64,000 bases of DNA. It comes from Malacoraja senta (taxonomy: Eukaryota). The stretch spans positions 5,394,001 to 5,458,000 of the forward strand of contig CM075988.1 of assembly GCA_038087875.1 (NCBI GenBank). Direction: 5' to 3'. Under the pieces are notes generated by a model. The model had not been told where the DNA came from. It saw nothing but the letters and a program-made list of their open reading frames with translations, and did no database searches. Position numbers and translations under genes: made by a program. This document shows, piece after piece, positions 1-64,000 of the stretch; the stretch's first letter is position 1; each line of letters opens with the position of its first letter.

Positions 1-1978
1 AGACAGTATGTATGTAGGGAAATGCCCTCTTCAGGTGTAAATGTTCGCCAGGCCACAGATAATCAAATATCAAGGCAGCAGGGCCAGCAATATCACGGAG
101 GTTAGAGGTCCAAATAAAGGAGATAAGAATGAGTGTGGATAAAGAGGAAGAAGACCTCAAGGCATGGATGGACCTCCAATTTACAACGGGGTCAAGGAAA
201 CCAAGGTCCTGGTGACCCTGAAGGTAGAGGACAGGGACACTGGCAGGGGAATCAGGGAGACCAAGGGGAAGAGACAGACCAACAGTCTAACCCACTTCAG
301 TGGCTCTGACCTGCTAGTGAGTAACCATACAATCTGGTAAAATTAAATGGCGTCCTCTGGCCTAGGAAAATACTGTAACATCACCCCTTCCTAACCGGGA
401 AAGATACATCGAGTCTGACTCTCAGAGAATTCTCACTGAAGGAGGGAGAATGGAAAGAATGACATAGTAGCTAGGTGGGAAAGATACCAACTGAAGAATG
501 AAAGAGGCACTAGGGAGAGAAAAAATTAAACTTATTGCACAGGAGGAATGGGGGTGGGGAAAAGAAGATATTGCACCAATGTATTGCTGAGTTTTGTGCC
601 TGCATGACAGTGGGTCAGCAAGAGACTGTCTGGGGAGCAAGGTAAAAAGGACACACAGACCTCTAAGAATAGGAGGAAAACAACGGAAGGTAATGTAGCT
701 CCCCAGAGAAAGGGTGACTAGCCGGGAAGAATTAACACTGTCCTGCCCCTTTAAGACACTTGGGGCCAGTAATCACCACTCCCTCGTAACAGACACCATT
801 ATTAGTACGGAGAAAGAAAGGACCTACCCTAGTGCCTAACTTCAGATCACCTGGCTACTGGAAGGATGAAAGGAAGGATAAAAGGAAGAAGAATGAAGGA
901 CATTTCAAACATCTTTGAAGGAATAACATCAATGCCTTGTAATGACTTTTGGGACAGACCTCACTCTGAAGATTGTTTTCGAATAAAACATTTCTCTGTG
1001 GTTTGGGGCAGAACACCTGAATTGCATCCAAATTATGGGGTTTAGAAGCAAATTTATAAATTTTGGATTCCATCTCGAAATTGGGTGGTGATGAATTGGA
1101 GAGATTTTAAAAATTTTAGATTGGAATAGACTCGTGGAATCTGACTAAGGACTAATTGGATTTTGAAGATTAACTGACATTGTTATTATCTCGTCCTCAC
1201 AAAGGCAGACGAAGATGGAAAAGATTGTTCAAAGGGCACCAAGAAGGATGGCACTTGGAACAATCTGGTAATATGGAATTACTTAGGGAATATGAGAGTT
1301 GAATTAAAATTGGGAGTGAAAATTGGAATAAAGTATGGCACGTTAAATGAAAACTGGAATTGGAATATGATTGGACATGGTCAAAAGAGGAACTGTGAGC
1401 AATAGGACTTCCCTTTAAGAGTCCGGATTAAGACATCATTCAGTGGCTGAGACCATAAGAGCGAGAACTCCTAGACAACGAGGCCAATAAAATAAAATAA
1501 AATAGAAGTCAACGGAACCAATAGAATATAAGCGAGATCTCCTAGACGGAGAACGAAGCCAACAGAAGTAAAGGTAACATAATAAGAGTTAATAGAATAA
1601 AGAACCAGCATAGTGAAGAATTAGCATAGTAATTAGTTATCATAGTGAAGAGTATATAAATAAGAGAAAATGGAGGACAGACTTGGTTAACTGCAGGGGG
1701 GAAACTTGGATTGTATTGGGAATAGCAGAGCCGATGTGTATTCGCCCGATGGATTTGAATTGTTTAACCCTTGATGGTAAAGAGGTTTATATTATCAAGG
1801 TGGAAATAAATTGTCCCTGGCTTTGGCATCCCTGGAACCTGCGGTGGGGATAGGTACAGTGTGTGATCTGTGATGCGCTTTTGGTAAAATAAAATGTAAT
1901 TGATTCAAGTGCTTGATTCAGTGTTTTTACTGAAGCTTGACTATGGGAAAGCTTAGAAACGAGCAATTATCATTCACA
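1..1978 (+). mobile_element. Probable LTR-retroelement/ERV 3' region and long LTR (degenerate, runs off window start)
   Basis: Purine/A-rich + strand with broken ORFs. Direct repeats at ~1455-1490/1526-1562 (GCGAGA.CTCCTAGAC..AACGA.GCCAA) and CATAGTGAAGA repeats precede TATATAAA at ~1653. AATAAA at ~1805 and ~1888; ends ...ATTCACA. No partner LTR in window. Confidence 0.4.
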
Positions 1979-2213
1979 CTGGTAAAGCCACAAGTATTGC
2001 AGGCAATAGGACACAAAGTGCTGGAGTAACTAATCAAATTAGGCAGCATCTTTGGAGAAAATGGAAAGGTGACGTTTTGGGTCAAAACCTGAAATGTCAC
2101 TTATCCATGTTCTCCAGCAATGCTGCCAGACCTGCTGAATTACTCTAGAACTTAGTGTCCTTTTGTATATTAACCGGCATCTGCAGTTCCTTGTTTCTAT
2201 AGCTTTGCAGACA

Positions 2214-2522
2214 AGGTGGCGCAATGGCAGAGTTGCTACCTTACAGCGCCAGAGACATGGGTTGAATCCTGTATATGAGTGCTGTCTGTACGGAGTTTGG
2301 ACATCCTTCCTGTGACCTGCGTGAATTCTCTCCGGGTAATCCGGTCTCCTCCCACACTTCATAGATGCACAGGTATGTGGGTTTCATTGGCTTTGGTAAG
2401 TTGTAAAATTGTCCTGAGCGTGTAGGGTAGTGTCATCGTACGGGGTGATCGCTGGTCGGCGCGGACACGGTGGGCCGAAGGGGCCTGTTTCTGCGCTGAA
2501 TCGCTGAAGTCTAAAGTCTAAA
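2214..2522 (+). mobile_element. HE1/V-SINE-type tRNA-derived SINE
   Basis: A-box-like GGTGGCGCAATGG, B-box-like GGGTTGAATCC, central TCTCCGG..CTCCCACA core, CR1-type tail GGGCCGAAGGGGCCTGTTTC plus short repeats. Confidence 0.85.
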
Positions 2523-3571
2523 ATTGTGCACAATTCATTCATTCATTCATTCATTCATTCCGTGGCCAGATTTGTTGTGACTGGGGGTTAAAGCTTCACG
2601 GACAGGTTTGGTTGTTGGTGAGATCAGTGTGATTATGGCACCCCAGGATTTGTGTAAAATTGGCAAGCCAAGGTCTTCTTTTATTTCTTCGTTGGACCTG
2701 TCAACGGTGTCAAGGTGTTGGTGATGGAGAGCATCAACCTTTCGATTTCCCCTTCCCCTGCACTGCTCGTCCTCAGGGCTTCCTGCAGGGAAAACTGTGC
2801 AATGAAGATACAAAGACTGATTAGTTATTGAATGAAAAAATACGTTGGGAAGAGGCATTAATGCCAGCTCCCAGCAAATGAGGACATTTAAAAAGACTTT
2901 TGCAGACACCATGGAAATACAAAGCAAGTTGATAATGTGAAGAGGATGTTAATCAGTTAGCTATCACACCATAAATCTGGCTCACCCATAGGCCAGAGAC
3001 TGGGACTGAGCCGTGCTCACAGGAGGTGCATAGAACATAGAACAGTACAGTACAGCACAGGAGCAGGTCCTTCAGCCCACCATGTCCATGCTGAACAGGA
3101 TGCCGTTAAACTAATCTCCTCTGCCTGCATGTGATCCATATCCCTGTATTCCCTGCATATCCATGAGCCTATCCATAAGCCTCTTGAATACCACTATGTC
3201 TGTGGAATTCTCTGGATACCGGTTCTCTGGATACTTTCAAGAGAGAGCTAGATAGGGCTCTTAAAGATAGCGGAGTCAGGGGATATGGGGAGAAGGCAGG
3301 AAGGGGTACTGATTGGGGATGATCAGCCATGATGACATTGAATGGCGGTGCTGGCTCGAAGGGCCAAATGGCCTACACCTGCACCTATTGTCTATTGTCT
3401 ATTGTCAGTATCATAGGTGACATTTTTGGTTGGGACTTTTCTTCAGACTGATTTTTGGGGGAGGAGGCAGGGGAAGGAAGCTGTAAGAGGGAAGGGGCAA
3501 GACAAAGCCTGGAAAGTATAGGTGAACACAGGTAAGGAAGGTTTTTGATAGGTAGATGACTAGACAAATGA

Positions 3572-4510
3572 TTGATTAACATCTCCAAGTTTGCGGATGA
3601 CACAAAGCTGGGCGGCAGTGGAGTTGCGAGGAGAATACTATGAGGCTTCAGGGTGACTTGGATACATTGCGTGAGTGGGCAGAGGCATGGCAGATGCAGT
3701 ATAATGTGGATAAATGTGAGGTTATCCACTTTGGTGGCAAGAACAGGAAGGCAGATTATTATCTGAATGGTGTCAGATTAGGAAAAGGGGAGTTGCAACA
3801 AGACCTGGGTGTGCTTGTACATCAGTCACTGAAAGTAAGCATGCTGGTGCAGCAGGCAGTGAAGAAAGCTAATGGCATGTTGGCCTTCATTGCGAGAGGA
3901 TTTGAGTTTAGGAGCAAGGAGGTCCTACTGCAATTGTACAGGGCCCTATTGAAACAACACCTGGAGTATTGTGTGCAGTTTTGGTCTCCTAATTTGAGGA
4001 AGGACATTCTTGCTATTAAGGGAGTGCAGAGTAGATTCACAAGGTTAATTCACGGGATGGTGGGACTGACATATGATGAAAGAATGGGTCGACTGGGCTT
4101 GCATTCACTGGAATTTAGAACGATGAGAGGAGATCTTTTAGAAGCATAAAATTCTTAATGATTTGGACAGGCTCGATGCAGGAAAAATGTTCCCATGTTG
4201 GGGGAGTCCAGAACCAGGGGGTCACAGTTTAAGAATAAGGGGCAGGCCATTTAGGACTGAGATGAGAAAAATCATTTTCACACAGAGAGTTGTGAATCTG
4301 TGGAATTCTCTGCCACAGAAGGCAGTGGAGACCAATTCACTAAATGTTTTCAAGAGAGAGTTAGATTTAGCTCTTGGGGCTAACGGAATCAAGGGATATG
4401 GGGAGAAAGCAGGAATGGGGTACTGATTTTGGATGAACAGCCATGATCATATTGAATGGCAGTGCTGGCTCGAAGGGCCGAAGGGCCTACTCCTGCACCT
4501 ATTTTCTATT
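3572..4510 (+). mobile_element. 5'-truncated CR1-clade (HER1-type) LINE, RT C-terminus and 3' UTR
   Basis: SKFADDTKL at ~3583; ORFs with LQGDLDTL.EWA..WQM.YNVDKC, DLGV, LEYCVQFWSP, QRVVNLWNSLP; GGGCCGAAGGGCCTACTCCTGC tail. Confidence 0.95.
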
Positions 4511-4539
4511 TATAGGTCAGAGATTTGTAGAATTTGTTT

Positions 4540-4830
4540 AATTTAGTTTAGTTTGGAGATACAGCACGGAAACAGATCCTTTGTCCCACTGAGTCCGTGC
4601 TGTACACTAGCATTATCCTACAGACTAGGGACAATTTACAATGTTTACCAAAACCAAAGTAACCTGCAAACCTGTACGTCTTTGGAGTGTGGGAGGAAAC
4701 CGGAGCACCGAGGGAAGGCCCACGTGGTCACAGGGAGAACGTAAAAACGCTGTTCAGACAGAACCCGTAGTCAGGATCGAACCCTGGTCTCTGGTGCTGT
4801 AAGCAGCAACTGCTGCATTTCTGTGCTGCT
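4540..4830 (-). mobile_element. HE1/V-SINE copy
   Basis: Reverse complement of the SINE at 2214; (TTTAG)n tail at left, GGATCGAACCC box. Confidence 0.85.
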
Positions 4831-5261
4831 CCAAGTAGTGCTGTGTGGTGTGATATGCTGGCCTGCAGCAAGCAGACTGCTTGATTTACCTAAAGAGAAG
4901 TGTTTTGACATCTAGGATAGCACAGTGGTGCAGCTAGCCCATTCACTGTGTCAGACACATTTACAATGCACTTATAATTGAATTACATCCAACTGTGCAC
5001 AAGTCCAGACCAGGTACTTTAAATAATAACTGAAGACCAGTTTTTTTTTTAATGTGTGCTGAAACATCTTTGCTTGATATTGAGAGATTAAAATGGCATT
5101 AATATAACTGCGGATACAATGACCCACCTCCTTTTCTCCCTTGCTTGTCTGTAATGCCCTCGTAGCTGAGAGGTCTTACTTTTGTGGTAACACCCCCTCC
5201 ATCAGTCATTAACTGACATTAACAGTGATATTAGCATTAATATTAATAGTGATAGACCTGG

Positions 5262-5622
5262 ATATTGTGAATGTGGAGATGATGTTTCCACTGGTGGGAG
5301 AGTCGCGGACCAAAGGCCACAGTCTTAGAATCAAAGGACGTTCCTTTAGAAAAGAGATGAGGAGGAATGTCTTCAGCCAGAGGGTGGTGAATCTGTGGAA
5401 TTCATTGCCGCAGACTGCTGTGGAGGCCAAGTCAGTGGATATTTTTAAGGGGGAGATTAATAGATTGTTGTTTAGTGCGGGTGTCAGTGGTTATGGAGAG
5501 AAGGCAGGAGAATGGGGAGGAGAGGGAAAGGTAGATCAGCCACGATTGAATGGCAGAGTAGACTTGATGGACCAAATGGCGTAATTCTGCTCTTAGAATT
5601 TATGAACTTCTGAATTTATGAA
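5262..5622 (+). mobile_element. CR1 LINE 3' fragment
   Basis: MFPLVGESRTKGHSLRIKG...FSQRVVNLWNSLP, 3' UTR and (TTATGAAC)n tail. Confidence 0.9.
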
Positions 5623-6057
5623 CAACAGCTCACCTTCCATTGTAAAATGTTTGCATTGCTCACTCCACTCCCAGCCTGATCAAACAGAACTTCAGATATG
5701 TTCCTTTCCCCTGTCTGTTATTCTTGTCACTGTTTCATTCAATTTTGATAGGTTACAACACCACAATTTTGAATGAATTTCCAGGTGATCAAACATGATT
5801 TGGATAATTAAAGCAAGGTTTCCAACAAGCGTACTTCAATGAGATTATGTATTCGGAAGGAGTTCACACTTCAGGCAGAGAAATAGGAACCACACAACCT
5901 CTTCACCTCTGCTTGTTGTTGAAACTAGCTAATTGTATATTGACACACAGCAGAGTCTCCATCGCAGCCAAGATGTTTGCTTCCATAGCCAGACTTTTCC
6001 ATGTGAATAGCCTCTGACCATGGAGCCTATGTTGATGTCAGTACTTCAGATGTTGAT

Positions 6058-6609
6058 AAAGAAGGAACTGCAGATGCTGGAAAATCGAAGGTACACAAAA
6101 ATGCTGGAGAAACTCAGCATTCGCTGCTCTAGATGCCAGCTGATCTACATCGGTGAGACCAAGCGGAGGCTTGGCGATCGTTTCGCCGAACACCTCCGGT
6201 CGGTCCGCAATAACCAACCTGAACTCCCGGTGGCTCAGCACTTCAACTCCCCCTCCCATTCCGTATCTGACCTCTCTGTCCTGGGTCTCCTCCATGGCCA
6301 CAGCGAGCAACACCGTAAATTGGAGGAAATGCACCTCATATTCCGCTTGGGCAGTCTACATCCTGGGGGTTTGAACATTGAATTCTCCCAATTCTGCTAG
6401 CCCTTGCTGTCCCCTCCCCTTCATCAGCCCTCTGGTTGTCTCCTCCCCTCCCCCAGCCCTCGGGCTCCTCCTCCGCCTTTTTCCTTTTTTCCTTTCTTCT
6501 CCCCACCCCCTATCAGTCTGAAGAAGGGTTTCGGCCCGAAACATTACCTATTTCCTTCGCTCCATAGATGCTGCTGCACCCGCTGAGTTTCTCCAGCATT
6601 TTTGTGTAC
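6058..6609 (+). mobile_element. Penelope-like element 3' fragment (GIY-YIG endonuclease) with inverted terminal segment
   Basis: IRCSRCQLIYIGETKRRLGDRFAEH...HFN...GLN peptide; 14 bp TSD CTTCAGATGTTGAT at 6044-6057 and 6610-6623; 5' part includes an inverted copy of the 3' end. Confidence 0.9.
6518..6548 (+). ncRNA. Minimal hammerhead ribozyme-like core
   Basis: CTGAAGA-A-GGG-TTTCGG-CCC-GAAAC in Penelope 3' UTR; stem III palindrome mutated (ACAT instead of ACGT). Confidence 0.55.
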
Positions 6610-6734
6610 CTTCAGATGTTGATGTCAGTCTTGCAGATAGGCAGACACCACAGGAGCCAATGAAGAAAGACAAGGTCAATCTGAAGCTAATGCATGCCTC
6701 TTCCCATTAAACTCCCACTCTGCCACCTTCCCAA

Positions 6735-6747
6735 ACACACACATGCA

Positions 6748-6834
<87 letters not shown>

Positions 6835-7015
6835 ACGCACGCACGCACACACATGCATGCGCACACACACACACACTCACACACACTCACATACACTCAT
6901 ACACATGTGCACACACATACATACGGATACATACGCACCACTCATACGGACACACATATAAGCGCACACACACACACGTATGCACGCTCGCACACACATG
7001 CACGCACGCACACAC
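6735..7015. repeat. (CA)n microsatellite with degenerate CACG/CATA variants
   Basis: Directly visible. Confidence 0.98.
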
Positions 7016-8437
7016 TAACAAGTTTTACTGAGAGTGGAGAAATCAGCGTTCGTTGAGGACATGGACCTGGTGTAGAATGAAGTAAAGTTGTGGTCCGTTG
7101 CAGTTGTGTGTGAGTGAGACCTGGAGCTGTGGGAGAGCCAGAGCAAGTTGGTGCAGGCGCCAGTCGCAGCCAGTGTGGAACGCAGGGCACGGAAAGAGAA
7201 CTATTGCGAAAAGCGGTGGCTTGACTGTCGGTATGTGTAATCCAACCTGTCCCTGGAAACAACTTGTACATTTGCTTATACATTTCAGACCAGTATATTA
7301 CACTTTTGGTGAACACATGGACAATTGGGCTACGAGCTGCCTCCACTGCACTGCTGCTCTACCCCCTCACTGTAGGCTCTCGCAGCCACTCTTCCCACAG
7401 ATAGAGGAACACTGTAGGATCAACCACTGAATATTATGGCTGTGGGGGCTGGTGATCGTGTAGTAGGCCATGGCCATTGACATGGTCAAAGCTTCCCGTG
7501 GGAATGGTGGGAAGCTAAGCTTTAACACTGAGCGTGGAGGCTGGTGTGATTTTGGCAGGAATATCCTGGCAAACCGCGTGGTGGGAATATTCAGGTTAGC
7601 CACAGCCAATCCCACCAGCAGACCCGGCTCACCCGCCATAGACCACAATCTCTCCCGCCGCGGACAGAGGACCGAGGACCCACATGGTACGCCCAGCACG
7701 CCCACTGCGAGTCGTGGATGGAAAACCCACATAGAAGGCCCAACCTGCCGGCAGTGGAAGCAGGACCCACGCCACGGACCGGCACCTGGCCGGAAAGCCC
7801 AGCTCGCCCGCCCAGAGTGGAGGGAGGGCCGGCAAGCGGACTGGCTGCAGGAGAATGCGCAGGGCCTCGACGGGATAGTGGGCTGCTGGAGGCCCTGCAA
7901 CAGCCTGGGGCTCGGCTGGACCGGACGCCTCTCCATGAGGCCGTGCACGTGGCTACAGCGGTGGAGCAACGGTTGGCCAGGCCGACCCTGCAACACTGCC
8001 AGGATGACGGGCCTTCATGGTCAGATCAAGAACCCTGCACTTACAACAACTGGGACTTGAAAATGGTGCCAAACGAGTGACTCTGTACACTGTAAGTGCC
8101 CAGCCTGGATTAATGGGAACAGGACTCCTCTCTCCACTGTTACTGGACCACAACATTTCGACTCCTTGTGGGACTACAAGAAGTGAACCTCCCTGCACCA
8201 ATAAACTATCATCTATCAGGCCTGTATTGAACATTAATGTTTGAATAGGGATGTTCTCGGTTCTGAGCTAAAATTACGTAAGGCAAGGGTACATGGAGGA
8301 ACCCTTAATCCACACCATTGCCCAGTTATACAGCAAGTCCATTCCCCAACTAATTTTCCCTGCAACCTTCTCTCCCCATGTTCAAATTAACTCCCCACAA
8401 ATTCTACCACTCACCTCACGCAAAGATAACTTACATG

Positions 8438-8900
8438 GTTTAGTTTGGCTTAGTTTAGAGATACAGCGCGGAAACAGGCCCTTCGGCCCACCGAGTCCAC
8501 ACAGACCAGCGATCCCCGCACATTAACATTACTCTACACACACTAGGAACAATTTTGTTTACATTTGCATCAAGCCAATTAATCTACAAACCTGTACGTC
8601 TTTGGAGTGTGGGAGGAAACCAAAAATCTCAGAGAAAACCCACGCAGGTGACAGGGAGAATGTACAAACTCCGTACAGCCAAGCATCCATGGTTAGGATC
8701 AAATCCGGGTCTCTGCCGTTGTAAGGCAGTAGTTCTACCGCTACGCCACTGTGCCGTGCAAATGGACCAAATGAATCTATCAAGACCCACATTTTTTGGG
8801 TGAGGAAAGAAACCAGAGCACTTGGAGGAACATATGGTCATAGGGAGAACATGCAAACTCCAGATAGACAGCACCTGAGTTCAGGAATGAGCCCAGGTCA
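8438..8900 (-). mobile_element. HE1/V-SINE copy followed by a partial older SINE
   Basis: AGATACAGCGCGGAAACAGGCCCTTCGGCCCACC tail through CCGCTACGCCAC head. Confidence 0.85.
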
Positions 8901-9253
8901 TACAGCATGAAAACAGGCCCTTTGACCCAACTTCCATGCCAAGTCGCCAAACCAAGCTAGTCCCACTTGCCTGTACCTGACCCATATTCCTCCAAACTTT
9001 GCATATCCTTGTCCAAGAGTCTTGTAAATATGCCCACCTCCGCCATCGCCTCTGGCTGCTTGTTCCTTACACTTACTACCCCCTGTCTGAGAATGTCGTC
9101 ATGCTACACAATCATGATAACATTGAATGAAACTATTGGAGATGGGGCTGATGGCTAGTGTCTTCTTAAAACCTATCTCTCCACCAACTTACCCGAAGAA
9201 TATACTGCTTGGCATGGAAGTTGGGTCACGTGGCCTGTTTCCATGCTGTATAA

Positions 9254-9633
9254 AGCCCCTGTCCCACTTAGGAGACATAAACAGCAACCTCTGGTGCCCG
9301 CCACCAAAGGTTTCCATGTCACCGGAGGTTTTGGTCACTCTCCCTAATGGTCGAAAGTGGTTTCCGCGTGGTCGAGGCTTCATCTAGGTTGCTGCTAATT
9401 TTCATCATGTTTAAAACCGGCCTCGACAAAAAATAGGTTGCCGTTTTAAAAATAGATCATTTTTAAGTCGCAGGTCTCATCGAAGCCGGTTTTCTTCATA
9501 GTCGAGGAAGGTTTTCAACATATGCGTGGGAGGTGGTAAGAGGTTGCAGGTCATCTCGACCTTGATTTATTTTTGGGTGGCGGGCAATGTCACCAGAGGT
9601 TGCTGTTTAGGTCTCCTAAGTGGGACAGGGGCT
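9254..9633. mobile_element. PIF/Harbinger-type MITE (family A)
   Basis: TIRs AGCCCCTGTCCCACTTAGGAGAC...GTCTCCTAAGTGGGACAGGGGCT; TAA left flank; highly similar to 30532-30898. Confidence 0.8.
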
Positions 9634-12259
9634 TTTTAACTCTATAACCTGAGCTCATTCCTGACCTCAGGTGGTAACACGAAGGAGCGGTGAGTATAAC
9701 TGTCCTTAACCACAAAGCACCATCTGACCAAATCTGGCATCGGGCAGACCTGATGGGATCCGGCAAGTGGATGGGGAGCTGCTGAGAATTAAGAGAGACC
9801 AACGCGACTAATGAGTACTTTGTAACTTAGTCAGCGCCAGAAACGTGGTGACTCTGTGTGTACTTTGTGTATTGTATGCAACAACAAAAAATTCGCTGCA
9901 CCCAGGTACGTGACAATAAAGTATCAGTGAATCTTTGGTAAAACTGAAATCAATGGACGTCAAGGGTGAAACACCTCAGTGACTGTGTTTGTTGAAGGAC
10001 AGTTGTTCCCAGGATATCTCTGCAGGAGTTGCACAGGAACATGTCCCAGCCTCAACCAGCCTCAGCTGCTTCATCAATCACCTCCCACCTGCTATACATC
10101 TAGGACGGAGACTTTTGCTAATAATCGCACAATGTTCCAATTTTTCAAATGATGAGACGGCCCATTTTTTTTCATTTGGCAAGATCTGAGGTTGGTGGGT
10201 GTGTGGGTGGCGGGTATTTTAACACAGAGGGAGGTGGGTGCACGGAACGAGCTGCCCGAGGAGGTAGTTGAGGCAGGTACTATATACAACATTTAAAGGG
10301 CATTTTTGGCCTGCACATGAACAAGAAAGGTTTAGAAGGATATGGGCAGGTGGGACTAGTATAGATGGGGCAGTGTGGTTGGCATGGGCAAGTTGGGCCG
10401 AAGGGCCTGTTTCCGTGCACACGCAAAAGAGAGACGGTAACGGTGATTTTACTTGAAGTTGAAGAATTCACTGATCTCCCTGTTCTCCAGAACCTTTGCT
10501 CCTGTATGAAAATACTCATCAGTGATTGTTTTCATTCCTATTCCTTCTCCACTGATATAGAGTCATAGTCATTGAGTCATACAGCACAGAAACAGGCCAT
10601 TTGGCCCAGCTTGCCCATATCCCTCTAAACCTTACCTATTCTATCCATGTACCTGTCCAAAAGCTTTTAAAATGTTGTTATAGTTTCTGCCTCAACTACT
10701 TCCTCTGGCAGCTCATCCATATATTCCCCAGCCTCTGTGTGAAAATACTGCCCCTCAGATTCCTGATAAATCGTTCCTCTCTCACCTTTAAACTATGTCC
10801 TCTGGTTACTTTTATTTTCACTCCCAATTTGTCCAGACCAATAATTTGTTCCCTTTCCAGTTTAGAGCGTTCCGGGTCACAGCATGGAAAGAGGTCCTTT
10901 GGCCCACCAAGTCCATTGTGACCTTGTTCACACTTGTTCACACTTGTTCTACATTAGCCCACTTTCTCATCTACTCCCTACACACTAGGGGCAATTTAAA
11001 GAGGCTAATACCTACAAACCCGCACGTCTTTGGGATTTGGGAGGAAACCGGAGCATCCGAAGGAAACCCACGCAGTCACAAGGAGAACGTACAAACTCCA
11101 TACAGGCAGCACCTGAGGTCAGGTTCAAACCCAGGGATTCATTCGAAATGTGTGGAATTCTGTGGAATTCATTGCCACTGACGGGGGTGGAGGCCAAGTC
11201 ACTGGGCATTTTTTTAAACGGAGATTGTTAGGTTCTAGATTAGTCTAGTCTAGTTTAGTTCACTGTACTGAGGTACAGTGAAAAAGTGTTTTTTGTATGG
11301 GCGTCAAAGGCTATGGGGAGAATGCTTGAGGGGGAAAAGTAGATCAGCCATGATTGAATGCCGGTGCAGACACGATGGGCTGAATGGCCTAATTCCTTAT
11401 GGTCTATGGTCTCATGGAAGCCGAGTCTCTTGCGCTGTGAGGAAGCAGCTTTACCAATTGTGTTACTGCGCCACCAGACAATCATTCAAGATTGAATGTT
11501 TTTCAAATTGTATCTTGCACAAATGTCACGATAACATAAGGGTTTCCTACCTGAAGTCATCTTCTTACACGCTGCACTCTCTCAAGGTCATTGATATGAA
11601 GGCGACTGGAATAATTCATAAGATTCTGGATAGCACATAACAACAGACCTGTCAATGCTTGATTTCTGCGTATGTGATATATATATATATATTGCATATA
11701 ATTTTGCAATTATCACAGTGAAAGGCATCATTACTAAGTGTGATCAGAGATATTGTGGTGGATGAAAAAGCATTTCTATTAACGTCAACTGGCTTAATAT
11801 AAGAGCTGGAAAATGAATCTGTCGACTTTGGGACTGACAGCCTGATAAAGAGACGGTAAAGCAGACCTGACAAGCTCAATGAGCTATGCTTGGCAGATTC
11901 TCCATCATTGCTTGGTATTCAGACAACCCAAGAAATGGGCCGAATCCATTGTAAATGATGGGCATTCTCCTGAAGCAAGGTTACCAACAGATGAGGGTCA
12001 AGCATATTGTGTTTCGAAAAATACAAATCAGCAGATGGTTTGCAGATAGAGATGTGGGAGAAAACTATTAAACTGTGCAGATATTATTCTCATTGGTGGC
12101 ATTTTAAATGGAATCACATCAGTAACCCTGAAGTACAATGTGCAATTGCAACGTGGACACTTCATATCAGAATTCTCATAATGTGACTCACTGGAGGATT
12201 GGATAAAGTGCATGGAATTACCTGTAAACATCAAACTAGTGTCCAACTTTGCATTGGTT

Positions 12260-12575
12260 ATAGGAGCCGAATTAGACCATTCGACCCATCAAGTCTACTC
12301 TGCCATTCAATCATGGCTGATCTATCTTTCCATCTCAACCCCATTCTCCTGCCTTCTCCCCACAACACCCTTACACCCTTACTAATCAAGAATCTGTCAA
12401 TATCTGCCTTGAAAATATCCAATGACATGGCCTCCATGGCCGTCTGTGGTAATGAATTCCACAGATTCACCACCCTCTAACTAAAGAAATTCCCTTTCTA
12501 AAGGTACATCCTTTTATTCTGAGGCTGTGGCCTCTGGTCCTAGACTCTCCCACTAGTGGAAACATCCTCTCCACA
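12260..12575 (-). mobile_element. CR1 LINE 3' fragment
   Basis: ORF VNLWNSLPQTA..A.SLDIFKADIDRFL on minus strand. Confidence 0.9.
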
Positions 12576-12616
12576 GACCTGACAAATAAGCATCTGACAA
12601 ATAAGACTACATCTTA

Positions 12617-13392
12617 TGGCCCTGTCCCACTTAGCCAACATTTTAGGCGATTGCAGGAGACTATGCAGTCGCCATATGGTTGCCACATGTTCGCGGGAAG
12701 TTGCCGGGGAGTCGCCTTCAAGTTCATGAGGAGTTCCCGCATTCTGGGAACTGGTCGCGGCCTCATTATGGTCGCCGTGAATGTTTCAACATGTTGAAAA
12801 ATTAGCTGCGACTAGAATGAAGCCGCCATGGAGAGTAGCGAGAATTCTCGTGCCATAGGTGGGTCGCAGGGAGGTCCTAGTGGGTTGCCAGGAGGTCGAA
12901 GGTTCTCTTAGGTTCTCGTAGGTTGTAGCCGGTGCTGAACGGTGAATTTCATTGGCTCATTGGGAAAAAAAGGTAAGCAATAGTTTTCAGAACCAAGGAT
13001 AGCCGACTGGTGATGTTAAATGTCCGCCGAGCTTCACAGCCGTGTACCTCTGGCTTCCTAAAAGTTGTTTCCACTCCTTCTCCCCCTTCCCCCCTCCTTT
13101 TAAAGGACTGCCCGTACACTGCTAGCATTCTTAATTACAGCGCCAACCTTCCTGTTCATCGTGGTGTGTGTCTGTTTCACCTTGGCTTTGCACCGTGTGA
13201 ATTTCTCTCAGACAGAGCTCCCTCCGCTTGCCCTGTCCCCCGCCTGCATAACAGGCTAGTGAAGGAAGTGAGGTGTTTGTGTGTGTGTTCCACTCATCAG
13301 TCGCTGTTCCAGTTGCCGGTTTTTCAGGCGACTGCCGGCAACTTGACAGTCGCAGGCGTTCCCTGAGAAATCGCCTAAGTGGGACAGGCCCA
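12617..13392. mobile_element. PIF/Harbinger-type MITE (family B)
   Basis: TIR TGGCCCTGTCCCACTTAG / CTAAGTGGGACAGGCCCA; TTA TSD on both sides. Confidence 0.85.
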
Positions 13393-13736
13393 TTAGACAG
13401 ATATCCTGATTCATTTTCATCATAGAGCGGTCCTGAGCTACCATCTACTTTATTGGAGATCCTCAGACAATCTTTAATCGGACTTGACTGGACTCTATTT
13501 GACACTAAATGTTATTCCCTATATCCTGTATCTGTACACTGTTGGTGGCTCAATTGTAGTAATGTATAATCTTTCCGCTGACTGGTTAACACGCAACAAA
13601 AAACATCTTTTCACTGTACCTCGGTACACGTGACAATAAACTAAACCAACCTTTTGCTTTAAGCAATTTATTATTATCATCATTTGGTGGTATTTTGTAT
13701 TGTAATTTTGTGCTGGTAGAATATTCAATTATGCCG

Positions 13737-15138
13737 CAGGGGTGGGGAACCTACAGCCTTAAGGCCACATGTGGCCTTCTAGGCCATTAAGTGCGGCCTT
13801 TTGAATGAATCCAAATTTTCTAGAACAAATCCATTTATTTTTATTAACATATTTTTGTTTGTCTTTTACCAAAGAGTACCAAAGGAAGATTCAACGAAAT
13901 AATCCTCCCCGACTGACGGCCACAATTAAAACATTAGTAAGTCATGATGGCTATTTTAACAAAATAATGTACATTTTGAAGTATATCTAAGGAGGAGGAG
14001 CCATGTTGGGGAATGGCTGCTAACCAACAGCCGTCCGTTTAAAACACTTTTTTTAAATAGTTTTAGTGTGTCCATTGTCCAGTGTGTGGGAGTATTCTAC
14101 TTTTAAATGTAGGGTGAAGGGTAATTATATCCTAGGTCCCTACCTGGTCGGTGAGGCAGCTTTTTCTCCGGGCTGCCCCGTCGACCCGTCCTCGTGGCCT
14201 ACCAGCGGGCATGGAGCGCTGTTTCCTGACGGGGACCGCCCAGCACCTTCAGCTTCGGTCGGCAGCACAGCGTTGGAGCGCTATCGTGGAGCGTAGCGGG
14301 CGATGCCTTGCCTGGGTCGCCACGCTGGGTCGCCACGCTGGATCGACGCGCTGGAGCGGCGATTATGCGATGACCGCCGAGATCAACACCTCCGGGCTGT
14401 CGGTCTGCGGAGCGACCAGCTGCGGGCGGCGGCGCCGACTTTAACATCGGGAGCCTCGTGGCTCCAACTCGTGGCTCCAAATCGGCGCGGCCCTGTCGGC
14501 TTCAGGTGCCATGGACTCCGCTGGGAAACCGGCCGTTCCAGCCGCTGCGAGGACTCTCCCGACGGCCAGGAACATCGGGCCTCCGTAGAGGCAACTGTGG
14601 CGGCCTCGATGGGCCTGACTCTGGGGAGAACTGGGTTGGGGACTGGACAGTGTGCCTTCCCCCACAGTGGTAACCATTGTGGGGGGATGATTTTGTGTGT
14701 AGTGTTAAGTGTCTGTGTTAGTCTGTGTCAGTCTATGTCCAACATGGCGGTTGGAAGGTAGAGTGTACGCTGGCGCGGTTTGGCTGCCGCTGCTCTCCAT
14801 TCATGTTGTGTTTTGTGTTTTCTGAATTTTGTTGTTGTCTTCTTTGGATCAAATTTCTGTTTTTAACTTATGTGTTTGTGATGTCTTTATAACTTATTTT
14901 ACTCTGATTATATGTTTATATGTTTCTTTGTTAAATTGTAAGGTGTCAAGATTTTAATATTGATAAATGTATTGTGATTTTATGTCCTGTAAGGTGTCCT
15001 TGGGTGTCCAAAAAGGCGCCAGCAAATAAAATGCATTATTATTGTTATTATATCTAATTGAAGTTTCTTGGATGCGGCCTTATTAAATTACAGCTAACTT
15101 AACGCGGCCTTCTGACATGAAAAGGTTCTCCACCCCTG
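13737..15138. mobile_element. hAT-type MITE interrupted by a retro-insertion
   Basis: TIR CAGGGGTGGGGAACCT / AGGTTCTCCACCCCTG; internal GCGGCCTT repeats; no matching 8 bp TSD. Confidence 0.7.
13991..15048 (+). mobile_element. Non-autonomous GC-rich retroposon with L2-like 3' end
   Basis: 9 bp TSD TATATCTAA (13982-13990 / 15049-15057); 3' end GTAAGGTGTCCTTGGGTGTCC..AAAGGCGCC..AATAAA plus (TTA)n. Confidence 0.75.
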
Positions 15139-16263
15139 CACTAGAACAAGTGGTCAAAGTTCTGGAAAGTCATGTAAAAACAATGAATCAGATCATGAAG
15201 GAAAAGACCAAAGATAAGTCAAGCTCCCTCAAACAGGATCCTGTGTAGTATCTATGGGAATTAGATGCGAGAACTAAGAAAAATGTTGAGTGGGTCGGCC
15301 GATTAAGTAAAGTCGAGTTCAAGGAAGGTTGTGGGGGAGCTACTAGTAAAGCTTTGGGAATGATACTGGGACTTCTAATAATCCCGCAGGATAAATGTGG
15401 GCTGGAAGTTTACCAAGTAGAAAATATAAGCATTATTAGAGAAGGGATATGGCTAGGACATTAAGACATTCTGCCTTATTCCATCGAAGGGATTGGTAGA
15501 TACACCCCTGATTAAATGCCAACATCCTGACGGGATTGTTGTCTGTCCATACCCTAGATACAATGATGAACAAGCTCTATGTGGTTTTAAGGCGAAGGCA
15601 GGTTTAAATTCTACAACGGAAGCTAGGGCATTGAAGGTCGACATCACCAAGGTTGCAGAAAGAGGGAAAGGGGAATACTGTATAACCATTAATTAAAGGA
15701 ATATCAGTATGGTGTTCAGACATGTCCTATTACCAATACGACCTTCTGTATTAACCCGCAAATACCCGCCAGAATTGGTAAACTCGAGTTGATTGATATA
15801 CATAAACATAATGAAATTGTGATGGAAGTAACTAAGGGAATAAATGAAGATTTAGGCAAATGCTTCCAAAAAATATATTACAGAAGTTAGGCTCCTGCCT
15901 GAGAATTTACAATGGATTAAGAAACAGTTAATTAATGCCCACACTACATTCATTAAGGTCATCCAGCACACTGGAGAAATTGAGATGAATATTATTAAAA
16001 TTAAAGAAACCAGCTGCTGGGATGATATTTGGAACTGGGGTACAAATGTACAAATTCATCTGTGGGTGAGGTTTGCCTCCCACATTGCTATCATTGTGAT
16101 GGTTTTAATTTTAATATATCAAATGTATGTATTGATGATGTCTAAACGTTGGAAAGTGGGAATGGAGAGAAAGCTAAACATGGAACTGTACTTGCAGAAA
16201 AGTAATCAAAGATCAGAAAGGACAGATGTTAGAGGAGAACAAGTAAGAACTGACAAAGGATAG
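15138..16263 (+). pseudogene. env: Decayed retroviral-type envelope (TM/fusion subunit), foamy/lokiretrovirus-like
   Basis: Frameshifted reading: heptad-like ALEQVVKVLESHVKTMNQIM; LGMILGLLIIP..YQVENISII..PY; C-x6-VCPYP..LCG..GKGEYCI..CP..FC; Trp-rich WDDIWNWG; hydrophobic anchor IAIIVMVLILIYQMYVLMM; basic tail. Lies upstream of PPT and LTR once inserts are removed. Confidence 0.7.
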
Positions 16264-16296
16264 AGGCAACAAGCAGGGTCAGACATGTATAGATAA

Positions 16297-16533
16297 AGGG
16301 CCTGTCCCATTTTTAAGACCTAATTCACAACCTTTTTTACTCGTGGACATTTTTCATCATGCTAGAAAAACGCCCCGACCTACTTGATGCCACAAGTACC
16401 TAGGACTAGCATCACGGCCTGCTACGACTCTCCTACGACCTCCTACGACCTCGTGAGGACCATGCTGCGAGTATGAGTCAAGGGCAAACTCGGCAGAGGT
16501 CGTGAATTAGGTCGTGAAAGTGGAACAGGCCCT
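16297..16533. mobile_element. PIF/Harbinger-type MITE
   Basis: TIR AGGGCCTGTCCCA / TGGAACAGGCCCT; TAA left, TTA right; CTACGAC internal repeats. Confidence 0.8.
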
Positions 16534-17780
16534 TTAGGTCAAAGATGAGGGAAATAATGCTTTAATAGTGGCATAATAATCTTAATTTTACTTCGGAGTC
16601 ACGTGAGTGACTACGTGAAGAAGGCCGTCAGCCCGCATGCGCGTCATTACGTCTAGCGCATTGCGCAACAGCTGACTGGCAGGCGCGCTGCTCCTGCCAG
16701 CGGTAAGTTTAAACCTGCAGGTAAGTTACAATCTTTCCAGGTTATGTTTTCTACTGCAGGAAGAGTGGTTCCAGCCGTTGGCAGCAAAACCTCACGTCAC
16801 GTCATAACAGGAACAGGTGACGGCTGTGAGATACCATGCACCTGCAAATTGTTCCTGAAAGTGCCGGCGCTATCAGGGGTGACATTGGAGGGGCATGGAA
16901 CCCCAGGAAACCAGCCGCCGAATCTTCTCTTCAGGTAAGCCTATTCAACAGGTGAGACCTGCATGAGGGAGCAAAAGCTGTCAAACTACGAGTACAGCCT
17001 CATCGTTTCGGCAACAACCCACCCCATGCCTCCATCGGCAGTAAGCGGTTCACTGAAGCTGGTGGCAGCCAGCAAGCTGGGCAGAGATCTTTTAGGCCAA
17101 GGCTCAAGCCGGTCTCAGGAAAAATATGGAATCCACGTACCCTACCAGTCCTACTCTCCAATCAAGGAAGGAAATAGAACCCGCATCAGGTTCTATTGGG
17201 CTTACCATAAGACCACTGGTAACCATGAAGGTAGGTGGGTCTGGTTCTTTCCAAAACATGGGGTATGTGGACCATTTACAAGTTGGTAATATTTACACTT
17301 ATTTTTTGTACAATTGACAAAGTGAACATGTGATTAGTTTATACTGCACAGTATACAAGGATTCCAAGCAGGCTTGGAATGATGGCCAGAGTTGTCTTTA
17401 AAGGCAGACTCAGTATTATGGCCAGGATTGCCTTTGACACAGGCTCGGAAATATGACCAGAGTGTTTTTCAAAGCAGGCTCAAAAGTATGGCAGGCATGG
17501 CCTGATCATTATGTAAGATACAGGATGTCAGTTCATCCTTGATTTTACTTCGGAGTCACGTGAGTGACTATGTGAAGAAGACCCCGTCCAGCCGCACACG
17601 CGTCATGATCGATCAGACGCATAGCATTCATGACCGTGTGTGGAGGAGCAGCAGCTCCTCCAGGCGGTGAGTAAAGTAAATTTAAAGCAAAAATCGGTCA
17701 AGGTAAGTGGTTTCGTTTTTACTTACAGGGCACTTTTCTTCCCGCTCAGACGTGTTGGCAGAGGTCCACACAAACTCAGA

Positions 17781-18990
17781 ATGGAGAAAGGGCGTAGGGG
17801 AAGGAGAGGCCAGGGACGCACCGCAGGTAAAACCCCCGATGCTAAGGGTAGCGGGCGTCAGGAAGAGGAGGCAGTGGCATCGAAGCCATCAACTCCCGTT
17901 ACGGTCGAATGTGTCGTTAAACCGCTGGCGGCGGGGCGCAAGGCAGGACAAAAGTCGGCCCGACCTGTAGACTCGGATGAGTCAGACCCGGAGGTATATC
18001 CTCCTGCAGCAGAAAACGTTATGGCTTCAAGGGTCGTCAGTTTAGACCTCCTGATGGGGATTGATTTACAAAGAACCCCACAGGAGGAATCAGGTCGGTG
18101 TTGGCCAATGGAGGATACAGCACAGGGTGTGCCTTGGTTGGGACAGGCACAAGGGTGGCCTACAGGAGAGCCATCAGAAATGACTGTGCAAAGTTATTAC
18201 AGTGGTTGGCCTACAGGAGAGCCAGTGCCAGAAATGCCTGAAAAAAGGCAGTATATGTGCTGGCCTACTGAAGAGCCAGTACCAGAAATGTCTCAAAAAG
18301 ACAGTACAAACGTACTTATGTGCCAGCACCGAAAGTTTCTAAAAGGGAAAAATATGAAGCGTTGGCCTAGAGTTGAGCCAGCGCCAGCAGCACCTGAAAC
18401 AGGGCTGCCTATCCGTGGGCCTATAAGAGAGCCCGCGCAGGGGGAATCTGGCATAGACTTACCTGAAACAGGGGAGCCAGAATTTACCCAACCTGAAGAG
18501 GAACATCTACATTCAGAAGATGAATTCTATGAGGATGAGAGCCCATTATCAGAGCTGAAAGTTCCTGGACTAGCACAAAAGTTTGCTGTTCCTAGAATAA
18601 AAGGGGAACCTTTGAGGGATGAAATAGCAATGACTATAAATTATCTACTCTCCCATCAGCTCCAGGAAGTAACTATGATGAGACTATGAAACAGTATGAG
18701 CCTCGGAGAATTGTGAATTGCTGACAGTTCCAGCAGTGAATAACTTGATTTGGGGTTATTTCAGCATTGGTTTACGCTCACAAGAATTGAAATTGCAACA
18801 TGTATTGAAATTGCTGGGGTCAGGCATCACGACATTTGCCAGAGGATTGGATGATGATTTTGTATCAGATTCACAACAAGATGCTTTAGCACTGATGTGT
18901 GGTGCGCACTTTGAAATAAATTGTATTCGTAAAAATGCAATAAGACCAAATATTCATCCTCTGCAAACCAACCAACATACAAATGCCTAA
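17781..18990 (+). pseudogene. gag: DIRS ORF1 (gag-like), frameshifted
   Basis: 349 aa ORF plus continuation L.VPAVN..IW...LQ..L; position 5' of RT; internal WPTGEP repeats. Confidence 0.75.
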
Positions 18991-19229
18991 ATCTGCTGTT
19001 TGGAGAGTTAAAAAAAAATAATAATAATAAAAAAACCTGAGTGGTATGATGATGCGACCACCAATGCTGAGCAGAGCAGTGCGAAGGCAGTATCCCTACA
19101 GGCGGAATGCTGGTGCTGGAGAAGGAACAAGTCGATCATTCTCGTATACACGTTGGCGTGCTGCACCGGGGATACGTGGAGGTTACAATATGCCTACCAG
19201 AAGGGAACAACAATGGCCAGTGGCAAACC

Positions 19230-21061
19230 CCGAGGTAGGGGGTCCTGGTCTGGTAAGGAAGACAAATGATTTATTTATTCTAAACAGCATTGTAGGATTC
19301 AAAATTGAGTTCTACCACATTTGGATCCTCCAAGGCAAGAAAATTCAAACTGGTCACGAATTTTCTCAAAAGAAGAGAATAAGTTGATCAAAGGAGAATT
19401 AGAAACTTTAACCAAAAAGGGGGTAATAGAGAAGTCAGTAGAACAACACCATCAGTTTGTATCAAATATTTTTCCAAGAACAAAAAAGGATGGTGGATGT
19501 AGAATCATATTGGATCTGACAAATCTTAACCTTTATGTACAATACAAACATTTCAAAATGGAAACATTTACTAATGCAATTCAGCTAATCACAGAAAATT
19601 GCTACATGGCAAGCATAGATCTGCAAGATGCATATTATTCTGTGGCAATGCATGGTAATGATCAAAGATATTTGAAATTTAGATGGATGTCAGTTATGGC
19701 AATTTAAAGCATTGCCCAATGGTCTGACTTCAGCACCAAGATTATTCACTAAATTGCTCAAACCAATTTTAGCTCTGTTAAGAGCTGAGGGCCATGTATT
19801 AATGGCTTATTTAGATGATATCCTCATTGTAGGGGACACTTTGGCTGCTGCAAAATTGTCAGTATCCAGAGTCAAATACATTTTGAGAAATTAGGTTTCA
19901 TTATTCACCTACAAAAATCTAAATTGTTACCAAGCAAAAAGATTGATTACCTAGGGTTCACAATTAACTCGGAATACATGGTAATCACTTTGCCAAAAGA
20001 TAAAAAGCTGCAGTTAATTGAAGGTTGCATAAAACTCATTAACGAGGACACACCTTCAATTATAGAAGTGGCAAGCTTGCTAGGCAAATTAATTGCAGGG
20101 TTTCCAGCAGTCACGTTTGGACCATTGCATTATCAATGTTTACAGAGAGCTAAGGTACAAGCGTTAAAAATGAATAGAGGGCATTTTGACAGGCCCATGA
20201 AATTAACAATTCAATCCATTACAGAAATAGAATGGTGGATTAACAATGTTTCTAATGCTTCCAGAAAAGTTCTGGTAGAAACACCTTCCGTCACTCTACA
20301 GACTGATGTAAGTGCGCTGAGTTGGGACGCTACTAACATGATTTCCAGCTGTGGAGGTAGGTGGAATGTGAATGAAGTACCTTTGCTGGAAAATCTGGGA
20401 ATCAATTACCTAGAGCTATTAGGCGCATTTTACGGCCTTAGAGCTTATTGCACTGATATGGGAAATGTGCATGTTCAGGTACAGGTTGACAATACTACAG
20501 CTGTAGCATACATAAATCACATGGGTGGTATAAAATCAGAATCATGTGATAAATTGGCAAATGAAATTTGGACCTGGGGTATTGCCAGAAAAATTTGGCT
20601 GTCAGCAATATATTTACCAGGTAAAAATTAATACAATTGCAGACAAAAGATCACGTAAATTTAATGATAATACAGAATGGATGTTAAATCGGAAAATATT
20701 CACACAAATTATCACACAATTTGGAATGCCAGAAATTGATCTGTTTGCATCAAGATTGAACCACCAGTTGCCTAAGTATGTGTCATGGGAACCTGATCCT
20801 GGAGCAGTAGCGGTGGATGCTTTCTCGCTACATGGGGGTGGTGTGTTTCTGTATGCGTTTCCGCCATTTTGTTTAATCCACAGATGCATACAGAAAATTA
20901 AACAAGATTCAGCCTCAGGGATTTTGTTAGTACCAGATTGGCCTAAACAGCTATGGTACCCACTGGTGTTAAAAATAATCAACAACAAAAAAACCCTTAT
21001 GGTTATTCCAAAGCAGATTAAACTGCTTGTACACCCTGTGACTGATGAACCTCCAGTTTAA
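19230..21061 (+). pseudogene. pol: DIRS pol: RT, RNase H and Dam-like adenine methyltransferase domain (frameshifts/stops)
   Basis: KKDGGCRIILDL, FKMET, SIDLQDAY, PNGLTSAPRLFTK, YLDD; TD.S..W, INYLEL, DNTTAVAYIN.MGG; DLFASRLN...DAF...YAFPPF...PDWP. Confidence 0.93.
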
Positions 21062-21169
21062 ATTCCATTTGGAATATTTTGGAGGACCAAGAAACCAAGA
21101 ACCAAGAACCACATCCTTTACATGATCGTATTGGTTTGTTGATTTGCAGATCCTAAGAAGGCCATATCT

Positions 21170-22110
21170 TGGAAAGGATTATCAGACCGTACGGTGGATG
21201 TTATGACAGCCGCCTGGAGGAATAGTACCCGGAAGCAGTACTATATATAAAGAAATGGGAGGAGTTTTGTTCAGGGAAACATATTGCATATAACCCAGCA
21301 GAAATTTCAGATGTAATATAGTTCCATTCTACTCTATACTATGAATTAAAATTAAGTTATAGTGCAATTAATACTGCACGAAGTGCACTCTCTGCATATT
21401 TAAGCAGTGAATCAGAACAAACTCCAATAGGAGCACATCCTTGGGTCTGTAGGTTTATGAAAGGAATTTTCAACTCTAATCCTCCCAGACCTAGGTATAC
21501 AGAAATTTGGAATGTAAAAGATGTACTGATGTTGCTAAGGAATTGGAATCCAGTTGAAACTCTGTCATTATCCAAAATCACCATGAAATTGGTTATGCTC
21601 ATGGCATTAGTTTCAGCTTAGAGAGTTCAAACATTACAGAAACTCAGAATTGATAGAATGAAAGTAGGGCCAAATGCCGTGACATTCTATGTCTATGATT
21701 TACTGAAGCAAAGTAGACCTGGGTTCACAGGATGCAAGTTGGAATTTTTAGCATATCCTACAGATCCACGACTGTGTGTAGTAACATATGTGAAATGTTA
21801 CATAGCAAAAACAAAAGTTTTAAGAGGCATTTTTTATTAGTCATAAAAAGCCTCATAAGAAAGTGTCAACACAAACAATTTCACGATGGTTGAAACTGGT
21901 GTTGAGATATTCAGGTATTGATACTGATAAAATTAAATCTCATTCCACCAGGGCGGCATCAACATCAGCGGCCAGGGATTCAGACGTGCAATAGACCTTA
22001 TTCTCGCGGCCGCAGGATGGGCAAGTGAACAGATGTTTCACAAGTATTACCATAAGGAGATTAAAGATCTCAGAGGGTTTGGTGATGCCGTGCTGGATAG
22101 AGTATTAAAT
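21170..22110 (+). pseudogene. DIRS tyrosine recombinase (decayed)
   Basis: SAINTARSALS, LMALVSA*RV, KQSRPG, HSTR (~21941), AAGW (~22009), F.KYY. Confidence 0.9.
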
Positions 22111-22310
22111 CCCCCATTATAATAAATGGGCCTAATTTTGTTACTTTTATTAAAATAAATAAAACCATTAACTGGTTACATTCAAATGTTGTGGTTATGC
22201 ATTGTTGATTGTGCTTACTCAAATAGAGTCAATCGATGCAGTGAACACCTAGATTTGAATCCACGGTGTGAAATCACAGAGCTTTGAAATCTTCACATAG
22301 TCACTCACGT

Positions 22311-22517
22311 TCATGATATATGTATTTTGTTCATGATATATGTATTTTGTTCATGATATATGTACTTGTTCATGATATATGTATTTTGTTCATGATATAT
22401 GTATTTTTACTTCTATTTATTTTTTACTGCACACTGAAATGGACACTGGTTGAGGAACGTTTTTTTGTTTCCTCTGGGTATGCGAATACTCAGGAAATGA
22501 CAATAAAGATATACAAT
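22311..22517 (+). mobile_element. Short non-LTR 3' fragment with 20 bp tandem repeat, inserted in the inner DIRS ICR
   Basis: ACGT duplication (22307-22310 / 22518-22521); TCATGATATATGTATTTTGT x~4; ends ATGACAATAAAGATATACAAT. Confidence 0.7.
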
Positions 22518-25500
22518 ACGTGACTCCGAAGTAAAATAGTAAGATTAAACGAGAACTTATCAGTTTGAAGTTTGATCTTTATTTTATGAGGAGTAACGTT
22601 GAGGGATTACGTGCCCTCCGCTCCCACCCTCATAAAAGGATCAAGCTGGTAGTTCTAAGTCTTTATGCATCTTACTATCATACTTCAGTAATTATCGTCT
22701 GTGATTGTCACTCCGCTGCTTTGAAAGATTGACGCGTGTGCGGCTGGACGGGGTCTTCTTCACGTAATCCCTCAACATTACTCCTCATAAAATAAAGATC
22801 AAACTTCAAACTGGTAAGTTCTCATTTAATCTTACTATTAACTCGCATGTGCAGTATAGATATTTTCAGCATAACAAACTTTGTTTCTGTCTAACAATTG
22901 ATTTCCATAGCATCTTTATGGCATGCATTGATCTCAAAGATGCATACCATTCAGTTCTCATTCACAGGGATCCCCGGAGATATTTGAAATTTAGCTGGAT
23001 GGGGCAATGATAACAGTAAAAACGTTGCAAAATGTGCTAACTTCAGTTCCCAGGCTATTTACCAAATTACCAAAACCGGTGTTTGGGATGCTTAGAGCTC
23101 AAAAACACTTGTTATGGCCTAACTACATGATATTCTAAACGCTGTATTTTGCTAAAATTAACTGTTTCGGCCGCATACTATATTAGAGAAATTGGGGTTT
23201 CTCATCCATCCAGTTAAATTTAAGTTGATACCAACTAGAATTATTGATTATTGGGATTTACCTTTAACTCTATTAATTTGCTGTGACTCTGCCCTACAGC
23301 AAGAGATTGGAATTAACAAAAGCCTGTAACAACCTTGTTGTTATGAAGCAGCCTCAATTCATCAAGTCTAATTGGCAATATAGTGGCTGTGTTTTCAGCT
23401 GTGCATTTGGACCTTTGCATTATCATAACTTACAACGTGCAAAGGAGTAACCTCTTCAGTGCCATGTAGGTCATTATTAACAGACCTATGCTATTAGCAG
23501 CTGAAGCTATCAAAGTCACAATGGTGGACGAACAGTATTGAACATTGCTCCTGTAACTTTTGCTCAGTAACTCTTCAGTTATATTACAAACTGATGCTAG
23601 TACTCAAAAATGAAAAATTATGAATAACATCTCTAGCTACGGAGGCGGATGAGCTTTGCATGAGTTACCTATTTTTCAGTTATATGGTATCAACTACCAA
23701 TAAAACACAAGGTATATATTATGGGTTAAAAGTTTATTGTGCGAATATGCATAATCAACATGCTCAACTCCAAGTTGATACACTATTGTGGTGGCATATG
23801 TTAATCACATGGGTGCAGTCAAGTTAAATATCCTGTGATAATTTACCTAACCTCATTTGGCGCTGGTGTATCATCACGTAAAATCACCATTGCAAAAATA
23901 TGTGGCACAGTGGCAACAGATGTATTCTCGCTACCCTGAGGAGGAATGTTCTTTATGTCTTTCCTCCATTTTGCCTCATCAGTCGTGTCTTGCACAAAAT
24001 CCAGCAAGATCTCGCCTCAGGCATTTCGTACTGCCTGACTGGCCTATGCAGCCATGGTTCCCGCTAAATGTTGGGAATGATAATAGGACCTTATATGGTT
24101 ATCCTAAAACACAAAAATTTGGTGGTTCACCCCATGACTCGGGAAACCATCCTCTGCATGATAAAATCAATTTATAGACTTGCAGACTCTGAGAAGACCG
24201 TTCCGGCGGCTCAGGTTGCCAGACCGATCTATGTACGTGCTCACTGCAGAGTGCAGGGATAGCACCGAATAAACAGCACATTTTTCCTCATCAGGAGATG
24301 GGAAGTGTTTGTTTTAATGACAATGTACCATATAATACGGCACGAATAACTAACGTCTCGGAGTTCATTTTCAGGTGGGTCTTTGACAATTAATTAAGTT
24401 ATAGTACCATTAACTGTGCCAACATGCATTCTCATCATAGTTGCTGCAGTGATCGGGACCCACTCTGTCGGGTCTCACCCTTTGATATCCAGATTTATAA
24501 AGGATATCTTTAATGCAAATTCTCCTAGGCCCAGGTCTCGGAGATATGGGATGTTAACATTGTTCTAAAACTGCTTCGCCGGTGGGGCCCAGCTACATCT
24601 CTATCCCTGGTCAAACTCACTTACAATGTGGTTATGCTCATGGCGCTAGTCTCAGCGCAACGGGTCCAGCCACTACATAAATTGCGACTGGACAGGATGG
24701 TTACATCTGCTAATAATATAATATTTGATGTTTATGATGTAGTTAAGCAGAGCAGACCATGGGCATCAAGTCCCAAACAATTTTTCATGGCATACCCCAT
24801 GGACCTTTGGTTGTCTGTGGTTACACATTTACAACAATACGTCAAGGTCACCAAGAGCCTTAGAGGCTCTGCACCAGCAATGTTTGATAGTTACTAAAAC
24901 ACCTCATAAAAGGTATCAATCCAGACCATCTCCAGGTGGTTAAACGGGGTTTGGCTTATGCAGGAGTAGATACTTATATTTTCTATCTCACTCCACTAGG
25001 GCTGCTACAACATTAGCAGCAAGGGTTATGTACGTTCCACTAGACCACATCCTAGCGGCTGCAGGATGGTTAACGAACGAACTTTCCAACATTTTATAAT
25101 AACCCATTGCCAGACCGGGGTTATTTGCCAAATTCCTTTGATGATTAAAGCATCAGCATTTTTAACAAACTATGTCATGGCTGAATGCATTAATCTTTTT
25201 CACTCATCCATGGTCAATTGATGCAGTGTGTAACGCCTGGACTCGTATCCGGCATGAAATCACAGAGCTTTGAAGTCTTCACGTAGTCACTCACGTGACT
25301 CCGAAGTAAAATAGTAAGATTAAATGAGAACTTACCAGTTTGAAGTTTGATCTTTATTTTATGAGGAGTTACGATGAGCGATTACGTGCCCACCGCTCCC
25401 AACCCTCATATTATGAAGGTCATCTGGTAGTTCTAGTTCTCTCCAATCTTACTATGTTCAGGTCAATTACTGTTATCTGTGATTTCACACCTCTGCTTTG

Positions 25501-25729
25501 AAGATTGACGCGCATGCGGGCTGACGGCCTTCTTCACGTAATCGCGCATCGTAACTTCTCATAAAATAAAGATCAAACTTCAAACTGGTAAGTTCTCGTT
25601 TAATCTTACTATTACAATTTGCATAGCTATGTTTTGTAGAAAATTGTCACTGACAAAAACTCAGATATATATAGCCAAGGTTCAGTGTGATCCAATTCAC
25701 TAAACGCTCTATGGATCAAAGAGGGGACA

Positions 25730-26474
25730 TATAGACTGGGACTGGATGACAAGTATCCCGACAGGCTTTGTGAGGATGTTACTAGCTAGAGATAGAGGGA
25801 GCGAAATGCTGGAACCAGGAGAACCAAGAAGAGCAGTGAAAATGGTCACGTCATTGACGTCTGGTTGGAGCAGAGCTGAAGGTAACTTCACGCTAGGCAG
25901 TACGGCCTTGAGAAGATAAGGTGCCTGAACGGACAGTTTGCAAAATAACTATAATGAGAAAGAGATATGAACAGACAATGTAATTAAGAACGCTCTAGCC
26001 TGATAAAGAACGAAGATGTGTTTTGTTTATTCAGCCCTTGGAGGAGTGACAACTTGAAATGATCGACTTTAAAGTCATGAGAGCCTTGAGTTCGAACAAA
26101 GGCTTCCTTTGGAAGATGGAAGGAAAATTAGTATAAAAGAAGGGCAGTCCCGAGACATCGGCTGCGACAAAGAGGGAACAACCATCACAAGAATAAGGGC
26201 CCTGAGTTTGAAACTCAGAGAAGAATACCCCCTACCAACAGAGTGAACCTGGCCAATTCATTCATACGGGTAATACCTGACTCCAAGTCATGTGTTTTGT
26301 GATTTAGTTTAAGAAGTGATAAGTTGAAATAGTAAAGTAAATGAGAAGTTATTAGAAGTCAATTGTTTGCATGCATGTTTAAGTTACTCGAGCGTTAATA
26401 AAGATTAAGTTGTACTTAACCTTGGTTTTGTTCGACACGTCAGTTGATACCCTATGGAGGTAATAGGGTCAACA
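25730..26474 (+). mobile_element. 3' LTR of the env-bearing element
   Basis: PPT AAAGAGGGGA at 25718-25727; termini TATAGAC...GTCAACA (decayed TG...CA inverted ends); TATAAAA at ~26132; AATAAA at ~26397. Confidence 0.7.
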
Positions 26475-26655
26475 ATACCTTGAGTGTGCAAGCAAAGAAT
26501 CGCACTGTGACTTGTCACATGTGACAATAAAGTATTCATTTATTCATTCATTCATTCATTCATTCATTCTTAAATCCTATTGCTCTTGCTCTCCTTCACC
26601 CAATGGCACATATGAGTTGCACGAGAACCCTCCCCACACACCCCACCATTCCTTA

Positions 26656-27269
26656 AAGGCCTGTCCCACTTGAGCGTAATTTGCACATCATTTACGCGAC
26701 AGGCCGGTAGTGACTGTCGCGCGAAAATTGTCTAGCAGTACGGCAGTCTTGCGCCAAGTGCTCTTGAGTGCCTTGCTTCTTTTGGGAGCCATTTGCGATA
26801 TCGTTCGTACTTAGTCCGATCCCCATGGCAAGGATTTTCCCAGTGATAATCAAAGATACTATGGTGAAAATTTTTCAAAACTACGCGCGCTTTATACCCG
26901 TGTGGTCACGTGGTGCGGTGCTCAAATGACGCGCAAATGGCACGCAGACGGTGTACGGTCGGCACATGGTTACAGACGTTGACACACGGTGACGCATAAT
27001 AAATTAGCATAGGCAATGTTCATGCATCACCGTGCATAACCATGCGTCACCACGCGCTACACGTGTGCCGTCAGTACGTCAGCGTCCACAAGGGATACGT
27101 CACGCAGGTGGCGCGTGAGGATTTTGAGCATTGCAAAATCCTGGGGCGCCGCGTGTTACTGCGCATCACTGCATACGCCACCATGCCTCACCAGCGCCAT
27201 GTGCGCGTCACCACGCGCCAACCAATTTTTAGGATGTCGCGCAAATGACGCCCAAGTGGGACAGGCCCT
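26656..27269. mobile_element. PIF/Harbinger-type MITE (CpG-rich)
   Basis: TIR AAGGCCTGTCCCACTTG / CAAGTGGGACAGGCCCT; TTA TSD on both sides. Confidence 0.85.
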
Positions 27270-27851
27270 TTACTTTCCTCTACATTACTTTACATTACTC
27301 ACCGCCCAACCACCCATTACTTACTTCCCTCAATGAGAGAAGGGGTAAGTTTCCAAATGTGGGATTGGAATTTGCACCACTTCTACCAATCTAACTAAAC
27401 TCTCTCTCCACAAATGTTGTTTAATTTTATAGACAATTCTGCTGTTCTCTGCTCTTTTTTTAAAATTTCAGATTTCCGATATCTGTAGTTCTCTTTTTTT
27501 GTGCTTTTTGATTGATTGGTTGACTGAATTAAAGATACAGCAAGGAAATAATCCATTGAGTTCATTCAGACCATCGATCACCTGTTCACACTAGTTCTTT
27601 GTAATCCCACTTTCTCATCCACTCCCTGCACACAGAGGGCCAATTAGTAACCTATAAACACGCTCGTCTTCAGAATGTAGGTAGGAAGGAAACCCATATA
27701 GTCACAAGGAAAAGGTGCAAATTCCACGCAGGCAGCACTAGAGGTCAAGATCGAATCCGAGCCTGGTGCAGTGAAACAGCAGCTCCACCAACTGCACCGG
27801 TGAGATGTCCTGTGTAGACAGAGAAGGAATCAGTGATTCCCCAAAGGAGGT

Positions 27852-28144
27852 AGACACAAAATGCTTGAGTAACTCAGCAGGTCAGGCAGCATCTCTGGAG
27901 AGAAGGGATGGGTGACGTTTCGGGTCGCGACCCTTCTGCAGACTGATGTCAGGGGAGTGGGCGGTACAGAGATAAAATGTAGTCGGAGACAGTAAGACTC
28001 GTCAGAGAACTGGGAAGAGGGAGGGGATCAAGAGAGATCGTCACCCATTCCTTCTCTCCAGAGATGCTGCCTGTCCCGCTGAGTTACTCCAGCATTTTGT
28101 GTCTATCTTTGATTTAAACCTGCATCTGCTGTTCTTTCCAACAC
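27852..28144. mobile_element. Penelope-derived foldback element
   Basis: Inverted arms; near-identical 16 bp TSD (27836-27851 / 28145-28160); degenerate hammerhead core on minus strand ~27914-27941. Confidence 0.8.
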
Positions 28145-29143
28145 ATTCCCATAAGGAGGTTGACAGTGGACTTCTGAGGCAGGAGCTTCAGTTGGGGAAA
28201 TGAATGGGTTATTCACAGGAAGGAGGGGTAGAGGGGCTTAATGTCAGCTCTGATAAACAGTGCTGGAGTAATCAACGGGTCAGACAGCATCTGGGGATGT
28301 AATAGACAGATGATGTTTCAGGTCAGGACAATTCTTCAGATTGATTGGAATAAGGAAGAGGACTGGAAAAGACGACTGAACAAGATCCCACCTAAAAAAC
28401 AGCTAATAATGACCTGTTTCCTTTATCACGGTTGCCTTTTTGCATATCTTTCATTCATTGTTCTATATCTCTCTATATCACCGTCTATATCTCTCGTTTC
28501 CCTTTCCCCTGACTGTCAGTGTGAAGAAGGGTCTCGACCCAAAATGTCACCTTTTCTCCAGAGGTGATGTCTGATCCGCTGAGTTACTCCAGCTTTTTGT
28601 GTCTTTCACTGTAAAATAGAGGTGGGGGGGGGGGGAGGGGTGGCAGGACAAAGCCTGGCAAGTGATAGGTGGATACGTTGAGAGGAGTTTGATCAGTAGA
28701 TGGGAGGAGTAAATGACAAAGGCTGGTGGAGAAAACAGACAAAGGGGTGTCAAAAAAAGGAGAGTAGAGGAGGAGTGTATTAAAGGGATGTGAGTGGAAG
28801 GGGACAGGAGGAAGGGAAAGAGTTGGAATAAAAGGGAAATGGGAGGTTGGGGGATGGAAGATAATGAATAGGATGACTGAGGGGGTGTGGGTGAGAAAAC
28901 GGGAGCACCTCTTTTTCATTATCAGCTGTTGAATTATGATTGTTTTAATCACGCAATCTCGAATATTTTGCAGAATAAGGAATGATGGTTTGTTTTTGTT
29001 TCAAAAATAATCTCCATCAGGTGTTCTACACTGGTGGATGAAACCACATTATGGGTTTGTATGAATGCAAAGGGGAAAGGGGTCCCACACGGTTTACCAT
29101 TCTTAGATATTCTTCCTCATCAATAGCACTAACCTGATCTGCT

Positions 29144-29378
29144 GATAGACACAAAAAGCTGGAGTAACTCAGCGGGTCAGGCAGCATCTCCGGAGAAAAG
29201 GAATAGGTGACGTTTCAGGTGGAGATCCTTCTTCTCACTTTCTTTTCTGAGGAAGGGTCTCGACCCGAAACATCACCTATTCCTTTTCTCCAGAGATGCT
29301 GCCTGACCCGCTGAGTTACTCCAGCTTTTTGTGTCTATCTTCGGTTTAAACCAGCATCTGCAGTTCCTTCCCACACAT
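29144..29378. mobile_element. Penelope-derived foldback element
   Basis: Inverted arms; TSD CTAACCTGA(T/C)CTGCT at 29129-29143 / 29379-29393; hammerhead core at 29247. Confidence 0.85.
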
Positions 29379-30531
29379 CTAACCTGACCTGCTAGTTTAA
29401 TGCAACAACATGCTGTACCATTGCTTAAATTAATTCTCTTGCAGTCAATAGAACTGAAATGTGGGAACAAAGTTCAGGGTACAATCACTGCTGCAGACAA
29501 GGAATGAATTTCTTGACATACAAGGCTTCAAGGCACTCATTCACTCACTGCCTCAGTTCTCTGCTTCAGACTCTGTGTTTAAAGTTTAAGAAAATCTGTT
29601 TCCCCTGTGGGAAAAAAAACCAGGCACAGCGTTCTACAATTGTGAACATAGGAATGAGCCAAAAAGAGGTCAGTGTGACTGATATATGACGCAGTCAAAC
29701 TTCAATTGAGTGTAGTTATTTGAAAATTGGAACATCATAAATTAATCACTTTAATTACTTTGCTCTTTCTATCCAATCAACCGATCTATAATTCTTTCAA
29801 CAAAGTTTATTTGCCCCTTGATAGTTTTGAAATGTTCATTTAATCCTTCACATCATTAACAGAACTAACATGGACATAAATGAATTATTCCTCCAGAAAT
29901 TCTTCACACCATCAGATAGCTTACTGAAGATAGGATTTAACAGTTTGCACAAACTATGCTCTGGTGCTGGGAATCATATTGGCTTCTGCATGTGGAATAA
30001 GTCTCTCCATTTGATGTGGATTCTGTATTTCCAGCTAGAATCTGAAAGATCTACCATCTAAAACACTCTGCCAGACTTTACCTTTTCCACACATAAATGA
30101 ATATCCTCTTGGTTCTTGTTGTGTTTCAAGTTTATGTTTTTATTGAGTGCTTCAGTTAAAATGCCCTCGTTAGGGTTACATTCAAGGCCTGTTTTAAGTA
30201 TATTGGTGACAAGGAATCCATCTTTCAAGTCACAGCATGGAAAAGTGTAGTGTGTTCGGTATTCTGATTTGTGTGCAGGTGGAAACTGATTCCACCTAGC
30301 AGTAATCCCAATTCCCACATCACAATATATCCTGTATATTACCCAGAAAAAAAGTGCTAAAGTAACTCAGCAGGGCAGGCAGCATCTCTGGAGAACATGG
30401 ATGGCCACATTTCAGGTCAGGACCCTTCTTCAGACCGTTCACCCCCTACCACAATCAGTCAGAAGAAGGGTCCCGATCCCAAACATCATCTCTCTATGTT
30501 CTCCAGAGATGCTGTGTGACCCACTGAGTTA

Positions 30532-30898
30532 AGGGTCTGTCCCACTAAACAGCAACCTCTGGTGACCTTGCCCGCCACCCAAGGTTTCCATGAGGTCACC
30601 GGAGGTTTTGGTCACTCTCCCTAATGGTCGAAAGTGGTCCACGTGGTCGAGGCTTCATCTAGGTCGCTGCTATTTTTTCATCATGATTAAAACCGGCCTC
30701 GACTAAAAATAGGTTGCCGTTTTAAAATCCATAATTTTTTTGTTGCATATCTAGTCGAAGCCGGTTTTCTTCATAGTCGAGGAAGGTCTTCAACATATGC
30801 GTGGGAGGTGGCAGGTCACCTCGACCATGATTTTTTTTTGGGTGGCGGGCAATGTCACCTGATGTTGCTGTTTAGGTCTCCTAAGTGGGACAGGCCCT
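30532..30898. mobile_element. PIF/Harbinger-type MITE (family A) inserted in a Penelope-derived foldback element (~30350-30950)
   Basis: TIRs; splits GAGTTA|CTC.AGCA motif of the host repeat; sequence nearly matches 9254-9633. Confidence 0.85.
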
Positions 30899-31464
30899 TA
30901 ACTCTAGCACTTTGTGTCTTTTTTTTTGCAAACCAGCCTCTGCAGTTTTTTGTGTCTGTATGTTTCCCAGTTCAATGCTAATGGGCGTACAGACTAGATT
31001 ATGTTGGCAAAACTGTTGAAACATCAAAGATGCAGTTATTTTCCTGCAATTCACTGGGCTAACTATACTTTTTAACTTGCAAATCTCATAAACAAAGTAG
31101 TCAATACAGACAGCTCTACTGTTTTGTTTTCGTGCAGCAGCATTTCACCATTCCTTCAGCTTTGTTTTTCTGGATTAGTGCATTGATTACCCATGGAGTT
31201 CACTGAAGAAAATGAAGCCCGAAAATCAATAGTATAAATTAATCTTATTAAGCATTTTAATTGTGACTGCCAATCAAACACCTTGCGCAAAAACAGAACA
31301 AATATAAGATTCAAGACTCTTTCTTCCAGGTGAAAACTACTGTCGGTGATTTTAAGCTTTAGAATTATTTTCACCTTCTTCCTTTTATCTTTCTCTCATA
31401 ATCACAGCTTTCATTCCCTCTTATGTCTCTTTCAGATCATGATTAATGTTGCATCACGCTTCTT

Positions 31465-32105
31465 CGAGGGAAGTAATGCTGAGGCTTCATAAGGCACTGG
31501 TCAAACCAGAGTATTTGGTGTGTCGTGAGCAGTTTTGGGCCCCATACCTAAGGAAGGATGTGCTAACGTTGGAGAGGGTCCAGAGGAGGTTTACGAGAAT
31601 GATCCCAGGAATGATTGGGTTCCGTATGATTCCCAGGGATGATTTGGTTAATGTATGATGAGCGTTTGAAGGCACTGAGCCTCTACTCGCTGGAGTTTAG
31701 AAGGATTAAGGGGGACCTCATTGAAACTTCCCGAATAGTGAAAGGCCTGGATAGGGTGCATAGAGTGGATGTGGAGAGGATGTTTCCACTAGTGGGAGAG
31801 TTTGGACCAGAGGCCACAGCCTCAGAATAAAATCACATACCTTTAGAAAGGTGATGAGGAGGAATTTCTTTTGTCAGAGGGTGGTGAGTCTGTGGCGAGT
31901 CATTGCCACAGAGGGCTGTGGTGGCCAGGTTGATGGATATTTTTAAGGTGGAGATTGACAGATTCTTGATTAGTAAGGGTGTCAGGGGTTATGTGGAAAA
32001 GGCAGGAGAATGGGGTTGAGAGGGAAAGATAGATCAGCAATGATTGAATGACTTGATGAGCCAAATGGCTGAATTCTGCTCCTAAAACTTATGAACTCAT
32101 GAACT
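31465..32105 (+). mobile_element. CR1 LINE 3' fragment
   Basis: QFWAPYLRKDVLTLERVQRRFTRMIPG; LYSLEFRR..GDLIE. Confidence 0.9.
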
Positions 32106-32949
32106 AATTAACTTTTCTGTTCTCTCTTTTACTACTTCCCAATGTTTAGTACGAGTGGAAATGAAAATACAGAGATGGCTCCGCAGCTTATACTACATCA
32201 GAATTCTCACCTCAGTTTTCAGGGTCATTAAAGAGAATACAAGATATTTTGACAGATCTATGGACAGGAAGGGTTTTAAAGGCTATGGACCTAATGCAGC
32301 CAAATGGGATTGGCCTGATATGCCAACTGGGTTGGCATGGACAAGATGGGCTGAAGGGCCTATTTCCATGCTGTACAGCTCGATGACTACTAACCTGAAG
32401 AATGTGGATTATGACTCATTTAGCTCATAATGCACAGATTCTGCAGGGTAGTAGTCATAGAGCTGTACAGCATGGAAATAGACCATTCACCGCCATCTTG
32501 TCCATGTCATTCCCTCAGAACGAAAGTGTTTTTTCCATGAGACTTTTGATGTTGAAAAGCACAATAGTAAAGGCACGGTGCATCGGTTAAACTGACACTA
32601 ATGAACTAATGTTTTGTATTAAATAAATCAACAGATTGCCTGATTGCATTGAACTTGAATTAAATTTCAATGCCAAGGAATTTGCTGCAATAATTGTGCA
32701 GTTTATACGTGTATTCAGTATTTTTCTGAAGTCTGATGGAAACAAGTGAAATGGAGCAATATCAGTCGATACAATTGAGAAGCCACTTATATTAATTAAG
32801 AATAAATTGTATCGTTGTAATGACAAGAGCATAATGGGATAGAAAATGTTGCCATCCAAACATGTCTTCCTGGTGAACCAATGTTCTTCTGATCTAGCTG
32901 ACTGCATTCAGTGCACATGGTGTAGTCTTTCCAAGACTGGAGAAACCAA

Positions 32950-33161
32950 GTGTGTAAGAATTATCTGCAGATGTAGGTTTAAACTGAAGAGAGACACAAA
33001 AAACTGGAATAAGTCGGCGGGTCAGACAGAATCTCTGGACGTTTCGGGTCGAGACCCTGAAGAAGTCTGAAGAAGGGTCCCGACCAGAAATGTCACCTAT
33101 TCCTTCTCTCAAGAGATGCTGCCTGATCCGCTGAGCTACTCCAGCTTTTTGTGCCTATCTT
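32950..33161. mobile_element. Penelope-derived foldback element
   Basis: 13 bp TSD CTGGAGAAACCAA (32937-32949 / 33162-33174); inverted arms; hammerhead core at 33067. Confidence 0.8.
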
Positions 33162-33262
33162 CTGGAGAAACCAAATGTGGGTTGGCTGTTTGAAAATTTT
33201 AAGAACTACAAATCTAAAAACACTCAGTGGAGATGCTGCCTGACCCACTGAGTTGCTCAAGC

Positions 33263-33488
33263 AGGTACACAAAAATGCTGGAGAAACTCAGCGGGTGCAG
33301 CAGCATCTATGGAGCGAAGGAAATAGGTAACGTTTCGGGCCGAAACCCTTCTTCAGACTGAAGAAGGGTTTCGGCCCGAAACGTTACCTATTTCCTTCGC
33401 TCCATAGATGCTGCTGCACCCGCTGAGTTTCTCCAGCATTTTTGTGTACCTTCGATTTTCCAACATCTGCAGTTCCTTCTTTAACAAC
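33263..33488. mobile_element. Young Penelope-derived perfect palindrome with back-to-back hammerhead cores
   Basis: 94 bp arms 33263-33356 and 33358-33451 are exact reverse complements; 14 bp TSD GAGTTGCTCAAGCA (33250-33263 / 33489-33502). Confidence 0.92.
33358..33388 (+). ncRNA. Minimal type I hammerhead ribozyme motif (mirror copy on minus strand 33326-33356)
   Basis: CTGAAGA-A-GGG-TTTCGG-CCC-GAA-ACGT-T: catalytic core, stem II, palindromic ACGT stem III, UH site. Confidence 0.7.
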
Positions 33489-33739
33489 GAGTTGCTCAAG
33501 CACTTTGCTTCATTTTTCCTGAAACATTAACTCTGGTTCTATTTCCACAGATGCTGCCTGACATGCTGAGTGTTTCCAGGTGAGTGGATGATTATGTTGT
33601 GGAGCATCTCTGTTCAGTCAAAAGAGATGACCATGAACATCCCGCTGTAGCTCCTAATCCTACACCTACTCTAATCTGCATGTGTGGCTTCCTGCAGTGT
33701 ATTAACAAAGTGAGACATACACTCCATGAATAACATTAA

Positions 33740-34170
33740 GACTGTACCACATAGGAGCAGAATTAGGCCATTCAGCCCATCGTGACAGTTCCGCCATTCG
33801 ATCATGGCTGATATGGTTTGCTCTTTAAATCCCATTCTCAATAGACAATACGTGCAGGAGTAGGCCATTCGGCCCTTCGAGCCAGCACCGCCATTCAATG
33901 TGATCATGGCTGATCATCCCCAATCAGTACCCCGTTCCTGCCTTCTCCCCATATCCCCTGACTCTGCTATCTTTAAGAGCCCTATTTAGCTCTCTCTTGA
34001 AAGTATCCAGAGAACCGGCCTCCACCGCCCTCTGAGGCAGAGAATTCCACAACTCTCTGTGGGAAAAAGTGTTTCCTCGTCTCCGTTCTAAATGGCTTAC
34101 ACCTTATTCTTAAAACTGCCTTTTCCCCGTAACCTTTGACACCCTTACTAATCAAGAACCTATCAGTCTC
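33740..34170 (-). mobile_element. Nested CR1 LINE 3' fragments
   Basis: Two CR1 3' UTRs, one inside the other; RIR.KPFRTE.RKHFF.QRVV. Confidence 0.85.
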
Positions 34171-35516
34171 GTATTTCATTGCACAACTAGATAATTTGGT
34201 AGTTCTCTATAATTAATATTAATTTCAACAATTTCAAATAACCAGCCTCTCCACTTTCGTCAGAATAAAAATGTTCGTATTTATATTGGTTTATTTTTAT
34301 CACATGTACTGGTATACAGTGAAAAGCTTTTGTTTACATGCTATCCAAACAAATCAGATGATACTGTACATGAACCTGAGACCTGGGTTCCATCCTGACT
34401 ATGAGTGCTGTCTGTACGGAGTTTGTATATTCTCCCCGTGGGTTTTCTCCAGGTGCTCCGGTTTCCTCCCAAATTCTAAAAACGTACAGGTTTGTAGGTT
34501 AATTGGCTACAGTAAAGATTGTAAATTGTCCCTAGTGTGTTGGATAGTGCTTGCGTACAGGAATCGTTGGTCGGCACAGAATTTGTGGGCTAAAGGGCCT
34601 GTTTCTGCGCTAAACTAATCAAAAGTAAAGTATCGAGGCAGTGTAGTACGTGTACTCCAGAAGAAAAAACTAGCGGATGAAAACTTAGCTGGTCCAGCAG
34701 CATCTATGGAGGGAAAGGAATTGTCAATGTTGAGTCCCTGCATCAGGACTAAGAGTGGAGAGCGACGAGAGCCAGCACAAAAGGGGGGAGAAGGGGAGGG
34801 GTGCGACAGAGGTCATTAAGTGGTTCCAGGAAAGGTTAAAGATGCCACTGCAGACCAGTGTGCTCTATCTGCAATGTGCATCCAGAGCTCCCAGCTGCAA
34901 GCCATGGAAATTCCCCTCCCCATCCCCACACCGACCAGTCTATTCTCAGCCTTCTCCATTGACAGGGTGAGGCACAAACTAAAAGGACAACACTTCATGG
35001 GTAGTCTACAACCCAATGGAGTGAATATTGTACTTTCCAGTTTCTGGTAACCCTTATTCCCTGCATTCGCCTCACTCTCCCCCTTCCCCTTCTCCTTCAG
35101 ATCCACCCTTGTTTATGTTCCCTTTCCCAAAATACCCAACACCCGTTTTTATCCACCTCCCCATCCTGGTTCCATCCACCTATCACTCACATGCCACATC
35201 CCACCGGATCCTCTCCCCCATCCAGTCTCATCTCTCCCTTGAATGGTTCCCATTATCACCTTTCTTACCTGTAGATTTTGTGTGTGTCCACTTATCACCC
35301 TCCAGCCTCCAACTTCACCTTTCCCTTCGCTCCAGCTTGCTCCATCCGTCCCCTTTTTCTTGTCTGCTTCCACCTGTCTCCCAACGCCATCTCCTTCCCC
35401 ACCTCTCACTATCAGCCTATCATTCCTCAACTCTCCCCGGTCCACATATTTCCCACCAGCCCCTATCTCATCCATTCTCCATCGTCATCAAATAGTTACG
35501 TGACCTCCAAGAGGAT

Positions 35517-36580
35517 GCACAGCGGCGCAGTGTTAGAGTTAGTGCCTTGTATGGTGGTGTCGTGGTAGAGTTGCTGTCTGACATGCCAGGAGCTCAGGTT
35601 CGATCCTGATTATATGTGGTGTCTGGATGGAGTTTGTATGTTCTCCCTGTGACTGCGTGGGTTTTCTTCAGGTGCTTCGGTTTCCTCCCACATTCCAAAG
35701 ACGTGCAGGTTAATTACCTTCTGTAAATTGACCCCAGTTAGTAGGACAGATCTGGTGTAGGGGTGATCATTGGTTTCAGTTTTAGTTTTAGTTTTGGAGG
35801 TACAGCATGGAAACGGTCCCTTCAGCCCACTGGGTCTGCACCGACCAGCGACCCCTGCACACCAACAATATCCTAAACACACTAGGGACAATTTACACAC
35901 ACATACTAGGGACAATTTTTACATTTACCAAGCCAATTAATCTACAAACCTGTACGTCTTTGGAGTGTGGGAGGAAACCGAAGATCTCAAAGAAAACCAA
36001 CGCGATTCACGAGGAGAACGTACAAACTCCAAACAGACAGCACCCGTAGTTGGGATCGAACCCAGGTCTCCGGCACTGCTAGCGCTGTAAGGCAGCAACT
36101 CTACCACCATGCCACCCTGTGACGCAAACATAGTGGTTCAAAGGGCCTGTTTCCATGCTGTATCTCTAAACTACATATATCTCTTTTCATGTCCATAAGT
36201 TCCAAAAGCAGAATTAGGCCATTCGGCTCATCATTTTTTCCGCCATTCAATCATGGCTGATCTATCTGTCCCTCTCATCCCCATACTACCACTTTCTCCG
36301 CATAATCCCTGACATGGAACAGCATGGTGGCGCAGCGGTAGAGTCACTGCCTTACAGTGCCAGAGCCCTGGATCCTGGGTTTGATCCTGACTAAGGGTGC
36401 TTGTCTGCACGGAGTTTGTTCGTTCTCCCCGTGACCTGCGTGGATTTTCTCCGAGATCTTGGTATAAATGTAAATTGTCCCTTGTGTGTGTAGATAGTGT
36501 TAGTGCGTGGGGATCGCTGGTCGGTGCGGACTCGGTGGGATGAAGGGCCTGTTTCCGCGCTGTATCTCTAAACTAAACAA
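35517..36580. mobile_element. Cluster of three HE1/V-SINE copies (+, -, +) and a CR1 tail
   Basis: SINE boxes and tails at ~35517-35770 (+), ~35775-36118 (-), ~36320-36580 (+). Confidence 0.8.
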
Positions 36581-37489
36581 CTAGACACCCGTACTAATCA
36601 AGAATCTGTCAATTTCACAGACTTGCCTCCCTCTCCACCCTCAGTCCTACCGCAGGGCCTTGATCCAATATGTCAACCGTTCCTTTCCCTCCACATATGC
36701 TGCTTCAATCGCTGGGTTTTGTTTTTTGCCCCTGATTTCAGCACCTGCAGTCTCAACGTCAGTGTGCAATATAAAATGTTTCTCTTCTCCCTGCTGTCTA
36801 ATCTGATGAGTATTTCCAGTAATCGATTTTATTTCAGATTTGTCTTGTTTTATATTGTACAGTCAAGCAGGGGTTTTCTACATTCTCTGCCCCTTTCATC
36901 TCCTTCGATCTCTTCTCCAGACAACAGATCTGCTGAAACAACCAACCCTCGCACTCTCTCTCAGGCCAGCACTATCATTTCCATCACCATCTCCCTGAGC
37001 CTCTACTCTTTAAGAGATAATCCCTCTTTTCACCCCACATGATCCACTTGTAAAAAACAACTTGAAACACAGTTCACTTCCAATTTTGCCTACTTCCATA
37101 AAAGTCACCAACCTAAAATGTTTACGCTGTTCCTCTCCCCACGGATTCTTTATATTGCCTGCTGGCAGCAAGCCCTTTGTTTGATTTTCAACAAAGCTCT
37201 TAACTGTTCCCTGATAAATCCAAGAAGAAATTCAATATCAATTCCTTTACTGAGAGAGAGGTGGAAATGTGCACATTTCTTTCACAAGGATTTCCGCGAC
37301 CTAATAGTATAGATGGGAGCTCAATATGTTTTGGTTTAGGCTTTTTATTGTCATATGTACCGAGATACAGGGAAAAGCTTTGTTTTGCATGCTATTCAAT
37401 CAAATCAGGTGATACCATACACAAATACAGTCAAGCCAAACTCAAGTTCAATAGGTGCAATAGCCACGGAAAAGATACAGAGTGCAGAA

Positions 37490-37711
37490 GATAGACACAA
37501 AGTGCTGGAGTAACTCAGCGGGTCAGGCAGCATCTCTGGAGAAAAAGGATGGTTGGGACCCATCTTCAGAAGTTCATCGGGTCTGAAGAAGGGTCCCGAC
37601 CTGAAATGTCACCCATCCTTTTTCTCCAGAGATGCTACCTGACCCGCTGAGTTACTCCAGCACTTTGTGTCTATCTTCGGTATAAACCAGCATCTGTAGT
37701 TCTTTGTTTCA
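37490..37711. mobile_element. Penelope-derived foldback element
   Basis: 13 bp TSD ACAGAGTGCAGAA (37477-37489 / 37712-37724); inverted arms; hammerhead core at 37583. Confidence 0.85.
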
Positions 37712-38770
37712 ACAGAGTGCAGAACATCATTCTCAGCGATGAATCGCATCAGTTCCAGAGACGTCCAGGTTCTGCAAAGACGTCGAGGTGAAACAGAAAG
37801 TACCCTGGCACAAGGAAGGACCATTCAGAGGCCTGATAGGAGAGGGAGAGAAAGCGTTCCTGAGTCTGGCAATCCGCACTTTCAAGCTTCTGTACCTTTT
37901 GTCAGAAGGGAGCAGGGAGAAAAAGGGATGACTAGTGTTGGGACAACTCTTTGATTATGTTGTCTGCTTTTCCGATAATGACATGGACTAAGGTCCACAA
38001 AGGATGAGATGAAGAGTGGTGAGATGGGGTTAACAGTGGATGGAGCTGTTGAGCTGAACTTGCCATGAATATTTATCGTTTCATGAGCAGGAACGATGCC
38101 ATATTGAAAGCATCATAATGCAGAAATAAATGTCGTTGTTAAGTGCTAAATGAGTAATGTAGAAAATCATGTGCCAAGGGTCTATCTGTGATTGTCATAG
38201 GGTCATACAGCAAAGAAACAAGTCCTCCAGCCTAACCTGCAGATGCCTACCAAGATACTCCATCTACACTAGTTCCACCTGCCTCTGTTTGGCCCATATC
38301 CCTCCAAACACTTTCCTATCCACGTACCTGTCCAAATGTCTTCTAAGTATTATTATAGTACCTGCCTCAATTACCTCCTCATTCTATACACCCATCACCT
38401 TTTTACGCCCATGTGTAAAAATGGTGCCCCTCAAGTTCCTATGAAATCTATCCCCTCACACCTTTAACCTATGTTGTCTGGTTTTTGTGAAGGAAGGAAC
38501 TGCAGATGCTGGTTCACACCGAAGATAGACACAAAATGGTGTAGTAACTCAGCATTTCAGGATCTTGTATCCAGAGATGCTGTCTGTTCCATTGAGTTAC
38601 TCCAGCATTTTGTGTCTATCCTCTGGTTCTTGATTCCACTACTTTAGGTGCTCTAGGTAAATGTGCATTTACCCCTTATGATCCTCTTATGAACTTTTAC
38701 ACCTCTATAAGATCACCCCTCATCCTCCTGCCCTTCAAGGAATAGACCTAGCCTGCACAACCTCTCCATA

Positions 38771-39277
38771 GAGACCATACTGACAGGTTGCATCGTGGCT
38801 TGGTTCGGCAACATGAGCGTCCAGGAGCGAGAAAGAATGCAGAAAGTTGTGACCACTGCCCAGTCCATCATCGGCTCTGACCTCCCCACCATCGAAGGGA
38901 TCTATCGCAGTCGCTGCCTCAAAAAGGCTGCCAACATCTTCGAGGACCCACACCATCCTGGCCACACACTCATCTCTCCGCTGCCATCAGGTAGAAGGTA
39001 CAGGAGCCTGAAATCTGGTACATCCAGGTTCATGAACAGCTACTTCCCCACAGCCATCAGGCTATTAAACTCGCCATCAAACAAACTCTGAACTATAACA
39101 GCCTAGTGCACGTTATCTGTTTATTTATGTGTATATATATGGTCTATGCTATATAGACACACTGATCTGTTCTGTATTTATGCTTACAATACTCTGTTGT
39201 GCTGCAGCAAAGCAAGAATGTTATTGTCCTATCTGGGACACATGACAATAAACTCTCTTCACTTGACTTGACTTGAC
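38771..39277 (+). mobile_element. Rex1/Babar-clade LINE 3' fragment inserted in a minus-strand CR1 fragment
   Basis: WFGN....R..QKVV.TA..IIG..LP......RC.KKA..I..DP.HPGH.L...LPSGRRYRS; (CTTGA)n tail. Confidence 0.9.
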
Positions 39278-39446
39278 TATAGTTCAGGCCCTCAAGTTCT
39301 GGCATCATCCTCATAAATTATCTCTGCACTCGTTCCAACTTAACAATACCCTTCCTATTCCAGGGTGACCAAAACTGAACACAATTCTCCAAGTGCAGTC
39401 TCACTAATGTCTTGCACAACTGTAACATAACATTCACTTCTACACT

Positions 39447-39922
39447 GTGAAAAATATACATCTTCTAGATGCGCTGGGACGCATCCTCAGTGATGTGATC
39501 CGGGGTCATCGGGTGTTTCGGGTCTCACAACATCAGACACCCTCGCCCAGGCGACCCAGCCGGGGTTGATCAGGCCCTGACTTGCGTCCCAGCAGCAACC
39601 GCCCACGGATCAGCCATCTTAATAACTACTCTGCAGGGGTTGGGAGACTCTAGTGCGTGGAGGGACTAGGCTCTGTGGGGTGAGTCCAGGCCGGGCTCCT
39701 CATGCGTCTCACCAGGTTCAAGTCCTGTGCGCTGCACCTCTTTCTCCTTCCCCGAACATTTCATTCTCGCCTGATGGATTTTTAGGCCACGGTGGTTCAT
39801 TCGGCCTTTCCGTAGCTTTATTAGGTGTCTTTATCATGAAAGACACAGACTGGGGTGCTAACTAACCCAGCCTGTCCCGGGTGCCGTCTTTCCGTGCCAT
39901 CAACTGTCTCTCCAGTAGTCAC
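39447..39922 (-). mobile_element. Short bipartite derivative of a Hero-clade non-LTR element
   Basis: Both ends match the 5' and 3' ends of the element at 49068-50232; ~475 bp, no RT. Confidence 0.75.
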
Positions 39923-40502
39923 TAATGAAGGCCAATGTAACAAAAGCCTTCTTGCCCACCTGTGACATCATTTTCAAGGAGCTATCCTCGATCCCTCTGC
40001 TCTACAACAGTCCCCAGGGCTCTGCTATTTACTGTGAAGGTCCTGCCCTGGGTTGACTTCCCAAAATGCAACACCTCACACTTATCTGCATTAAACTCTA
40101 TTAACCATTCCTCAGCCCTCTCGCCCAACTGATCAAGATCCTGCTGTAAATTTTGGCAAACCATCATCGCTAACTACAATACTACCTGCTTTGGTGTCAT
40201 CTGCAAAGTTACTAATGATGCTTTGTACATTCTCATCCAAATCAGTGGTGTTCATGACAAATAGCAATGGGCCCAGCACCGAACCCTGAGGCACACCACT
40301 AGTCAAAGGCCTACATTGTAAAAAAACAACCTTCCACCATCGCCCTCAGTTTCCTTCCATTAAGTAGTATTTGATCCCAGAGAAGTCAATGGCCACAGGA
40401 GAATATGCTAGTCCCAGAAGTCAAACTACTCAACCTATACTGTCTGATGTCAAGGCAGGTGTATAGTATTTGATACAGACGGCCTGGTACAGCGAATCTA
40501 AT

Positions 40503-40677
40503 ACTTAGCTGCACGTCACGGGGTGACGCCTGTATGGTCGTGAGTAGTCGCCCAAAGAGTCGTACCTTTTCCTGGTCGCCGCTGGATTTTCAACGTGTTG
40601 AAAATTTCCGGTGACTTGCTGCGACTATGATGGGTGCCGGCAGTTGCCGAAAGAATCGTGTAAGTGGGACAGGCCCA
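40503..40677. mobile_element. Truncated Harbinger-type MITE (right end only)
   Basis: TAAGTGGGACAGGCCCA followed by TAA. Confidence 0.65.
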
Positions 40678-41767
40678 TAAGAGAGATACAGAGAAATGGC
40701 GCTGGGTGACCTTTGATGAAATGTTAGCACCGAGCCTGCTTTGGAACACAGAACCTCAGGCATAATCCCTTTCAGTTGAGATTGTACATGGACCTGTGGC
40801 GAGATTCAGTGAACTGTGCCACTCCATTGACATTGTACACAATGGAACAAACAAAGGTGGCCAGGCCACTGCATTTCCGGCTGGTAACTTTAAAGAATGG
40901 AAAGATCATAAGGAGGCCTTCACACTGAACACTGAGCTGGTCATGGAGGACAAACCAGGATAAAATGTAACTCATTGGTCATGTGGGAAGAATTGTACCA
41001 TATAATGACAACTTGAAATCCTGGAGAATGCTTTAGATGTTTCAGAAGCACATTGTGGCACACTTAAAAATGAAATAATGACGGTTGCCAGAGCAAGAAC
41101 CAAGCTGCTAGAGGAACTCAATGGTTTAGTTCAGTTTACTTTAGAGATAGAGCCAGGAAGCGGGCCTTTCAGCTCACCGAGCCCACACCGACTACTGATC
41201 ACCCATTCACTCTGGTTCTATGTTCTCCTATTTTCTCATCCACACTCTACACACTAGAGGAAGATAAGCTACAACCCTGCATGTCTTTGGGTTGTGAGAG
41301 TAAGCCAGAGCACCCAGAGGAAACCCATGCAGTCACAGGGCAAACGTACAAACTCCACACAGAAGGTACCTGAGGCCAGGATTGAACCCGGGTCTCTGCC
41401 GCTGTGAGCCAGCAACTCTACCTGCTTTGTCACTGTGCAAATGCAAGCAACCAAGGATACAAAGGAATGGATACCATTTTGAGTCATGATGTAGCACCAG
41501 GACCCTCCAAACTTACTCTGATACATGTCCCCAACTCTTTCTCCATTGACTGCATTGGTGCTGCTTCCTGCACTTGTATGGAACTTGATGATTTTATCAA
41601 TGTTGCATTTAATACTCCTGCACAGGTGTTGCTCAACCCACAGAGTTCCTTCAGCTGTTTGTTTCTTTGCTCCAGATTCCAGCATCTGCAGTCGCTTGTG
41701 GCTCCAATGGAGATTTCTGTTCCTTTACATACAACAGGTAAAAGGTAGACGCTTTGATATTTCATAA

Positions 41768-42200
41768 ATAGACAAAAAGTGCAGGATAAGGCCATTCGGT
41801 CCTTCGAGCCAGCACCACCATTCAATGTGATCATTGCTGATCATCCACAGTCAGTACCCCGTTCCTCCCTTCTCCCCATATCCTCTGACTCCGCTATCTT
41901 CAAGAGCCCTATCTAACTCTCTCTTGAAAGTGTCCAGAGAACTGGCCTCCACCACCCTCTGAGGCAGAGAATTCCACGGACTCACAACTCTCTGCATGAA
42001 AAAGTGTTTCCTCATCTCCGTTCTAAATGGCTTACCCCTTATTCTGAAACTGTGGCCCTCTGGTTCTGGACTGCCCAAATATTGGGAACATGTTTCCTGC
42101 TCTAGCGTGTCCAAATCCTTAATAATCTTATATGTTTCAATAAGATTCCATCTCATCCTTCTAAATTCCAGAGTGTACAAGCCCAGCCATTCCATTCTCT
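41768..42200 (-). mobile_element. CR1 LINE 3' fragment
   Basis: LGLYTLEFRRMR.NLIETYKI...WNSLPQR. Confidence 0.9.
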
Positions 42201-44529
42201 CTGAATGAGTTTAAATTGTTGGCAGATAATTGCAGCTTCACCCGATTGGAAGGTCTCACTCATCAAAGATACAGTTGTTTATGGGATCCGGGAGAGCAGG
42301 ATGGAGTGAGCTCAAATATATAACTGCAGATGCAGGATAAGAAGGTTGATTGACCAACAGAAGGAAGTTAGATGATGGCAGGATCATAAAGATTGTTCAT
42401 AAGAAAAAAATGCCTGGAAAGATTTAGAGGGAAATGGGCCAAATGTGGACAGGTGGTACTAGAGTAGATGGGGCATCTTGGTCGGCATGAGCAAGTTGGG
42501 CTGAAGGGCCTGTTCCCGTGCTTCTATGACTTGTACCTTGTACCTTCCGAAGAGTCCACTAGGGACTATTCTGGAAGTTGGACAATTTTCACATTTATCA
42601 AGCCAATTAATCAAGCTAATTAACCTACAAACCTGTACTTCTTGGGAATGTGGGAGGAAACCGAGGATCTTGGAGAAAACCCACGCAGGTCACGGGGAGA
42701 ACGTACAAACTCCGTACAGGCAGCCCCCGTAGTCAGGATCGAACCCGGGCCCCTGGCGCTGCATTTTGCTGTAAGGCAGCAACTCTACTGCTGCGCCACT
42801 GTGACTGCCTATGACTCTAAGTCATAACTCATGGATAAATACAGTGTGAAGATATTATTCACAGCACAGTAGCTACAGTAAAGATCCGGAGTGAGAGACA
42901 GAAATGTGAGACCTGGAGAACTCCAGAAGGAAACAACCAGAGGAGATGCTTCAACCTCTTTACATCCCAGACAGACATGAGCTCCGCTCATCATTGTGGA
43001 AAAATGTATCTGACCACCAGGGACTATTTCCCAACCCGAAACGTCACCTGTCCATTTCCCCCAGAGATGCTGCCTGACCCGCCGAGTCACTCCACCATTT
43101 TTTGTCTATCTTTGGTATATACCAGCATCTGCAGTTCCTTTCTATTAGTAATTCTCAGTTTTGGGGGATATAGACTTGGAAAGCATCATTGGTCATTCAG
43201 AAACTGAAAGGAAAGTTTCCCAGCAGGGATATCCTTGAGGTGCTGACACAAAAATAACCAGTGATTATAGAGAATAATAGAGGGATATGGATCATGTACA
43301 GGCAGATGAGATCAGTTTAACTTGGCATCATGTTCGACACAAACATTGTTCCTGTACTGTGCTAATCTATGTTTAGTTTAGTTTAGTTTAGAGACATAGG
43401 GAGGAAGCAGGCTCTTCGGCCCACTGAGTCTGTGCTGACCAGCAATAACCCCTTACACTAACACTATCCTACACACTAGGGACAATTATACACTTTTTAC
43501 CAAGGCTAATTAAGCTACAAACGTGTCCGTCTTTGGTGTGTGTGGGAGGAAATCAGAGCACCTGGAGGAAACCCACGCGGTCACAGGGAGAACGTACTAA
43601 CTCCATACAGACAACAGCACCAGTAGTCAGGATCGAACCCGGGTCTCTGGTGCTGTAAGGCACAATTCAGTCGCTGCGCCACCATGCCGTCCAGTGTTTA
43701 CATTGATCCCACTCTAATCTAATTTTATGATTCCCACTGTCACCATTAGGACTCCTTGGATTCTGCCTCTCACCTACACACAAGGGGACGTCTACAGCAG
43801 CTGATTACCTACCAACCTCTTGAATGGAATGGAATACCTTATTGTCATGTGACAAGGCACCGTGACATGCTTTGCTTGCCTACCCACGGTATGCAAATAG
43901 TCGCCACATAAACGGCGCTGACAAAATTACAGAGTATTCCCGCCGGCTCCTCCTATGTTAACCCCCTCCCCACCCCCCCACCCCCGTATGGCGGCCCCAC
44001 CAGGTCGGGTCCTCCTTTGTTCTTCTTCCCTCCTCCCCCCACCCCTTCCCCCTTTACATGTGGGAGGAAACGGAAGCAATCTATTGAATGGTTTCAGCGG
44101 CCCTTCCATAAGCTAGAGTACAGTCCAGGTTCTCCAAGCTGCCCTATTATGCACATTGGATGCTTTCTGGAAATGTTATGCTACAACTCTGAGGGACTAC
44201 ATTGTGCATTCTGGTACTGTTCTCTTTGCTCTACACTTTGTACGTGTCTGGCTTGATTGTATTCATGTATAATGTCTGCAAAGCTGGCAAACAAATGCTT
44301 TTCACTGTACTTTGGTACATGTGCAAAATAATAAACATAAATCAAAACCAGAAAAAACCCAGACAGTGACAGGAAGAACATACAATTTGTACATAGTCAG
44401 GATCTGAGGTCAGGTTTGAACCTGGGTCTCTGTGTGAGGCAAAGGCTTCACTAGCTTTGCCACTTTGACACCATTTTGTGAATTTTTTGTCACTTCATCT
44501 TCCATTATTAAAGGATGGATGTAAATGGG

Positions 44530-44980
44530 AATAGACAATAGACAATAGGTGCAGGAGTAGGCCATTCGGCCCTTCGAGCCAGCACCGCCATTCAATGTGA
44601 TCATGGCTGATCATCCCCAATCAGTACTCCGTCCCTGCCATCTCCCCATATCTCCTGACTCCGCTAACTTTAAGAGCCCTATCTAGCTCTCTCTTGAAAG
44701 TATCCAGAGAACTGGCCTCCACTGCCCTCTGAGGCAGAGAATTCCACATACTCACAACTCTATGTGAGAAAAAGTGTTTCCTTGTCTCTGTTCTAACTGG
44801 CTTACCCCTTATTCTTAAACTGTGGCCCCTTGTTCTGGACTCCCCCAATATCGGGAAAAATGTTCCTGCCTCTAGCGTGTCCAAACCCTTAATAATCTTA
44901 TATGTTTCAATAAGATTCCCTCTCATCCTTCTAAACTCCAGAGTATACAAGCCCAGCCCTTCCATTCTCTCAGCATATGA
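44530..44980 (-). mobile_element. CR1 LINE 3' fragment
   Basis: LGLYTLEFRRMRGNLIETYKIIKGLD...GESRTRGHSL; (CTATTGT)n tail. Confidence 0.92.
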
Positions 44981-45596
44981 AGGTGGGGAAAGGAATGTCA
45001 GATGGAATTTAACTCAGCGCTGTGTGAAACAATGTGCTTTTGGAAGTTGAGTCAGCCCAGGACATACACAGTAAAAGCAATGTCCGGGAGGTTTTGGGAC
45101 TTGTGCAGGTACAGGTGTACAGTATAGTTCCCAGAAAGAGGAAATGCAGGAAGACAAGGAGGTAAAGGAAGTGTATGGCATGTTTACCTCGTTCAGTAAG
45201 GGCATTGCGTCCACGAGTTGGGATGTCATGTTACAGCTGTATAGGACATTGGTGAGACTACATCTGGAATATTGCATGCATGCTCAAAGTGCTGGAGGAA
45301 CTTAGCAGCTCAGTCAACATCTGTGGTGGGAATGGACAGACAATATTTTTGGTCAGGAGACTTCTTCAGACTGAGGGAGTACGGAGATGAAAACTGGGAA
45401 AGGGAGGTAGAGATGAGGCAAAGCCTGGCAAGTGATACGTGGATAAAGGTGGATGTATTTTTTTTGTTTAGTTTAGAAATTCAGCGCAGAAACAGGCCCT
45501 TCAGCCCACCGAGTCCACACCAATCTGCGATCCCCGCACAATAACATTATCCTACACACACTAGGTTCCATTGAAATTTACACCAAGCCAATTAAC

Positions 45597-47843
45597 TGTG
45601 GTATTATGGAATAATAGTGTAAGGAATGCCTTTATTCTGCTGCCAGTGGTCAGGCTGCAGTGACGGCATCCGGCCTGAAGGTGGGGCTGTGGGCGTAACC
45701 AGAGAGGCCTAGGAGCAGGGCCCGGGGATGCAGCACGAGGCTGCTGCTGTAGAGAGTTGCTAAATAAAGACAGACTCCGATTACGTCGTTGTACGAGCCT
45801 CATTATAAGAATAATTCGATATGGTGTCAGAAGTGGGATGCCATGTGGTCACCTGTGGCATATGCGTCCAGGTCAATGACGCCAACAGAGCAGCGCTATG
45901 CTCAAGTAGAGAAGGAGGCATTGGCTGCAACGTGGGCATGTGAAAGGTTCAGCTGTTTCATCCTGGGAAGACCATTCGAGCTGGAAACTGACCATAAGCC
46001 GTTGGTGAGTCTGCTGGGAAGGAAAGCTTTGGATGACCTCCCACCAAGAATCCAAAGATTTAGGATGAGACTCATGAGGTACAACTATACAGTCAATCAT
46101 GTCCCTGGCAAAAGCCTGTGGACAGCCGACACCTTATCCCGTGCTCCTCTGAGAGCCGCAAGAGCACACACAGACACAAGCCTATTAGAGGACACCAACA
46201 TCTATGTAGACTCTGTCATCAGCAACATTCCTGTCAGTGGAGATTATCTGAGCAGCCTACGTGAGCACCTGAAGGCAGACAGCACATGCTCTGCACTGAT
46301 GGAGTACTGCACAGACGGCTGGCCCGACAAAAGTCAACTGCAGGGAGTGCTGAGACATTACTGGGCTGATAGAGCAGTGCTGACTGTGCACGATGGGCTG
46401 CTGCTGCGGGGCACGAGACTCGTCATCCCATCAGCCTTACAAGGTGATGTGCTGCAGAGACTACATGAGGGACACCTGGGGGTGACAAAGTGCAGGGGCC
46501 GGGCCAAACAGACGGTATGGTGGCCAGGACTCAGCAGCCAGCTGAATGACATGGTGCTGAAATGTAGAACCTGCATCCAAGAGAGAAGGAACGTCAAAGA
46601 GCCGCTGATGCCAACGGAGATGCCAGACAGGCCTTGGCAAACCTTGGGAGCTGACCTGTTCACGCTGAAAAACAAGACTTATCTAATAGTAGTAGATTAT
46701 TTCTCAAGGTAGGTGGAAGTTGCGCTGCTGTCACACACAAGGTCCACAGATGTGGTGGTGCACCTGAAATCCATGTTTTCTCGTCATGGAATTGGGGAAT
46801 TTCTTAAAAGTGACAATGGGCCCCAGTTCTCAGGTAGCCACTTTAAAGCCTTTGCAGCAGAGTATGGCTTTGTGCACATCACGAGCAGCCCCAAGTTTCC
46901 TCAGAGCAATGGGGAGGCGGAACGCGCTGTACAAACCGTGAAAAACCTGCTAACAAAGGCATCAGACCCATATCTTGCATTGCTGGCCTACAGAGCAACC
47001 CCTCTACAGAACGGCTATAGCCCGGCCGAGCTGTTGATGGGGCGCCGCCTCCGCACTACAGTTCCTGCCCTTCCAACCCTGCTGAATCCAGTTTTGCCTG
47101 ACTACAACGCGCTGGGGGCCAAAGAAAGGGAGAAGAGGAGGAACGACGCAAGATCCTTCGACAAGAGGCACGGAGCGAGAAACCTGGAGCCACTCGTACC
47201 TGGGGAGGATGTGTGGATCACCGATGCACGAGTCCAGGGCACAGTGCTATCTACACACAACACCCCTCGCTCTTATATCGTCCAGGTGCCTCAGGGCACA
47301 CTGAGGAGGAACCGGCATCACTTGGTGCCGCTGCAGACCAACAGTGGGGTAGTCGATGCTGATGAGCCACCGGTGGGAGAAGATTCACCTACACCAGAGC
47401 CAGCTCCACCAGTGACAACATCACTCAGCAGAGAGGGCCCCACCACAGAGACGGTGCGGACCAGGTATGGGAGAGAGGTTAGAAAGCCGCAGAGACTTGA
47501 TTGGTGATTTATTGATTTGTTTGATCAGGGACAGGTCTTTCAGCAAAAGGGCAGAATAAACCCCTTAAGACCTGCAGAGACAAAGGTAGTCCACCCTTTG
47601 TTCTCAAAGAAAGGGAGATGTGGTATTATGGAATAATAGTGTAAGGAATGCCTTTATTCTGCTGCCAGTGGTCAGGCTGCAGTGACGGCATCCGGCCTGA
47701 AGGTGGGGCTGTGGGCGTAACCGGAGAGGCCTAGGAGCAGGGCCCGGGGATGCAGCACGAGGCTGCTGCTGTAGAGAGTTGCTAAATAAAGACAGACTCC
47801 GATTACGTCGTTGTACGAGCCTCATTATAAGAATAATTCGATA
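45597..47843 (+). mobile_element. Internally deleted Gypsy (Mag-like) LTR retrotransposon inserted in a HE1 SINE
   Basis: 225 bp LTRs (45597-45821, 47619-47843) differing at one visible base; 5 bp TSD TTAAC; PBS TGGTGTCAGAAGTGGGAT (tRNA-Leu-like); PPT AAAGAAAGGGAGA. Confidence 0.97.
45844..47507 (+). pseudogene. pol: Gypsy pol remnant: RNase H C-part and integrase, one in-frame TAG at 46710-46712
   Basis: PVAYASR..Y.Q.EKEALA, TDHKPL, ADTLSR; HHCC (HEGH..CRTC); D,D35E (VVDYFSR, SDNGPQF, NGEAER). Confidence 0.95.
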
Positions 47844-49067
47844 TTAACCTACAAACCTGTACGTCATTGGAGTGTGGGAGGAAACTGAAGATCTCGGAGA
47901 AAACCCATGCAGGTCATGAGGAGAACAGGCAAATTTAATACAGCACCCGTAGTCAGGATCGAACTGGGCCTCTGGCACTGTAAGGCAGTTGCTCTAATGC
48001 TGCGCCACCGTGCCGCCCATATTGTGTGCAGTTCTGGTTGCCATACTAGAGGAAGGATGTGCTTAAGCTGGATAGAGTCACAATGGATTTCGCTGGAACT
48101 GGAGGGCTTAGTGCTTCATTGTCAAATGTGAAAAACACCATGAAATTATTTTTGAGTTGCCAGATTTGGCCTCTATTCTGGAGACTGAGGAGTGATCTTA
48201 GAGAGTTGTATAAAGTCATGAGGGGCATTGATAAAGTGAATGATCACAGCCTTTTTCCAAGGTTTGAGGAGTTTAAAACTAGAAGCAATGGGTTCAAGAT
48301 GAGAGAGGACCTGAGGCAAATGTTGCATATAGTGGGTTGTTGGTATGTGGCATGTTCTGCTGGAGGAAATGGTGGAGATGGTACAATTAGACGATATGTG
48401 GACAGCTTCATGGAAAGGAAATCTTTGGAGGGATATGGGCAACTTGATCAGCATGGTGAATTGGGCTGAAGGGCATGTTTCTGTGCTGTATATTTCCATG
48501 GCTCCATGGCAACGATTTTATAAAGTGTCAAGAGCAATGTTGGACTTTACTTGTTCTTCCAATGCTGGATCCTTCAGATGGATAGATTTATGTGACCAGC
48601 AGCAAGCTGGAGTTGCAACAAATCCACAGGAAAGACACCTGTTGAAAGGATGACTTCTGGTTGTCTAAGTTGTTGATAGTTTAAACCCCTTTCATTGTCT
48701 TAGTTAGACCTTGAATTGACCATCCCTTTAGCTTGGAGAGTGAATGAGAATATTAGGTAGCGTGCTTCTTCAGAAAGATGCCTGCTCCCCACCAGAACCG
48801 GCACCTACATTATTTCAATTATTGATCCTCCACTGGCCTTTGTCAGGTGAGTGAGTGCTTTGTATCCATAGAATGGATGTGTAGCTCACTTCAAAGCCAG
48901 CTGTGATATAATTCCAGCCAGCAATTTATGTGTCCATAGCATTTAGCATCTCCTTGCTAATACTGACCTGTTCCAGATTATCCACATACCCCTCCCTGAA
49001 CCCACCATCCTCCACATCCTTCCCCTAGTTGAATACAGTTGAGAAGTTTTCAACCAAGAATAGGGTG

Positions 49068-50232
49068 GTGACGATTGGAGAGACAGTGGACAGCTCGGAA
49101 AGATGGCAACCGGGGCGGGGCGGGTTGGCAGCCCAAACCGCATCCTCTGAGAGGAGGAGAACCAAGTCACGCTACAGAAAATCACATGGAAAAATACCCC
49201 CAGGGGTGCCCGAGAGGGGGGGAGGATGAGCACCTCAATTTGACGGATCAAAGGTTAACGACTAATGGCAATGGACAACCATCTATGAGTATCAAATGCA
49301 GATGTGGTAAGGTTTGCAAGAACAGCCGAGGCCTGAAGATTCACCAGACCCGGATGAAGTGTTTGGAGGGACAGGGAGTGTCACATCGCACAGGTATTTT
49401 ACCTGCTGAGACGCAGGAGGAGCCGGGCCCGGAATCACCCCATAGAGCTCGAAGCCTCCAAGTGGCGCAACTAGTCCATCGGAACAGTTCTCCGGAGAAG
49501 GTTCGAGTCAAATGGCCTCAGGCCTGCAAGACGGCAGTCTGGCATCAGTTCGACGAGGACGTCGACAAGGTGCTAGAAGCAATGCCCCAACACCCAGATG
49601 ATCACCTTTGTGAAGGCCGGAGTGCAGCTGCCAAGAACCACAGCAGCCAGGAATCCTGGTGACTGCGCAGGACTGGCAGCTTTCTGTAGACCTGGTGAAA
49701 CGGCTGAAGTTCCAACAGCACATTGCCACGACCACCCAGAGGCCAGATATCCTCCTGGTCTCAGAGGCGACCAAAAACATCGTCTTCTTGGAACTGACAG
49801 TGCCGTGGGACGGCCGTCTGGAGGAAGGCCCACGAGAGGAAGATGGCCAAGTATGAAGAGCTGGTCATAGACTGCCGTAAGCAGGGCTGGAAGGCAAGGT
49901 TTGTGCCCATCGAGGTTGGCTGCAGAGGTTTTGCAGGGCAATCGCTCTACAAAGCCCTGAGTGCACTGGGCATCAACGGAATGGCGAGGAGAAGGGCGAT
50001 CAGGAATATCACAGAGGCAGCGGAGAAAGCCTCGAGATGGCTCTGGATCAGGAGAGAAGGTCCATGGGGAGGAGCAAATGCCACCTGAACACAAGTCGTG
50101 GTCTGATCAACCGCGGCTGGGTCGCCTGGGTGAGGGTGTCTGATGTTGAAAGACCCGAAACACCCAATGACCCCCAGGTTACATCAGTGATGATGTGTTC
50201 AGGAGCATCAAGAGATGTATTTGTATCAATCA
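49068..50232 (+). mobile_element. Internally deleted Hero-clade (restriction-like endonuclease) non-LTR element
   Basis: N-terminal CRCGKVCKN.RGLKIHQ.RM.C zinc finger joined at ~49580 to C-terminal RPDILL...FLELTVPW...KY..L...IEVGCRGF...ASRWLW; RT absent. Confidence 0.85.
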
Positions 50233-50373
50233 TGTAAGGACCTCACTCACATCCCTTAGATCCATAGGTAGATTTGGGCCAAAGGAACCCACCCTGTGAT
50301 TAGAATGTCTTGGGATTTTCCCTAATTTAGTTTTCCGTTTAGTTTAGCGATACAGCACAGAAACAGGCACGAA

Positions 50374-51139
50374 AGGGGCTGTCCCACTGCGGCGACCTAA
50401 TCTGCAGGTTTAGAAGAGTTTGCCCACGACTCAAACTCACAGCATGGTCGGCACGTGGTCCTAGGAGGTCCTATGAGGTCACTGGAACTCTCCTTCATGC
50501 TCGAGGGAAGTTTCCGCATACTCGCGGCCTCAGTTTGATCGAGGAACATTTGTCAGTAAGTTTAAAAATTTTCAGCAAGTAAAAATTGGTCGGCATGGTT
50601 CTTTTGAACTCGTAGTGAAGTGGAGTGGGGTCGCTATGTAATTACAGGCAGTCGAGGGCAGCCATAGGCAATCTCCTTCGCTGACCGGGCATTTTAATTG
50701 GCTCATTGGAGTTTTCAGGGCCAAGGACTGATAGGTTAAATGCCCGCTAAACTTTATTAAACGTTGTCTGACTTCTTAAAAGTGTCTCCACTCCTTCTGC
50801 CCCCCTTCTCCCCCCTTCTCCCCCCCCCCTTCTCTCCCCTTCTCTCCCCCTCTCTCCCCTTCTCTCCCCTCTCTAAAGGACTTACCGTACACTGTGCAGC
50901 CGTCTTTTACCTTCCTCTTCATCGCGGGTGTGAATTTCAGACAGCTCTCCCCCGCTTTCCCTGGCCCCCGCCTTTGCGATGTGTTTGTGTGTGTGCGTGT
51001 GTGTATGTGTGCGGTCGGTCGATCCAGCTTGCGGTTTCATCGCTGACGGTCGATCCAGCTCGAGGTTTTCCAGGCGAGTGCCCTCGAGCTTGAAGGTCAA
51101 AGACAGTCGCTGAAAGGTTGCGTCAGTGGGACAGGCCCT
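50374..51139. mobile_element. PIF/Harbinger-type MITE (related to family B) splitting a HE1 SINE tail
   Basis: TIR AGGGGCTGTCCCACTG / CAGTGGGACAGGCCCT; shares internal blocks (ATTGGCTCATTGG, CCGTACACTG) with 12617-13392. Confidence 0.8.
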
Positions 51140-52769
51140 TTAGGCCCACCGAGTGTGTACCGACCAGCGATCCCCAACACTATTCCACATACACTAGGGA
51201 CAAATTACATTTATAACAAGCCAATTAACCTACAAACCTGTACGTCTTTGGAGTGTGGGAGGAAACCGAAGATCTCGGAGAAAAACCACGAAGGTCACAG
51301 GAGACAAGGCAATTCCAGCCAATATTGGGAAAGTGGAAACTCCCCATTACTGTTCCTTCTTCCACTTACACCTCTCTGTTCCTCTAATTTCAGCTGACTA
51401 TTGGTAATCGCAATTAGTTGAACCCCAACTAAGTTATCACCCCTCTCTTACTCCTAATTTCTACACAGATATAATCATTGGACAATCCCACCAGGACATC
51501 CTCTTTAAGTACTACCGCAATGTTTGTCCTAATTAGTTGAGACTCCCCCCCCCCCTCTTTGTATCCCCCTCTGTCATGTCTCGAACTTCAATACTTAAAG
51601 TCTCTAGTCCCGCCGTTCCCTCAACCATGTTTCTGTGATTGGAGTAACATCACAATAGGTACCGAACTACATAGACTATTATTGTTATTATTGCACTATT
51701 ATTGTTTGTTTGCTTTTTATGTGTACGTACGTGTGCATGTGTGGGTATATATATATATATTTGTGTGCAAAAGAACTGCAGATGCTGGTTTAAGTCAAAG
51801 GTAGACACAAAATGCTGGAGTAACTCAGCGGGACAGGCAGCATCTCTGGAGAGGAATGGGTGAAATTTCAGGTCGAGACCCTTCTTCACTCACACACATG
51901 CACATATTATATATATATATATACATTTATAATATCTGTGTGTAAATGTGAATATGCTTCCAAGATGGCGCCCAACCCAGACGACTATTTGTATGCTAGC
52001 CACAGAACCTGATAATCAAATTCATACTACAATCGCTCTACCCTCTTAAATCTCTACTCCTACAGCAATCTAAATGGATTGATTGTAATCATGTATTGTC
52101 TTTCCCCTGACTGGTTAGCATGCAACAAAAAGCTTTTCACTGTACACGTGACAATAAACTAAACTGAACAGAACCGATGTGTATATATCCACACAATGAA
52201 CCTTTTGTTCTTGTTTATTATATTGTTTACAGTGTTACTATGTTTATATCTTCTGTTGTGCTGCTGCAAGTAAGTATTTCATTGTTCTAACTGGGACATA
52301 CAACAATAAATCACTCTTGACTTGCCTCTTGGTGCCAGGTGCTGATCCATGCTCTAAGTTCATCTGATCTACCTGTAAGGCTTCTTGCATTAAAGTAAAT
52401 GCAATTGATTCTGCCAGCCCTCCCGTTCTCCCTAACCTGCCTCTGAACGTTCTACCTGCTCGACTAGCTTGATGTATCCTCTATATTCTGTCTCCCCACC
52501 TGCTGCACTGCTGTTATTCTCCCCCCCCCCCCCCACCTCCCACCCGGCTAAATTAGTTTAATTCCTCCAGTGTATCATGAGCAAACTAACCTACACGAAT
52601 ATAGATCCCCTTCCAATCTAAGTGGAGCCCATCCTTCTTGTACTACTCCTACATACCCAATAAACCAGCCGGCCGGGCCTAATACCTAAAGTCTTTGCCC
52701 CTGAACCAGCTCTTTAGCCATGCATCCATCAGTCTTATCCTAATTCCTCTCCCACCATCATGTCACACA

Positions 52770-53000
52770 AGGACCAGGCTCGGCAATGTTTCGCTGAACA
52801 CCTACACTTGGTCCGCCAAGGACTACAGGTTCTCAGGGTTGCCAACCATCCCCTCCCCATTCCCACTCTGACCTTTCTGTCCTGGGCCTCCTCCACTGCC
52901 AGAGCGAGGCCACATGCAAGTTGGGGGAACAGCACCTCATATTTCTCTTGGGAAGCTTACAACCCAGCGGTATGAACATTGAATTCTTTATTTGTAAGTA
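52770..53000 (+). mobile_element. Degenerate Penelope GIY-YIG fragment
   Basis: FAEHL..VR....VANH...GMNIEF pattern. Confidence 0.7.
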
Positions 53001-54007
53001 ACTTTATTTAAAACTCCCTTTCCCTCCCCCCTTCCTCCCCCAGAGTATATTTTACCCATTCCTCAGTTGTCCACATTGTTTCTCTTGAGAAACTAGCCCC
53101 CTAGCCAACCATGGACTTACCAGGCAATGCCCTGCCTGAGGTCATTTGTGACTGGCCCTGATTAGGACCCTGAAGTTTCGGAATGTTAATCATTTGCGCG
53201 ACTCCTAAATTGATTCTGTAGTCAATTAATTTCTCTTTCTACCTATTTTGTTTGCCCTGATGTGAATGCTTTTGATGAGAATTGTTTTGCACAGGTTTTA
53301 ATGACATTTCACCCATTTCTAAGTGACATTCTGCTCGGCCATATGTTGGACCCATGGGAATCATTTCCTCAGCATCTCACACACAATGAATCATCTGCAT
53401 GCACTCAATAAGGCACAAAGTGCTGGAGTAACTCAGCGGGTCAGGCAGCATCACTGGAGAACACGAATAGGCGACGTTCTGGGTCGGGACCCTTCTTCAC
53501 ACTGATGTTGGTGGGGGGTGAGAAGGGGGGGGGGGCTGTAAGAAACTGGAAGCTAGGAGGGGCAGGACAAAACCTGGCAAGTAATAGGTGAACACAGGTG
53601 AGGGGGGGGGGGATTATGGTCAGATAGTTATAGGTCAAAGACCAGGGATGAGAAGGCAGAAGGACTGAAGAGTTGTAAATTGTGAAGCTAGAGGAAGGAA
53701 TGTAGGTGGAAGGGGAGAGGAGTTGTCAGTGAGTTGGAGCAAAGACCCATAACCTATGTCTTTTATTCACAGTAATAAAACAAGCAATGGGCCCCACTTT
53801 AAGTGGCCACGCATGCATGCCTTAAATGACAATGCCATTACTTCTACTTTTGCTGCCCCCAATAGTTTGCCTGACTGATCATGAATGTGAGGTTAAACTG
53901 TTGTCCCCTCAGGCAGCATGTGTGAAGAGAGAGTTAACATTCCAGTTAAATATCCTTCGTCGGAACTGGGAAAGTGTGAACACAAGTTAACATTAGGTTG
54001 CAGAATG

Positions 54008-54330
54008 GGTTTAGTTTAGTGATATAGCACAGAAACAGGCCCTTCGGCCCACCGGGACCGCACGGACCAACGAGCCCCGCACATTAACACTACCCGACTC
54101 ACACTGGGGACAATTTTTTTCGGACACTTAACCTACATTTTTTAGTCCAATTAACGTACAAACCTTTGTACATTTTGGAGTGTGGGAGGAAACCGAAGAT
54201 CTTGGAGAAAACCCACGCAGTCATGGGGAGAACGTACAAACTCCGCACAGACAGCAACCGTAGTCTGGCTTGAACCCGAGTCTCTGGCACTGTAAGATAG
54301 CAACTCTAGCGCTGCGCCACCGTGCCGCCC
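54008..54330 (-). mobile_element. HE1/V-SINE copy
   Basis: Tail ACAGGCCCTTCGGCCCACC through head CGCTGCGCCACCGTGCCGCCC. Confidence 0.85.
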
Positions 54331-54727
54331 AGTTGGGCTGTGGGGTGTATGGGTTAAACAAAGTGAATGTATTGATACCAAGATTACCCAGGTAGTTACC
54401 AAGCTATCTGGTTAACAGATTAGTGAGGTGCTACTGGACAAAGAGATGAATAAAGGGTTAAAGCTGTGGAAGCAATTTATAGTTAATTCTGAAACCTGAA
54501 AGCAACACTTCTCCCTGTACCTCCTCCCTCACCTCCATGGAGGGACCTCAGCAGCCCTTAGAGGTGAGTCAAAACAATTTGTTTTTAATGTAGGAAGGAA
54601 ATGCAGATGCTGGTTTAAACCAAAGATAGACACAAAATGCTGGAGTAACTCAACAGGTCAGACAACATCTCTGGAGAGAAGGAATAATTTGTGTGTCTGT
54701 TTTGTGAATTAAAAGTGTGTTGGGTTA

Positions 54728-56085
54728 TGAATGAATGAATAAGTCTATTGGCCAAGTATGTACACATACAAGGAATTTGTCTTGGTGCTCTGCTCGTAAG
54801 TAACAACACGACACACAGTAACAATTAAGAATGAAATATTAAACATAAAATTTCAGAATAAAACATTATAGTTTAAACATGTGAATGAAATAAAATACCA
54901 GAGCAAAAGGAGGCTACAGACTTTTGGTTATTGAGTAGAGCTACTACTCGTGGAACAAAAGCTGTTTTTATGTCTGGCTGTGGCAGCTTTGACAGTCCGG
55001 AGTCGCCTTCCAGAGGGAAGTGATTCAAAGAGTTTGTGGCCAGGGTGAGAGGGGTCAGAGATGATCTTACCCGCTCGCTTCCTGGCCCTTGCAGTGCACA
55101 GTTCGTCAATGGAGGGAAGGTTGCTGCCAACAACCTTCTCGCTGCAGCCTCCGGATGTCGTGCTCGGTGGCTGAGCCAAACCAGACCACGATGGAGAAGG
55201 TGAGGACAGACTCTACGATGGCCGTATAGAATTGGACCATCATTGGCTGTGGCAGATTGTGTTTCCTCAGCTGCTGCAAGAAGTACATCCTCAGTTGGGC
55301 TTTATTGACTGTAGAGTCGATGGTGGCCCCCCCATTTAAGGTCCTTGAAGATGATGGTGCCAAGGAACTTAAAGGACTCCACAGATGTGACTGCGGTGTT
55401 GTTGATGGTGAGTGGGGTGAGGGGAGGGGGAGCTCACCTAAAGTCTACGATCAATTCCACCGTCTTAAGAGCATTGAGCTCCAGGTTGTTACGACGGCAC
55501 CAGGACGCCAGCTGTGACACTTCCTGTCCGTAGGCAGATTCCTCCCCATCCTGGATCAGTCCAATCAGGGTTGCGTCATCCGCAAACTTCAGAAGCTTGA
55601 CAGAGGAGTCAGTGGAGGAGCAGTCATTGGTGTAGAGAGAGGAGAGGAGAGGAGAGAGTACGCAGCCTTGTGGTGCTCCTATGCTGAGAGGCTGTGGGTC
55701 CGAGATGAGCTTTCCCAGCCTCACATGCTGCTTCCTGTCTGTCAGGAAGTTGGTGATCCACTGACAGAGGGGTTCAGGCACAGTCAACTGGGAGAGTTTG
55801 GAGTGTAGTAGCTCTGGCACAATGGTGTTGAATGCAGAGCTAAAATCCACAAACAAAATCCTTGCATAGGTCCCCTGGCGGTCTAGGTGCTGGAGGATGA
55901 AGTGCAGGCCCAGGTTGACTACGTCAGCCACTGATCTATAGGCCCAGTGTGCAAACTGCAGGGGGTCCAGCAGGGGGTTTGTGATATTTTTCAGGTGGGT
56001 CAGCACGTCTTTCAAGGGTCTTCATGACTACAGATGTCAGTGTGACAGGCCTGTAGTCATTAAGATCAGTAATCCTTGTCTTTTA
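54728..56085 (-). mobile_element. Rex1/Babar-clade LINE, RT domain remnant
   Basis: LDPLQFA, RILFVDFSSAFNTI, GAPQGCVLSPLL, KFADD, LN..KT.ELIVDFR; (ATTC)n tail. Confidence 0.95.
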
Positions 56086-58473
56086 GATCCTCGTCTATTA
56101 ATCCAGTAATCCTTGCCTATTAATAGAAATACAATGAAATGGATCAGAAAATCTGCCATTCGGTGCCACCACAGACCTCACCACGCTAGATATGAACTGC
56201 ACAGCACAGAAAGAGATGCCTTCGGCCCACAATGTCCATGCCGAACATAAAGCCAAGATAAATTAATCTCATCAGCCTGCAGATGATCCATATCCCTCCT
56301 TTTCATGCATGCCCATGTGCCTATCTAAATGACCCTTAAACACCATTATTATCTCTGCCTCCACCATCCCCTCTGGCAGTGCATTCCAGGCACCCACCAC
56401 CCTCTAAGTATAACACTTGCTCTGCACATCTCCTTTAAACATTGCCCCTCTTACTAGTGGGACTAGTATAGCTGGGACACGTGAAGGAAAGAACTGCAGA
56501 TGCTGGTTTAAATCGAAGCTAGACACAAAATGCTGGAGTAACTCAGTGAGACAGGCAGCATCTCTGGAAAAAAGGAATGGGTGACATTTTGGGTCGAAAC
56601 CCTTCTTCAGACTGATGTCAGGGGAGTGGGTGGTACAGAGATAAAATGTAGTCATGGACAGTAAGTCTGGTCAGAAAACGGGAGGGAATGGAGATTGATA
56701 GTAAGACCCCCTCCCAGGTACAACTCGTCCCTTCCCACCCAAACCACCCCCTCCCCAGGTACTTTCCCCTGCAACCGCAGGAGATGCAACACCTGTCCCC
56801 TATACCTCCCCCCTCAACTCCATCCAAGGACCCCGACAGTCTTTTCAGGTGAGGCAGAGGTTCACTTGCTCCTCTGTACACTGCAAGGGCCAGAAAGCGA
56901 GCAGGTGAGATAATCTCTGACCCCTCTCACCCTGGCCACAAACTCTTTGAATCACTTCCCCCTTTTTTCCCACGAGTAGTAGCTCTACTTGGCCAATAAA
57001 CTTGTTCATTCATTCATTCATTCATCCAATCTCATCCACTGTATCTGCTGTTCCAGGTGTGGACTTGTTTATCGACGAGACCAAGCACAGGCTCGGCGAT
57101 CGTTTCGCTGAACACCTCCGCTCAGTCTGCCTAAACCTACCTGATCTCCCGGTTGTTAAACACTGTAACTCCCCCTCCAATTCCCACACTAATCTTTTTT
57201 TTTTTTTTTGATTAATATTTTTATTAGAAGCAAAGATAATATAAAGTATAGTAACATATTATAATAGGAAAAAAAACTTTTCATATACATCAATCATACA
57301 TTATTAAAATTGTCAGTTGTCAATTAATTCTGCTTCTAGTGTTTTTTTTAATATAGATAGAAAAGGAGAGGTAGAAATAAGAAAGCATTACAAATATCGA
57401 GAAAAAAAAAAGAGGTGGAATGAGTCATTCGTCATTGGAGATAAGTTCGTAGGTTATGAAATATAATTTTACATCTAATCCTGAGTTCAAGCTTCAGTTG
57501 GGTTTTCGTGCTGGGCCCATCTATCCCTTCAAATAGTTAATGAATGGAGCCCATATTTTAACAAAAAGTTCTTGTTTGTCCATCAAGACAAGTCTAATTC
57601 TTTCTAGATGTAGGGTCTCCGACATTTCCACAATCCACATTTTAATTGTGGGGGTTATAGGACCTTTCCAAAATTTTAATATTAATTTTTTCCCAGTTAT
57701 TATACTGTAGTCAAGGAAGTTTCTTTGGCTTGTTGTGAGTGTTAAACTTTGTTCTGATATCACAAGTATTATTAATTTTGAGTCTGGATCCAATTTAGTA
57801 TTAACAACTTCAGAAATTATTTCAAAATATCAATCCAGAAATTTTTGATTTTTATACAATTTGCAAAAGTATGTGTTAAGTTGGCCTCTAGATGTAAGCA
57901 TTTATCACATATAGGAGAAATATGTGGGAAGATTCTATTTAGTTTTATTTTGGAATAATGTAATCTGTGTAAGACTTTAAATTGTATTAAAGCATGTCTG
58001 GCATTTAACGAGCATTGATGTATATGTTGTAAACTTTCGTCCCAAATATCTTTCGTTATAGAGTGACCTAACTCATTTTCCCATGTGTGTCTATATAATT
58101 CCATCGGTGGTACCTCATTGTTTAAGAGGATGTTATAAATATAAGCTATTAATTTTTCAGTGTTAGGATGCTTATTCAAACATTCATCAAGAATTTCTGG
58201 TTCCCTAGTCCTATATACTTGTGTATTAGATTTAACATAATCTCTAATTTGTAGATATCTGAAAAAATTATTTGAGTGTAGTCCATAATTCTGTTGTAAC
58301 TCTTGAAATGACAGAAAGATGCCTTCCCTATAAAGATGTCCAATCTTTTTAATTCCATAATTTTTCCATTGTATAAAACCTCTATCCAATATGGATGGCT
58401 TGAATAAAGGATTATTTACAATGGGAAGACATAGTGGTATATTATTCAGTTTTAAAGCTTTTTTTAATTGTTT

Positions 58474-58617
58474 CCAAATTCGTATTCCACTATGTATTAT
58501 AGGGTTTTACGAATTCCACTATGTATTATAGGGTTTTACGAATTCCACTATGTATTATAGGGTATTTGGAATACGAATCCAAATTCGTATTCCACTATGT
58601 ATTATAGTGTTCGGTGG
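58474..58617. repeat. ~29 bp tandem repeat with short inversion at an insertion junction
   Basis: ATTCCACTATGTATTATAG x4; inverted TGGAATACGAAT. Confidence 0.9.
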
Positions 58618-59495
58618 GCGGCGCGACTCTCGTTTGCAGCGGCCTCTGCAGTCCGTCTGTCTTTTTATTATTTTTGTCTCGTTTTGATGTAGTTTTTTTT
58701 TTTTTTTTTTGTCGGGGTATGTGTGTGGGGGGGTGGGGGTGGGGTGGGGGGGGGAACTTTGAAATCTTTCCCCTGCACGGGAGACCCGACCTTTTCTTTG
58801 TCGGGTCTCCGTTGTCGTTGGGGCTGGGCAACGTGGAGCGGCCTCCAGCAGGATCGACCTGGGGCTCCAGTTGTGGAGCTGCGGACTACTCACCGTCGCG
58901 GGGCTGGCCGAGTCCGGAGCGGGTGGAGCTGTGGTGGAGACAATCGCTGCTGCGACCCGACCTCCGGAGATTCGGAGGCTACAACCGCGGGTCTGGCGGA
59001 CGGCAACACCGGAAGCCCGCGGGTCCCTGGTGGGAGACCGCTTTTCGGGGCTTCCGCAGCGGCGACTTCTCCCGCCCGAGTTGCGGGGTTGAAGAGCACC
59101 TGGAGCGGGGCTTTACATCATCGCCCCGCGCGGCTTGGAATGGCCGCCGGACTTTGCGGGCGCGCGCCGGGGCTCTAACACCAAGACCCGGTGCGCGACC
59201 CTGCATTAACCAGCGTGGCTTTAATGGCTGCGGGACAATCACCATCGCCCGCCGGGGGCTTTGACTTTCACTCTGACATCGGGGGGGGGGGAGTGCAGTG
59301 GAGAGATACGTTTTTTTTGCCTTCCATCACAGCGCTGTGATGGATGTATGTGTAAATTGTGTTGTGTCTCGGGTCTTCTTCGTTTTGTGATGTATGGCTG
59401 CAGAAACGATATTTCGTTTGGACCTCAAGGGGTCCAAATGACAAATTTGTCCAAAAAAAAAACAAACAAAAAAAAAAAGACAAATAAACAAATTG
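58618..59495 (+). mobile_element. GC-rich non-autonomous retroposon inserted in the L1
   Basis: Interrupts the L1 reading at ..KTYKE|..IIHSGIRIW; 3' stem-loop TTTGGACCTCAAGGGGTCCAAA followed by ATGACAAA and A-rich tail. Confidence 0.7.
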
Positions 59496-61661
59496 TTTTC
59501 CTTATAGGTTTTTTAATGCAATTTTGTGGGAGCAAATATAATCAAACCAATTTCAAAAGGTAAACAGTCTTCCTTTTCCATCCTTAACCAATCAGGATAT
59601 TGATCCATTTCTTCCAGCCAGAACACCAGGTGTGGACTCTTGTTTATCTTCCAATTCCAGGTGTGGACTCTTGCTTATCGACGAGACCAAGGACAGGCTC
59701 GGCGATCGTTTCGCTGAACACCTCCGCTCAGTTAGCCTAAACCTACCTGATCTCCCGGTTGGTAAACACTGTAACTCCCCCTTCAATTCCCACACTAATC
59801 TTTCTGTCCTGGGCCTCCTCCACTGTCAAAGTGAGGCCCAGCACAAATTGGAGGAACAGCACCTTATATTTTGCTTGGGCATCTTACACACCAGCGGTAT
59901 GAACATTGACTTCTCTAACTTCAAGCAGCCCTTGTTTTCCCTCCCTCTCCATCCCCTCTCCCTTCCCAGATGCTGCCTGTCCCACTGAGTTACTCCAGCA
60001 TTTTGTGTAGCTGGGACATGTTGGCCGGTGTGGGCAAGTTGGGCCGAAGAGCCTGTTTTCATGCTGATTCACTCTATGACTCAAAGAGTCTAGTTGCATT
60101 GTAACAGTCTGACTCTTATACTCAAAGCCCTGATCAATTAATTCAAGCAAACCATACATGTCCTTTCCCATTCTATCTACTTAGAGTCATATGGTCATAC
60201 AGCACAGGAAGAGGCCCTTCAGCCCCACTTGCCTATGCTGACCAAAATGTCCCAACTACATGTGCCCCAACTGCCCACATTTGGCCCATATCCCTGTAAA
60301 CTGTTCCAGTTTCTTCCACTGTTCTACTGTTTGTATCCTTGTATCCCTCCGTTATCACCTCTTCCCTAGCTGACAAAGGAACATTATGGGCTTCCCCTTC
60401 CTTGGTCATCTGTTGCCGGCCCTGCTTTGTTCTGGCCTTTTCCTCCATTCAGTCCGCTCCCCGCCCCGACCATGGGTGAACAACAGAACAACAGAGGAGG
60501 ATGACTGAACTTTGGTGCCTTCCCTCACAGTGGGAAACTTTGATTCCGCTGTGTGGGGATGTTTGTGTTAAAGACTATCGTGTTCTGTGTTCTTTTTTTA
60601 TTCGTATGGCTGTATGGTGACCACAGATTTCACTGTACCAATTGGTGCATGTGGCAAATAAATGTCTCTTGTCTTGTCTCTTGTCCCCTCTACTTTCAGT
60701 CTGAAGAAGGGTCGCGACTCGAAACATCACCCATCCTTTCCCCCCAGAGATGCTGCCTCACCTGCTGAGTTACTCCAGCACTTTGTGTCTATCTTCCCTC
60801 TAAACCTTTCCTATCATTTCTTATACATTATGTTGCCACTTTCAGAGAGTTGAGGATTTGGTCATCAAGATCCAAGATCTGTACATCAATGCTGGTATAG
60901 GTCTTGCCATGAATAATTAACTCATGGAACAATTTTTTACGTATCTTAGTCTGAATGAGAAGTCGAGCTTGCAGTGGAATCACAGGGAGAGATCCAGACA
61001 ACAAAAAGAGCATAAATTATAGATAAATTATGCAGAATATATGGGTGATTTATGTATAATTTATGCTTTTGTATGCTGTCTGAGTCTATCTGCCTGTGAT
61101 GCTGATCCAAACAAGAATTTATTTGTACCATACTTGTGCAGATGCCAATGAACTCAACTTGACTAAGCTTTTAAGACAATGGGAAGAGGTGCTATGCATG
61201 TAAGTGTGATTCTCTGTCTAAAAACTGACTGTATGATGTTGCATGACTTTGAAACACTACCGTGTTTGATGCTGCTGTTCGTTCAGTGTTGCTGGCTTGC
61301 ACAAAGGTTGTTCAGCGGATTGTTTAGTTTGGAGATACAGCAAAGAAACAGGCCCTTCGGCCCACCGAGGCCGAGCCAACCAGCGATCCCCGAACCCACA
61401 CACTAACAATACCCTGCACACACTGGGGACAATTTACAATATTAACCGAAGCCAAGTAGCTTACGAAACCTGTATGCCTTTGGAATGTGGGAGGAAACCG
61501 GAGCTCCTGGAGAAAACCCACGCTGGTCGAGTACAGACAGCACCCATAGTCAGCATTGGTCACTGGTGCTGTAAGGCAGTAGCTGCACCACTGTGTGACC
61601 CTGATAGCTATAAGTCCATTTTTTATTTCATTATGGAGCAACACAGAGTCTCCTGCAGACA

Positions 61662-62012
61662 CAGGTCCACCACCGATTTTCCAGCACCCTTGGTTCCAGA
61701 ACCATTTTTCAGTTTTGCCGGACCAACAGAGGTCACGCCCTGGGGGGGCCGTGATACCGGGCCCGCAAAGTCGGCCGCAGAGGTCGGCTATGGGATAGGA
61801 TCTGCCGGCTCCGGCCAGTCCCGAGTTCCAGAGCCCCGAGCCACTGGGGATAGATTCAACTCACCGATCAGTGCAGAAGTCCCGATGGTTCGAGATTGGC
61901 CTCCTCACCCGGCCTAGGCATCACATTTTCGGGGGGACTTCCAGGGGGGATTTTGTCCGGATTAAAGGGATGTCCAGACCACCAGTTTGCCGGAAAATAG
62001 GTGGCGGATCTG
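61662..62012. mobile_element. Tc1/mariner (pogo/Tigger-like) MITE
   Basis: ~25 bp imperfect TIRs CAGGTCCACCACCGATTTTCCAGCA / TGCCGGAAAATAGGTGGCGGATCTG; TA right flank (CA left). Confidence 0.7.
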
Positions 62013-62599
62013 TACGAGGGCTAAATGCTCACACAACAAAAGTGATGAAGTCTAGTTTTCAGGCCTCCAAGTTTGAAACAGAGAGATGGTTTAAAAGCAC
62101 GAGCAATGTCACCAACAATTGGTACCAAGATAATGACGTTAAAGTGGCAAGCTATCCCAAGACACTTCACAGCAACAACATCAAATAAAATTTGACTCAG
62201 TGTCAGTATCATTTCAGCTCTGTGGACAAAAGGAGCTCAGCCTCCGTGAAGCCATCACATGCAATTTCAAAACCCTGTCACTATTGTTGAAAATTCTTTT
62301 GATGCTGCAGAATCTGTTTCAGCTCCAGCTCTCCGCCCTTTCCTAGATGGACATCACCATCTGGTGGAAACAGAAGGAACTGCAGATAGACACGAAATGC
62401 TGGAGCAACTCAGCGGGTCAGGCACCATCTCTGGAGCGAAGGGATACGTGAGTTTCGGGTCGAAACCTTCTTCAGACTCACTGATGATTTAGATGCTGGA
62501 ATCCTGAGCAAAACACAGAGTGCTGGTGGAAATTAGCAGGTCGAGGTTAGATTAGGTTTATTACTGTCACACGTACTGAGGGCGATACACAATGTAGTG

Positions 62600-62905
62600 C
62601 GGCACGATGGCACAGATGTATAGTTGCTGTCTTACAGCGCTTACAGCACCAGAGACCCGGGTTCGATCCTGGCTAAGGGTGTTGTCTGTTCTCCCTTGAC
62701 CTGCGCGGGTTTTCTCAGAGATCTTCGGTTTCCTCCCACACTCCAAAGACGTACAGGTTTGCAGTGTAATTCGCTTGGTATAAATGTAAATTGTCCCTAG
62801 TGTGTGTAGGGTAGTGCTAATGTGCAGGGATCATTGGTTGGTGCAGACTCGGTGGACTGAAGGGCCTGTTTCTGCACTGTATTTCTGAAGTGAATTGAAC
62901 TGAAC
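62600..62905 (+). mobile_element. HE1/V-SINE copy
   Basis: GGGTTCGATCC B-box, TTCCTCCCACACTCCAAAGACG core, GAAGGGCCTGTTTC tail. Confidence 0.85.
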
Positions 62906-62929
62906 GGCAGTGAAAAGCCATTTTATAGA

Positions 62930-63200
62930 AACATAGAAAACTAGGTGCAGGAGTAAGCCATTTGGTCCTTCGAGCCAGCACCGCCATTCAATATGATCGT
63001 GGCTGATCATCTAAAATCAGTACCCGTTCCTGATTTTTCCACTAGATCCCTTGATTCCTTTAGCCAAAGAGCTAAATCTAACTCCCTCTTGAAAACATCC
63101 AGTGAATTGACCTCAACTGCCTTCTGTGGCAGATAATTCCACACATTCACAACTCTCTGGTGAAACAGTGTTTCCTCATCTCAGTTGTAAATGGCCTACC
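62930..63200 (-). mobile_element. CR1 LINE 3' fragment
   Basis: Reverse complement of the 3' UTR seen at ~4240-4510. Confidence 0.85.
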
Positions 63201-64000
63201 CATTGCATGCCATCCAAAACATATTAAATATGCTATACATACTGTAGATACAATCAATTAAAACTCAAGTGCAATCAATGGAGCACAGAGTGCAGAATGT
63301 AGTTCTCAGAATGTCGGAGATAGTTAGCCAAAGTCTTAAAGAGATTTCCTGATTCTTATACTCAATACCCTGACCAATGAAAGCAAATATACCATGTGTG
63401 TAGGAAAGAACTGCAGGTGCTGGTTTATACCGATGGTTTCTTTCCCATTCTGGGAAGTGTTGCCAATTTCGGAGAGCTGTGGATTTGGACCCCATGATCA
63501 GGCAGCATCTGTGGAGGGAATAGACCGGTGGCATCTAGGGGAAGATGGAGAAATAACATGAGCTGTCGAACTTGGATTTGGTTCCGAGTTACACGATCAA
63601 AAATTTGACGATAACTGGGATAAATCACGTCCGTGGTCATTACCAAATGAAACTGCACGTTGCAACATTGGACGAAGTTCTATGCAGCTGTGTTTCATGA
63701 TGATCTGTCATGTTTCCTGGTGTGGCTCGTCAGTCATTGCGCCAAAACCCAGACAGAAAACAATTGTTGTTACATCGACCCAAAAAGGCACGGAGCACAA
63801 TGTTCTACTTTCATCGTCAATGAAACGTTTAAAGAGTCACTATTGATGCTTGACAAGGCAGCTCCAAAACTCACTGCCTACTGCTCCTACACAGTCCAAG
63901 GCTCAAGCTACAGTCACATTGACATTCATGTCGCGATTGAAATTAATTGGGAAATATTGTCTTTTTTGATTCCTTCATGCCTGGATTAGGGGGGCATTAG

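Follow-up and report, generated by a model that had tools for sequence, protein, structure and literature searches.

To which retroviral lineage does the decayed env gene in this part of the Malacoraja senta genome belong? The window, i.e. the whole 64,000-nt stretch of DNA analysed here, had been described in a first-pass annotation as hiding a degraded glycoprotein frame, a polypurine tract and an LTR among nested insertions, and these parts had been ascribed to a loki-like or spuma-related retrovirus with a simple genome. The env frame, the MITE, the DIRS nest, the polypurine tract and the 745-bp LTR were all verified at the positions given for them:

13737..15138, no strand assigned: element that we take to be hAT-like from its terminal motif, with 15-nt inverted ends read directly; left boundary of the provirus remnant
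15139..16263, + strand: decayed env remnant, matching the Env of the sister family B (see below) with an E-value of 7.9e-10
16084..16140, + strand: predicted Env transmembrane (TM) helix, the best 19-mer on the Kyte-Doolittle scale (mean 2.62)
16297..16533, no strand assigned: MITE in the env-LTR spacer, presumably of the PIF/Harbinger type, with 40-nt inverted ends and TAA/TTA flanks
16585..25613, + strand: outer DIRS-type retrotransposon in the spacer, with split inverted ends and no target duplication
17542..22839, + strand: inner DIRS-type copy, lying within the outer element, with RT and methyltransferase-like remnants
25718..25727, + strand: polypurine tract, read directly, 2 nt ahead of the LTR
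25730..26474, + strand: 3' LTR of 745 bp, with TA...CA ends and AATAAA close to its 3' end

The env remnant, the polypurine tract and the LTR at 25730-26474 belong to one element, as copies without interruption have neither the MITE nor the DIRS insertion at the corresponding sites. The family of this element, called family A, was examined in 37 of its stretches in the genome. The MITE site is empty in eight of them, both flanks joining at one base (three of the eight, L029, L031 and L032, look like one duplicated locus), and the site of the DIRS nest is empty in nine, with overlaps of 1-3 nt. A MITE-related copy sits at a different place in L021. The polypurine tract occupies the same position in L021, L023 and L039. 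Copies of the window LTR are dispersed in the genome (of 571 first-look candidates, 40 were scored and gave 43 matches), and it is ~90% identical in gap-free columns to all five other LTRs compared. It borders the same env in copies that have two LTRs and show target duplications of 4 bp. Within the DIRS nest, the inner copy gave Pfam matches to RVT_1 (E 2e-6) and to a Dam-like family (E 0.02), and the two copies show 65-84% similarity. Without the inserts, the spacer from the env stop to the LTR measures 197 nt, and this simple 3' end leaves no room for tas or bet. The initial statement that env becomes readable only once the inserts are removed holds for its link with the polypurine tract and the LTR and fails for env itself, as the inserts sit in the spacer. 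No family-A sequence corresponding to the 5' part of the provirus was found upstream in the window or in the 10 kb to its left. What the window contains is thus the 3' third of an endogenous retrovirus in a decayed state, with env, polypurine tract and LTR. The lineage of this retrovirus is weighed below in a joint reading, and the window copy is unable to encode a working protein.

The env remnant consists of the end of heptad A, a beta-rich F1-like core, heptad B, a Trp-rich segment, the TM helix, which coincides with its most hydrophobic 19-mer, and a tail. The features described at first, including the motifs LG..IIP..QVENI, VVC, CG and G.YC between the heptad and the Trp-rich segment, were recovered in frames 1 and 2. 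The description as a glycoprotein frame was right in that this is a decayed env and too generous in that it is a fragment: truncated at 15138 by the hAT-like element, it has lost its N-terminal features (signal peptide, furin site and fusion peptide), and relative to copy L021 it carries stops, three frame-shifting indels and a ~95-nt deletion. As had been noticed, the orthoretroviral signature is missing, with no CX6CC or ISD-like motif in the three window env frames, the family-B Env or the L021 Env; gamma Envs score below 0 on our Env profiles.

Family A is old and defective. The LTRs of its two-LTR copies (L021, L022/23, L026-28, L085 and L087/88) have K2P distances of 0.05-0.13, and a search of the 37 stretches revealed neither PR nor RT; in their place, the copies have a ~1-kb AT-rich non-coding segment common to other LTR elements. 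Of the remainder of Pol, only the second RNase H (RH), without the tether, and a 118-aa integrase (IN) remnant with the motif VDYIGP are retained. The Gag protein has a coiled coil and a knuckle with a weak zf-CCHC match (E 0.064). At all three loci scanned, the PBS of L022 can pair with the 3' end of a host tRNA-Asn(GTT) gene, and the env-LTR spacer is about 215 nt long in L021. Copies L024 and L035 keep an RXKR-type site and a fusion peptide, and several dispersed copies have in common a ~430-nt env deletion that takes both. Interpretation of this difference as an insertion was dropped, the segment being coding env that other copies lost. The dN/dS ratio of the Env coding frame is 0.42, compared with 0.74 and 1.15 for the other frames and 0.57-0.86 for LTR controls, which hints at purifying selection.

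A young sister family, family B, is present in the same genome. Its LTRs are 97-99.9% identical in six of nine stretches, and its gag, pol and env (798 codons) frames are open, with an in-frame TGA between gag and pol; a -1 frameshift at the gag-pol junction was rejected, as pol lies in the gag frame. Family B has Pfam matches to RT, tether, RNase H, IN and zf-CCHC (E 8.5e-5), with the motifs LPQG in RT and IDYIGP in IN. The dual RNase H (tether plus RH) of its Pol is common to all retroviruses. Its Env harbours an RXKR-type site, a fusion peptide, a coiled coil and a TM helix, as well as an additional ~230 aa at the N terminus that may be Ig-like, and is followed by a spacer of about 290 nt. 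For its primer tRNA, the only candidate is a genomic match to an unusual 94-nt gene, which ARAGORN reports as tRNA-Gly.

We next consider the Env proteins, which are predicted to be class I fusogens of the paramyxovirus-F/foamy type without ISD/CX6CC. A Foldseek search of the PDB with the family-B Env model yielded 80 matches at E<=0.001 (best E 2e-8), and those listed are all paramyxo- or pneumovirus F proteins; this fold match rests on local structure, because the model has a mean pLDDT of 48.5 and the matches have TM-scores of 0.1-0.2 and an rmsd near 30 Å. The top six VIA matches are foamy Env (Z 8.1, rmsd 14.7, 239 aligned residues, low-confidence model) and five F proteins (Z 6.6-7.8), a Z near 8 being a level that unrelated models reach. 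Foamy Env also comes second in BFVD (E 5e-5), and the Atlas features of the family-B Env reach 0.94 to the PF00523/PF12259 clusters. The likeness to foamy Env and paramyxovirus F suggested by the first-pass annotation is borne out by these matches. A fold search with the C-terminal half of the family-A Env gave nothing at E<=0.001 (best, foamy TM, E 0.026). Similarly, Pfam detected no fusogen family in the two Envs and 16 relatives, PDB sequence searches with the A Env, the B Env and the profile returned nothing significant, and none of 291 candidates passed in a word-index search with the family-A Env. Family-B Env and the paramyxo- and pneumovirus F proteins (PF00523) have the same predicted order of secondary structures, yet they are only 9-15% identical, neither family matches PF00523 (Loki control, E 0.002), and here the protein belongs to a retrovirus.

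By sequence, the Env is nearest to that of lokiretroviruses, a resemblance also proposed at the outset (HHalign 97%, E 3e-11, 347 columns). Loki Env reaches profile scores of 41-47 bits, whereas foamy stays at or below 11, SnRV at or below 4 and shuffled sequences at or below 2.3. The match to SnRV Env is weak (HHalign 32%, E 4.7e-4, 278 columns; 3.7 bits versus a shuffle maximum of 2.3). The nearest named Env relatives are from sharks and one frog, and hits to the family-A type of env include Heptranchias and Heterodontus.

The polymerase tells a different story from the Loki-like Env. In an RT-tether tree with natural Loki and foamy references, the latter mammalian only (fish/shark foamy-like Pol sequences and true CGIN1 were left out), family B is placed inside the canonical retroviruses (99/99) and outside Loki. 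AU tests, for which not all groups were named before the first trees, rejected B with Loki (p 0.0014) and, modestly, B with foamy (p 0.029). With the family-A IN, Loki was modestly rejected (p 0.024, 125 columns), foamy was rejected (p 0.005) and a grouping with B was not rejected (p 0.50), and the A and B integrases do not form a supported clade. Family B and SnRV fall in a basal polytomy, and a constrained clade of the two is not rejected (AU p 0.25). The placement of family A is indirect, because its RT was not found; it rests on the 118-aa IN remnant, RH, Gag and Env. These comparisons do not support membership of the element in the foamy or Loki groups, and the lineage proposed initially was not upheld. 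We consider it probable that the window copy is the decayed 3' third of a provirus from a basal canonical branch, neither foamy nor Loki, of the SnRV-like grade and with an F-type Env.

For the SnRV grade, family B was compared with L095 and L123, L095 being presumably SnRV, judging from its 10,688-nt length and its layout. Common features are a coiled-coil Gag with one CCHC, an in-frame gag-pol stop, an LPQG RT, the tether with a second RNase H, and an Env that lacks ISD/CX6CC, with a weak alignment across the 278 columns. In contrast, the family-B RT is 35% identical to that of SnRV and not grouped with it with support, SnRV has a 240-codon 3' frame for which there is no room in A or B, the family Env resembles Loki Env far more than that of SnRV, and family A has no PR-RT and uses a tRNA-Asn PBS. 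SnRV and the SnRV-like or Huo grade of ERVs, with CmiERV lineage I of the elephant shark (PMC4422223, PMC6001957, PMC4977317), are among the nearest known systems, and their RT clade is canonical, as is that of family B.

Family A might instead be a mosaic, i.e. an env-bearing non-autonomous element made of pieces of several LTR elements, with a parent virus not close to B. A and B have unrelated LTRs and different PBSs, Gypsy-type elements (L134 and L137) carry the AT-rich segment too, on the 3' side of their IN, and upstream of one divergent A-like env (L083) lies a fragment of ERV-L-like RT; the lack of a supported A+B IN clade points in the same direction. However, Gag, RH, IN and Env of family A each match family B in the same order, with 27-29% identity between the Envs (E 6e-29). 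In addition, among 44 Pols, the RH and IN of A score best against B or its close relative, the IN being 53% identical to that of B versus 34-37% for foamy. We therefore regard a mosaic origin as unlikely.

That the element is a true lokiretrovirus, which would extend this lineage to cartilaginous fishes, is quite improbable. Loki elements resemble our families in their simple gag-pol-env layout, coiled-coil Gag and F-like Env with furin site, fusion peptide, heptads and TM (Wang & Han, PMC7947760), and have not been reported in the cartilaginous fishes screened in that study. The Env scores, the dual RNase H of B, the absence of 3' accessory genes and the automatic name 'NYNRIN-like' of the top Pol matches also speak for Loki. 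An argument from these names and from Xenopus/Latimeria Pol matches was dropped, as the published Loki-Lch differs from P0007 and the tree rejects Loki. Besides the AU tests, the part of the Loki supplement that was searched contains PFGY 14 times and IDWIGP four times and neither LPQG nor IDYIGP, the two motifs found in B; A carries VDYIGP. Gag has a CCHC here, unlike the Loki reference Gag, an exact-match search of the genome did not detect the IN pattern of Loki, and the family-B Env differs by its extra N-terminal part. The Loki reading for family B is largely refuted.

Foamy Gag proteins are devoid of a Cys-His box and foamy Pol is encoded in a separate frame; here, Gag has a CCHC, and gag and pol of family B share one frame with an in-frame stop. 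A foamy or foamy-like element that lost tas and bet is the least credible reading, since the F-type Env core and the tRNA-Asn PBS of some foamy viruses and fish/amphibian FLERVs (PMC11468914, PMC5512871), among them NviFLERV-1 (PMC5512871), the foamy matches of both Envs (that in VIA tied with F proteins) and PFV IN as the best PDB match of the family-A IN are set against the AU tests, the IN identities and the absence from A and B of PF03408, PF03539, PF03276/PF20672 and SH3_11, all present in the foamy control. A genome search for the spuma protease family gave 0 of 8 candidates and recovered no control.

If the window copy does derive from a basal canonical retrovirus, the ancestral virus would have primed reverse transcription with tRNA-Asn, as suggested by the sister copies and family B, and integrated with a 4-bp duplication. 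Its Gag would have combined a coiled coil at the N terminus with a single CCHC knuckle, its Pol was likely produced by stop-codon readthrough, and its Env may have been cleaved at R-x-R-R, exposing a fusion peptide, with two heptads for the refolding. The subsequent spread of family A was likely non-autonomous, with the AT-rich ~1-kb segment in place of PR-RT. Because PR-RT was replaced and the cleavage site and fusion peptide were deleted, the copies with the ~430-nt deletion would have been copied by the enzymes of a helper. The MITE, the two DIRS copies and the hAT-like element later struck the provirus.

The window copy is a dead fragment, and its value lies in the family to which it led. 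Wang & Han described Loki Env as similar to paramyxovirus F and unlike retroviral Env, and for this reason could not decide among the four scenarios that they listed for the origin of Env (PMC7947760); foamy Env has since been shown to have an F core (PMC11468914). The association of a canonical-retrovirus Pol with a Loki-like Env represents an intermediate that makes these scenarios testable, with an exchange of env between this lineage and Loki as the alternative to an ancestral F-type Env. Tentatively, we see here a widespread, still young canonical lineage of cartilaginous fishes, with an Env that is a recognisable homologue of Loki Env and a fainter one of SnRV and foamy Env. F-type Env may thus have an earlier origin and a wider distribution among retroviruses than the literature indicates.

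The first-pass annotation had described a foamy- or lokiretrovirus (Loki)-type env, PPT and LTR, readable only after removal of ~9.3 kb of nested inserts. The features at this locus and two side observations from the same window are as follows.

15138-16296, + strand, region carrying the env motifs listed by that annotation, scattered over two of its three frames, with stops
16297-16533, MITE with 40-nt inverted ends
16585-25613, outer DIRS-type element bounded by split inverted ends
17542-22839, inner DIRS copy
25730-26474, LTR
12619-13392 and 26655-27272, two further elements with ends resembling those of the 16297 MITE
45768-47507, + strand, Gypsy-type RNase H-integrase remnant

The DIRS nest matches RVT_1 (E 2e-6) and, weakly, a Dam-like domain. 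A search of the 1.94-Gb genome gave 571 candidates for the PPT-LTR block, of which 40 were scored, identifying it as a dispersed repeat, and 38 candidates for env. We fetched 37 stretches of this old, defective family (family A) for comparison. The MITE site is empty in eight and the DIRS site in nine of the 37, counts in which three stretches (L029, L031 and L032) appear to be one duplicated locus. The linkage proposed earlier is thus real, since in other family-A copies env continues directly to the PPT and LTR and the insert sites are empty. The nested inserts are indeed present between env and LTR, but they sit in the spacer, which measures 197 nt from env stop to LTR once they are removed, and not within env. 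At 15138 the window copy is truncated by an element whose ends are hAT-like, and a search upstream did not find the 5' part of the provirus.

The two-LTR copy L021 has the order LTR, PBS, gag (coding for a coiled coil and a CCHC-like knuckle), a ~1-kb AT-rich segment, RNase H and integrase remnants, env, PPT and LTR. The LTRs of this family end in TA...CA, with 4-bp duplications at L021 and L087/88. The PBS of copy L022 is complementary to host tRNA-Asn(GTT); the pattern matches 10 genomic sites, and all three loci scanned were called as Asn. Five LTR pairs gave K2P distances of 0.050, 0.056, 0.071, 0.097 and 0.127. These would correspond to 50-130 My at an assumed 0.5e-9 per site per year, as used in PMC10699275, or to 115-290 My at an assumed 2.2e-10, taken from PMC4422223.

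With a family-B Pol query (see below), tblastn detected RNase H or integrase in eight of the 37 family-A stretches, and protease or RT in only one, L083. The copies read show loss of protease and RT. The L083 RT is nearest to a dUTPase-bearing class III Pol; it is a decayed fragment (L083:6677-7081), with a divergent family-A-like env following ~1 kb downstream, and is either a nested insert or a recombinant. The AT-rich segment (L021:4990-6120) occupies the expected protease-RT place in L021 and L022, and partly in L024, L035, L037, L077 and L085. It is dispersed (62 matches from 40 scored candidates), lying between LTR pairs and 3' of integrase in Gypsy-type elements, is also found in other LTR elements (L130-L137), and shows no coding signal.

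A shared deletion affects env. A ~430-nt piece that encodes the furin site and fusion peptide is retained in L024, L035 and L027, partly retained in L029, L031, L085 and L087, and absent at an identical junction in L021, L023, L033 and L037. The window copy also lacks it, its place in the deleted group being based on ~5 nt left of the junction. For the C-terminal half of env, pairwise dN/dS against L021 was 0.34-0.55 in all 15 copies; pooling six copies gave 0.42 for the coding frame, compared with 0.74 and 1.15 for the other frames and 0.57-0.86 for LTR controls. This is a hint that env was functional before the copies decayed, and only a modest one because all comparisons use one reference.

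A genome search with one natural family-A env frame recovered a second family (family B), with 27-32% identity and long open frames. We read nine stretches. The proviruses are multi-copy, ~10.7-10.9 kb long and flanked by 4-bp target duplications, with gag, an in-frame TGA, pol and a 798-codon env frame. Their ~880-nt LTRs are 97-99.9% identical in six of the nine stretches; family B is young. Every copy examined carries at least one broken frame. Pol comprises RT, tether, RNase H and integrase domains, and Gag a zf-CCHC; no spuma domains were found in family B, and a foamy control matched all spuma families. Family-A Gag, RNase H, integrase and Env each match their family-B counterpart. Family B gives >100 integrase matches at 50-58% to family A. 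Among 44 Pols, family B or its close relative P0001 ranked first for family-A RNase H and integrase. No relationship was seen between the LTRs of the two families. Five of the nine family-B stretches also contain a 241-codon antisense open frame on the minus strand inside pol (e.g. L053, L055, L057 and L061), 260 codons long in a sixth, which may only mirror codon use in pol.

The natural references for placement were foamy and gamma genomes, three contigs bearing the Loki RT motif and a 10,688-nt genome that we take, from its layout, to be snakehead retrovirus (SnRV). Two of the three contigs carry gag-pol-env and look like published Loki by eye (PF00523, E 0.002). The RT-tether tree comprised 30 rows and 419 columns, after removal of most Gypsy matches and of nine rows that were redundant or partial. 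It placed family B inside canonical retroviruses and Loki outside (99/99); family B there forms a basal polytomy together with SnRV and the Pols of frog, Xenopus, coelacanth and ostrich. The ostrich protein (P0009, Struthio camelus) is annotated 'NYNRIN-like'. AU tests gave p 0.0014 for family B with Loki, 0.029 with foamy viruses and 0.25 for the basal group with SnRV. For family-A integrase (125 columns), p was 0.005 with foamy viruses, 0.024 with Loki and 0.50 with family B. The earlier observation was borne out, its interpretation in part: foamy or Loki membership is not supported by the family-B RT tree and the AU tests. Our own first reading as Loki was also dropped; Loki has PFGY and IDWIGP (supplement of PMC7947760), family B LPQG and IDYIGP.

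Env gives the opposite picture to Pol, appearing nearest to Loki by sequence. The family profile scored 41-47 bits for Loki Env, at most 11 for foamy, 4 for SnRV, below zero for gamma and at most 2.3 for shuffles; HHalign gave 97% for Loki (E 3e-11), 32% for SnRV (5e-4) and 20% for foamy (1e-3). Pfam and PDB sequence searches returned no match for either family's Env. The AlphaFold2 model of family-B Env (pLDDT 48.5) had 80 PDB matches at E<=0.001, the best being the Langya, RSV, hPIV3 and NDV fusion proteins (F; E 2e-8 to 4e-7, TM 0.1-0.2). In BFVD it matched lispivirus F (E 5e-7) and feline foamy Env (E 5e-5). In the VIA ranking, coiled coils came below both foamy Env (Z 8.1) and a set of five F proteins (Z 6.6-7.8), and Atlas agreed (score 0.94). 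Since the C-terminal half of family-A Env alone gave no significant structural match (top two rows foamy Env, E 0.026 and 0.33), its predicted F-type fold is transitive through family B (27%, E 6e-29).

HMMER against 1.84 billion representatives gave 25 Env hits; 10 were looked up and seven named, six proteins from five shark species and one from a frog. It is these names that point to a cartilaginous fish as host. P0053 (Chiloscyllium punctatum), P0063 (Pelodytes ibericus) and P0050 (Heterodontus francisci) are full-length relatives (739 and 723 aa) annotated as host genes, and may have been co-opted. An fbxo15 isoform model includes one spliced env piece. For the extra N-terminal part of family-B Env (L071:372-2765, residues ~85-250), the best Atlas look-alikes were Ig domains (score 0.83), a lead only; P0053 is annotated 'Ig-like domain-containing'.

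SnRV-like ERVs are already known in sharks. CmiERV lineage I groups with SnRV in PMC4422223, and PMC6001957 covers clade Huo. PMC7947760 reports Loki in five classes, Chondrichthyes not among them although it lists four cartilaginous genomes as screened, and reports no overall similarity of Loki Env to retroviruses. Our search, outside subscription journals and Repbase, turned up no published account of a cartilaginous-fish retrovirus of SnRV grade that carries an F- or Loki-like Env. The ancestor would have been an enveloped retrovirus that made Gag-Pol by readthrough and carried an F-type fusogen. Once RT was lost, family A would have spread in trans; the window copy would later have taken up four insertions, and its 5' half would have been lost.

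Follow-up and report, generated by a model that had tools for sequence, protein, structure and literature searches.

The window, i.e., the whole 64-kb stretch of DNA analyzed here, was scanned for palindromes and contains a single perfect one with arms of at least 12 nt. Its two arms (33263-33356 and 33358-33451, 94 nt each) are 100% complementary around A33357, as an earlier note on this DNA had reported, and the 14-bp target-site duplication (TSD) that it described, GAGTTGCTCAAGCA, is exact at 33250-33263 and 33489-33502, where identity stops. The note had placed only the palindrome inside this duplication. The palindrome is there, but the insert between the two duplications is 225 bp long and asymmetric, made of the palindrome and 37 nt without mirror copy (33452-33488), i.e., a 35-nt tail (q95-q129) and 2 nt. 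Base 33263 is common to the left TSD and the short arm. Positions in the repeat are numbered from q1, the C of CTGAAGA, q-1 being the base just before q1 in the parent element (L077, described below). The following features were delimited:

33230..33263, continuing at 33503-33506, plus strand: degraded piece of an older copy from this repeat type, into which the insertion went (28/37 identical to q48-84).
33250..33263, plus strand: left copy of the 14-bp TSD, its last base shared with the arm.
33263..33356, minus strand: short arm, q1-q94 read on the minus strand, its end being the inner one, which lacks the tail (identity to parent L077, 100%).
33329..33356, minus strand: minimal hammerhead core (CUGAAGA...GAAACGUU), helix I of 2 bp as in the parent.
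33353..33361, no strand: junction dyad TCAG-A-CTGA with central base 33357, a copy of parent TCAG-T-CTGA (q-5 to q4).
33358..33385, plus strand: minimal hammerhead core, 5' strand of helix I lost (0 bp).
33358..33451, plus strand: long arm, paired part q1-q94.
33452..33488, plus strand: unpaired tail q95-q129 and 2 nt, with one difference from the parent.
33489..33502, plus strand: right copy of the TSD.
32938..33153, no strand: older head-to-head copy of this repeat type, now decayed (72% and 82% identity).
6054..6613, plus strand: young sibling insertion (98% identity).
2011-2196, 27848-28138, 29149-29370, 30350-30530, 32938-33153, 37487-37714 and 38486-38615: older pairs of copies from this repeat type, arranged head to head.

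The insertion is the mirror-image stump of a recently active Penelope-like element (PLE), one among hundreds. As a minimal insertion with an inverted pLTR it is of an ordinary kind, and the DNA of this locus is a dead repeat. One 102-nt contig from run X20, which may be the source of the assembly, matched 33465-33566 with 0 differences, across the joint of tail, duplication and flank. No empty allele was seen in four runs, in which the unique flank was barely covered. The earlier note had set the palindrome inside an older copy of the same repeat. The repeat type is indeed the same, but the receiving repeat is only a short remnant, because the empty site aligns to q48-84 at those 28 of 37 bases.

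Other copies of the repeat occur in the window. The young sibling comprises an inverted tail arm (q129-65), the end of the GIY-YIG ORF, a pyrimidine-rich 3' UTR and a hammerhead core; it ends at q94-96 with a duplicated flank, and the YIGET motif of GIY-YIG lies at 6119-6400. The older head-to-head pairs number at least seven (70-84% identity). The window also holds an inverted repeat of another family (32352-32406 and 32435-32489; 55 bp, 89% complementary, 28-nt spacer), and open frames of 264-314 aa at 45768-47505 and 19819-20629, which resemble fragments of retroelement polyproteins.

Full-length copies of the parent element were reached in the same genome, whose host looks like a cartilaginous fish, by extending from the young tail sequence of the sibling. 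L077 (1029-4946) is a 3918-nt tandem monomer with an uninterrupted ORF of 1212 aa, encoding a reverse transcriptase (RT) followed by a C-terminal GIY-YIG endonuclease (RVT_1, E 6e-4; GIY-YIG, E 1.4e-3; both below the Pfam curated cut-offs) and carrying a long proline-rich N-terminal insert. The first ATG is located at q164, beyond the tail. The RT motif reads YINDC in L077 and YIDDC in L080 and L086. The linker between RT and endonuclease, CNRKRCNTC, has the form CX4CXXC and falls by motif only within the CX2-5CXXC pattern associated with Neptune/Nematis in PMC8557442. Full-length or near full-length copies (L077, L078, L085, L087, L091 and L092) are 95-99% alike, and L077, L078, L085, L087 and L092 show a truncated copy, a full monomer and an end at q1-93/129, i.e., pLTR-forming partial tandems. 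The long arm of the window insertion is identical to L077 at 128/129 positions and the short arm at 94/94, which assigns the insertion to the youngest subfamily. The link to Penelope-like elements made in the earlier note is supported, and ORF order, pLTR tandems, an inverted truncated copy with tail and the TSD are all those of an EN+ PLE insertion. A MITE or other non-autonomous DNA transposon was rejected, given two unequal ends (q94 and q129) and an RT element as parent.

This type of structure is already known. Pen2a_Av (PMC3846280; scheme in PMC8557442) likewise displays head-to-head end repeats with one arm about 35-37 bp shorter (the inverted pLTR being 37 bp shorter than the tailed one), a 30-40-nt tail at one end, a junction overlap or palindrome, a TSD around the whole unit and a pLTR hammerhead. 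The window insertion differs from it in that the arms are reduced to the first 94 and 129 nt with no ORF left, a perfect dyad that recurs at hundreds of sites forms the junction, and the TSD is 14-15 bp long rather than 8-10 bp. The parent resembles PAc, the Poseidon element of Anolis (PMC11167929), in its hammerhead near the ORF start, in a pair of 3' end points that bound the tail at a spacing of about 35 nt, and in the use of both target strands as primers; it differs by motif (CX4CXXC linker), which places it in another clade, and by its first ATG lying past the tail. PMC11167929 does not describe inverted products. What the exact ends add is a hint at the mode of PLE insertion.

Copy ends were distributed unevenly along the element. 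Genome-wide patterns demanding two non-parent bases upstream retrieved 1410 copy 5' ends at q-3 versus 50 at q-7, while copy starts at q26-q33 amounted to about 100-200, with patterns that use a different 3' part, so that they are only roughly comparable to the former. Contigs from related organisms showed loose ends at the same three places (q-5 to -3, q94 and q129). At the copy-end site the parent has a natural dyad, TCAG-T-CTGA, which also fits the initiator consensus with +1 at the A of q-3. Splicing was considered on account of the acceptor-like pyrimidine tract and CAG before the core, and was dropped: helix I would gain no length by splicing from the donor-like sequence close to the ATG, the bases preceding q-3 ends vary, and in L052 a duplication directly adjoins q-3.

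Among the first 90 tail matches, nine were left out (three duplicated loci, five tandem or read-through copies and one failed alignment), giving 81 tail-bearing insertions. This sample and the centre sample below are first matches on contigs C1-C2 rather than random draws, and single end points are approximate since local alignment over-extends at dyads. An adjoining inverted arm was found in 38/81, and in 32 of these 38 it ended at q90-99. Ends within q-7 to +5 were displayed by 25/81 tail arms and 12/38 inverted arms. Inversion junctions varied widely: the centre found in the window accounted for 2/38, a centre in the helix II hairpin for three and an AACGTT centre for one, and in several inversions both arms ended at q-2/-3 with 11-14 bases inserted. 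Short inserts, several of them copied from nearby element sequence, occurred at the junctions of L098, L109, L114, L118, L143, L233 and L236. Short copied inserts are typical of end joining by repair polymerases of the polymerase-theta type. Identical insertions with identical flanks were found near each other (L098/L099, L118/L120, L119/L121, L170/L171, L180/L181 and L210/L211), reflecting local duplications or assembly haplotigs.

The centre of the palindrome is shared across the genome (323 exact copies of the 29-nt centre and 931 of the 25-nt centre, versus 6200 of the young tail). The first 90 centre loci minus three duplicates (n = 87) were analyzed further. One arm ended at q85-105 and the other was tailed in 64 loci, with two short arms in one locus and double tails in two (one of them by chance extension). 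TSDs of 13-17 bp were present in 55/87, that of the window locus being 14 bp. Read towards one arm, the central base is T, the parental state; towards the other arm it is A. Of the 64 loci, 30 have the tail on the A-preceded arm and 34 on the T-preceded arm (p 0.71); the corresponding ratios per subfamily were 12:12, 4:12, 5:2 and 5:7, with five mixed loci, and both orientations occurred in all four subfamilies. Arms agreed at subfamily sites in 74/78 loci, and 18/64 had no difference between arms. Rare variants common to both arms (52, against a null mean of 12) were mostly further subfamily sites and therefore carry little weight. Agreement of the arms, together with the strict pairing of q94 with q129, suggests that one RNA was primed twice, although the agreement could also stem from later gene conversion.

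The earlier note had taken shared centres as the mark of a propagating family and random centres as that of by-products. The centre is shared, but that distinction was mis-set, and a palindrome centre common to many copies does not argue for a propagating family. Repeated de novo formation is indicated instead, because a fixed 5' end of the template on a pre-existing dyad explains the shared centre, and because in all subfamilies the identity of the central base and the side of the tail are unlinked, whereas a copied master would keep one orientation. The recurring centre is therefore the meeting of a fixed template end with built-in self-complementarity, and the stumps probably arose anew with every insertion, out of two short DNA copies made from the start of the RNA. 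The inversion by-product that the note had offered as an alternative gains support from the fixed 5' end, the variable junctions and the orientation statistics. A non-autonomous family of mini-elements, copied as units from palindromic masters by the protein of the parent, would account for the numbers of exact 29-mers and 25-mers, the uniform lengths and the loci without arm difference. At least eight masters would be needed (four subfamilies in two orientations), no arm-specific variant recurs except CpG-type changes, both ends are the two 3' ends of the parent with no mechanism for stopping at the far arm end, and exact centres are a small minority next to the young tails; such a family is improbable.

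Fold-back or self-priming was weighed as another origin. A cDNA or antisense RNA ending ...TTCAGACT would snap back over a 3-nt loop and copy itself, the endonuclease then trimming the ends. This has been proposed in PMC3846280 for head-to-head junction palindromes, a published preference that counts against twin priming here; it would yield perfectly identical arms and the exact centre TCAG-A-CTGA, and the centres do recur at natural dyads. The copied-back arm would however be the A-preceded one and could not exceed its template, so that a tail restricted to the A arm should not occur at all, although it does in those 30 of 64 loci and in the window copy. The near-even split strains this reading, whose rescue would require later trimming in both polarities, and many inversions show inserts or unequal ends, not loops. 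Fold-back is thus unlikely, though less so than the mini-element family. Twin priming is told apart from it by the 30:34 split in central-base orientation and by the pairing of q94 with q129.

The window insertion is therefore quite probably a recent, extremely short EN+ PLE insertion, likely twin-primed in a single integration, with the hammerhead cores as passengers that are predicted to be inactive. Starting from the parent, tail, duplication, fixed end points and orientation statistics observed above, integration may have proceeded as follows. Transcription of the parent RNA likely begins three bases upstream of the core, at the A of TCAGT, a start at q-3 that we infer from the copy ends and the initiator consensus. 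The GIY-YIG endonuclease would place one nick in each target strand, at a distance of about 14-15 nt, and reverse transcription would begin from both 3'-OH ends near the RNA 5' end, at about q94 and about q129, probably on one RNA. Both cDNAs would run off at q-3, ending ...TTCAGACT, and anneal through AG/CT pairs flanking an A-A mismatch. Fill-in and mismatch repair in either direction would then produce a perfect palindrome with A or T at its center, either orientation of the central base being expected because the two cDNAs meet at their 3' ends around the A-A mismatch. Annealing over 2+2 bp is weak, and a repair polymerase would be needed. In 5' inversions of L1 by twin priming, both target strands prime, the head-to-head junction shows microhomology and the TSD is kept. 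The twin-primed cDNAs of L1 copy different parts of the RNA, while in the proposed PLE event the same part would be copied twice.

Published biochemistry bears on several of these steps. A PLE protein from a lizard both nicks and extends the two target strands in vitro, with reverse transcription initiating at two internal positions, one on each side of the tail (PMC11167929). The start site is described there as alike on both strands, and the strict q94 and q129 pairing is consequently left unexplained by that work. A search of literature listings, weighted towards open-access papers, found nobody proposing twin priming for PLEs and no paper placing the start or cut site of a PLE from copy ends. 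Thousands of young copies, by their ends, make the origin of inverted pLTRs and one-sided tails in PLEs testable, and the near-intact parent in the same genome lets the published in vitro assay be run on it.

The earlier note had described back-to-back hammerhead ribozyme cores. Each strand does carry CTGAAGA-A-GGG/CCC-GAAACGTT with intact core nucleotides, including on both strands CUGANGA, GAAA, NUH, a helix II with G10.1-C11.1 and a palindromic 15.2-16.2; these are cores only, helix I being absent (0 bp) from the plus strand and limited to 2 bp on the minus strand, as compared with 2 bp in the parent and the 4-5 bp looked for. Rfam gave no match at gathering scores anywhere in the window. 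The cores resemble the minimal type I hammerheads of metazoan PLEs (PMC4209133) in their core boxes, the extra base between 9 and 10.1, G10.1-C11.1 and a palindromic ACGU without helix III. Helix I of the parent matches that given for D. virilis, and helix II is shorter in the window cores (3-4 bp) than in the published hammerheads (7-8 bp). Dual motifs on opposite strands within 100-700 bp have already been described in the same source.

In predicted folds, either transcript forms a hairpin of about -190 kcal/mol (-189.7), core bases from the third onward are paired with a probability >0.99, and freeing a core costs about 44 kcal/mol. The hammerheads are predicted to be inactive because of this cost and of the unusable helix I. 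The antisense arm would always be transcribed first at the locus and would capture the core; with this order and a single sense core per strand, neither a monomer nor a dimer ribozyme is expected. The earlier note had envisaged a tiny self-cleaving, retrozyme-like unit; as a unit with two working hammerheads it is accordingly highly improbable. Its intact cores speak for it, as does the weak cleavage of which minimal PLE hammerheads are capable when dimeric or assisted by protein (PMC4209133, PMC11167929), whereas the core is held in a 94-bp duplex, has no same-sense tandem partner and lacks a usable helix I. In PMC11167929, the hammerhead is protein-assisted, insertion does not depend on it, and the cut site yielded no reads. 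If transcribed within host RNA, perfect hairpins of 94 bp would be dsRNA substrates.

Hammerhead cleavage is predicted between q28 and q29. Copy starts at q29 (203) were in large apparent excess over the first controls (q28, 111; q31, 54), but with cleaner controls (q33, 117; q26, 103) the excess was only about two-fold after removing internal changes (2/30, 4/20 and 5/20), and the q29 pattern also takes in some q30 ends. A strong signal of in vivo cleavage at q29 was therefore dropped, and the excess stays a weak hint. The full-length copy L091 starts at q26, not q29. The copies may tentatively be regarded as a fossil record in which one RNA was primed twice at q94 and q129, its cDNAs were end-joined after reaching q-3, and a minority of templates started at the hammerhead cut; we consider this combined reading somewhat less probable than its opposite. 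If true, the q29 ends and tandem arrays would be genomic evidence of a PLE hammerhead cleaving and circularizing in vivo and seeding retrozyme-like arrays.

Two tandem arrays have units running from q29 to just inside the ORF, one of 138 bp (L065, G000:C1 about 27817435) and one of 165 bp (L073, C1 about 381271247), the q29 start allowing a 1-nt overlap in one of them. They look like rolling-circle copies of a cleaved, circularized RNA, which is a hint rather than proof. Non-LTR retrozymes (bioRxiv 10.64898/2026.07.22.740005) share with the window insertion a small size, a non-coding nature, a PLE derivation and hammerheads; they are described as two or more same-sense units in tandem, each with a complete hammerhead, while the window insertion is a single inverted pair. 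Three further arrays (L074, period 384 with 13 matches; L075, 254; L076, 275) are same-sense tandems whose PLE units have internal deletions and all contain an intact hammerhead core. These retrozyme-like derivatives of the parent family fit the retrozyme description better than the window insertion does.
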